From NCBI GenBank assembly GCA_002269645.1, contig NIVC01000142.1:1-64000 (forward strand): DNA of 64,000 bases, in the 5' to 3' direction. This DNA is from Macrostomum lignano. Taxonomy: Eukaryota. The notes under the pieces are model-generated. The model ran no database searches and was not told the DNA's origin. It saw only the letters and a program-made list of their open reading frames with translations. Shown piece after piece: positions 1 to 64,000 of the stretch (the stretch's first letter is position 1; every line of letters starts with the position of its first letter). A program made the position numbers and the translations under genes.

Positions 1-1275
1 TCGCAAGAATGCAGAAGCGGACTCAAACCCGGGACTGATCAATGGCTAAATCCTAGATCAGCTACTGTCAGTAGCGACAACAGAGTTTTCTTGCCTAAAA
101 GTACGTAAACGACAGAAAAGCCATAAATTTTGGTTTTTTATTTCGACGGCTTTATTGCTGCCGGCAGGTGAGGCTAATTGCCAGTCATTTAGCTGAAGCC
201 GCACGATAGAGAAAGCAATTATGAGAAGCTTCAGGCAGTCAGCAATTTGCTAATCATTGTGCAACTGTGCAACATAAATGGATCGTGCAGTTTGTAAGCT
301 GGGATTAGGCGCATAAATAAATCTTGCTTGATTGATTCTAAGATATCGATTGCCACCTCGTCGCTAGCGAAGCGAAAGCAGCAGAGAAGTCTCCAGTCCG
401 TTGCAGCTGTCAGATCGCGACATTGTCAAGCAGTGTCAAACGGATCCAGTAAACTGTGGCTGAGGCATGGGCTCTGGAGGATAACACAGTCTCATTGTGC
501 GGGAAATCCCGTCTAAACCCGGCTACTCTGCACGTGTCGCTGCACCCGACAAGGGCTCCGCACTGCGAGAGCGTGCAGCGGGGTGAAAATCTTCTGCAAC
601 TGTGTGGGAGGCAGGAGGTCGAAGGGGGGACTGGGGACACCTCATGAGTTCTCTTCCCCCCCCCTAGCAACTGAGTGAATGAACTCCCCATTGAATAATG
701 CATGAACCCCTTCCGGCTCATTGCGCTCAGCAAACAGGCCAGTGGGGTGAGCAGGGCCGCGGTGACGGGAACTGAGGGCTGCTGAGAGAGGAGGACCTCG
801 CAAAGATTTGGATCAGAAACATTTGTGGGATAAGAGATGCGGGATTATTGTAACTGCAATCCTCTAAGCCTAGTTCTCTTGGAGTCTGGCTATGGCTGCT
901 TCTTGGCCTTTTCTTCTTCTTCGGCGTAAAAAAAGAGGATCCGAGGGAGGAGGCGACACGGCGCTCCGGCCGCTACCGGTGCCGCCATAGGCTGGGGAAG
1001 TCGGAGGCACCCAGCCAGCCGCCTCTCTTCCCTCTCTAACAGGCCGGGAAGCCAGCGACAATCTCCCCCTGATCGAGGCCAGTCACGAAAAGTGATTTAT
1101 CCTCCCCCAAATCTCCTGCTCTCTTCTCCGCTTCTCTCACCCCGCCCAGCCTCCCGCCTCTCCCCTCCTGCATCATTCGACATCAGTACGAGCCAGTAGC
1201 TAAAAAAGGGTCACAGAAGTCGAGCATGGGGTAAAGCGACTCGGGGATCAGTTTGGAGAGGAAGAAGCGATCAGC

Positions 1276-7924
<6,649 letters not shown>

Positions 7925-8964
7925 ATTGGCGCGAAAAAAATAACGAAAAAATCGATTTTTAAAAAACCAGAAAGTAACAGTTTCTCGAGGGTGGACATCA
8001 GATGCAGGATTTTTGTTCCGTTGTGTTTTTCGATTTTGAAAAGCACAGGTCAGTATGAAAAGTAGCTCCTGTAAGAAAACACGAATTTGTTATAAACTGC
8101 ATTCTATTTTTGCAAATAACGCACCCCCTCATCTCATTGCTTTTTGACTAAACCCATGACTCACAAACATTAACAAGTAACTAACCTCAAACTATATTAC
8201 TGACAGTAGGTAATTATTTTGAGTTCCTGGTCCTGAAAAATTCTGAGTGCAACAATATGCGAATAAAACTAATCAGTAAATTCAGTAAATACAAGTATGC
8301 AAATTTACAATGAGTTGAAACAATTTAATGTCACTTTTAATTAATTCCCAACATCTCACCTTCGATTTGGACTTCCAAATTGCAGCCAGCAGGTGTGAGG
8401 TGTTTTGTCCGAGCTGCGCTCACAGGTTTATCAAGCTGTTTTTTGATAGGAGTCCAGCAAAGTTGCGGCGAAATTGCAGCCGCTCCTGTCTCTGCAGTGT
8501 TTTGTCTGGACGGATTTGTCTATGGCCAAAGCCCAGTCAGCGCTGTGCAGAACGGCAAATCTTTTTAAAACACACACAATGCAGTTTTCAGTTTGCATTT
8601 TTCCTGTTTTCAGGAAGCTTCCCACCTTGACCTTGCACTGTCACAATGGCCAAGTTTTTTAGTAAATCATGAAAAGAATCTCTTTATGTTACCGAAATCC
8701 AAAATATGGTTGAAGATATTAGACAAGCAGGCTATGTTGTTAAGCTGTGAACCAACTGGCACAGGTCGAGTAGGGTTCTTGTGTATTTGCGAATGAGCAG
8801 CTAGAGGTTCTGTTAGCAAGTAGTACTGCTACTGAGCGCATACCCTGCCATTAGAGTCTTGGATAGCACAATAAGTTGGAGCAGCTACGAAAGAGAGGGT
8901 GAAAGGTTGGGTGAGAGAGTTTGTAGCAGATCGCACAAGCACGACAATGTCTACTAATTACCCT

Positions 8965-9170
8965 TGGGGAGCAGCTCCTCACGAATGATCATCTTGGAAA
9001 GCAGCTCTTCACGAATGATCATCTTGGGAAGCAGCTCTTCAGATCATCTTGTGGAGCAGCTCCTCACGAATGATAATCGGAGCAGCTCCTCACGAATGAT
9101 CATCTTGGGGAGCAGCTCCTCACGAATGATCATCTTGGGGAGCAGCTCCTCACGAATGATCATCTTTGGA
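8965..9170. repeat. About 30-bp degenerate minisatellite (ggggagcagctcctcacgaatgatcatctt)n
   Basis: About 6-7 imperfect copies just 3' of the minus-strand membrane-protein gene. Confidence 0.9.
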
Positions 9171-9309
9171 AATACGAGCGTAGCTCTTCAAAAAAGCCAT
9201 TTTGGGAAGCAGCTTTTCATAACAATCATAAAAAGCAACTCTCAAGGACAACCAGTGGAAGCTAGCAAAAAGAGGAAGACAGAACTTAAGCAAACCTCAA
9301 CGATAAGAG

Positions 9310-10506
9310 TCAGACGAGACTCGTCTGCTCCGCAGCCGAGCTGGAAGGCTCTCTCTCCTCTTTGAAGCAGAGCAGAAAATCCAGAGACTTGCAGCCGCGT
9401 CGCCGGCACATGACCCGGAAGATCAGCGCGGCGACTATCCAGAGGACGACAAAGATGGCTACGAGTACTAAGGCAACGACGATGCAGGAGGTACCGGCGA
9501 CGCTGAATATCGCCGCAAAGTTAGACTTCGCGGCATCATCACGGGAGTCGCAGCGATAGCTCATCACCGCTCGCACAGAAATTCCTCCGCCGCTGTCTTT
9601 CACAGTGTACGCTTCAATAAAGGCCAAGTTTTTCTGGTGGAAAAGCTTGATGAGTTTTAGCTGGGCATTGGGTGACTCCAGCTCAGGAGAGGCTCGGACA
9701 GCATCCAGCAGCAGACGGTTGTCGCTGGCCAAGGCGCTGCACTTGGTCGGTGTCAGGTCGAGCTCGAATGTCGGCTGTCGCCAAATCCGGTAGAGATTCA
9801 GCTGGACGGTTGTCTCCGGCGACTCGTTGCAGGTCAGCGGGTCGCTCACCAGCACTAGGAAGGTCAGGTTGGTCGGAGCGTCCGGGGGCGGCCTGTAGGA
9901 GAGGATCAGGCGGCCGTCGCGGTCGTCCAGCCGGAGCCAGTCGGGCGCGCCAGTCGCTAGGTGGAAGCGCATCTCAGACTGCTCGGCGCCACGCGGCGGC
10001 ACGGCGCGAAACCGGTACAGCTCCGAGCCGTTGAGGGAGCCGCGCCACAGGTGCAGGATTGGTGGAGTCTCAAGCGCCGGGAAGTCATCGTCAAGGAGAA
10101 GTTCCAGTGAGAATTCTATGATGGACGGCATCGGGTCGCCTAGCCTGGACGAGTTTACTTTCTCAACGCAGAGGTATTTCTCTGCAGCTGACCTGGAAGT
10201 CAGCTTCCGGTTGAGCGCCAGGCCGGTGACTGTCCGGGACAAATAGGCAACTCTGCCGTCCAAGGGAGGCAGGTGCTCTAATTGCACTCCGTGGCTCACC
10301 TCAACCAGATTGGAGCCAAGTGAAATATTTGGCTTGAGCTTGATGAAGATGCGCCCGTGAGCACCTGTAGGACAGCTGTCGAGTCGCTGAAGTTTCGAAG
10401 TCCAGACCGATGACGATGAGCAAGATGAGTGCACTCGAACTAATTTTACGAAAACAATAAGCATGGATAGGACTTTGAAAATGTGAAATTTGACTTTGAA
10501 TGGCAT
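9310..10506 (-). CDS. Single-pass type-I membrane protein with a cadherin-like (CADG/He_PIG-like) segment; family unassigned
   Basis: 398-aa intronless ATG ORF with GC-rich coding composition. Hydrophobic N-terminus (signal-like, possibly from the second Met MLIVFVKLVRVHSS). Segment APDWLRLDDRDGRLILSYRPP...NLTFLVLVSDP resembles cadherin-like repeats. TM helix SCIVVALVLVAIFVVLWIVAALIF followed by basic RVMCRRR and a short tail. Confidence 0.8.
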   Translation of the reverse strand: MPFKVKFHIFKVLSMLIVFVKLVRVHSSCSSSSVWTSKLQRLDSCPTGAHGRIFIKLKPNISLGSNLVEVSHGVQLEHLPPLDGRVAYLSRTVTGLALNRKLTSRSAAEKYLCVEKVNSSRLGDPMPSIIEFSLELLLDDDFPALETPPILHLWRGSLNGSELYRFRAVPPRGAEQSEMRFHLATGAPDWLRLDDRDGRLILSYRPPPDAPTNLTFLVLVSDPLTCNESPETTVQLNLYRIWRQPTFELDLTPTKCSALASDNRLLLDAVRASPELESPNAQLKLIKLFHQKNLAFIEAYTVKDSGGGISVRAVMSYRCDSRDDAAKSNFAAIFSVAGTSCIVVALVLVAIFVVLWIVAALIFRVMCRRRGCKSLDFLLCFKEEREPSSSAAEQTSLV

Positions 10507-11769
10507 CTCCAGTCTTCTTTTCTGTTCTAAGTTTATTTACGTGCGCGGCGTTGTCGGAGCGAGAATTGATGCGATTATGCGCTATATAAAAATCTGCTCA
10601 AGAGGGAGAGAAAATGTCTATTGCATGACAAATGCAAGTACGCGTACGAGCTAATTCACACCCACACCTGTACGCTCGTAGTTCCTTGTGCGCGCAGCCA
10701 ATGGAGCTTGCTAAAGGGCTGAGATTTTCTTACCGCTAAATTGTGTCGCAGGTTTTTTGCTGTGCGGTTTTACGTACGCTCGTACAGCAGAGACAGAGAG
10801 CTCGCTCGCTCACAAAAAAAGCTTTTCACAAACGTCCGCATAGTACTGCTAAATATAGTAAGTTAAACAATTAGGCAAACCCTTGACAATATCCGTGGTT
10901 TTGCCACAAGGTTAGTAAAGCTGGGGAAGGTCCTTATACACCCACCTCACTATGATTCGGCTGCTGCATTTTTCGAAGAGTTTATTCAGACGCAAACACC
11001 GTCTCGTGTACCAAACTTCGGTGTCAGACCTTCAAAGCTAAAAATTCAGCATTCATTCCGACGCAAACTAGAATCTGCTTGAACTTCGATCTATCTCTTC
11101 TATGTGGTATCTATGAGGCGCATTTGCCATCTAAACTAAGCTAAAACTAAAACTAACGATCTGCAGTTCGACCATTGCTGGTTTCGCAAGTGGCTCAGCA
11201 ATGGGCGATCCTGCCCATTCCACTGAAAGTTGGCCGCGCATGGAATCGAACCAGGGACCGATGCGTTTACCACTGAGCTGCTGCTATTAGAATTTATCGG
11301 GCGATGTTACTCGTGAGTAGCATTTAAGCGGTATTTAACTTCATTTGGAACCAAGTCTAGCGGCATGTGGTTCTTAATCAGCAGCGAAAAAGCAACACCC
11401 TGTCATTCGAAAAAAGACAACAAGGACACTAGATTACAGACTCGCTTGAGCACTTTCAGGTTGGAAAATGAAAGAAGAAACAATTCCTATTCGGCTTGGC
11501 CGCTCATCAATAGGGAGACGCAGGTGCGCCACTGTCAGGTTGCTCAGCTCGCCCACCTATTATTATCCAGTAAACACAAGACCGTTGCCGCCCAACCAAG
11601 CCCGATGTAGCCGAGCTGCAGTCAAAACATTTCGAATAGCACTCAGTTACCCTGTAAGGTGACTACCTGCAATCTGAGCTGTCTCTTCTGTTGGGGTTTG
11701 CCGCCTTCCTAATCTGACAGCACTACTCCTCTGTCTCCCTCTCAACAGCTAACTGACTTCTCGATCAAC

Positions 11770-12840
<1,071 letters not shown>

Positions 12841-13164
12841 AACTCAACGGCAGCCGAGTCAGGCCCATTGGAGCAAACTGCAGGGAAGGCCATTTTTTCT
12901 TTGCTTAACAGCCATGCAGGCAGGCAGGCAGGCAAAATCTGCTAAGGATCTCTGCTACTCCTGTTCTCGTTAAGGTGGCAAAGTGAGTAGCTCGCCACCT
13001 GACTATTCCCCATGCAACTTCCCTTCCCATTTCCTTCTCTCCGTCTCTTCGATCTTAAACTGAAGTGCCTTGCACCTGAGCCAGCCAACATGCGGGAGTA
13101 TCGATCTGACAGCAGCTGGATTAAAAATAGCTGCCGATGCCTTTCTATCTGTCACCATTCTGTT

Positions 13165-13625
<461 letters not shown>

Positions 13626-14468
13626 TAGTGTTTATCTTCATGTTTGGTCAGCCTTTAAATATAGTTTAGATTATTTCCTGCATAAGCTAATTTCATTTTA
13701 GCTGCTTCATTTATTCTTAGAAATCTGCGGCTTCCCAGGAACAACCAGGCTTCAAGAGCGCCTAGCGAATCCCTGGGACACGCAGTTCTTTCACTCGGAA
13801 CATCTTTTTCCTATTTTATAACCCAAAGTTTAAGAAGCGACAAAGCAAGTCATGTTGCTGCTGGCCGAAAAGTGCCTCAATTTTCTAAGAAATAGCTAAG
13901 GCAGGCAAAACGGGGCGGGCGGAAGACCGGGCGCTTGGTAAGAAAAGCAGACAAAGTTAAAAGATAAGAATTCTTTGAAGGAATCGGGGAGAGGCCAGGA
14001 GAGGGGAGCAGAGCCAGGGGAAGAGAGAAGAGGATAGCCGTGTTGAACGCGGGCGAGCAGGTGACACAAGTCCGGGAAGAGAGACAAGAAGGGAGCAAAG
14101 GATGGAGGCAGGTAGGCAGAGTGAGAGAATGGCAACCAACCCTTGTACGCCTCTACATGGCTTCCCCCGTTGGCTAAAAGAGGGGGGGTTTATTAACGAG
14201 GATTTCGTTGCTATAGAGACAAGGCATGAAGAGAGAGAGAGAGAGAAGAGGCGAACACGAGCTGGGATGTCGCTATTGGGAAGGAGGCTGGGGATAGAAC
14301 TAGATGAGGGAGGGGTTGGCGTGACACAAGACGGGCGAGCCCGAGCCGCATGGCAGGCCGTCATTAAGCCCCCCTTTTTGCCCGCCGGCCTCAAGTCTTT
14401 TCCGCAGTCGGTCTCGAACAGTTCAGGAGGACAAAAGTCCAAGAAGTTCGCAGCCAGCCACAGTCAAG

Positions 14469-16231
14469 ATGTCAACAGCAGCGTCAGCAATGCTTTCAGC
14501 GTCTTCGACTACCGAATCTGCCACTGCAGCTGCTGCTGATTCCGACGCTGCTGCCACCGCCGCTTCGTTGGGCTTGCAGATTCCAGCTCTGCCACTCGGC
14601 GCCCGAGTCCTCATCATAGTGATCCTCGCAGCCTGCGGCCTGGTCTGCCTACTGGGAAACGCCGTCACCTGTCACGTGATCCTGCACTCGCGCCGGCTGC
14701 AGAGCACCACAAACTATTTTGTGATCGCGCTTAGCGGCTCAGCGATGGCCTTCACGGTGACGCTGGCCATGGCGCTGGTTAGCCTGGCCGGCCTGTCCTG
14801 GCCGCTCGGCGACCCCGCCTGCCGTCTGGCCGGGGTCCTGCTGCACAGCCACCTCGGTTGCAACGTCTGCCTGTTGCTGTCCATCCAGGCTGACAGGTAC
14901 TACGCCATTGTGCGTCCGTTGAGCTCGCGTATTAGCCGTTCGGTTGCCAAGCGCCTCATATTCGCCAGCTGCTCGATCGGGGTCGCCTCGGCCGCGCCAA
15001 TGGCCGCGCTTTACAGCCAGCGATCCGTCCTGCCCGGCGGCGGCCGCTTCGTGTGCGCGCCAGGCGGACAAACCGGTTTGGCGCTGGCCTACATCTGCCC
15101 CTACAGTGCGCTGGCCTTCCTGCTGCCCACCTGCGCCACTCTGGCGCTCTTTGTCCGCGTCTGGACCTACCTGTGGACCATCAACCAGCCGAGGGGCTCG
15201 GTGCGCGGCGGCCGGATGCTGCAGAGGACTGCAAATCAGGTTGGGGCGCGGGATGGAGCTCAGTGATGCTGGTTATTGCTTTGGGTAATCATTGCTAGCT
15301 TATAAGATATACTCGCTACTGAGCTACCCTCTGCTCTACTGAGCTACCCTCTGCTCTACTGAGCTACCCTCTGCTCTACTGAGCTACCCTCTGCTCTACT
15401 GAGCTACCCTCTGCTCTACTGAGCTACCCTCTGCTCTACTGAGCTACCCTCTGCTCTACTGAGCTACCCTCTGCTCTACTGAGCTACCCTCTGCTCTACT
15501 GAGCTACCCTCTGCTCTACTGAGCTACCCTCTGCTAAACTCAAGCTGACGCTTTACCAAGCTGACGCTTTGACGTTTACTAAACTACTCAAGCTGAGTAG
15601 TTTAGTAAACTCTGCTCTACTAAACTACAGTCAGCTACTCTCTCAGCTACAAGCTACCCTTTCACTCAAAAGCCCAGACCTGACAGCTTCATCGCCACTG
15701 AATTCCCTTCAATGTCGATAAATTAGGTTAAAAATCAAAATACCCGACCCCCCATTGAACAAGGTACCTCGCGCCAAAGTGAAAACATTCAAGCTGATGG
15801 CCACAGTGGCGCTGACGGACCTCACGGCAATGTCGCTGGCTCAAGTCCTGGTGCTGGTCTTCGTCGGCATAGCGGGCGCGGCAACCGCTTTGGCGACGTT
15901 GGAAACCACCGACAGGCCATTGGGTTTCGATCCGTTCGTGCTGTCAGTGAGCCTGTACAGCCTGGCCGGCCTGTCCAAGCCGGTCTTGTACGCCTGCATG
16001 AACGCCAACTTCCGGCGCGGCTGCCGCGAGGTTCTCTGCTGGTCCAAGCGGCGCGTCTACCGCCAGGAGCTGTACACAGTCACCAGCGTGTCCGTGTTCA
16101 GCAAGCGAAACTACGTCACCGCGGTTGACATCAGCGGCGCGGTTGCAAATCGCTGGGAGAATCCGTCAATGTTTGAGGTGACCTCATCAGCAAAAGCGTC
16201 ACCGATTGGAGGTCATGGTAACGCGATTTGA
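14469..16231 (+). CDS. GPR19: GPR19-like orphan class A GPCR (2 exons)
   Basis: Exons 14469..15239 (cag|gttggg) and 15764..16231 (aag|gtacct) join in phase 0 to give MLQRTANQ-VPRAKVKT. Motifs GN...SRRLQSTTNYFV, DRYYAIVRPLS, SKPVLYACMNANFRRGCRE and SKRNYV closely follow recalled GPR19 (SRRTQSTTNYFV, VPRTKVKT, SKPTLY..NANFRRG, KKNYV). Confidence 0.92.
15316..15536. repeat. 20-bp minisatellite (ctactgagctaccctctgct)n in GPR19 intron
   Basis: About 11 copies, direct reading. Confidence 0.96.
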
Positions 16232-16411
16232 ACAATTACTTCCGTCTGCTTAGAGGCGGCGGATCGCATTTAACTAGCCCAATGATTGATCAACTTGTAT
16301 TAAGACCGTACTTTTAATTGATAATTGCTTAAATGCTTTGCTATCGTGAATTGAATGCCTTAGGGAAGATGGTGAAGACAGTGGAAAAAAGTAGCAAAGC
16401 AGGGGTGCCAG

Positions 16412-16802
16412 CCGGAGGGTGGTTGGCGGAGTGAGGTTGTTGGCGCAATAAGGAGGTTGGCGAAGTGAGGTGGTTGGTGGAGTGAGGTGGTTGGCGGAGT
16501 GAGGTGGTTGGCGGAGTGAGGTGGTTGGTGGAGTGAGATGGTTGGCGGAGTGAGGTGGTTGGCGGAGTGAGGTGGTTGGTGGAATGAGATGGTTGGTGGA
16601 ATGAGGTGGTTGGTGGATTGAGGTGGTTGGTGGATTGAGGTGGTTGGTGGAGTGAGGTGGTTGGCGGATGGAGGTGGTTGTGGTGGAATTAGGTGGTTGG
16701 TGGAATGAGGTGGTTGGCGGAGTGAGATGGTTGGTGGAATGAGGTGGTTGCATGGCGGAGTGAGGTGGTTGGTGGAATGAGGTTGTTGGCGGAGTTAGGT
16801 GA
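16412..16802. repeat. 17-bp minisatellite (ggtggttggcggagtga)n
   Basis: Direct reading; degenerate copies. Confidence 0.92.
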
Positions 16803-17939
16803 CGGAGGGAAATTATTGCTTATAATATTACATATTATACAATATCAACTACATAACTACATGTATGGCAATACGCGTCTACATCTATTTTACTCGATGC
16901 GATTTTGAGCACAAACTTAGCGCCACAAGAACACGTTGTTACCGGATAGCTGGGGAGATAGCTGAATAGCTAAATGAAAGCGCATTCTGCTCTTAGCTGG
17001 CACTGCTAAACTATTGCTTTGAACGAGCACCGCACACTAGCTAGCATTTTAGCTATTAGTATTGTAGCAGATCTCTGTCTGCTACAGAGTTTCTTTATTT
17101 TAAACTGTACCTCATTGTTAGTACATTTTTGACTGACGCCTGCTTTTTGGCTGAACTTTATTAGATTTTGCATCTATCTACGGATATTAATAATAAAAAA
17201 TACATGCACGAGCAATTAGATGGTGAATAAAATCAAGTTGAGGTGTCGCTTTCTGTTGACAGTACAGGTAGAGTGTTCAGCCTTGACTTAATGATTATCA
17301 GCCCAGAAGGGAAGATATCTGTCTGTATTTTATGATGCAAAAATGAAACCAGATAGCTTGAAAATGAATAATAGTTCCTGCGTGCATTGATTGACTCAGT
17401 AATGTACGCTTGGGAAACGGCTCCATATTCCAAAAATCAACTGATTGCTATAAGAGGTGAGCAGGTATTTATAGTACAAATGGGACATAGCATATTTACA
17501 CTAGACGCTTTGCGCGCGTGACTGTAGAACGCTTGCAGTCGGGATATTTTTGGGAAAATATTTGTATTCAGATTAGCTACACTAGAGCCTTTTATCCTTA
17601 CAGCAGATTCGGGAAAGGCACACACAATCAAATGCAGGTATTGAGCTTCAGCGTGTGCAGCAGACTAACCAAGTTTGCACACTGCGGTGCATCGAAAATG
17701 CAAACATCCTGCTCACCTTATTTCAACCGAATGCAAGCCTTGATTTGGGTGTGTTGGAGTACTTTAGTCTGCTTCAACTTTTTTAGGTAAAACAACTGAT
17801 ACCCGACTAACCGCTAGTTGGCTTCAATTAACGCCCTTCGTTTGGAAAGGCCTAATGAAAAATAGTCCATTTTGTGTCAAATAAAAAAATCTATACCAGT
17901 TAAAAATAATGATTTATAATCGCACACAATATTTCTGCG

Positions 17940-18068
17940 GACAATTGACTGCCAGTGACAATTGACTGCCGGTGACAATTGACTGCCGGTGACAATTGAC
18001 TGTCGGTGACAATTGACTGTCAGTGACAATTGACTGTCGGTGACAATTGACTGCCAGTGACAATTGAT
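17940..18068. repeat. 17-bp minisatellite (gacaattgactgccggt)n
   Basis: About 7 copies. Confidence 0.93.
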
Positions 18069-18721
18069 AGATCAACGAACTAGCGACCAACAACAAAGAA
18101 ATGATAAGACTCAACAAGCTCTTGCAAAAAACTATTTAGTGCATACAAAAATTGCAAAACTCAATCCGATACAGCACTGTGCAAGTGCTATACATATCTA
18201 TGCATTTTATTTATCTAAACATACTTCCTTAGAAACAAAAAACTAATGTGCTGCGAAATAGAGTCCTGGATAGAGAAAAACTTGTAGAAAAAGAGTTGTG
18301 GCACAAACTCTACATGGAAGTGGACACACAGATCTAGAAAGTTGAAATTCCCCAAAAAATAGTATAAAAAAGACAGTTTCATTGGTCAACACAGCCACAA
18401 AACGGGGAAATTATAGGGAACTAGAACTAGAATACTAGAAGTACGAGTAGCATTTAAATTCAGATAGAATGTAGGCTGTGTTACAGGCTACTTAATCAAG
18501 TAGTCTAAACCGTGTCAAAAATGTGCTTTATAGTGCAACACTGCAACAAAGACAACAAAAAGCTGGTTAATGATGGGGGAATATTAAGCTGCTTGACAAT
18601 ATTGCTAATCTGCAAGAGAATGAATGCGAGCCAGATTAATATTCATGCATAAGCTTAGGCCAGCTTTTCAGTTAAATCCATGGTAGAGAACCTGAAAGCT
18701 CATTGCTACTCAACTCCTCCT

Positions 18722-19200
18722 CGTAGGTTGCTATGCTACCCGCCCCTCCCGAAGGTTGCTACTCCATTCCCGAAGGTTGCTACTCCATTCCCGAAGGTTG
18801 CTACTCCATTCCCGAAGGTTGCTACTCCATTCCCGTAGGTTGCTACCCCCTCTCCCGTGGTTGCTACCCCCTCTCCCGTAGGTTGCCACCCCCTCTCCCG
18901 TAGGTTGCCACCCCATTCCCGTAGGTTGCTACCCCATTCCCGTAGGTTGTTTACCTCCTCTCCTGTAGGTTGCTACCCCCAATCTCGTAGGTTGCTATCA
19001 CATTTCCGTAGGTTGCTAGCCCCATTCCCGTAGGTTGCTACCCCATTCCCGTAGGTTGCTACCCCAATCTCGTAGGTTGCTATCACATTTCCGTAGGTTG
19101 CTAGCCCATTCCCGTAGGTTGCTAGCCCATTCCCGTAGGTTGCTACCCCCAATCTCGTAGGTTGCTATCACATTTCCGTAGGTTGCTACCCCGCAGGTTA
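18722..19200. repeat. 21-bp minisatellite (cccgtaggttgctaccccatt)n
   Basis: Direct reading; several unit variants. Confidence 0.93.
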
Positions 19201-19354
19201 CCTACCTCTCCCTGACCACTGTTTGATGGAGTGCAGCTACCAACTCTAATAAAAATTTCAGCTAATTGAATTACAGATTTTCCATAAGATGCAAAGTGAC
19301 TAGGGCACTAAAGACACTGATATGCTCCTTAGGCTCGCACAAGATCGATAAAAA

Positions 19355-19720
19355 CTATTTTTGTCCCTGCTTGGCCGGCGCCTTGCCAGCTTTAGCCGAC
19401 ATGCCAACTAGCACAGCTGGGTTGTTGCGAATCTGCTGCCGCAGGCCAACCAGCAGGCTGTCCAGCGACTCCTCCTCCGGAGCCTTGCCGGCCTCCTCCA
19501 CCACAATCGGCTGGTCATCCTCATCCTCAGCCTGCTCGGCCTGGCATTTGGCCACGGCGGCCAAGAACTGGTCACGTGACATACCACTGCTTGCTAGCCA
19601 GGATTCGGGCGTGTTCTGCTTTAACCAATCGGCATTTGATGCTAAATTGGATTTCAATTTTCCAACTAAGTTTTCAAGCGAATCCTCGTTAGAGGCGTTG
19701 CTGTTTGAATTTGAAGCCAT
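19355..19720 (-). CDS. Small acidic orphan protein (121 aa), function unknown
   Basis: ATG at 19720 (MASNSNSN...) to TAG at 19355. GC-rich island in an AT-rich context, plausible helical protein composition and an internal sequence repeat. No family recognised. Confidence 0.65.
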   Translation of the reverse strand: MASNSNSNASNEDSLENLVGKLKSNLASNADWLKQNTPESWLASSGMSRDQFLAAVAKCQAEQAEDEDDQPIVVEEAGKAPEEESLDSLLVGLRQQIRNNPAVLVGMSAKAGKAPAKQGQK

Positions 19721-20039
19721 GAATGATAAATGAATTAAAAATTCGTGCCACATTTCTAAGAAACAAAGATTATTTTAACCATTCTTTTCAGATTTGCCTA
19801 TTTTTGTTCACTATCTGAATAAATTTTTGAAGTCCGCCAACGCGCGCCAAACATGACACACGGGTAAACAGCGGGAGTAACTGTGACAGTGTTGCCTCGT
19901 CAGCTAATAAGTAGTTTAATCCTGCACTGTTTATCTAATTTTCTTAAATAAACCACGAGATTTACTATAACCAACTTGCCTAAGGTGTCTACCTTATCGT
20001 ATTATAAGTTTTATTAATTCAGCTAACAAGCTGCTTACA

Positions 20040-20260
20040 CTATTGCATAAATTTGCAGAAACTGCAGTAACTTTGCACACCTTTTCACCTTGGTCTTGCA
20101 GTCTGGCCATTATTAAAATGTTTCTCAAACTAAAACTGCCATGACAAATTGGTGGCTTCTCAATGCTGTGAAGGTGATGAAAGCTTTTGGCAATTTGATA
20201 TAGCCAGAGGGATAGCATAAGCATGCTACCCTTCAACACACTGTTACTTCTATGCGCCAC
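20040..20260 (-). pseudogene. Protein-kinase-like fragment (subdomains VIa-VII), catalytically degenerate; isolated exon or pseudogene relic
   Basis: Translation LWLYQIAKSFHHLHSIEKPPICHGSFSLRNILI...KVCKVT resembles the kinase pattern (F)AYQIAKGMxYLHS..PPIIHxDLxxRNIL...CKI; followed by a donor-like agt|gtaagc. HRD and DFG residues are absent. Confidence 0.5.
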
Positions 20261-21863
20261 CCTTTAAGTGTGCAACATTCCTCAGCCCTTCTGGCATACC
20301 AAGTTCTTAAAAATGTTTTTTTTCATTAGGGTTTTTGGTCACAATAATATGCATCAAATATTGTTAGAGATTAGCAATTTATTTTTTTGTTGAAAATGTA
20401 TGCAATAAATAGTTATATTATATTATTGAATGTACTATGCTTAGATTAGTCTGCTACAATGTGGCAACAAAAAATTGCAAATAGGAGAATGACCCAGGCC
20501 AGGACTAAAAGCCATGACCTATAAGTTATTGACAATTGATAACTCTAAAAAATATTAACCATATTACATTAAAAACTTGAAATCTCAAATAGAACATAGA
20601 ACTTTTTAAGGTTTATTTATAGCAAGAAGCCAAGAAAAGACAATTAGATAACAACCCTCTTCCTTTGATAGCAAAGAAGAAGCAATCTAGATTTTGTTAA
20701 AATTAAAACAAAATAGTCACATGAAATATCCATACAATACTATTTAGTTTTATTTCTAGTAATAAAACAAAGTTAGACTATAGAATTTTTTGTAAGACAA
20801 TAATTCAAGTAGATATTTATTCACTAAGATCATATTAAAAATATAGTTATGCCATAGTGTAACATTTTTATATAAAAATTATAGCTATTATAGTTATAAG
20901 ATAACTATTGCAAACAGCTCTGCTGCTAAATATTTAATATTTATTTATATCCAGATGTAATCTTTTTTTAGAAATAGCAAAAATCATAACATTTAATACT
21001 TTAGCCATGGGCCACATCTAAACTCTAAGCATGAGGTTCAAAGATCAAAAAGAGCTAGAATGGTTTATATTAAAAAGTCAATTACCAAATTCAAAGGAAC
21101 TTAATATAAGCAAAAGAAATTTTTCATTGTCAGGAAGCTATTATTAAACAATATATAAGTAGGTTAATACTATTTTATTTATATAGTATTGTGCAAATAA
21201 TGAGTGCCTTAATTCTATCTTGAAAAGCTAATACCAAAGTTGTATCAATTATTAATGGTGTTGTTTTATCTTTTAAAAGTAATATCATAGCCATTGCTAA
21301 ATTTGTAATAGCCTTACTTGCCCTTTGTTGAAGATATCTCACTGTCCCTAATGCCACCAAATCTGTATTATAAAATAGTTAACCTTTGACCTTAAGAAGT
21401 TGGTCTTAACATTAATGAGTATAAAGGTTGAAGTATAAATCTAAAAATACAGGGCCTAAGTATATGTTTAAGTATAGGGGCCTATATCTAAACACATTTG
21501 AGTAATCTTAAGTAAATATGATTCATTGATTCTTATTACTTAAATTCTTACCCTTATAAATTTAAAGTATTATAATTTATATAGCAAGGGCCTTTTAAAA
21601 ATTGGGTTTTTGTGTAAAACAAAAATAAATACAAATACAAACAAGCCATTTGATATTTATTTTGGTCAATTTGTGAATTAAAAAATTATTTCATGAAATC
21701 TCAGATAGACTTAATTTTAAAAGAAAGGGTTCCTGATTTAGTGTATAAAAATAGGCTCCTAGACTCCTACTCCTAGTCCTACGACTCCAATGTAAGATTT
21801 TGATCATTTTGTCAAAAGATATGGAGATAGGACAAAAAGGAGGAAAGACAAGGGGCCTATTGC

Positions 21864-23315
21864 CAGTGTTGGGCACTTCCGTTACCAAGTAACTTGCAAA
21901 TGGTAACGCAAGTTATTTTTTCGTAAAGCGTTCCTTATGCAAGTTACTTTTTTACTAAATTTCGGGAGTCCGTTATACAGGGCCTTTTCATATTGCTTGT
22001 TCTGGTTCCAGAACCAGAACCAATTTGTGAAGTATAACTTTTTGTCTCCATAACTAGAGGGAGATACGTGCTAAAAGTTTTTATTATTGAATGAAAATCG
22101 CCAAGAAGAAAGTGAAAAATTGTGCCAAATTAGGTTGTTAAGGCAGTCAAATATTAACAGAGTTTAATGGTTATACTGCTGTTTTTCTTGGAATTCCGAA
22201 CCGATTCTGGTTCTGGAATTGGTAATATGAAGGCCCACAGTGAGCCTCTTCATATCGCCGGTTCGAAAAACGGAACCAGTTCCGAACCGGTTCGACGCTC
22301 TTCATATTGATGGTTCGAAAAACAGAATCAGTTCCGGAACATGGTTCTGGTTCTAGAATATGGTTCGAGAAATTTTCTCGAACCGTTGTCATGTTTACAC
22401 TTTAAAAGTAAAATATATTTGAAATCGTCAATTTTTATTATTGTTATATAATTATTCCTTTTTTGTCATATCCAAGAGGAAACAAAGTCAAAAAACGACA
22501 AAATTAAATTGTAAATACTGTCAAACATAAAATGGGTTCGAAGCTCCTCATTTCACACTGGTTCTGGTTCTAGAACTCGAATTTATTCTGGTTCTAGAAC
22601 CGATTGCCGTGAAGAGGCTCAGTGTTACTTTGCAACAATTGCAATATTTAAATTTAAAACTAAAATGCTTAGCTAGTACGCCGGTTGTCACATATTTTTG
22701 CATTTTTCATTCCTAAATTTAAAATTAAGTGAATAGTATCATATGGTATTGCGCTTAATTAATGAAGAAATACTTGAAACCTGTTTTACTTTGTTAATTT
22801 CGGTAAAATATTTTCGCCCTCATTTTCGTTACTAAAAATTTTCAAGTTTGATTTAAACAAACAACCAAAGAAAGAAATTCATCTGTAGCCTCCACAAGTC
22901 CCTCCACTGGCACTGCAGTACACTGCACCATTTTATACAGTTCTATTTATTTTACTCTATTGAATTATTAATATTCGTTTATTTTATCATTTATAATTTT
23001 AATTATTGATTGCCATTGCCCATTGGTCCTTCTACTTGCCTCACATCGTGTCGCCAATTCCTGTCTCTGTCTGTTAATCGGTTAATCCCAATGCCCAATG
23101 GCAAATTTTGGTAACAACAATGTGAAAAAATGTGCAATGTGAAAAATGCAGAAAATTTTGTTAATAACATGGGTAACGGAAGTGAGTAACGGACAGTAAC
23201 TTAAAAGTTACCAGGTTTTTGTCTAAAGTTACTAGGCTAACGTAAGTTACTTTTTAAAAATAACTTAAGTTACAGTAACGCAAGTTACTTTTTTTGAGTA
23301 ACTTGCCCAACACTG
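21864..23315. mobile_element. Non-autonomous hAT-superfamily DNA transposon (1452 bp)
   Basis: TIR cagtgttgggca...tgcccaacactg; exact 8-bp TSD cctattgc at 21856-21863 and 23316-23323; subterminal gtaacgcaagtta repeats; no transposase ORF. Confidence 0.92.
22238..22624. mobile_element. Candidate MITE nested inside the hAT element
   Basis: 15-bp inverted repeat with 1 mismatch (cagtgagcctcttca at 22238 / tgaagaggctcagtg at 22610-22624) enclosing many gttctggttc(t/c)agaacc palindromes; TSD not clear. Confidence 0.5.
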
Positions 23316-24344
23316 CCTATTGCACCCGAAGATGGAATCCTTGTATTACTACTATTTGGTATGTCATACGCAAAAAATTCTACTTGTCGCACTTTATGAT
23401 TTTAGAACTTACTCAACTTAATAAATCGCAAAATATTACAGATGGTTTTCTTAGAAAATTAAATTCAAATTCCTGCCAAAGTCGCTTTACTGTATTCATT
23501 TTTGTTTTACGCGCGCAGTTATTACCTTACTATTGCGCATCTGCACTTTTTAATATAATTTTGCGGCATATTTTTTTAAACTTTTGTTACATAATTACAT
23601 TTTTTGCTTAATCACAAAACGTGTTTTTGCAAGGTTTTCCATCCGGGGACGGGAATGCACCCATCCAGCCAAAGCCAAGGTCAATTGAAATCCTTGCATG
23701 GTTGATTCGCCACGCAACTAGCATATGAGCACAACACGAGTATTTAAGAGATGACACTGTTACAGTTCACCAAAGACCTTGGCATGATCGATATCCAAGG
23801 ATATGGTGCCATGCCAAAGAACCTAATTATTTCAAAGCAGGTAATCATATATCTTGAGCAATGCAGGCAGCTAGGGGCCTACGATCCTACTCATATGGTT
23901 AAAGAACACTAGCTTTGACCTACTAGTGTACAGTATATATTCGGTAATAAAAAATTATTCACTTGTGGTCAAGCCATGAACAAGTAGAACACTTACAATT
24001 AGTACCACTAGCAATGTGTATTTATATATATACCTGCCATTACCGCGAATTGCCATACCGTATTTCAGAAGGAATAACGCATATATATGCTTCCGATAAA
24101 CAAGCTCAACACACAGATAGAATGAATTTTCGTCCTGCGCTCGTACAAAAGCAGTCTGCGCCTTCTCAGATCGGACATGTGATTAAACGACACAGCCTGG
24201 AAGCAGTTCTTTTCAGCTTCACAGACGGCAGGTTGTTAATAGGTACAATATTGACTCGGCAAGAGCAGCGGGGAGTTGACCCGGCCGCAGCGCTGGCAGC
24301 CAGCAGCGTCATGGTGGAGTCAGCAAGTGTTAAATTATGAAATT

Positions 24345-24700
24345 AGTTGCGATTCAAGTCGGTCGAGTCGTTTTCAACCAAGACCAGCCAGGAGCTGAAC
24401 AGGGCTCGCAGGCGCTGGATGTTGCAGTGCAGGGAGCTCGGCAGACCGGCCATGCCCTTGCGCATGGTGGTTGCCACTACCACCGCCTAGCTGTGGAGCC
24501 AAGCCCTGCCAGCTGCAGCCCCGATGTAGCGAGTTGTCCAGGTGATCAACAAGCACGTACAGGTACAGCTTCTTGAAGGTGGCGTCAGTTCTGTTAGCTT
24601 CATTCTCAATGTCGAACGGAGACTGGGGAAGCAGCTCCTCATTCGACTGGGATTCCGGTTGCGAATCGAAACTGTTCTGGCTGTTAGTGCTTCTGATGCT
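24345..24700 (-). pseudogene. Frameshifted coding-like segment with weak death-domain resemblance
   Basis: GC-rich island; frame A gives LYVLVDHLDNSLHRGCSWQGLAPQLG, the adjacent frame continues ...NIQRLRALFSSWL. Resemblance is by eye only. Confidence 0.3.
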
Positions 24701-24779
24701 GGCAAAAAGCATAAATACATGTATTAAGGTAGCACCCACTGCCAGGTAGAGACTGGGGACTCGTCCAATGGGAGCAAAT

Positions 24780-25065
<286 letters not shown>

Positions 25066-27313
25066 TTTACTGTTGACAATATAAGCATGCAGCATGCCAA
25101 AATTGAATGAGAAATCTGCATGCAGGAGAAAGTTTTGTTCATAGACAGAATAAACGCCCCTACTATGTTTATTCTTGTGTTTTACTAGTTTCGTGTTCTA
25201 ATTTATCTAAATATATCTGCAACTAGGATTGATTAAGAGCAGAACTGCACGCCTTGAACACGAGCTCAGGTCATTAGTTTTAAAAAAGCCTCGGTTGAAC
25301 TTAAAAGCTCCCGCACTAGCTGCTTGGTTTTTTAGGATTTTTTACTGTTCAAACAGCTGTTTAACTGTGCCTAAACTTAAAAAGCCTGATTTACAAATAA
25401 TTACGTCTGTAGGACGCTACGCCGTTATTGTATTCTTTTCATGTTCATGACAATCCATTCGCTCTAAACGGAAAAGCTATTTACGCATAGAAAGTTTCAA
25501 TTTGCACCTGGTATCTGTGCGTTATTAATTATATACAGTGCAGTTCGACAAAACTATGCATGCCGTAGACGTAGTTCAGTTCCGATGTTTGCATATTGGC
25601 AGTTTAAGTAGTCCCTGTTCTTAGGCTATCAGTAAGCAAGCCAACTTAACTGAAGTAGCGCTGCAGTATGAATCTCTGGAAGAGTACCAAACTTCTCGAT
25701 TAACCAGTTTTTGCATATTCTGATCTCTTGGGTCCTTGATCTTTACCCGGCCTTCTCCGCCCATGTGCCGCGGTATTGCTTACTGTTGCGCAACGTCCCA
25801 ATCTAAGGGGAGGTCGCGGTGGTCAAAGAACCCAAAGAAACCAGTTTTTTCGGAAAGAAATAATTCACTTTTGCTGTGTCAAGATATTTTTCAGCGACTA
25901 TAGGACCTTGAGACTCTTGCCCCTGGCTTTCAAGCTATACATTTTGAGGTGGGCCAAGTTTTAAATTCCCGCCTTCACTATGGAGACGTATATTTTTAGA
26001 AGTTTTGTTTAAACGTGTCTTGTTCCCCACCCCAATTTTCGTATAAATAGAAGTGAGTGAGCTTATAAAATTGAAGAATTGTTCCAAGTCTTCCTTCATT
26101 TGCTAAAAGCTAAGAGCGAATGCTCAGTGGACAAAAGGTAGAAGTTACCAAGATAACAAGACGAATAGTCTAATAGCCAATAGCGGAAACGTGAACAGTA
26201 AAGGCGTAGAGAGCCAATTGACAAGGGAGAAATATCCCAATAGAACTGAACAGACAATGAGAAGTCGTATATGACAAGAGCAAATCCGTAAGAGGAAATT
26301 GAAATTCACGGGGCAACCTCGATCCATTGGAGGGCGCTGCTTTAGGACTTAGTCACCCCCCTCTTTTCCTAGCAATCAGTGTCTTGCCGCTCGGGCACTG
26401 CGCGCTACCGAAGAAATCCGTGCTTACGTGAAAGCCTATAATCTCAATTCCGTAACACCGTATTTAGTAGTTTATGAGAAATCTAGTAGCTAATTTCGTG
26501 GAATTTAAAGAATAATTTAAATACCCCTAGGACAACTTGGTGTCAGCAATTAGGATAAAGCATATAACTTTAATAGCACTACCACAACTTGGTGGCGCAG
26601 TGGGATAAAATAAAATAATAGTAAAGAGGACTACGACAATTTGTTTATAAAATAAGTGAAAGCATTAGTTACATTAATTACGCAGCATTGCAATTCAGTC
26701 AGGTCGGGGTGAGCCAACTGCCAAACTTTGCATTCAGGGTTAGCAAACCAGTATGCCCACGGGACAGTGAATAGGTCTAAGACAGCAACACAGAAAAAAC
26801 TCCGAATATGTGCCCCATATAGCTTGTGCACACTTAGCAGTGCGACGGCGGATGTATTAAACAAAATCTATAGACTGGTATACCACTAGTCTTAAAAGGA
26901 TTTTCGAGCATTTTTTGCTGCAACGATTTTGTCTTATTTACTGTTGCGCACCAATATGCAAAAGTCGCTAGCTACTCCGATAAACATAATTACCAAAACG
27001 GTTATTACGAGTATGAAGTCAGTTACCAAAAGCTTGAGTAGCTTTGATACTTTCTTCCGATGCTCAAATGTTTCAAAACGCAAGCCAAAACTACTGTCTG
27101 TCGATAAATTTGAAATATTTTTCTTTTTTTTTGTTTTTTGTTACCCGAATAGCGTCTTCCTGATTGGTCAGGCTTACTGTAAGGTGATGGAGTTACTCTT
27201 ATTTAATTGTATTATGCGGTGCGGTCATACAAAGCTTCTGTGGTCATTTCGAAGTTCCAATATGCAATGCATGCAAACTTCAATTGATTGTATACTTTTG
27301 GATTGAGTTACTA

Positions 27314-27537
27314 CACCTTTTCACGTTCAATTTTGAACAAAGTCCAGTTCTAAAAAAACTAGCGGAAATTCAATTCAGACAATTCAGACTGGGGCAACAA
27401 AACCCAGTTCAAAACATTCTGCTACGGAAGCGAGGTTTAGCCATAGACAAAATTGTCCCCAGTCTGAATTGTCTGAATTGAATTTCCGCTAGTTTTTTTA
27501 GAACTGGACTTTGTTCAAAATTGAACGTGAAAAGGTG
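27314..27537. mobile_element. Foldback MITE, TA-flanked (Tc1/mariner-type target)
   Basis: About 81-bp essentially perfect TIRs (27314-27394 and 27457-27537; cacctttt...aaaaggtg) around a 62-bp spacer; TA on both sides (27312-13 and 27538-39). Confidence 0.9.
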
Positions 27538-28269
27538 TATTCAGTACTAGAAAATACCACTTCTCGTTTAGCGTAAAATTTTCTTTAAAAATTGTTCAAC
27601 TTTTCAACAACTGGGTGGGAAGTTTTGTTAATCCAGTTAATCCAGTTGCAAGAAAATGCCAATGGACTGCATGACTATACCAACGAATCGAGCTTATTGG
27701 CGCGAATAGAAACTATATACACGAAGACAGGTGCAACACAGAGCTTTGCTGAGCCACACGCACTCATTCACGCCTAGCAGTGCAGTGTTTACTTTAAACT
27801 GTAACTAGCTAATGCGACAACATTTGCATGTGAAATTAATTGGATTTTTATGCAATTCAACCGTAACCAGGCACTGAATCGACAGGTGACCCACGTGCCA
27901 CACAGGAGATTAATTAAACAATTGTTGTATTTTGAGTATGAGTACATAGAATTATTTTATCCAAACGATCAATACGTGTATTAAATATTATTCAGTAAAA
28001 ATTGTCAACAAAAACCATTCTTATCATGCTTACAGAATGCAGGTATGTCAATATAACGAACACAAACCCTGATGAAGACGAAAGATCAGCGCGTTTGAAG
28101 AGAACCTACGGAATAGTTTTGAGAAATAGTTATTGCACAGGAAGACGCCAGCACGGTACAGACATCATCGTCCAACATCAAAGAGTATATCATGATACAC
28201 AACTAGCTACATTTAACTTGAAATTATGGAGAAAGTAAATTAAACGGAAAACAAAATCAAATTGATAAT

Positions 28270-28565
28270 GTATAATATCCCGTCATCTGGAAAGTTTCTA
28301 GCGCTGTTTTTCACAAATTATAATTAGTTAGAGTGAAATAAGCATTCATGTAATATTTACTCAACAAAATAGTTACCTCCCAGCAGCAAAGACGGCCTTC
28401 CAATGAGTTACCCTCCCCTTTCCCATTCGTCTTCGTTGGTTTTCTTCCTTCGTTTCCCATTCGTTTAGTTAGGGATATAACTAAAATATAATTGGAAGTT
28501 GAAATGCCTGGAATGTAAGCTGGATGCGGCAACACCTCCCAGCCCAAGCACAAATTTTTACTTAA
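28270..28565 (-). mobile_element. Degenerate mariner transposase relic
   Basis: Translation KILCLGWEVLPHPAYIPGISTSNY matches the mariner motif LxxLGWEVLPHPPYSPDLAPSDY; stops and drift around it, no intact TIRs seen. Confidence 0.65.
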
Positions 28566-28659
28566 AGATTAATTTCAATGACCAATGTAACCCATTCAAG
28601 ATTGCAAAGCGCCAAAACTTTCGGGATGACGTGATATGTTGACAATCAACATAAGAATG

Positions 28660-30462
28660 TCACAAGTCAACTAAATTTGTGTTCAGCATGTAATGCTCAT
28701 AGCAACATGCCCTTTGCTCTTTAGGCGAAGCAGCTGATTTAAAAAATAGTGACTGAGGATTCTTGTGCCACTTCCAAGTTCGAAAGCCGAGCTTGAATAG
28801 ACCCTGCCAGACCCGAATTAAACGACCATAGTCGCTCTTCTGACGCACGAGTTCACTCGTGTGCGACTCGAAGAGCAGCTGCTTCACATTCGTGAGGCAG
28901 CCTTCGCTGAAAGCTTTCTCAAAGCTGGTCCACTCCCAGTGCTCGATGTCGATTTTCAGTATATCGATCTTCTTGTTCCGGTAGCCAAGCTCGGAAAAGA
29001 GTGTGCACAGAGTTCGCATTTTCCAGCCATTGCCTTCCACTTTATTCTCGGACGAGAGGCCGGTTCGATAGAACCAGGATGTCGTCTTCCGCTGATGGTC
29101 GTTAGCATTCATGCTTGGATCGAACATGTGCACGTTGCAGTGGTACTTGTCGGCGAGAATGTCGTCATAAGACCAGATGTTGTTAATACCAAATGAAAAT
29201 GCAATGCACGGCTTGCTCTCTTCGATGTTAAACGGTCTGCTGAAACAGACGTCCCAGCCGCCGTCGGCGGTGCCTCCTATGCGCATGCTATATGGGCAGT
29301 TGACATGTACCTGTTCAAGAATGCCAAAGTACATTACCTCAAGTTGAACGCTGGTAAGCGAGGTCAGATCCGTCTTGAGAATATCATTCGCTTTGTTAAA
29401 ATTCTTCGCTTTGCTGATCATAAATCGAGCGAAAGGCGGAAGTAGTCTCAAATCTGCTGGGTTTTGGGCCGGTCGATCGTCAGTCAGAAAGTTTATGTTG
29501 ATGTAATAAAGCTCATGACAAAATTTACCGTCAAGATCTTTGTTCAAGCTGCTCCTATAGTTGCAGTTTGTGTTCCAGTTGTGCTTCCATTGTCGAAATC
29601 CGGTATCGTACAATGACTTTAGGACCGAAAAATATTTTTTAAAGTTCTTCTTCGTTCTGGTTTTTTCTATGCGTGTCTCAAGTAGCAGTTGCTTTACATT
29701 GCCAAGTGAGCCGTCGCGCACTGCTGTTTCTAATGCTGGCCATTCTAAAGACTCAACGTCAAACTTTAAAATATCAATTATGAAGTTTTCAGCACCGAAA
29801 CGCTTCAGATGTCCAAGGTAGCTGTCCACAGACCATCCATTGAGGGTACCTTGTTTTGAGTACACGCCTTCTTTAATAAAAGCGACTTTGTCGTTGCGCA
29901 TGTGGCTTTCTTGAGACATTCTTGGATCAAATGCAGTAACTTGGCACCTAAAAGTAGCCGCAACCTCGTCATCGAACTCCCAAATGTTATTGACTCCGAA
30001 CGAGTAGCTGAAGCACGGCTTTGTCGGAGTGAATGGTCCGACAAGGCACAGCTCCCATCCGCCGTTTCCTTTCCGGCCAAATCTTCGTTCGGTTGAACAG
30101 TCTGCTGTAGTCTCCAGCACTACAGATTCGTATAAGTCTTCCAATTCAGCTACGTTCATGCTCTCCAGCTTAGAGCTGGACAGATCGTAGCCACTGCTTC
30201 CCACAGCTATGCGACCATTGCCGAAGTTATAAACTTTATTGCCTCTCGATTTGGATTTACTGACCTGCTGCGTTTCAACCTTCCGCAAGTTGCCAGAGCC
30301 ACCAGTCGATACGGCTTGATGTTTGCCGTCAATGTAGTCTCGGATTGTTGAGTGAAAATTCTGATGATAGCCGCCTCGAATAGTAATGATCACGAGTACT
30401 GCTGCGATGAATAGAGCCAAAGCGCAAAATACGCTTCGCTTGGTACTGATATTCAAAACCAT
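28660..30462 (-). CDS. METTL24: METTL24-like (Methyltransf_22/FkbM-type) protein with N-terminal signal anchor and two tandem methyltransferase domains
   Basis: 600-aa intronless ATG ORF; TM VFCALALFIAAVLVIITI. Duplicated motif series: GGWELC/GGWDVC, YSFGVNNIWEFDD/FSFGINNIWSYDD, FDPRM/FDPSM, IDILKFDVESLEW/IDILKIDIEHWEW, VKQLLLE/VKQLLFE, CHELYYIN/CYEHYMLN. Symbol denotes family, not proven orthology. Confidence 0.85.
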   Translation of the reverse strand: MVLNISTKRSVFCALALFIAAVLVIITIRGGYHQNFHSTIRDYIDGKHQAVSTGGSGNLRKVETQQVSKSKSRGNKVYNFGNGRIAVGSSGYDLSSSKLESMNVAELEDLYESVVLETTADCSTERRFGRKGNGGWELCLVGPFTPTKPCFSYSFGVNNIWEFDDEVAATFRCQVTAFDPRMSQESHMRNDKVAFIKEGVYSKQGTLNGWSVDSYLGHLKRFGAENFIIDILKFDVESLEWPALETAVRDGSLGNVKQLLLETRIEKTRTKKNFKKYFSVLKSLYDTGFRQWKHNWNTNCNYRSSLNKDLDGKFCHELYYININFLTDDRPAQNPADLRLLPPFARFMISKAKNFNKANDILKTDLTSLTSVQLEVMYFGILEQVHVNCPYSMRIGGTADGGWDVCFSRPFNIEESKPCIAFSFGINNIWSYDDILADKYHCNVHMFDPSMNANDHQRKTTSWFYRTGLSSENKVEGNGWKMRTLCTLFSELGYRNKKIDILKIDIEHWEWTSFEKAFSEGCLTNVKQLLFESHTSELVRQKSDYGRLIRVWQGLFKLGFRTWKWHKNPQSLFFKSAASPKEQRACCYEHYMLNTNLVDL

Positions 30463-31189
30463 TGCTCGCGGTGACCTATACTAGCGAGTTGCAATTTTCA
30501 CGTGCTTCTTCTAGCCACAGGGCCCTGCTGCTGGCTCTGTAGCTTCGCAAGCCTTTTTCTTGTGGGTCTTATCTTACTTATGCTAGGCCCGGCTTTTATC
30601 CCGATAAGATATGTATTAGCTAATACAGAAACGAGTGTATGAGTGTATTGAGCTCTAAGGCTGAGAATCACAGTGAAGAATACCTGAACAGTTCGATTGC
30701 AGATTTTTAAAGTGAAGGCGACTCTGAAAGAAACGTTCAGGACCAAAATTTTTACCCACTAATTACGTGCGTTTAGTTGCAATTTATTTTGCTCATTTTA
30801 ACTTTCTATTCGACCTGCATTTTGGGAACCAATCAATGCATTCTACCAACGTGCATAGAATGCTTGTGTGGCTTCAAGTTTGTTCTAATACCCTCTCAAC
30901 AATAATAACCTTTTTAAATCATTGTATCATCACACATCACATCACGCCATCAGCATCACAACATATCAATTTCAGATAATAAAAACCAAAAACGTTGACA
31001 TCATGGTTGACAAGTCCGACAAGGCTGTGTATATACCGAAAAGGCAATAAAAGCTTTACACCTGCGTCACTGACTGTGAAATACTAAATGTTCCTGTTTG
31101 GGTCCCGCTGTGACGAATAAGGCGAATAAGATCGAGAATAGACAGTAGATGGGTGATCTGAGATCTCGGTGTAGTCGTGCAGGTCGCGT

Positions 31190-31382
31190 AGTGTCTCGGT
31201 GGAGCCGTGCGGATCGACTTGGGTCTCGGTGGAGCCGTGCGGATCGACTTGGGTCTCGGTGGAGCCGTGCGGATCGACTTGGGTCTCGGTGGAGCCGTGC
31301 GGATCGACTTGGGTCTCGGTGGAGCCGTGCGGATCGACTTGGGTCTCGGTGGAGCCGTGCGGATCGAGTTGAGTCTCGGTGG
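31190..31382. repeat. 30-bp minisatellite (ggagccgtgcggatcgacttgggtctcggt)n bracketed by a 23-bp direct repeat
   Basis: About 6 copies; tgtgacgaataaggcgaataaga at 31109-31131 and 31397-31419. Confidence 0.93.
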
Positions 31383-31983
31383 GACTTCCAAATTTATGTG
31401 ACGAATAAGGCGAATAAGACGGATTTGTGTAGCGGTTAATTTAGATAGTTCACGATTAGTTAGCAGATCGGCAAGCCGCTTCAACCCTTAGTCTTTTGCT
31501 AGTGCTACTTAAAATTGCTGGATCAGTTAATTAACTAATTGGTGTGCCAAGGTAAACGGCGGAAGAGTTGGTGTAAGGAGGCCAGACAGCGTCACAGCTA
31601 AGGGTTAGCGAGCCTAGGTCGAGAAGCGAAGCAAGGGGAAGGGCGAGAGCGGCTGCTGACTGTAGTGAAAGCATATATTTAAAGGTAAACAGATAACAAC
31701 AACACTCTTCATCCAAAATCCAGACAAACAACCCCCCACGCGGCGCGCAATGTACATGTACAAATTAGAACTACTTTACGACAAATAATAACGATATGAA
31801 TGAAATACAAATAATAGAATAAATACATACGAGGCTACAAAAACAAAGCAATTAACAGTAAAAATAGCGCGATAATAATCCGTACGAATTGTTAAAATAA
31901 ATGAAAGAATACAGTAGTAGTACGGTATGCATATGAAAATAAAGAAATACGATACACGCTTCTACGAATCACACTGTCACACC

Positions 31984-32134
31984 GCCATCGCAACTCCGAA
32001 ATATCATAACTCCGAACTTGCTATCAACGCCCATCATAAACCCGAATTATATCACAAAGCCGAAATATAGAGTGCTAGCAACACCCAACGCTATTTTGGT
32101 TTTCGGAGTTATGATATTTCGGACTTGTGATGCC
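31984..32134. mobile_element. Small MITE-like inverted-repeat element
   Basis: Perfect 22-bp inverted repeat tccgaaatatcataactccgaa (31995-32016) / ttcggagttatgatatttcgga (32102-32123), extendable imperfectly by about 11 bp. Confidence 0.6.
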
Positions 32135-32531
32135 CCCCTTTGTAGGCTTGATTGATTCAACCGTCAATGTCATAGCAGCCACCTGCTTTGGTCAAATTGC
32201 CACCGCAACCATGAGGTGGATTTGCGTCCAATTTGCCGTCTCTTCGCTATCGCAAGGCTCTGTAGCCGCTAGCCATATGTAGTTAAGTATATACCGTACA
32301 GCAAGTATTATCTCTCAAATCTAAGTAGATGTCAAAGCGAACAGTGTGCTCCCTTCAGCTAGCTACTCATAGCTAAGAGCATAGATCTTATGTTCTAATA
32401 TAAGTGTATATATGATCTTTGGTTCAGAGTCCAATTCAGGCAAGCACTGAGTTCGGTAATCAGCATACTGTTCTGCGTACATTTTTATAAAACCCTGCGT
32501 CTATCAACCGGTTAGTGAACAGGATGCCGCA

Positions 32532-32694
32532 CAGGGGCGTAGCCAGGGGGCGGCAATGCAGCTATAGGCCGCAAAATCGGCTGGCAAAAATATATGAAAC
32601 TCACCTAATAGTGCTGGCGCCCCGTTGCTGGCGCCCCTGACACTGGCGCCCCGCTCAAATGACACGCAGCCCCCCCCCCATGGCTACGCCGCAG
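32532..32694. mobile_element. Short hAT-like MITE
   Basis: Ends caggggcgtagcca / tggctacgccgcag (12/14 complementary); internal ctggcgcccc repeats; degenerate flanks atgccgca/atgccacg. Confidence 0.55.
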
Positions 32695-32809
32695 ATGCCA
32701 CGACATCGAGCGGTTTCTTCACACACATTTTTCAATCACCAATTAAATTGCTGAGTTAGAGGGGGGTTATAGCCTTAGAAGAGAGTATAGACTATGTCTG
32801 TTGTAAGGA

Positions 32810-33115
32810 GGTTTTGTAGCCTGTGGTCAGAGCGTCGGACTCACGACTTGAAGGTCGGGGGTTCGATTCTTGACTCACTCGGAACAATTTGTGTCCTTGA
32901 GCAAGACACTTTAACTCTGCATTGCTTCAGTTCACCCAGCTGTAAAATGGGTGCCAGCATTAGCTGGGGTAATTGAGGGTGTGTGGCGACCCCCCCAGTC
33001 CTTGGACTGAACAGCCGTACGCAGCCTTCAGATGCGCCGCGCAATAGCTGCGGCTGAGCTGTCGGTTGCACATCTGCCCATTAGGACAGGTGTAATCAAT
33101 AATAATTATTATTAT
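32810..33115 (+). mobile_element. Full-length tRNA-derived CORE-type SINE with 13-bp TSD
   Basis: Pol III box A-like tagcctgtggtcagagcg and box B ggttcgattc; CORE-like gtgtccttgagcaagacactttaactct...ctgtaaaatggg; (TTA)n-like tail; TSD tctgttgtaagga at 32797-32809 and 33116-33128. Confidence 0.9.
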
Positions 33116-35149
33116 TCTGTTGTAAGGACAACTTAAGAGGAATTAGACGCAACACTCGCCAACAAGCGTGTTAAAAGTTTTGAAAAAAGGTAAAAATAGC
33201 TATATAGCTCCTAGATGGTTTGGTGTAGAAGATCTTCCGATGGCTTTTCCAGAATTCATATAGTTGTCTTTAAAATAAAATAAGTCACAACTTTGTATCC
33301 GTCCTAGCTCTCGATATTTGCAATTTCGATATCTTCTATTTCTTTCGAATTTACTTTTGCTGCATAATCCCTTACTGGAATCTCACCACCCCTTACTCGA
33401 ATCTCACCACTTTCACTATAATACTGGAACCTTAGAATCGTGGAACTTTATAAAGTTAAACAGAAGCTAACTTGAAGTTAGTCAAGTATAATAGAGACTT
33501 TCCGCATTTCAAATGTACCAAAAATTGATACATGCCATATAGAACATCCAGACCGAATTTATATATTCTCTCTACTGCGTAGATGGCTTGAACCCTGGGA
33601 CCTTTAGCTTGTACATGCATAGCACTTATAGCTGCCTTTCAACTGCAATAGATAGATAGACACAGAAAAACCATTTTTAGTATAATTGAATTCAAGATAC
33701 CGGCCACTTGCTTCTCTGGAGTTGAAATTATTATATACTTTTTACGATCTAATTTTCCCGAACTGCATTTCAATTTTCCCAAAACTGACATTAATTATAG
33801 TTTGCTCAGAAAATATTTTTTATTTTTAATCGATTCAGGAATGAATGAACTGAACAATAATAGTGACAAATGACACAGCATATGTACACACAGCCACTGA
33901 AATGAAGAGTGAGAGGTCAGTTGGTTGTCACTCCGTCAAAGATGTTGACCCGCCCAAGGCACCTCTTGATTTACGTTTCAATATGATTCCCCCACTGAAT
34001 TAATGCACTTCTGCTGGGTGATGACATTAATCAAGGCTAGTTTCTGTCAGTGGCTTCACGTTGGATGGCTGGATCTTCGATCTTCGAGCCGATCCTTCGT
34101 TTTGCTCATGTATTATTTTCTTCTAGAAAAACGTCAATAGCTGTCATTCTAGTTAATGAGATTACTCATTTTAGCACAGTGAATTTGGTCAATTGCGTAC
34201 CCTGGTATACCGCTGCTCCACCTTCTCCTGCGTGTTGATGCTTCCGCTTTGTTTGTACGCACTTGGACACTTTGTTAAGCCAGGACAAGCTGAAGCGGCA
34301 CGAGAATTGTCTCCAGCTGTGCAACTCTTTCTGATCTCTCCCTGAGACGCCTGTGCCAACCCTTAAATGTATAACTTCCTTGTTTATTCGAACACACTTG
34401 CCAAGGCGCTGATTTCGCTTCTCGCTTCTGCTTCAGCTAGCCCATAGCCCATGTTCATCTGGTACCGAAGCGCCAATAAGCATTCTGCAGAGTTTGCGTG
34501 TGCCTCAGTCAGTCTGGTATGAGACCTAAAGACTCTACTGCTGCACTCTTCTAATAATATTTTTCTAGACATCCCTGCAGCCTTGAGGTAGGAAAGACAG
34601 AGCGCATCGCCTGCCATGCAGTGGCTTCGAAGTCCCATTAGGCAGGCTGGTTGAGCTCAAAATCGCCTGGAAATTTCTTCTGATGCATTAAAAACGGCGG
34701 TATAATTGGGTACCAGTCACAGGGGTGTCGGAACCGGGGGGGGGGGGCACTGGGGGAGGGCTGAAGCCCCCCCCCACTTTTTAGCATGATCCAGCAAGTG
34801 CCCTTTTTGAATTTTAAACAGGTGTCGACTGGTTTTGGGCTCTGGCTTTTCTGAGTCTTGGAAGCTAGTGGGGTATCAGCTGATACAATACTCGTAGTTC
34901 ATGTTGTTCTCAATCTCCATTCCACTACAGTTTTTATCTAATGTGCATAAGCCTAATGCTTTTAGTGAATTGGTCAGCAAACTTTTCACCTTAAGGGCCA
35001 GATTGAGAACCTAGCGTGGCGCAATGACTGCCCTTCTGGGTTTGCTTCGCTGGGCCCCCGTAAGCAAAACGCGCCCAGGAGTCCTTGACTGCAGGCAAGA
35101 GAAGGGAGAGAGGATAGGGAATAGAGCAGAGAATTATATGAGCGTAGGA

Positions 35150-35465
35150 GAAAGGAGAGGCGAGGAGAGGAGAAGGAAAGGAAAGACAAGATAAGAGGAG
35201 AGAGGAGAGGAGAGAAAAGAGGAGAGGAGAGGAGAGGAGAGGAGAGGAGAGAAAAGAGGAGAGGAGAGGAGAGGAGAGGAGAGGAGAGGAGAGGAGAGGA
35301 GAGGAGAGGTGAGGAGATGAGAGGAAAGAGAGGAGAGGGGACGAGAGGAGAGGAGAGGAGAAGGAGAAGGAAAAGAAAGATAAGATGAGAGGAGAGAGGA
35401 GAGGAGAGAAGAGAGGAGAGGAGAGGAGAGGAGAGGAGAGGAGAGGAGAGGAGAGAGGAGAGGTG
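35150..35465. repeat. Polypurine (GAGAG/GGAGA)n tract
   Basis: Direct reading. Confidence 0.95.
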
Positions 35466-38400
35466 AAGGAATAAAGGAGAAGAGAGTAGACGAGAAGACA
35501 AACAAAGAGTTCCTAGAGTCTTTGAAGAGAAACAAAGACTCTAGGAACCAAGAGGCCCAGAAGGAAACTATAGTTCCGTGAGCCATAGGGCCCGTAGAAA
35601 ATTGTAGGGCACTCGCGACAAGAGGCCTGTCTCGGTCCCGCGCTAAGTTTCACAGTCGTGATATATTACTCGTCGGCAGTAGCGTGGTTCGCATCAATTT
35701 ATTATTCAGACTGTCAACTTTAATAAATATCGACCTTCTACATTTATTCGTAGAACCGGCATTGGGATTAGCGTGAAGTATTTTGCTAGCGACTTAGAGG
35801 GCCGTTACGTTTGGTGTCTTAGCGGTGGAATTTTAGTAGTCAACACCGGAGTTTTTAATTAACCATCAGCCCGTTACATAACTATATGGCGGCATCTAAA
35901 CGTGGTGGAAACTTTTCGTCGGATTGAATTTCGCCGAAATGACTTTTTGCCGAAATGATCGTAACCCGTATAATCGACTGTTGACTTTCCAGACATCAAG
36001 GCGAACGTATAAAATGGCACTTGTTTCACTCATTTTTCTCCTCATTGGCGAAGGTAGCAATGAATTGAATACAGCTGATTGAAGGGTTATTGGCCTACAT
36101 CAAGGTGCTACTAACCAGATTCGCCGAGTCGAAAGCAGCTGTACCATAGAATAGTTGATTTTGTTTGTAGTTTGCATCTAGATCAATAGATGCGATCTTG
36201 CCTGTTCTGACGTTCACATGGATTTCGTAAAGAATGAATTGGCATGTGATCTGCTGAAAATTTGAACGGTTAAAAGTTGAAAGGTTTTGGTCGCTCGGCT
36301 CTCGTGTCCGGTTGGCAACTTGTACTACTACTTACTGATTCCTGGAACTTCTGGTCCTGCTCGAACTTCGATGAACTCGAATCTTCGAATTTTTTCCTCT
36401 GCAATTTCAGCTGCCGCGAGCGAAAGTAGTGCCACAACGCCAGCTCTTTTACTTCAGAAATATTTATTCTCCTCCTAATTGATTCAACTGGAGATGATTC
36501 ACATATCTGTGTCACTTTGCTTTTCCTTTGAGAAAATTTCTTGCACATCCAGAAAACTCCGGAAAACACGCGTGAATACGAATAGAACTTTCTAGAAATA
36601 TACGTAAACAAAGCTTCCTGGTCACGCTGGAAGTTTCTAGAAAGTCTGTCTCAATATGACATAATTATTTTTGTAGAAAATAATAACTTTTAAGTAATTT
36701 TTAAGCCTAATAAGTGACAAAATAGATAATAGGGAGCAAGTAGCAAATGTAACACGTTATCGAGTGTCAGGTCGATCTGAAAGTTTCTGTCACTTTCTGA
36801 TCGTTCTGAAAGTTCAGGAGTCATATCATTTCATTTTCAGTTTTAAGGTTCAGTTTAACTCAAGCAGTTCCGCTTAGGTCAGTTTAAAGGGAGAGGCCAT
36901 TTCGGTAACAACCAGAAGAACATATTCCAAAAGCATTATATGACTATGGGAATGGGCATGGGCATGGCTTGGGTGAAATTTTAAACATCTCATTTTTCTA
37001 AATGTTAGTAAAATAGAAGAAAGGTCTCGGAAACCTAATCATCAATTTCTAATTTCTGTTCTTTTCATGTTATAAGTTTTTTATTTTAAATTAAAGAAAG
37101 AAATTAAAGAATTGGTAGTTTTCCTTTTGTTAAATTATTTTATATATTTGCATAGCCATAAATAGGCATTGACCTATATGCTATATTGGCTCTTATTCCC
37201 ATGCCATGTAGCCATTAGGCCTAATTAAAATAATTGAAAAATATACCTTTATAGTATAATTTTTCTATATTATTTTAAGGCTTTAAGTGAGTTTGTCTTA
37301 TATAGTTATATTAAACAAAGTCGAAGAGCCTAATATAAAAGTTATTGATTTCAATTCTATTTTTATTTTGTTTTTTTTTAATTTAATAAGACAGCCCTAG
37401 ATTTTAAATTCTAATCTATATATATTTAAAATCCTAGTCTATATAATAAGATTTTAAAATAATAAAATAGATATTAGGGGTACCAGTTGTTTCAATAAGT
37501 TGGTAACAAGTTGTTTCGGTGACAGTTGTTTTGGTGACAAGTAATCAATTGCTTTTGTGATAGACACACTATTTTTGATGAAAGATTAAAGATTCCATAA
37601 TTATAGTTATTTTAGTAATGACAGGTGTTTCATAATATTAGCTTGTTATAGTTGTTTTGTTAAGATTTATATTTCATATATATATTTAAAAAGTTCCATC
37701 AAAAGATTAATATATTTAAGAAAAATAAAAAAGAAAAGAAATCCAACTAATTATATTGTTTTCATTGTGTAGATATTGTTTTGATTTGTCCTAGAATATT
37801 TAATCATATAAACTATAAACCTATAAAGAATCCTCATGAAATGCCAACCACAAAAAGCAGAGATAGGCCTATTCACTAGACACTATGGTTGGCTAGATTC
37901 ATTTAGATTGGAAAATATAAATTCAAAAAATTGCAACTCTGTAATTGTAAATAAACAAAATTAAATAAAGCAATACTTAACTGGTTCAGAAATTTATAAA
38001 AGTTTTGGTCAATATCCCTTAAGATTTGCAAGGTAATTTTTGTTTAAAAACAGAATGACTAGGGGGGATTGGTTAGACAAAAGGTTTAGAAAAAGTGTTA
38101 GAGAGAAACAATTATTTAGCTAACATTGTTAAATATTAGAAAGAAGTTAAAGGGATTCATTTATTAATAGACCCTAACAAAAAACAAACTTATATTATAT
38201 TCACTTAATGACATATATGCAAAATACCTAGTTACAAGTTTAGATAACTTGCATAATCTAACTTTTCTCAAATAAACAAAAAGATAGATCTAACCTCTTT
38301 CTCTTTATTTTGACTGATTTTGTAATCCAATAGTCTCCACCTCTTATAAAATATTAAAGTAGCAAATACTTAAATGGATTAAAAAATTATAACAATTTTA

Positions 38401-38628
38401 GCATTCTATTTGGAGAAAAATAAATCAACAGTTGCTAAAAAAGTGGGGGTGGGCATGGCTCCCTTGCCCCCCCCCATTCTGATGCTTATGTTACTAGATA
38501 TGGGAAATGTGTGTTCCTGTAACCAAGCTATGGTAGAACTCTTCATGTGAATTCCAAGAAAAGTTAATTTAATCCATCTGATCAATGCATGTTCCACAGT
38601 ACACAGTAAATTCCAATCAATCTATAGC

Positions 38629-39226
38629 ATGGGTGAGTTCATTGGAGCCCAGCTGCAGTTAGACTGTGGCCCACTACTAGGCACATTTGTTGGCACAGTT
38701 GTTGACGTTAGCAACGAGAAGGTGACACTGCGCGATGCCAGCCGCAATGGACTGCCCAGCGATACCAGTGAGGTGACACTGCACAGGTCATCGATCGTTA
38801 GCATTGTCATGCTGCAGTCCAAGGATGCTCTGGCTGCTGCCGCTACCACTTCTGCTTCGACAGAAACCGCAAAGCAACAACCAAAAAAGCAGCAGCTGAC
38901 AGCAACCTCAGCTTCAGCCACTTCGGCTGCTGCTATTGCAAAGCAGCAGCGCACAGCCGAGAAGCTGATGAGCATACCAAATGCAACACCTGCTTATATT
39001 TGCTCCAGCCCGCCTGTTAAGGCCCCGTCGCACTTCTCTGGTAGCAACAAGAAGAAGCAACAGCAGCCTAAGGATTCACCGATGCAGCAGCAGCAGCAAC
39101 GAGGCGTTACTCCAACTAGAAAGACGCCGATTGGAGAGCAGCAATGTCGACAAGTGCGTAGCTTACAGTATATCTATTCAGCTATGATTACCCGCTGTTA
39201 GGAGATAGATAGATAGATAGATAGAG

Positions 39227-39268
<42 letters not shown>

Positions 39269-39269
39269 G

Positions 39270-39342
<73 letters not shown>

Positions 39343-39347
39343 TTCGA

Positions 39348-39378
<31 letters not shown>

Positions 39379-39383
39379 TTCGA

Positions 39384-39420
<37 letters not shown>

Positions 39421-39421
39421 G

Positions 39422-39454
<33 letters not shown>

Positions 39455-39459
39455 TTCGA

Positions 39460-39506
<47 letters not shown>

Positions 39507-39511
39507 TTCGA

Positions 39512-39590
<79 letters not shown>

Positions 39591-39595
39591 TTCGA

Positions 39596-39646
<51 letters not shown>

Positions 39647-39651
39647 TTCGA

Positions 39652-39738
<87 letters not shown>

Positions 39739-39743
39739 TTCGA

Positions 39744-39782
<39 letters not shown>

Positions 39783-42634
39783 TTCGAATAGATAGATTGA
39801 TTGATTGACAGATCGAGCTATTTAGTTCTTTAGATTGGCAATCGATTATAGCTGTTATTTATGCACTGCTAATGTCCTTTCCCCCTGTTTCCATAGCAAC
39901 AAGACACTAGCGCCAGCGTCCCCGGCAACAATGGCGGCAGCGCTTTCGTCCCCTACCGCGGCAGCAAACTGCCGCAGCAGAATGCATCAGCCCAAAAGCA
40001 GCAGCCAAGGCACAACGCCTTCAGCATGTCAGCCGGTGACATGATGGATGATTTCGATTTCGAAGGCAACCTGGCGCTGTTCGACAAGCAGGCCTTCTAC
40101 GCCATGGTGGACAGCGGCCAGACTCCCGAGCCGGACCTGGTGCGCACCGCCCAGCCACCCCAGCCGGAGCCGAAGCTGCGGCCAGACCAGAGCGTCCTGC
40201 TGCCCGGCGGTGCCGCTCCCGCCGCGCCATCTATCCAGGTAACTCCCCCCTAATAAATCTCCCCGAGAATCTCCCCCCTAATAAATCTCCCCGAGAATCT
40301 CCCCCCTAATAAATCTCCCTGAGAATCTCCCCCTAATAAATCTCCCTGAGAATCCCCTCTAATAAATCTCCCTGAGAATCTCCCCCCTAATAAATCTCCC
40401 CGAGAATCTCCCCCCTAATAAATCTCCCCGAGAATCTCCCCCCTAATAAATCTCCCTGAGAATCTCCCCCTAATAAATCTTCCTGAGAATCGCCCCCTAA
40501 TAAATCTCCCTGAGAATCTCCCCCCTAATAAATCTCCCTGAGAATCTCCCCCCTAATAAATCTCCCGAGAATCTCCCCCTAATAAATCTCCCCGAGAATC
40601 TCCCCCCTAATAAATCTCCCTGAGAATCTCCCCCTAATAAATCTCCCTGAGAATCCCCTCTAATAAATCTCCCTGAGAATCTCCCCCCTAATAAATCTCC
40701 CCGAGAATCTCCCCCTAATAAATCTCCTTGAAAATCGCCCCCTAATAAATCTCCCTGAGAATCGCCCCCTAATAAATCTTCCTGAGAATCGCCCCCTAAT
40801 AAATCTCCCTGAGAATCTCCCCCCTAATAAATCTCCCCGAGAATCTCCCCCCTAATAAATCTCCCTGAGAATCTCCCCCCTAATACATCTCCCCGAGAAT
40901 CTCCCCCTAATAAATCTCCCTGAGAATCTTCCCTAATAAATCTCCCTGAGAATCCCCTCTAATAAATCTCCCTGAGAATCTCCCCCCTAATAAATCTCCC
41001 TGAGAATCGCCCCCTAATAAATCTCCCTGAGAATCTCCCCATAATAAATCTCCCTGAGAATCGCCCCATAATAAATCTCCCTGAGAATCCCCCTTAATAA
41101 ATCTCCCTGAGAATCTCCCCCCTAATAAATCTCCCTGAGAATCGCCCCCTAATAAATCTCCCTGAGAATCTCCCCCTAATAAATCTCCCTGAGAATCGCC
41201 CCCTAATAAATCTCCCGGAAAATGGCCCCCTAATAAATCTTCCTGAGAATCGCCCCCTAATAAATCTCCCTGAGAATCGCCCCATAATAAATCTCCCTGA
41301 GAATCCCCCTTAATAAATCCCCCTGAGAATCGCCCCCTAATAAATCTCCCTGAGAATCGCCCCCTAATAAATCTCCCTGAGAATCGCCCCCTAATGAATC
41401 TCCCTGAGAATCGCCCTCTAATAAATCTCCCTGAGAATCGCCCCCTACTAAATCTCCCTGAGATCGCCCTCTAATAAATCTCCCTGAGAATCGCCCCCTA
41501 CTAAATCTCCCTGAGAATCGCCCCATACTAAATCTCCCTGAGATCGCCTTCTAATAAATCTCCCTTAGAATCGCCCCCTACTAAATCTCTCTGAGAATCG
41601 CCCCTAATAAATCTCACTGAGAATCGCCCCAAACCGCGTTCCGTCTCCTCAGGTGCCATGCAAAGTGGACTGCCAGTTTGCCACAGACGTGGGTCTCCCC
41701 GTGCCGTCTGTGACCGAGGAGCTCCGGGTGGCTGTCCTGTCTGCCGCTGATAAAGCCGGCTTAACGGCCGCCCGCTTAGCCGAAGCTTTTGGCCGCAGCG
41801 CGTCCGAGTTTCTGGTGAGCTGAATTGCAGTTCTTTTATGAGCTATGACTCAAATTGCAGTTCTTTTATGAGCTATGACTCAAATTGCAGTGCTTTTATG
41901 GGCTATGACTCAAATTGCAGTGCTTTTATGGGCTATGACTCAAATTGCTGTGCTTTTATGGGCTATGACTCAAATTCCAACTAGTTTATAACATTTAGAC
42001 TCTTTGAGCATTGATATTAAGGCTCTGTGTATCTGACCTCAGTTGACCTTGACTTCCAACCTGGCACCCAATCCAGGTGCAGCAGATGGGCGGGGCCAGC
42101 CGGCTGCAGCCGGGCAATCAGCACCAGCTGCCGCAGGTGGCCGTGCTAGTGGGGCCAGGCAGGCGCGGCCTAATGGGATTATCAATGGCTCGTCACCTGG
42201 CTAATAAAGAGGTTCGAGTGCACGTGTACTGCAGCGAACGCGAACTGGCGGCCTCAAGTGAGCTGGCCCAGGAAGTACAGCTGTTCCGCACCACCGGCTG
42301 TCCAGTGGTGCACAGCTGCCGCGACCTGCCCTGGCTGCTAGACTACATAGTTCTGGCCACTAGCGAGCCGGACAGCCCGGAGCACACCCTGGCCCTGTGG
42401 TGCCGCTCCAACAGGGCTCCGGTTGTTGGCGTGTGTCCTCAGCAACGAAACCCGGCTAGGTTGGAGTGCAAAATTAATCTGCAATACTGCCTACCGGTGC
42501 CCGTTGACGCTGGCTATGGCTCCACCTATCTGGTGGATGCTGGCATTACTAAACACGTCTATAGGCAGGTGGGCATCTTGTACGCCAGCCCCTTTGGCCA
42601 CCGGTCTGTGGTGCAGCTGCATGCGGCTAGTTGA
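38629..42634 (+). CDS. EDC3: Enhancer of mRNA-decapping protein 3 (Lsm, FDF and YjeF_N domains), 4 exons, about 528 aa
   Basis: Exons 38629..39153, 39897..40238, 41653..41814, 42077..42634, all phase 0 with GT-AG. N-terminal Lsm (FIGAQLQLDCGPLLGTFVGTV), FDF motif DDFDFEGNLALFDK, FATDVGLPVPSV...GLT, and YjeF_N GGASRLQPGNQHQLPQVAVLVGP...ARHLAN. Confidence 0.95.
39205..39800. repeat. (GATA)n microsatellite with periodic tattcgaa interruptions, EDC3 intron 1
   Basis: Direct reading. Confidence 0.97.
40244..41630. repeat. About 27-29-bp minisatellite (ccctaataaatctccctgagaatctccc)n, EDC3 intron 2
   Basis: Fills nearly the whole intron, starting 5 nt after the donor. Confidence 0.97.
41823..41978. 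repeat. 30-bp minisatellite (aattgcagttcttttatgagctatgactca)n, EDC3 intron 3
   Basis: About 5 copies. Confidence 0.93.
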
Positions 42635-42654
42635 CTGGCTAACAAGAGCTTAAG

Positions 42655-42660
42655 AATAAA
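42655..42660 (+). terminator. Candidate poly(A) signal of EDC3
   Basis: AATAAA about 20 nt after the EDC3 stop codon, just before the large array. Confidence 0.6.
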
Positions 42661-42679
42661 TAGCTCGTATATATAATCG

Positions 42680-45600
42680 CTACACTAAGAACCCTAATCA
42701 CTGAACTAAGAACCCTAATCGCTACACTAAGAATCCTAATCGCTAAACTAAGAATCCTAATCGCTGAACTAAGAATCCAAATCGCTAAACTAAGAATCCA
42801 AATCTCAAACTTAAGAATCCTAATCTCTAAACTAAGAATCCTAATCTCTAAACTAAGAATCCTAATCTCTAAACTAAGAATCCTAATCTCTAAACTAAGA
42901 ATCCGAATCGCTAAACTAAGAATCCAAATCTCAAACTTAAGAATCCTAATCTCTAAACTAAGAATCCTAATCTCTAAACTAAGAATCCTAATCTCTAAAC
43001 TAAGAATCCTAATGCTGAACTAAGAATCCAAATCTCAAACTTAAGAATCCTAATCTCTAAACTATGAATCCTAATCTCTAAACTAAGAATCCAAATCGCT
43101 AAACTAATAATCCTAATCTCTAAACTAAGAATCCTAATCTCTAAACTAAGAATCCTAATCTCTAAACTAAGAATCCTAATCGCTAAACTAAGAATCCAAA
43201 TTTCAAACTTAAGAATCCTAATCTCTAAACTAAGAATCCTAATCTCTAAACTAAGAATCCTAATCTCTAAACTAAGAATCCTAATCTCTAAACTAAGAAT
43301 CCTAATCGCTAAACTAAGAATCCAAATTTCAAACTTAAGAATCCTCATCTCTAAACTAAGAATCCTAATCTCTAAACTAAGAATCCTAATCTCTAAACTA
43401 AGAATCCTAATCTCTAAACTAAGAATCCAAATCGCTAAACTAATAATCCTAATCTCTAAACTAAGAATCCTAATCTCTAAACTAAGAATCCTAATCTCTG
43501 AACTAAGAATCCAAATCTCAAACTTAAGAATCCTAATCTCTAAACTATGAATCCTAATCTCTAAACTAAGAATCCTAATCTCTAAACTAAGAATCCTAAT
43601 CGCTGAACTAAGAATCCTAATCTCTAAACTAAGAATCCTAATCTCTAAACTAAGAATCCTAATGCTGAACTAAGAATCCAAATCTCAAACTTAAGAATCC
43701 TAATCTCTAAACTATGAATCCTAATCTCTAAACTAAGAATCCTAATCGCTAAACTAAGAATCCAAATTTCAAACTTAAGAATCCTAATCTCTAAACTAAG
43801 AATCCTAATATCTAAACTAAGAATCCAAATTTCAAACTTAAGAATCCTAATCTCTAAACTAAGAATCCTAATATCTAAACTAAGAATCCTAATCTCTAAA
43901 CTAAGAATCCTAATATCTAAACTAAGAATCCAAATTTCAAACTTAAGAATCCTCATCTCTAAACTAAGAATCCTAATATCTAAACTAAGAATCCTAATCT
44001 CTAAACTAAGAATCCAAATCTCAAACTTAAGAATCCTAATCTCTAAACTAAGAATCCAAATCTCTAAACTAAGAATCCAAATCTCTAAACTAAGAATCCA
44101 AATCTCTAAACTAAGAATCCTAATCTCTAAACTAAGAATCCTAATCGCTAAACTAAGAATCCAAATTTCAAACTTAAGAATCCTAATCTCTAAACTAAGA
44201 ATCCTAATCTCTAAACTAAGAATCCTAATCTCTAAACTAAGAATCCTAATCTCTAAACTAAGAATCCTAATCGCTAAACTAAGAATCCAAATTTCAAACT
44301 TAAGAATCCAAATCTCTAAACTAAGAATCCAAATCTCTAAACTAAGAATCCTAATCTCTAAACTAAGAATCCTAATCTCTAAACTATGAATCCAAATCTC
44401 TAAACTAAGAATCCAAATCTCTAAACTAAGAATCCTAATCTCTAAACTAAGAATCCTAATCTCTAAACTAAGAATCCTAATCTCTAAACTAAGAATCCTA
44501 ATCTCTAAACTATGAATCCAAATCTCTAAACTAAGAATCCTAATCTCTAAACTAAGAATCCTAATCTCTAAACTATGAATCCTAATCTCTAAACTAAGAA
44601 TCCTAATCTCTAAACTAAGAATCCTAATCGCTGAACTAAGAATCCTAATCTCTAAACTAAGAATCCTAATCTCTAAACTATGAATCCTAATCTCTAAACT
44701 AAGAATCCTAATCTCTAAACTATGAATCCAAATCGCTAAACTAAGAATCCAAATCTCAAACTTAAGAATCCTAATCTCTAAACTAAGAATCCTAATCGCT
44801 AAACTAAGAATCAAAATCTCTAAACTAAGAATCCAAATCGCTAAACTAAGAATCCAAATCTCAAACTTAAGAATCCTAATCTCTAAACTAAGAATCCTAA
44901 TCGCTAAACTAAGAATCAAAATCTCTAAACTAAGAATCCTAATCTCTAAACTAAGAATCCTAATCTCTAAACTAAGAATCCTAATCTCTAAACTAAGAAT
45001 CCTAATCGTTAAACTAAGAATCCAAATTTCAAACTTAAGAATCCTAATCTCTAAACTAAGAATCCTAATCTCTAAACTAAGAATCCTAATCTCTAAACTA
45101 AGAATCCTAATCGCTGAACTAAGAATCCAAATCTCAAACTTAAGAATCCTAATCTCTAAACTATGAATCCTAATATCTAAACTAAGAATCCTAATCTCTA
45201 AACTATGAATCCTAATCGCTGAACTAAGAATCCTAATCTCTAAACTAAGAATCCTAATCTCTAAACTAAGAATCCTAATGCTGAACTAAGAATCCAAATC
45301 TCAAACTTAAGAATCCTAATCTCTAAACTATGAATCCTAATCTCTAAACTAAGAATCCTAATCGCTAAACTAAGAATCCAAATTTCAAACTTAAGAATCC
45401 TAATCTCTAAACTAAGAATCCTAATATCTAAACTAAGAATCCAAATTTCAAACTTAAGAATCCTAATCTCTAAACTAAGAATCCTAATATCTAAACTAGG
45501 AATCCTAATCTCTAAACTAAGAATCCTAATATCTAAACTAAGAATCCAAATTTCAAACTTAAGAATCCTCATCTCTAAACTAAGAATCCTAATATCTAAA

Positions 45601-47782
45601 CTAAGAATCCTAATCTCTAAACTAAGAATCCAAATCTCAAACTTAAGAATCCTAATCTCTAAACTAAGAATCCAAATCTCTAAACTAAGAATCCAAATCT
45701 CTAAACTAAGAATCCTAATCTCTAAACTAAGAATCCTAATCTCTAAACTAAGAATCCTCATCTCTAAACTAAGAATCCAAATCTCTAAACTAAGAATCCA
45801 AATCTCTAAACTAAGAATCCTAATCTCTAAACTAAGAATCCAAATCTCTAAACTAAGAATCCTAATCTCTAAACTAAGAATCCTAATCGCTAAACTAAGA
45901 ATCCAAATTTCAAACTTAAGAATCCTAATCTCTAAACTAAGAATCCTAATCTCTAAACTAAGAATCCTAATCTCTAAACTAAGAATCCTAATCGCTAAAC
46001 TAAGAATCCAAATTTCAAACTTAAGAATCCTAATCTCTAAACTAAGAATCCTAATCTCTAAACTAAGAATCCTAATCTCTAAACTAAGAATCCTAATCTC
46101 TAAACTAAGAATCCTAATCGCTAAACTAAGAATCCAAATTTCAAACTTAAGAATCCAAATCTCTAAACTAAGAATCCAAATCTCTAAACTAAGAATCCTA
46201 ATCTCTAAACTAAGAATCCTAATCTCTAAACTATGAATCCAAATCTCTAAACTAAGAATCCAAATCTCTAAACTAAGAATCCTAATCTCTAAACTAAGAA
46301 TCCTAATCTCTAAACTAAGAATCCTAATCTCTAAACTAAGAATCCTAATCTCTAAACTATGAATCCAAATCTCTAAACTAAGAATCCTAATCTCTAAACT
46401 AAGAATCCAAATCTCTAAACTAAGAATCCTAATCTCTAAACTAAGAATCCTAATCTCTAAACTAAGAATCCTAATCTCTAAACTAAGAATCCTAATCTCT
46501 AAACTAAGAATCCTAATCGCTGAACTAAGAATCCTAATCTCTAAACTAAGAATCCAAATCTCTAAACTAAGAATCCTAATCTCTAAACTAAGAATCCTAA
46601 TCTCTAAACTAAGAATCCTAATCGCTGAACTAAGAATCCTAATCTCTAAACTAAGAATCCAAATCTCTAAACTAAGAATCCTCATCTCTAAACTAAGAAT
46701 CAAAATCTCTAAACTAAGAATCCAAATCTCTAAACTAAGAATCCTAATCTCTAAACTAAGAATCCTAATCTCTAAACTAAGAATCCTAATCTCTAAACTA
46801 AGAATCCTAATCTCTAAACTAAGAATCCTAATCTCTAAACTAAGAATCCTAATCGTTAAACTAAGAATCCAAATTTCAAACTTAAGAATCCTAATCTCTA
46901 AACTAAGAATCCTAATCTCTAAACTAAGAATCCTAATCGCTGAACTAAGAATCCAAATCTCAAACTTAAGAATCCTAATCTCTAAACTAAGAATCCTAAT
47001 CTCTAAACTAAGAATCCTAATCTCTAAACTATGAATCCTAATCTCTAAACTAAGAATCCTAATCTCTAAACTATGAATCCTAATCTCTAAACTATGAATC
47101 CTAATCGCTGAACTAAGAATCCTAATCTCTAAACTAAGAATCCTAATCTCTAAACTAAGAATCCTAATCTCTAAACTAAGAATCCTAATCTCTAAACTAA
47201 GAATCCAAATCTCTAAACTAAGAATCCAAATCTCTAAACTAAGAATCCTAATCGCTAAACTAAGAATCCAAATCGCTAAACTAAGAATCCTAATCTCTAA
47301 ACTAAGAATCCTAATCTCTAAACTAAGAATCCTAATCTCTAAACTAAGAATCCAAATCTCTAAACTAAGAATCCAAATCTCTAAACTAAGAATCCTAATC
47401 TCTAAACTAAGAATCCTAATCGCTGAACTAAGAATCCTAATCTCTAAACTAAGAATCCTAATCTCTAAACTATGAATCCTAATCTCTAAACTAAGAATCC
47501 TAATCGCTGAACTAAGAATCCTAATCTCTAAACTAAGAATCCTAATCTCTAAACTATGAATCCTAATCTCTAAACTAAGAATCCTAATCGCTGAACTAAG
47601 AATCCTAATCTCTAAACTAAGAATCCAAATCTCTAAACTAAGAATCCTAATCTCTAAACTATGAATCCAAATCTCTAAACTAAGAATCAAAATCGCTAAA
47701 CTATGAATCCAAATCTCTAAACTATGAATCCAAATCTCTAAACTAAGACTCCTAATCTCTAAACTAAGAATCAAAATCGCTA
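42680..47782. repeat. 5.1-kb 21-bp satellite (ctaaactaagaatcctaatct)n with higher-order structure
   Basis: Direct reading; unit variants (ccaaatttcaaacttaag, cgct, ctatg) recur in blocks. Confidence 0.98.
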
Positions 47783-48484
47783 AATATCCATGTTGTATTT
47801 AGTAGTTCTATATCAAAGCGGGATACAGTATATCAGTATCTTAGGCTCTAAGTTGTATAATCATGGATGAAAGAAATTATTATAAATGAGTGAGTTTTTA
47901 TTGCAGTTAATAACACGTTGGTACTCGTAGATATTTTGTCCTTATCTACCCTTAGCGTATTGTCTAGTGTGATGCATTTCTTTTGTTCAACGGGACGCGA
48001 TGTACTTTTTATGCCTTCTATTGAAAGCATTGCTCCTTAGGCTTAAGTAGCCGTGTAGTACACAATTGAATCTTTATTAACTAACAGAAAATAAAGGGGG
48101 GGACCATACACTATTTGTTTCTGTATTCTCATGCGGTTACTTTTAGTAATATATTTAGCATTATTTCTACTACTCAATTAGTGTAGTGAGTATATTTACT
48201 ATCTGTATTAGGCGAGACAATTTGTCTATTTTATCTTTACTATATTTAGTCCCTGTCCACGGTATACTCGTTACAATGCGAAAGTCGATGTGTTCATTCA
48301 CCTATCTGCCTGTACATTGTTGTTTTGCTTACCCGCTTGTGTCCAACAGTTCTCTTGGAGATCAGCTCGTTGCGTTTAAATATATTTACTGTATTTAATG
48401 GCCTGATAATGTCGCCTTGTTTAATGTGTCTATTGTTTCATTTGCGTTAGCTGTTTTCAAAAACTCCCAGACTGTCAGTTGCTT

Positions 48485-49262
48485 GACCAGCCTCCCAGAT
48501 CCTTAGTTGCTAGGTCTTCCTTCACCCTCCCAGATCCTCAGCTGCTGGGCCTTCCTTCACCCTCCCAGATCCCCAGTTGCTAGGTCTTCCTTCACCCTCC
48601 CAGATCCTCAGTTGATGGGTCTTCCTTCACCCTCCCAGATCCTCAGCTGCTGGGCCTTCCTTCACCCTCCCAGATCCCCAGTTGCTAGGTCTTCCTTCAC
48701 CCTCCCAGATCCTCAGTTGCTGGGTCTTCCTTCACCCTCCCAGATCCTCAGTTGCTAGGTCTTCCTTCACCCTCCCAGATCCTCAGTTGCTGGGTCTTCC
48801 TTCACCCTCCAAGATCCTCAGCTGCTGGGCCTTCCTTCACCCTCCCAGATCCCCAGTTGCTAGGTCTTCCTTCACCCTCCCAGATCCTCAGTTGATGGGT
48901 CTTCCTTCACCCTCCCAGATCCTCAGCTGCTGGGCCTTCCTTCACCCTCCCAGATCCCCAGTTGCTAGGTCTTCCTTCACCCTCCCAGATCCTCAGCTGC
49001 TGGGCCTTCCTTCACCCTCCCAGATCCCCAGTTGCTGGGCCAGCCTCCCAGATTCTCAATTGCTGGGCCAGCCTCCCAGATCCTCAATTGCTAGGCCAGC
49101 CTCCCAGATCCCCAGTTGCTGGGCCAGCCTCCCAGATCCCCAGTTGCTGGGCCAGCCTCCCAGATCCCCGGTTGCTGGACCAGTCTCCCAGATCCCCAGT
49201 TGCTTGGCCAGCCTCCCAGATCCTCAGTTGCTGGGCCAGCCTCTCAGATCCTCAGATGCTGG
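48485..49262 (+). repeat. 35-bp minisatellite grading into a related 28-bp unit (cagcctcccagatcctcagttgctgggc)n
   Basis: Direct reading; translation periodicities of 35 and 28 aa confirm the unit lengths. Confidence 0.95.
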
Positions 49263-49412
49263 GCCACTCTCAGGCCTTCAGTTAAGGTGTTATTCAAGTA
49301 AGCCTTTAATTGTAATCCTGCCACCTAATGCTGCAATTATTAGGCATAATATTTGTCACGCACCGGAACTCATGAACCACTAGGCAGCAGTCCTGAGTCC
49401 CAGTAGCGTCTC

Positions 49413-49736
49413 ATGCATCACCAGCAGCAACCGCAGCAGCAGCACCGCCAGCATCAGGAAGCCGCCTCAGCCCCCATCCAGCAGGTGGATCTGGTATTCG
49501 GGCCGCTGATTCGCGACATATTCATTCACTACGCCAGCGATTCGCCCGGCACTACGGGAAAAATCCAGGAGCTTCGGCAAAAACTCGAGACAGCCAGACA
49601 GCAGATTGAGCAGGCCGAGGGTATCGACCTGGACTCTGAGACGCAGCGGAGTCTGCTGGACTGTCTGGTGCACAAGCACAAGGAGAAGAGCGACTTGCTG
49701 GCCCGCCTGCGGCAGTGGCATGAGCCTAATGAGTGA
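49413..49736 (+). CDS. MED9: Mediator of RNA polymerase II transcription subunit 9
   Basis: 107-aa ORF; VFGPLIRDIFIHYASDSP...IQELRQKLETARQQIEQAEGIDLDSETQRSLLDCLVHKHKEKSDLLARLR matches the recalled Med9 pattern FLPLVHNII...DSP...L..KFQE.R..I...PGI.LS.E.Q...L..L......KNELL.KYK. Confidence 0.85.
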   Translation: MHHQQQPQQQHRQHQEAASAPIQQVDLVFGPLIRDIFIHYASDSPGTTGKIQELRQKLETARQQIEQAEGIDLDSETQRSLLDCLVHKHKEKSDLLARLRQWHEPNE

Positions 49737-50298
49737 ATCTGTTTCCGGTGTCAATTCCGGTGCCCCATGTGTCTACACCGGTCCCTGTGAAGAAGCCAGC
49801 AGTGCTGAATGCGCCAGCTTCATGTCGCAGCTGTACCAGCTTCAACGAGTGTCCTGCGCCGACGGTCGCCAGTTCACGGGTTGGCTGTACACGGTGGACC
49901 CGGTCAGCCGGACCCGGGTGCTGGTTGACCTGGATGACCGGCAAGTGCACTTCCTACTGGCTGGAGCCACTGTCGAAGTCTCTCCGGTGCCGGGCGCTCA
50001 GCCGGCAACTGAGCAGCAGCGGATCGACATCGACAAGCTGGCTGTCGGGTGCGGCGCCGACGGCGAAGAACTCGACGACTCCGCTGTGGGATCGGCGACA
50101 ATCCAACGCCGCGACCAGGTGCGGGCCTGGTTTGCCAAGCACCGCATCGACTTGGCCGTGGGTGGCGAGGACTCGCTCAGCCTGACTCTAGGCGACAGTC
50201 TCACTATTAGGCCGCCCTACCTTGGCCGCACCTGCTATTGCAATAATGAGATTGTACTGGCCAGGTGTACTGCGCTGCTAGCCTTATTGCCGCCGTAG
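49720..50298 (+). CDS. GEMIN6: Gem-associated protein 6 (SMN complex, Sm-like fold)
   Basis: In-frame ATGs at 49720 and 49729, TAG at 50296-50298. FTGWLYTVDPVSRTRVLV, VRAWFAKHRI and LTIRPPY...CYCNNEIVLAR match Gemin6 (YKGWVLTTDPVSANIVLV, LKKWLEKNHI, LTIDPPY..NCSSSNEIILSR). Confidence 0.92.
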   Translation: MSLMSESVSGVNSGAPCVYTGPCEEASSAECASFMSQLYQLQRVSCADGRQFTGWLYTVDPVSRTRVLVDLDDRQVHFLLAGATVEVSPVPGAQPATEQQRIDIDKLAVGCGADGEELDDSAVGSATIQRRDQVRAWFAKHRIDLAVGGEDSLSLTLGDSLTIRPPYLGRTCYCNNEIVLARCTALLALLPP

Positions 50299-50438
50299 TA
50301 TCCGCTTTAGTTGCAAACTCCTAGCTAATGCTGCATGTTTTTCTAACTGTAAAACATCCTTCTTCTCTACTCACAGTAGCGGATTTGGCACTACTACCGT
50401 CTAAACTATTTGCATTAATTGCTTGCGTTTGTTCTATA

Positions 50439-50444
50439 AATAAA
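50439..50444 (+). terminator. Candidate poly(A) signal downstream of GEMIN6
   Basis: AATAAA about 140 nt after the GEMIN6 stop, followed by U-rich sequence. Confidence 0.6.
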
Positions 50445-50674
50445 TACATTGCCTTGTCTCTGCTTTCTCTATTCAATGACTTAGTGAAGCTTTCAATGAA
50501 GACTTTCTACCAGTATAGTTTTGCTTGCACTTTGTTCTTCCCAATCTTGACTTAGGTGCGGAAACAGGCGTGGGAAAGCAGTAAGTCGGCTGCTGTAATT
50601 TTCATAATGTTTAGTCACGATGTGAGACCAATGAACGGAATCAGTGTAACGTGTGTACTATTTTACCGGTCACT

Positions 50675-51378
50675 GTGTACACCAACCCGAGCTGTCACTG
50701 TGTGTACACCAACCCCAGCTGTCAGTGTGTACAACAGCCCCAGCTGTCAGTGTGTACACCAACACCAGCTGTCAGTGTGTACACCAACCCCAGCTGTCAG
50801 TGTGTACACCAACACCAGCTGTCAGTGTGTACACCAACCCCAGCTGTCAGTGTGTACACCAACCCCAGCTGTCACTGTGTACACCAACCCTAGCTGTCAG
50901 TGTGTACACTGGCTGTCACTGTACACCAACCCCAGCTGTCACTGTGTACACCAACCCCAGCTGTCAGTGTGTACACTGGCTGTCACTGTACACCAACCCC
51001 AGCTGTCAGTGTGTACACCAACCCCAGCTGTCAGTGTGTACACCAATCCCAGCTGTCACTGTGTACACCAATCCCAGCTGTCACTGTGTACACCAACCCC
51101 AGCTGTCAGTGTGTACACCAACACCAGCTGTCAGTGTGTACACCAACCCCAGCTGTCACTGTGTACACCAACCCTAGCTGTCAGTGTGTACACTGGCTGT
51201 CACTGTACACCAACCCCAGCTGTCACTGTGTACACCAACCCCAGCTGACACTGTGTACACCAACCCCAGCTGTCACTGTGTACACCTACCCCAGCTGACA
51301 CTGTGTACACCAACCCCAGCTGTCACTGTGTACACCAATCCCAGCTGTCATTGTGTACACTGGCTGTCACTGTGTACA
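50675..51378. repeat. 25-bp minisatellite (tgtgtacaccaaccccagctgtcag)n
   Basis: Direct reading; lies between the convergent GEMIN6 and AFF-like 3' ends. Confidence 0.96.
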
Positions 51379-52419
51379 CGAAGCCGCCGATCCCCAAGTA
51401 GCAGAAAGAACTAAAGTCCCATCAAAGATGCAGCGGGTTTAGTTTAGCCAATAAATTCTATAAAGCAGTGTTATAGCACAGGGAATTGTCGCAGTAACAG
51501 GTTAATATACATATACTATTGATTTAGCACGCAAGACGCAGAAATATTAATCATATCTCAGTAGCAGAGGCGGCTTTCACAGTTGCAAATAATAAAAATT
51601 GAATAATTTTTGTGTCAATGCAAAACAGCGTCAAAATTTCAGTGTTATTGTATCTAAGCAGGCTAGTATTGGCGGGCCTATAGACTCAGTGAAATACATC
51701 GGCATGATTTACATCTATGAGAGGCATTGCGGTATAAACTCTAATGCTAGACACTAAGGACAGAATTTTTAATTACAATCTATTTAAGGATTCCATCGAT
51801 TAAATTCTAAAATCAACAATCAACAGGCAATTTCTTTGCCGATATATTTATTAGGTAAAAATTGTTGTTTGAAAGACGGAAGTTGAATATTTCATCAAGT
51901 AATTAAAAGTAGAAATATAAGGTACAATTCACTCTGGGTTGATATATGTTTATATTAAGGGTCCAGTGCAATAACTCAGGCTAATGAGTAACATGCCCTA
52001 TGCCATGCACGCGTAAATGTGTCAAACGCTCATGTTCGTACACTGGTGAAGTATCTGTTATCAGGACTTGAGTCTCACAAATTTGCTATCTCTTGTTCCA
52101 CTTACTGTTTTCTGTTAGCCGAGTTCAAGAATTACCAGCCAAGGAGCCAGATAACGAAACATCTATGGCAGAACTCTATTAAACAATTAGCGCTTCAGAA
52201 TCCACAAAATAACGTTAGAAAGCCACACACTATTAGTGCCGTAATTAGCCTGGAGTGTAAGTGAATATTTACCATCAGACAGTCTTTTGGCCATAGTCAT
52301 TCACAACAGGCACTCTCTATAGCAATTTTCTTTTCAATCATGCGCAGATTTTGTAGGAATTCCTTCAACGACGCTAAATAGGTTCTGCCATAGACAAATT
52401 TTAAGCTTCTAAAGTCGCT

Positions 52420-55400
52420 TCAGGTAGCCCCGACAGCTGCACTGCTGGAACCCAGCACGTCGGCCGCAGCCTGCAGGTAGGCCAACAGGTGGCTCAACCG
52501 GTCGGACGGACCGGCCGGCCGGAAGCCGCTCAGCCGGACGGCTTCCTCTTCAAGTCGGACCAAATCTGGGGATTCCGCGAGAAGCTTGTCTCGATTGCGC
52601 ATCATGTGTGCCCAGGTCTCCGTGGCGTGGTACAGGTGTAACAGGTGGCCCAAGAACTGCTCCCGCTGCTCAGCGGCTAGATTGCCATTCTTCATGGCTG
52701 CGCTGTGATTGGCCAGCTCCTGTCTGGAGGAGGGTGGGGAGTGGCAGAGTCAATCTATATCACTGCTGCTCTGTGATTGGCCAGCTCCTGTCTGGAGGAG
52801 GGTGGGGAGTGGCAGAGTCAATCTATATCACTGCTGCTCTGTGATTGGCCAGCTCCTGTCTGGAGGAGGGTGGGGAGTGGCAGAGTCAATCTATATCACT
52901 GCTGCTCTGTGATTGGCCAGCTCCTGTCTGGAGGAGGGTGGGGAGTGGCAGAGTCAATCTATATCACTGCTGCTCTGTGATTGGCCAGCTCCTGTCTGGA
53001 GGAGGGTGGGGAGTGGCAGAGTCAATCTATATCACTGCTGCTCTGTGATTGGCCAGCTCCTGTCTGGAGGAGGGTGGGGAGTGGCAGCATACATGCGCAA
53101 CCTCCAAAATTCGGTCGGCCGTGCGACTTAGTTTTAACAAAAATGCGACGTAGTTTTTGGCCAAAAATGCGACTTACATGTAAAAAAACCCGAAAGCAAA
53201 ATTAACGCAACTTTGGGTAAACGGCAGGAGTAACTATGACTGTCTTAAAAAGCCAAGATGCCTCGTCAGCTACTTAGTACTACTACTTGGTGTTTTTTCG
53301 GGTGGGCATTTTTGCGACTTCCTTGGTTGGCCGCCAAATCGGTCGGCCGGATCGGCCGACTTGGCCGACTGTTGCACATGTATGAGTGGCAGAGTCAATC
53401 TATATCACTGCTGCTCTGTGATTGGCCAGCTCCTGTCTGGAGGAGGGTGGGGAGTGGCAGAGTCAATCTATATCACTGCTGCTCTGTGATTGGCCAGCTC
53501 CTGTCTGGAGGAGGGTGGGGAGTGGCAGAGTCAATCTATATCACTGCTGCTCTGTGATTGGCCAGCTCCTGTCTGGAGGAGGGTGGGGAGTGGCAGAGTC
53601 AATCTATATCACTGCTGCTCTGTGATTGGCCAGCTCCTGTCTGGAGGAGGGTGGGGAGTGGCAGAGTCAATCTATATCACTGCTGCTCTGTGATTGGCCA
53701 GCTCCTGTCTGGAGGAGGGTGGGGAGTGGCAGAGTCAATCTATATCACTGCTGCTCTGTGATTGGCCAGCTCCTGTCTGGAGGAGGGTGGGGAGTGGCAG
53801 AGTCAATCTATATCACTGCTGCTCTGTGATTGGCCAGCTCCTGTCTGGAGGAGGGTGGGGAGTGGCAGAGTCAATCTATATCACTGCTGCTCTGTGATTG
53901 GCCAGCTCCTGTCTGGAGGAGGGTGGGGAGTGGCAGAGTCAATCTATATCACTGCTGCTCTGTGATTGGCCAGCTCCTGTCTGGAGGAGGGTGGGGAGTG
54001 GCAGAGTCAATCTATATCACTGCTGCTCTGTGATTGGCCAGCTCCTGTCTGGAGGAGGGTGGGGAGTGGCAGAGTCAATCTATATCACTGCTGCTCTGTG
54101 ATTGGCCAGCTCCTGTCTGGAGGAGGGTGGGGAGTGGCAGAGTCAATCTATATCACTGCTGCTCTGTGATTGGCCAGCTCCTGTCTGGAGGAGGGTGGGG
54201 AGGACAGGGAAAAATATGGTTCTTAGAACTGGAATAATATTGAACTTGTTTTTATCCGAGACTGAAAATTGCTACACCTGAAAGGAGGCAGAGGCTCGGC
54301 TTGGCAACCAAATTCGACTAGAAATTTAAAAAATGGACCTAAAACTGAATTTTTTACAGAATATTTGCAAGCTAGAGTGTGCAACAGCACGCAGTAAGTC
54401 ATTTTTACGGACAACTTTCCGCAGTGCGCTCCACACTGGAACGCATACAGTATATTCTAAATGTGGCTTAAATATTACCAACTGCCATACGACACAAGAT
54501 AGATAAGGCAGAGAAGAGGGTAAGCAAGCTGTTTGCAAAAAAATTAACGCAATAAATAGGCTGTGGATCATCGCTACAAATGCAGAACCGGATGTGGCTG
54601 GTGAATTTTACTGTAACTGAATTATTTATATTTTTGTACTCTTATTGAATCAGCCATGAATGCTCCACCCCAACCCAACGGGGCCACTACAGCTGCCAAC
54701 TTACCTGTGAATAGAACGCAAATTCTGTTAAAGCCAAGACAGAATGCGCATCCAGTATTAGGATGGAAACTAACTGGTACAGTACATATTCCAGGCCAAC
54801 GGGGGAGACGGAGAGAAATTTAAAAGTACAGTTTAGCGGAATAGCTGGAAAAACAACTTGTTTAAGTTAGACTGGAATGCGAAGGCAGCGGAATGGGGGG
54901 AAGGCCGCATGACTGCAGCAGCATGGCAACAGATAATAATAATAAACCCAAACAGACTTTTTAGCTAAAAACAAACTCATTTATATCATGCCTATTTTTA
55001 TCTGTGTGCAGTCAGTGCTAATGATCTCCCAGAAATACGACCATAATGCAAATGAACATTGTGGTCCAACTGAGGATCTGGAAGGCTGGCTAAACAACTG
55101 AGGATCTGGGAGGCTGGCTAAACAACTGAGGATCTGGGAGGCTGGCTAAACAACTGAGGATCTGGGAGGCTGGCTAAACAACTGAGGATCTGGGAGGCTG
55201 GCACAGCAACTGAGGATCTGGGAGGCTGGCCAAACAACTGAGGAGCTGGAAGGAACTGAGGATCTGGGAGGAACTGAGGATCTGGGAGGCTGGCCCAGCA
55301 ACTGAGGATCTGGTAGGTTAACCCAGCAACTGAGGATCTGGAAGGCTGGCCCAGCAACTGAGGATCTGGAAGGAACTGAGGATCTGGGAGGAACTGAGGA

Positions 55401-57558
55401 TCTGGGAGGAACTGAGGATCTGGAAGGAACTGAGGATCTGGGAGGAACTGAGGATCTGGGAGGAAGTGAGGATCTGGGAGGCTGGCACAGCAACTGAGGA
55501 TCTGGGAGGCTGGCCCAGCAACTGAGGATCTGGGAGGCTGGCCCAGCAACTGGGGATACGGGAGGCTGGCCCAGTAACTGAGGATCTGGGAGGCTAGCCC
55601 AGTAACTGAGGATCTGGGAGGCTGGCCCAGTAACTGAGGATCTGGGAGGCTGGCCCAGCAACTGAGGATCTGGAAGGCTGGCCCAGCAACTGAGGATCTG
55701 GGAGGAACTTAGGATCTGGAAGGAACTGAGGATCTGGGAGGAACTGAGGATCTGGGAGGTTGGCCCAGCAACTGAGGATCTGGGAGGCTGGCCCAGCAAC
55801 TAGGGATCTGGGAGGCTGGCCCAGCAACTGAGGATCTGGGAGGCTGGCCCAGCAACTGGGGATACGGGAGGCTGGCCAAACAACTGAGGAGCTGGAAGGA
55901 ACTGAGGATCTGGGAGGAACTGAGGATCTGGGAGGCTGGCCCAGCAACTGAGGATCTGGGAGACTGGCACAGCAACTGAGGATCTGGGAGGCTGGCCCAG
56001 TAACTGAGGATCTGGGAGGCTGGCCCAGCAACTGAGGATCTGGTAGGTTGACCCAGCAACTGAGGATCTGGGAGGAACTGAGGATCTGGGAGGAACTGAG
56101 GATCTGGGAGGAACTGAGGATCTGGGAGGTTGGCCCAGCAACTGAGGATCTGGGAGGTTGGCCCAGCAACTGAGGATCTGGGAGGCTGGCCCAGCAACTG
56201 GGGATACGGGAGGCTGGCCCAGCAACTGAGGATCTGGGAGGTTGGCCCAGCAACTGGGGATACGGGAGGCTGGCCCAGGAGCTGAGAATCTCAAGAGGCT
56301 GCAGCTGAGAATCTGCATGGGGGAGGGTGACCCAGTAACAGCAGCCCCAGCCCGGAGCAATCACCTGTAGCAGTAGTACTGCCTGTATTCCACCACGGAC
56401 AGCAGCATGAGCATGCTCAGCTCGGCCAGACTATCCTTAGCCGTCGGCTTTCGCCCGTTGCCGCCGCCGTTGCTGCTCTGGCGCATCAGCTGGCGCGCGA
56501 ACTGCCGCACAAAGGTGGCGATCTCCCGGTAGGTCTGGCGCGTCGGGGCCGCAGCGGCAGCCAACGCGGAGTCTCCGGCAGCGGCGCTGGCCCGCCTGCG
56601 CTCGTCGTCGGCCCAGCAGCCGGCTAGAAAAAGCAGGCCGGCGTGCAGGAAGTGCCGCTTAGCGGAATCCGGCTGGGCAGATTTTATAGCCGCCTCCAGT
56701 TGCTGCTTGTGCGACTTGGCACGCCGCAACAGGGTCTCCAGCGGCGCCGAGCGCCACTGCCGCTCCAGTGCGGCCGCTCGACTGGCCTGGGCGCGATCGG
56801 TCAGCGCGGACAGCTGCTGTAGCTGGGCGGCCTCCGTGGCTGCTGCTGCTGGAACCGGCGGCACCGCGGCTGTCGGCCTGCTGGCTGGCTGCTGCTGCGG
56901 CTGCTGAGGCTGCTGCTGTTGAGTCTCCTCAGTCTGGACACCGAGGTCCCGACGTCGAAGCGAGCGCCTCTGATGTTTGGAGTGCCGGCTGTTGCCGATG
57001 GGAAGCAAAGCCAGCGGCACCCGCAGGTTCAGTCCGCCAGCGTGTGCGACTGCAACGACTCGCGTTTTGTTGGACTCTGACGTCGGATTAGGCGGCGGCG
57101 GAGTGTCGGACCGGCGACGCTTTCCAAGAATCGACTGGCTGGCCGGGTCTACGTCAAAAATTGACGAGATAATCGCTTTGCGTCGGTCTTGCAAGCTGCT
57201 AGCAGCTGCCGGTTGTTTCTCAGCCTCCTGGTCCAGCGGCTTCAGCGGCGCTTTGTCGAGGCTGCCAACCTGTTGGCGGATCTTCTTAAAATAGTTCAAA
57301 CACTTTCGAACTTCGTTCTCATCGTTGACGCCACCGCTGTAGTTTGGCGGGGTGGCCGTCAGGCCCACCCAGGCGCTGATGCTGCCGCTGACCGGGTCCT
57401 CGGAGCCGCCGACTCCGCCGAATCCGCCGTTGACGCGGCTGCCGCCTCCGCTGCCTCTGTCTGAGTCAGAGTCGCGCGAGTCATCGCCGCCACCGCCGCT
57501 GAAGCCGTCGCTATCCGAGTCCCTGCGGTATTGATTTGTTTCACTGCGGTCTTTCTCT
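52420..57558 (-). CDS. AF4/FMR2 family (AFF/lilliputian)-like transcription elongation scaffold, C-terminal homology domain; 5' end uncertain
   Basis: Large exon about 57558..56365 (cag|gtgatt, phase 2) spliced to 52702..52420 (aatcacag|c gca gcc atg). Ser/Asp/Gly-rich N-part, then RRAKSHK..., FLHAGLLFL.GC, TYREIATFVRQ, LSMLMLLSVVEYRQY, HLYHATETWAH and LSHLLAYLQAAADVL, paralleling the AFF CHD (EAKKLKH, YLDAVVSFIECG, MYSETVDLIKY, NFLYATEIWDQ, DLVRYTRQGLHWL). Confidence 0.7.
52703..54200. repeat. 68-bp near-perfect tandem array (about 17-18 copies) abutting the AFF-like terminal exon acceptor
   Basis: Identical ORF calls every 68 bp; interrupted once by a MITE at 53088-53384. Confidence 0.98.
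53088..53384. mobile_element. hAT-type MITE (297 bp) inserted in the 68-bp array
   Basis: TIR catacatgcgcaac / gttgcacatgtatg (13/14); exact 8-bp TSD agtggcag at 53080-53087 and 53385-53392, derived from the repeat unit. Confidence 0.92.
55068..56282 (-). repeat. 28-bp/17-bp compound minisatellite, same family as 48485-49262 but inverted
   Basis: caactgaggatctgggaggctggcccag is the reverse complement of ctgggccagcctcccagatcctcagttg. Confidence 0.95.
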
Positions 57559-57749
57559 CTTGCTTTTTTTTTAAATAAAAAAATGGCTAAGTAGCTGACG
57601 AGGCACTAGATTAATAGTTACCCCAGCATTCTACCCGAAATAATAGGTCGCCTCCTTGCTATATTTATTTGACAATTTCAGTCAAACTTATTGAACAAAA
57701 TTCCAGATCATTATTTCGGATTATTAGAGTGGCCAGATTATAAGAGGCT

Positions 57750-59295
57750 GTTGGATTATCAATGCCTATTGGATTATCAGTGTCTATTGGATTATCAATG
57801 CCTATTGGATTATCAGAGCCTATTGTATTATCAATGCCTATTGGATTATCAGTGTCTATTGGATTATCAATGCCTATTGGATTATCAGTGTCTATTGGAT
57901 TATCAATGCCTATTGGATTATCAGAGCCTATTGTATTATCAATGCCTATTGGATTATCAGTGTCTATTGGATTATCAATGCCTATTGGATTATCAGTGTC
58001 TATTGGATTATCAATGCCTATTGGATTATCAGAGCCTATTGGATTATCAATGCCTATTGGATTATCAAACCCTGTGGGATTATCAAATCTTGTGGGATTA
58101 TCAAATCCTGTGGGATTATCAAATCCTGTGGGATTATCAAATCCTGTGGGATTATCAAATCCTGTGGGATTATCAAATCCTGTGGGATTATCAAATCCTG
58201 TGGGATTATCAAATCCTGTGGGATTATCAAATCCTGTGGGATCATCAAACCCTGTGGGATTATCAAATCCTGTGGGATTATCAAATCCTGTGGGATTATA
58301 AAATCCTGTGGGATTATCAAATCCTGTGGGATTATCAAATCCTGTGGGATTATCAAACCCTGTGGGATTATCAAATCCTGTGGGATTATCTAATCCTGTG
58401 GGATTATCAAATCCTGTGGGATTATCAAATCCTGTGGGATTATCAAATCCTGTGGGATTATCAAATCCTGTGGGATTATCAAATCCTGTGGGATTATCAA
58501 ATCCTGTGGGATTATCAAATCCTGTGGGATTATCAAATCCTGTGGGATTATCAAATCCTGTGGGATTATCAAATCCTGTGGGATTATCAAATCCTGTGGG
58601 ATTATCAAATCCTGTGGGATTATCAAATCCTGTGGGATTATCAAATCCTGTGGGATTATCAAATCCTGTGGGATTATCAAATCCTGTGGGATTATCAAAT
58701 CCTGTGGGATTATCAAATCCTGTGGGATTATCAAATCCTGTGGGATTATCAAATCCTGTGGGATTATCAAATCCTGTGGGATTATCAAATCCTGTGGGAT
58801 TATCAAATCCTGTGGGATTATCAAATCCTGTGGGATTATCAAATCCTGTGGGATTATCAAATCCTGTGGGATTATCAAATCCTGTGGGATTATCAAATCC
58901 TGTGGGATTATCAAATCCTGTGGGATTATCAAATCCTGTGGGATTATCAAATCCTGTGGGATTATCAAATCCTGTGGGATTATCAAATCCTGTGGGATTA
59001 TCAAATCCTGTGGGATTATCAAATCCTGTGGGATTATCAAATCCTGTGGGATTATCAAATCCTGTGGGATTATCAAATCCTGTGGGATTATCAAATCCTG
59101 TGGGATTATCAAATCCTGTGGGATTATCAAATCCTGTGGGATTATCAAATCCTGTGGGATTATTAAACTCTGTGGGATTATCAAATCCTATGGAATTATC
59201 AAACCCTGTGGGATTATCAGAGCCAATTGGATTATCAGAGCCTGTCGGATTATCAAAACCTGTTGGATTATCAGAGCCAATTGAATTATCAGAGC
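57750..59295. repeat. 18-bp minisatellite (ggattatcaaatcctgtg)n with diverged flanking variants
   Basis: Direct reading; homogeneous core at about 58390-59160. Confidence 0.98.
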
Positions 59296-59959
59296 CAGAC
59301 TATTTGAGGGTACTTTACAAAGCGAAACGATTAATTTCCAGGTAAAAACCACGGTCGAGTCTGACTGTCCACCCGCCCGCACGCGTTCGCCCCTCGCCCC
59401 CTCCCCCTGCCCTGCCTCTCATTCCAGCCGCGCGCTAGCAGTGAAAACGTGCTGGACAGACTGCGTGCAATGCGCAGACAGGCAGGTAGTTTAGAAATGC
59501 ATTTGCGCGCGCAAATTGGACACAGAAGTAGCTAGCTAGCTGAGAGCAAACTCGCGCGCACGCAAGCTTCGAGAAATAAACATTTTAAAGAGTGACTGCC
59601 GCTTGCCAGCAGATGTAAGAAAAAAGAATATGCGTAAGCACTAACAAGTAGAATTAATCTACATAAATTGAGTTCATTGCCAGTAAAAACTGACAACATC
59701 TTCACTGCATTATAGTGCACACCGTGCTATCCTCATTCGCTTTGCTCATTTCAGTTTCATGAGACGCATGTTCGTACTCTTAGCCTTTACTCAGCGGTAA
59801 ACAGCCTGCCCCATTCGGCCTTCAACTTTTTGCAATTTTTAGCAAGCCATTATTGCAATCTAGTCCCCTCAAGTCCATGCAGCATGCGCCTATTTATGTC
59901 ACTTACACTGCCTGCGTCAGCGCAATTCCATGGTCCTTGCGTTTTTATCTTCTCTTTTC

Positions 59960-61400
59960 TCATCTCCTCCTCTCCTCTTTTCTTATCTCCCTTCATCTAT
60001 CTCTTCTCCTTTTTCCTTTCTTCTCTCTTCTCAACCCTATTCTCAACCCTTATCTCTGCCTTGCTCCTCTCCTCTTCTCTCCTTTCCTCACCTCTCCTCT
60101 CCACTTCTCTCCTCTCCACTACTCTCCTCTTTTCTCATATCCTCTCCACTCCTTTCCTCTCCACTTCTCTCCTCTCCACTACTCTCCTCTTTTCTCATAT
60201 CCTCTCCTCTCCTCTCCTCTTCTCTCCTTTCCTCACCTCTCCTCTCCACTTCTCTCCTCTCCACTACTCTCCTCTTTTCCTCTTCACTCCTTTCCTCTCC
60301 ACTCCTTTCCTCTTCACTCCTTTCCTCTCCACTTCTTTCCTCTCCACTCCTTTCCTCTCCACTTCTTTCCTCTCCACTCCTTTCCTCTTCACTCCTTTCC
60401 TCTCCACTTCTTTCCTCTCTACTCCTTTCCTCTCCACTCCTTTCCTCTCCACTCCTCTTCCCTTCACTCCTTTCCTCTCCACTTCTTTCCTCTCCACTTC
60501 TTTCCTCTCCACTCCTCTTCCCTCCACTTCTTTCCTCTCCACTTCTTTCCTCTCCACTCCTCTTCCCTTCACTCCTTTCCTCTTCACTCCTTTCCTCTTC
60601 ACTCCTTTCCTCTCCACTTCTTTCCTCTCCACTTCTTTCCTCTCCACTCCTTTCCTCTTCACTCCTTTCCTCTCCACTTCTTTCCTCTCCACTCCTTTCC
60701 TCTCCACTCCTTTCCTCTCCACTCCTCTTCCCTTCACTCCTTTCCTCTCCACTTCTTTCCTCTCCACTTCTTTCCTCTCCACTCCTCTTCCCTCCACTTC
60801 TTTCCTCTCCACTTCTTTCCTCTCCACTCCTCTTCCCTTCACTCCTTTCCTCTTCACTCCTTTCCTCTTCACTCCTTTCCTCTTCACTCCTTTCCTCTCC
60901 ACTTCTTTCCTCTCCACTTCTTTCCTCTCCACTCCTTTCCTCTTCACTCCTTTCCTCTCCACTTCTTTCCTCTCCACTCCTTTCCTCTCCACTCCTTTCC
61001 TCTCCACTCCTCTTCCCTTCACTCCTTTCCTCTCCACTTCTTTCCTCTCCACTCCTTTCCTCTCCACTCCTCTTCCCTTCACTCCTTTCCTCTCCACTTC
61101 TTTCCTCTCCACTTCTTTCCTCTCCACTCCTTTCCTCTCCACTCCTCTTCCCTCCACTTCTTTCCTCTCCACTCCTTTCCTCTCCACTCCTTTCCTCTCC
61201 ACTTCTTTCCTCTCCACTTCTTTCCTCTCCACTTCTTTCCTCTCCACTTCTTTCCTCTCCACTTCTTTCCTCTCCACTTCTTTCCTCTCCACTTCTTTCC
61301 TCTTCACTCCTTTCCTCTCCACTCCTCTTCCCTCCACTCCACTCCTCTCATTTTTTCTTATCTCTGCTCCGCTTTCTCTTCTCTTCTCATCTAGTCATCT
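59960..61400. repeat. Polypyrimidine (CT-rich) 15-bp-based satellite (cctttcctctccact)n
   Basis: Direct reading. Confidence 0.96.
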
Positions 61401-61879
61401 CATCTCCACGCCACTCCTCTCCACAATTTAGTCAAACTGATGCTGCTAATCACTGTTACCGGATTCTATAACTGACCAGTGGGGAGAGGGACTCCATTTA
61501 GTCAATATGCGAAACCATACAGGGAGTGCAGGGAGTACAGGCTCCCGGCTTTTATTACTCCGTTTTTGTTCAATTAAAAAGCCAATGTGTAAGGCTGAAG
61601 CATAGCCTGAAGCATCCAATCAAGCCTGCTTCAAGTCGTGCTTCGCAAAATATGAAGTTAAGCTTATTTAGATTATAACAAACCACTCGACTGTGCTATA
61701 AAACCAGATCATGCGGTTAGGCTGAAGGAAATTGTTACAAAAATTACTTAATTAATGCAACACTAATTCCCATTTCTCTGTCTTAAGCTTAACCTTCAAA
61801 GTTGACCGAAACTGTACCGAAAGTGTACGCAATTGAAGACGACTATAGGTATACACATAATGGGAATCTTCAAGCACCT

Positions 61880-63095
61880 GATCAAGCTTTTAGCATAGCC
61901 TGAAGCACCCAATCAAGCCTGAAGCATCCGATCAAGCCTGAAGCATAGCCTGAAGCATCCGATCAAGCCTGAAGCATAGCCTGAAGCATCCGATCAAGCC
62001 TGAAGCATAGCCTGAAGCATCCAATCAAGCCTGAAGCATAGCCTGAAGCATCCGATCAAGCCTGAAGCATAGCCTGAAGCATCCGATCAAGCCTGAAGCA
62101 TTGGCCTGAAGCATCCGATCAAGCCTGAAGCATAGCCTAAAGCACCCGATCAAGCCTGAAGCATAGCCTAAAGCATCCGATCAAGCCTGAAGCATCCGAT
62201 CAAGCCTGAAGCATAGCCTGAATCATCCAATCAAGCCTGAAGCATTGGCCTGAAGCATACGATCAAGCCTGAAACATAGCCTAAAGCACCCGATCAAGCC
62301 TGAAGCATAGCCTAAAGCACCCAATCAAGCCTGAAGCATAGCCTAAAGCACTCAATCAAGCCTGAAGCATAGCCTAAAGCACCCAATCAAGCCTGAAGCA
62401 TAGCTTGAAGCACCAAATCAAGTCTGAAGCATAGCCTGAAGCATCCGATCAAGCCTGAAGCATTAGCCTGAAGCATCCAATCAAGCCTGAAGCATAGCCT
62501 AAAGCATCCGATCAAGCCTGAAGCATAGCCTGAAGCATCCAATCAAGCCTGAAGCATAGCCTGAAGCATCCGATCAAGCCTGAAGCATCTGATCAAGCCT
62601 GAAGCATAGCCTAAAGCATCTGATCAAGCCTGAAGCATAGCCTAAAGCATCCGATCAAGCCTGAAGCATAGCCTAAAGCATCCAATCAAGCCTGAAGCAT
62701 AGCCTGAAGCATCCAATCAAGCCTGAAGCATAGCCTAAAGCATCCGATCAAGCCTGAAGCATAGCCTGAAGCATCCAATCAAGCCTGAAGCATAGCCTAA
62801 AGCATCCGATCAAGCCTGAAGCATAGCCTGAAGCATCCAATCAAGCCTGAAGCATAGCCTGAAGCATCCGATCAAGCCTGAAGCATCTGATCAAGCCTGA
62901 AGCATAGCCTAAAGCATCTGATCAAGCCTGAAGCATAGCCTAAAGCATCTGATCAAGCCTGAAGCATAGCCTAAAGCATCCAATCAAGCCTGAAGCATAG
63001 CCTAAAGCATCCGATCAAGCCTGAAGCATAGCCTGAAGTATCCAATCAAGCTTGAAGCATGCAATCAACCTTGAAGCACCCAATCAAGCCTGAAG
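61880..63095. repeat. About 31-bp minisatellite (aagcctgaagcatagcctgaagcatccgatc)n
   Basis: Direct reading; an isolated partial copy also occurs at about 61590-61630. Confidence 0.96.
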
Positions 63096-63802
63096 CACCT
63101 AATTAATCTTTCCATATGACTTGAAGAATTTGAATAATTGAGTTATATAGTTATGATTCTATAGCATTTTAGATACAAGCAATGTTTCTGACCAATTGTC
63201 TAAAGAGAAATGGTTATATATAAAAAACTATTCAACATCTATAGTCTACTGAACTCTTCATTACACTAAAACCTCACAGAACAACAGAAAATGCAACTCA
63301 AAACCTTACATGTTACTGAACAGGGGCGAATGCATCAGATCAGTAGCCATGTTGAAGCTTTGAGGCAATCAGCTCAAGGCTTTTGCAGCAGCCCCAGGAC
63401 TGAAGAAAGTCTGTCACTAAGGATTACAGCAGGCAGTTTCTGGTGTTGCTAAATTAGTTTAAGTCAAAACAATAGTGCATGAAAGTTTATAACAATTGCA
63501 TTATAAAGTAAAAATTTAAAAAATAAAGTTATAGCATTAAACTTAACTTTAATTTTTTTAAATGGAAAAACAAACAAAATTTATGTCTACATGTTTATAA
63601 GTAGTACATTGCAAAGAAAGAATATATTTAATAAAAAAGAAATTACAACTAAAATATATTTTTCAATTTTACAAAAATTGAAAAGACAACTGATTTTGTT
63701 ATTTCGAAGCATATACAATAATAATGTCAATAAATGTTCAATATTAAATGTAAATTGATACATATATAGATAGGGTATATGCTATTCTATATCCTCTTTG
63801 CT

Positions 63803-63809
63803 AAAAAGG

Positions 63810-63852
<43 letters not shown>

Positions 63853-63855
63853 TAT
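63803..63855. repeat. (TA)n microsatellite
   Basis: Direct reading. Confidence 0.9.
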
Positions 63856-64000
63856 GTTAAAATATATTAAAGACTTACAATAATATTATCTTTTCAAAAA
63901 TCAATGACCATATTGATACTACAACAAGATCACTTAGGTGATAAGGTGAACAACCTTGTTTTAAAAAACTTTTAATTCAACTATATTTTGTATTTTATAT

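Follow-up and report, generated by a model that had tools for sequence, protein, structure and literature searches.

The genes for MED9, a Mediator subunit, and GEMIN6, a subunit of the SMN complex, lie one behind the other on the same strand of Macrostomum lignano scaffold NIVC01000142.1, and the end of the first ORF overlaps the start of the second. Taken with the recurrence of the same pair in other animals, this arrangement points to what appears to be an old two-protein transcription unit. That both cistrons share one mature mRNA, and the route by which the second is translated, are matters that we infer from the genomic sequence. An initial annotation of the 64,000-nt stretch of the scaffold analysed here (the window) had described two same-strand ORFs in different frames with an overlap of 17 or 8 nt, and direct reading confirms it. 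The features on which the argument turns are the following.

48491..49266, no strand assigned: 35-bp and 28-bp tandem arrays, directly 5' of the unit
49276..49281, plus strand: CTTCAG, the sole YTNCAG match in 49250-49900, which might serve the whole unit as SL acceptor (motif from PMC8629364)
49404..49406, plus strand: in-frame TAG two codons 5' of the MED9 ATG, which ties the start of MED9 to this exon
49413..49736, plus strand: MED9 ORF, 107 aa, intronless and full length (ATG 49413, TGA 49734-49736)
49416..49719, plus strand: 304-nt stretch with no ATG in any frame, the body of MED9 (direct reading, shuffles)
49713..49715, plus strand: CAG four nt ahead of the first GEMIN6 ATG, the only plausible internal trans-splice acceptor, with a weak pyrimidine tract
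49720..49736, plus strand: MED9/GEMIN6 overlap ATGAGCCTAATGAGTGA, 17 nt, in which the GEMIN6 ATGs at 49720 and 49729 precede the MED9 TGA (direct reading)
49720..50298, plus strand: GEMIN6 ORF, 192 aa, intronless (ATG 49720, TAG 50296-50298)
50439..50444, plus strand: AATAAA, the only one near the unit, 141 nt past the GEMIN6 stop and presumed to be a shared poly(A) signal
50669..51360, no strand assigned: 25-bp tandem array, directly 3' of the unit

The first ORF matches Pfam Med9 (PF07544) over residues 49-101 with E=3e-8 (3.1e-8) and 34 bits, against a cut-off of 26.9 bits. Its closest solved structure is human MED9 (7emf_I; E=5e-4; query residues 6-100 against chain residues 42-136). The MED9 alignment, which includes the human protein, matches the M. 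lignano and Owenia proteins end to end, the N-terminal 'VDL.F.P.' segment included. The second ORF lies in the +1 frame relative to MED9 and contains the Gemin6 Sm-like domain (PF06372, 23.2 bits against 23.9) and Gemin6_C (PF20417, 31.2 bits against 33.4) in the right order, both slightly below the Pfam thresholds. At E<=1e-3, phmmer with this ORF returns 124 homologues, the best of which, apart from itself, has E=3e-15 and spans residues 37-187; wherever the source names them, they are called gem-associated protein 6, as in Aplysia, Patiria, Saccostrea, Owenia and others. A profile built from 40 homologues, with the window protein as its first row, finds the flatworm paralogue (98% identical) at E=2.8e-35 and matches the human Gemin6 structures 1y96 and 7bbl at 1e-20. 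Judged by these domain, homologue and structure matches, the two ORFs are bona fide MED9 and GEMIN6 genes, the identities that they had been given at the outset.

Where does GEMIN6 begin? The NCBI gene call, a hypothetical protein of cluster Mlig014426, starts at ATG 49720; starting at ATG 49729 would shorten the overlap to 8 nt. The next ATG in the GEMIN6 frame encodes Met35 (49822..49824, plus strand), and the initial annotation had raised a start there, clear of MED9, as a way in which the overlap might disappear. That start is rejected, because Met35 aligns with the conserved internal Met of a 'W-M-Q-Y' segment ahead of which Gemin6 homologues have 10-35 residues. This segment falls inside the region of similarity to the solved human Gemin6 structures, and the conserved N-terminal segment of the homologues aligns with flatworm residues ~24-40. 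With Met35 internal to a conserved segment, the GEMIN6 start must be 49720 or 49729, and thus inside MED9.

A sequencing indel, also raised at the outset as a possible source of the frame relationship, is not the cause: three separately assembled genomic copies from M. lignano, the other two on scaffolds NIVC01003533.1 and NIVC01002330.1, have identical MED9, the same overlap and the same relation of frames. The identity of the three copies also makes a selection test on MED9 impossible, and this, together with the lack of a MED9 annotation in M. lignano, could suit the idea that the two ORFs are chance neighbours or a decaying gene, with MED9 a relic in the GEMIN6 5' UTR that yields no functional protein. 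We consider this most improbable, since the MED9 ORF is intact and full length with its Med9 domain above threshold, the M. lignano protein set yielded no second MED9, and the same pairing with an intact MED9 is present in four named species. A +1 ribosomal frameshift in the 130-nt doubly open region (49606-49736) would instead produce a MED9-Gemin6 fusion. GEMIN6 is indeed in the +1 frame, and open from 49606, but no frameshift motif was recognised, other species have stops in all frames of the spacer or other frame relations, and a search for a Med9 domain in ten unusually long Gemin6 homologues found none (0/10), so that a fusion is scarcely credible.

The signals around the two ORFs bear on whether they could be processed separately. 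The claim that the only AATAAA lies downstream of GEMIN6, at 50439, holds. Of 14 variant poly(A) hexamers sought in 49736-50435, none occurs except AATAAT at 50242, so apart from that site a MED9 mRNA must read through GEMIN6; MED9 appears to have neither room for, nor a signal of, separate 3'-end formation. The MED9 CDS contains no GT[AG]AG donor, and 49282-49900, which includes that CDS, has no match to YTNCAG. This is the reported SL-acceptor motif of M. lignano, present at 44% of known SL sites (PMC8629364), and at that frequency its absence from MED9 is weak evidence. Rfam families and an SL RNA gene were sought in the window and none was found. The upstream YjeF_N gene lies at a repeat-adjusted distance of 891 nt, and the unit may itself be a downstream member of an operon.

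The same two genes are found together well beyond flatworms. MED9 was sought at other loci by tblastn and with a purpose-built HMM applied to fetched GEMIN6 loci; 10 hits of that HMM, which includes a human MED9 sequence, were re-tested against the Pfam Med9 threshold, and 10/10 pass. A word-index search for MED9 homologues gave no matches. A MED9 ORF or last MED9 exon lies closely 5' of GEMIN6, on the same strand, in Lottia gigantea, Owenia fusiformis and Paralvinella palmiformis, and likewise on the majority of the further contigs with Gemin6 that were examined. Gemin6 loci were also collected by a metagenome scan with a 10-sequence alignment, and 13 of 18 have an upstream MED9 by HMM. At a further locus, L020, the contig opens inside the MED9 C-terminus, where the HMM is only marginal (E=0.05) and MED9 was recognised by reading the translation, which brings the count to 14/18. 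Across Lottia, Owenia, Paralvinella and ten further contigs with the tandem, spacers run from -25 to +80 nt in most; individual values are as follows.

Lottia gigantea: 17 nt
Owenia fusiformis: 80 nt
L018, identified as Paralvinella palmiformis by 100% Gemin6 identity: TGATG overlap
L006: 37 nt
L026: ATGATG over the TGA
L027: 2 nt
Five further loci: 28-40 nt
L019 and L023: 255 nt and about 750 nt

At the loci examined in Ptychodera, Holothuria, Microctonus and a rotifer, MED9 is absent upstream of GEMIN6. That the tandem recurs in one mollusc and in two annelids indicates an inherited, tightly packed unit and not a pair of chance neighbours, and argues strongly that the two genes would form one transcription unit. 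To our knowledge, SL trans-splicing does not occur in molluscs and annelids, so the MED9-GEMIN6 unit of these animals is not one that SL addition could resolve.

How might two proteins be produced from such a unit? The reading that we tentatively prefer, while conceding that it may well be wrong, is that 49413-50460 represents, in Macrostomum, an old two-cistron gene, with one mRNA from which Gemin6 would be translated by leaky scanning. MED9 and GEMIN6, both intronless, would be transcribed as a single mRNA ending past the AATAAA at 50439. Some scanning 40S subunits would initiate at the poorly placed MED9 AUG (cgtctcATGc, with C at both -3 and +4) to give MED9. The remaining subunits would pass it, meet no AUG for 304 nt, and start at 49720 (agtggcATGa, G at -3) or 49729 (agcctaATGa, C at -3) to make Gemin6. 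The contexts of the MED9 ATG and the first GEMIN6 ATG are as originally reported; their ranking follows a generic metazoan rule that may differ from the M. lignano Kozak consensus.

The absence of any ATG between the MED9 ATG and the one at 49720 had also been noted, and this too is correct. Mononucleotide shuffles of the 304 nt (60% GC) predict 3.3 ATGs, with P(0)=0.03, and dinucleotide shuffles predict 4.3, with P(0)=0.002. The ATG-free stretch (P=0.002-0.03), and the weak MED9 context beside the better one of GEMIN6, would count for leaky scanning. The initial annotation went further and called this combination a hallmark of the mechanism, and here the outcome is mixed: the depletion exceeds that of shuffled sequence, but it leaves no codon-level signal. 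Given the MED9 protein sequence, an out-of-frame ATG is possible at only two dipeptides, and 63% of synonymous recodings contain no ATG either. Avoidance of ATG at the codon level is thus unsupported, and the depletion sits in the amino acids of MED9 (no Met, few suitable dipeptides) and not in codon choice. The MED9-family baseline of 0.92 ATG per 100 nt gives P(0) of only ~0.06 for the M. lignano stretch, and the repeat-rich window has many ATG-free gaps as long as this one, the MED9 gap ranking 38th. No special RNA structure was found at either start codon.

Comparison with other species, which had been suggested as a check, likewise cuts both ways: the synteny recurs, but an ATG-free MED9 is not common to Owenia, Lottia and L016. 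At 12 other loci, MED9 last exons have 0.92 ATG per 100 nt and the adjoining GEMIN6 ORFs have 2.91, while in Owenia, Lottia and L016 the complete MED9 CDS together with its spacer contains 3-6 additional ATGs. The Owenia MED9 AUG has a strong context (A at -3, G at +4), and the start contexts of MED9 versus GEMIN6 are inconsistent across orthologous loci. With such ATGs inside MED9 in Owenia, Lottia and L016, leaky scanning cannot hold for the unit in general and would be, at best, a Macrostomum-specific solution.

The same dicistronic mRNA could also be read by termination-coupled reinitiation, in which ribosomes would finish MED9 at UGA 49734-49736, leaving the 40S subunit to move back by 5 or 14 nt to the AUG at 49729 or 49720. 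Both flatworm GEMIN6 ATGs are suitably placed, within 17 nt of the MED9 stop, and the presence of ATGs in the MED9 genes of Owenia, Lottia and L016 presents no difficulty. Moreover, it is the closeness of stop and start that is conserved across lineages, from TGATG in Paralvinella and the similar junction of L026, through 2 nt in L027 and 17 nt in Lottia, to 28-40 nt at five loci. Precedents come from viruses: in calicivirus VP1/VP2, influenza B M1/BM2 and pneumovirus M2-1/M2-2, the restart AUG overlaps or slightly precedes the stop of a long upstream ORF. The MED9-GEMIN6 pair resembles these cassettes in having the restart AUG at the upstream stop, with UGAUG-type junctions in Paralvinella and L026. 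The viral process, however, needs a specific upstream element able to pair with 18S rRNA, and more generally reinitiation after ORFs as long as MED9 (~100 codons) normally requires a dedicated element upstream. The junction has no unusual structure (fold of 49690-49810, z=-0.04). The longer spacers of Owenia (80 nt), L019 (255 nt) and L023 (about 750 nt) are ill-suited to tight coupling, and reinitiation leaves unexplained both the ATG-free body of MED9 and its weak AUG. We therefore regard it as an unlikely route.

Perhaps GEMIN6 has its own mRNA, a rival that the initial annotation had raised only as a way in which its reading could fail. An SL might be trans-spliced to an AG, such as CAG 49713-49715, within the 3' end of MED9, or transcription might start internally, in which case MED9 and Gemin6 would come from mutually exclusive products and GEMIN6 would be the 3' UTR of the MED9 mRNA. 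In M. lignano ~30% of genes are SL trans-spliced and ~15% are in operons (PMC8629364), and multi-SL precursors make up 6.9% of assembled transcripts (PMC5730564). A CAG does stand 4 nt ahead of the first GEMIN6 ATG, and the ATG-free body of MED9 would serve equally well as a GEMIN6 5' UTR begun anywhere within it. In other species it is mainly the last MED9 exon that is depleted in ATG, as expected if GEMIN6 is served by a start site in the last intron. In Drosophila, CG42518, the partner of MED9, has an alternative monocistronic transcript whose splice variant disrupts the MED9 CDS (PMC4528330). The pyrimidine tract before CAG 49713 is nevertheless weak (13% T), and neither this site nor any other within MED9 matches YTNCAG. 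Furthermore, an SL joined there would place its terminal AUG in the MED9 frame and create an ORF of 8 codons, the SL AUG followed by seven sense codons of MED9, running across both GEMIN6 AUGs.

The operons of M. lignano that are resolved by SL addition (Ustyantsev & Berezikov 2021, PMC8629364) do resemble the unit in grouping same-strand housekeeping genes and in tolerating surrounding repeats. Their cistrons, however, are typically ~100 nt apart, with a separate poly(A) site and YTNCAG (PMC8629364), whereas MED9 and GEMIN6 overlap by 17 nt (a distance of -17 nt) with neither signal between them. In molluscs and annelids, moreover, the tandem is either older than SL trans-splicing or present without it. 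Finally, a separate message should have left a stand-alone 107-aa MED9 gene model in the annotation, yet there is none. On balance a separate GEMIN6 mRNA is a serious alternative that we judge rather improbable. That MED9, though longer than 100 aa, has no place in an annotation based on transcript evidence agrees with the preferred reading of one mRNA, for which a single gene model would keep the longer ORF only. The identifier Mlig014426 received no mention in the searchable literature or supplements, and exact-protein look-ups for M. lignano returned genome scaffolds only, with no RNA assemblies.

On sequence grounds, the MED9-GEMIN6 pair would join a known kind, the dicistronic genes of metazoans. 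The nearest case is Drosophila melanogaster MED9, a 5' cistron encoded solely on dicistronic transcripts and 28 nt from CG42518 (FlyBase; Crosby et al. 2015, PMC4528330 File S1). As in M. lignano, MED9 comes first and the spacer is tiny, with partners unrelated in sequence; in contrast, the fly partner is CG42518 instead of GEMIN6, and the fly ORFs do not overlap. Gemin6 is reported to be lost in Drosophila (PMC6385987), and the wasp Gemin6 locus has no MED9 upstream. Another Drosophila precedent is provided by stoned (stnA/stnB) and Snapin, where the first cistron is AUG-free and translation of the second was shown experimentally to depend on that absence (Wall et al. 2005, J Biol Chem 280:27670, as cited in PMC11892635). 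These genes share with the M. lignano unit a dicistronic animal mRNA with a first cistron devoid of AUGs. They differ in that the dependence is experimental there and inferred here, that the M. lignano ORFs overlap, and that the ATG-free state is not common to orthologous MED9s. Green-algal nuclear bicistrons read by leaky scanning, documented by long-read cDNA, Ribo-seq and reporters (PMC7896298; PMC11892635), have the same weak ORF1 start, AUG depletion ahead of ORF2, short ORF1 and conservation. They belong to another kingdom and are experimentally supported, whereas the M. lignano unit is known from its sequence.

Wherever annotation could be checked, namely in M. lignano (GCA_002269645.1), Lottia gigantea and Owenia fusiformis, the MED9 at the GEMIN6 locus is unannotated. 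MED9 probably goes uncalled on account of a longer ORF on the same transcript, and if so, claims that MED9 is absent from such genomes would be artefacts. The occurrence of MED9 as upstream cistron in both the fly pair and the MED9-GEMIN6 pair suggests either that MED9 is predisposed to that position or that the pairing is older than the animals sampled. A broader proposal, which we advance with some doubt, is that the dicistronic MED9-GEMIN6 gene is ancient, dating back at least to the mollusc/annelid-flatworm split and being possibly protostome-wide, that non-canonical initiation on one mRNA is the obligatory source of both a Mediator and an SMN-complex subunit, and that MED9 is systematically unannotated for that reason. 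As a corollary, if the pair is that ancient, fly CG42518 could be a diverged remnant of the lost Gemin6.

Production of a transcription co-activator subunit would then be tied to that of an snRNP-assembly factor, a coupling that is as yet unexplained. The short list of nuclear dicistronic genes would gain a deeply conserved animal case, with three phyla named, and because transgenesis is available in M. lignano, the choice between leaky scanning and reinitiation should be directly testable in the animal itself.

Two ORFs of the window, in different frames of the forward strand, overlap by a few codons:

49413-49736 (+): ORF1, MED9; ATG at 49413, TGA at 49734-49736; 107 aa
49720-50298 (+): ORF2, GEMIN6, from the ATG at 49720; 192 aa, +1 frame relative to ORF1

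An in-frame TAG lies two codons 5' of the MED9 ATG. The MED9 ORF matches Pfam Med9 above the gathering score, and its top match among solved structures is human MED9 (7emf_I). The GEMIN6 ORF matches both the Sm-like and the C-terminal Pfam Gemin6 domains slightly below threshold; an exhaustive phmmer search returned 124 homologues, called gem-associated protein 6 wherever the source supplies a name, and a profile built from 40 of the 124 leads to the human Gemin6 structures 1y96 and 7bbl.

Could GEMIN6 instead begin downstream of MED9, at Met35 (49822)? Gemin6 homologues share an N-terminal segment before the Sm strands (consensus H-P-I-F..D-P..W-M-Q-Y-V-Y-K-E-V), which falls inside the region matching solved human Gemin6 in the profile search. 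Met35 aligns with the conserved internal Met of this segment, an equivalent preceded by 10-35 residues in the homologues, and is ruled out as the start. GEMIN6 must therefore start at 49720 or 49729, and the overlap described in the initial annotation is real. Comparison of three genomic copies also rules out a sequencing indel that fuses the two frames. Two more copies of the locus, on NIVC01003533.1 (L001) and NIVC01002330.1 (L003), agree with the partly duplicated state of the M. lignano genome (PMC8629364). The three copies show no difference through MED9 and the overlap; directly after it, in the N-terminal tail of Gemin6, L001 (10017-10040, against window 49736-49760) carries a 12-bp insertion and three substitutions, and its GEMIN6 has one further non-synonymous and one synonymous change. 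Given the invariant MED9 and overlap and the in-frame nature of the L001 insertion, the two separate frames are not an indel artefact. The identities of the ORFs and their overlap are virtually certain.

As a synteny check in other species revealed, MED9 followed by GEMIN6 recurs in Lottia, Owenia, Paralvinella and further contigs. A scan of metagenome contigs returned 18 loci with Gemin6 relatives, and HMM searches detect, in 13 of them, a same-strand MED9 ORF or exon ahead of Gemin6; the contig of a fourteenth (L020) opens within the MED9 C-terminus, which is marginal by HMM (E=0.05) and was recognised from its translation. All ten upstream ORFs checked (10/10) pass the Pfam Med9 threshold. 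Owenia fusiformis MED9 has 97 aa in three exons (L010 4714-4766, 5487-5581, 5775-5920) and that of Lottia gigantea 95 aa in two. L018 is Paralvinella palmiformis, its Gemin6 being 100% identical to that species' protein P0156, and the Gemin6 proteins of other linked contigs, where a comparison could be made, most resemble those of bivalves, gastropods or annelids. In Ptychodera flava, Holothuria leucospilota, the wasp Microctonus hyperodae, the rotifer Didymodactylos carnosus and contig L004, the region upstream of Gemin6 yielded no MED9. Conservation of the tandem in Mollusca, Annelida and Platyhelminthes is nearly certain.

Distance between MED9 stop and Gemin6 ATG, in nt (negative values, overlap; L-numbers, Gemin6-bearing contigs)
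L026: -25 / -4 / -1 / +11
M. lignano: -17 / -8
Paralvinella (L018): -1 (TGATG) or +11
L027: +2
Lottia (L012): +17
L029: +28
L014 / L015: +32 / +31
L006 (Logan contig, last MED9 exon): +37
L021: +40
L016: +56
L020: about 57
Owenia (L010): +80
L019: +255
L023: about 750

One contig, L016 (Ga0099809_11040975, 1-1104), holds a complete MED9, the spacer and a complete Gemin6 within 1.1 kb. Its MED9 is unbroken at the intron position of Lottia, Owenia and L006, so that the contig resembles the cDNA of a spliced dicistronic message.

Since the spacers of under 60 nt found in most lineages are too short for a terminator plus promoter, and molluscs and annelids to our knowledge lack spliced-leader (SL) trans-splicing, the ancestral state was very probably one transcription unit. 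In the flatworm the two ORFs appear to have been pushed together until they overlap, with loss of the MED9 intron(s); the M. lignano pair is very probably still a single unit. The sole AATAAA lies at 50439, as originally noted, and of 14 variant poly(A) hexamers screened from the MED9 stop to 50435 only AATAAT (50242) is present. The unit occupies about 1.4 kb of unique sequence (59% GC), an island amid large tandem arrays, which also account, in translation, for many of the window's long 'ORFs':

42077-42634 (+): upstream gene, 540-aa product with YjeF_N domain, end about 42634
42674-47784: 21-bp unit, 243 copies
48491-49266: 35- and 28-bp units
50669-51360: 25-bp unit, 29 copies
52697-53000: 68-bp unit, 4.5 copies

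With the arrays subtracted, 891 nt separate the YjeF_N gene from the MED9 ATG; as this is below the repeat-adjusted limit of 1 kb used for M. lignano operon calls, the pair may itself sit downstream in an operon. Its 5' UTR could include an intron of about 100 nt (49298-49403), bounded by a consensus donor (CAA|GTAAGC at 49298) and one of the CAG acceptors at 49385-49403; removal of this intron would drop the sole two upstream ATGs near MED9 (49328, 49372).

About 30% of M. lignano genes receive a 35-nt SL, AUG-terminated, by trans-splicing, and operons comprise about 15%, with intercistronic distances peaking near 100 nt and the acceptor YTNCAG (PMC8629364). Gemin6 might thus have an mRNA of its own, made by trans-splicing or an internal start. 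However, MED9 contains neither YTNCAG nor a consensus donor. Its sole candidate acceptor, CAG at 49713-49715, follows a T-poor tract, and a leader joined there would place its AUG in the MED9 frame, spanning both GEMIN6 AUGs. The published annotation offers an indirect argument against this rival: its transcripts are split wherever SL and poly(A) sites were mapped by experiment (PMC5730564), so that a separate MED9 model, given the 107-aa ORF, should probably have produced a protein entry; none is on record. The 64-kb window holds no copy of the SL sequence and no Rfam family reaching the gathering score. A separate mRNA is doubtful, yet keeps an appreciable share of the probability because YTNCAG marks only 44% of known SL sites (PMC8629364). 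We lean towards translation of Gemin6 from an mRNA that also bears an intact MED9.

How would ribosomes reach the second cistron? The start contexts agree with the initial annotation: that of MED9 is weak (C at -3, C at +4) and that of the first GEMIN6 ATG is better (G at -3). The locus has ATGs at 49413, 49720 and 49729 and none between the first two. The initial annotation expected 3-4 there; shuffles of the 304 ATG-free nt predict 3.3 (mononucleotide, P(0)=0.03) or 4.3 (dinucleotide, P(0)=0.002); the adjoining GEMIN6 ORF has 1.04 per 100 nt. Only two dipeptides of the protein are able to create an out-of-frame ATG, and 63% of synonymous recodings are ATG-free, so the depletion lies in the protein sequence itself, which lacks an internal Met and has few suitable dipeptides, and not in codon choice. 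Gaps this long are common in the repeat-rich window, where this one ranks 38th. The depletion is a real but moderate signal. Precedents for leaky scanning include Drosophila stoned/Snapin, as cited in PMC11892635, and green-algal bicistrons (PMC7896298; PMC11892635), and we tentatively consider this route possible in M. lignano, at somewhat under even chances.

Outside M. lignano, complete MED9 CDS plus spacer contain three extra ATGs in Owenia and six each in Lottia and L016, and in Owenia the context of the MED9 AUG is A at -3 with G at +4, which speaks against leaky scanning as a general mechanism. At 12 Gemin6-linked non-flatworm loci (L006, L010, L012, L014, L016, L018, L019, L021, L023, L026, L027, L029), the last MED9 exons have 0.92 ATG per 100 nt, with 22 observed and about twice as many (43) predicted by composition, and the adjoining Gemin6 ORFs 2.91 (146 observed against 95, about 1.5x). 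Either leaky scanning of a partial kind or Gemin6 transcripts that start in the last MED9 intron would fit this contrast. The conserved stop-start proximity rather suggests that ribosomes terminating on MED9 reinitiate at Gemin6: junctions of classic termination-reinitiation form, with UGAUG, AUGAUG or a 2-nt spacer, occur at L018 852-868, L026 1778-1816 and L027 1583-1590. Considering that a dedicated element is normally required past a 100-codon ORF, such coupling is unlikely; RNA structure at the junction and start codons shows nothing unusual.

MED9 is uncalled in the annotations of Owenia (CAIIXF020000009.1, L010 4714-5920), Lottia (KB203251.1, L012 5494-5983) and the window (49413-49736), in each case as an intact ORF passing the Pfam Med9 threshold. 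It seems that annotation keeps one CDS per transcript and drops the shorter upstream cistron. Within the literature searched, no paper pairs MED9 with GEMIN6 in this way or links MED9 to the term 'dicistronic'. Among animals such two-cistron genes are well known, Drosophila having 159 pairs. There, too, MED9 is a 5' cistron: it is carried on dicistronic transcripts only, and CG42518 follows after 28 nt (PMC4528330 File S1). Gemin6 is regarded as lost in Drosophila (PMC6385987). CG42518 might be a diverged Gemin6, a reading made less parsimonious by the wasp Gemin6 locus, which is without MED9. The MED9-GEMIN6 pair is set apart from known dicistronic genes by its occurrence in at least three phyla, its stop-start overlap and, in the flatworm, a fully ATG-free first cistron.
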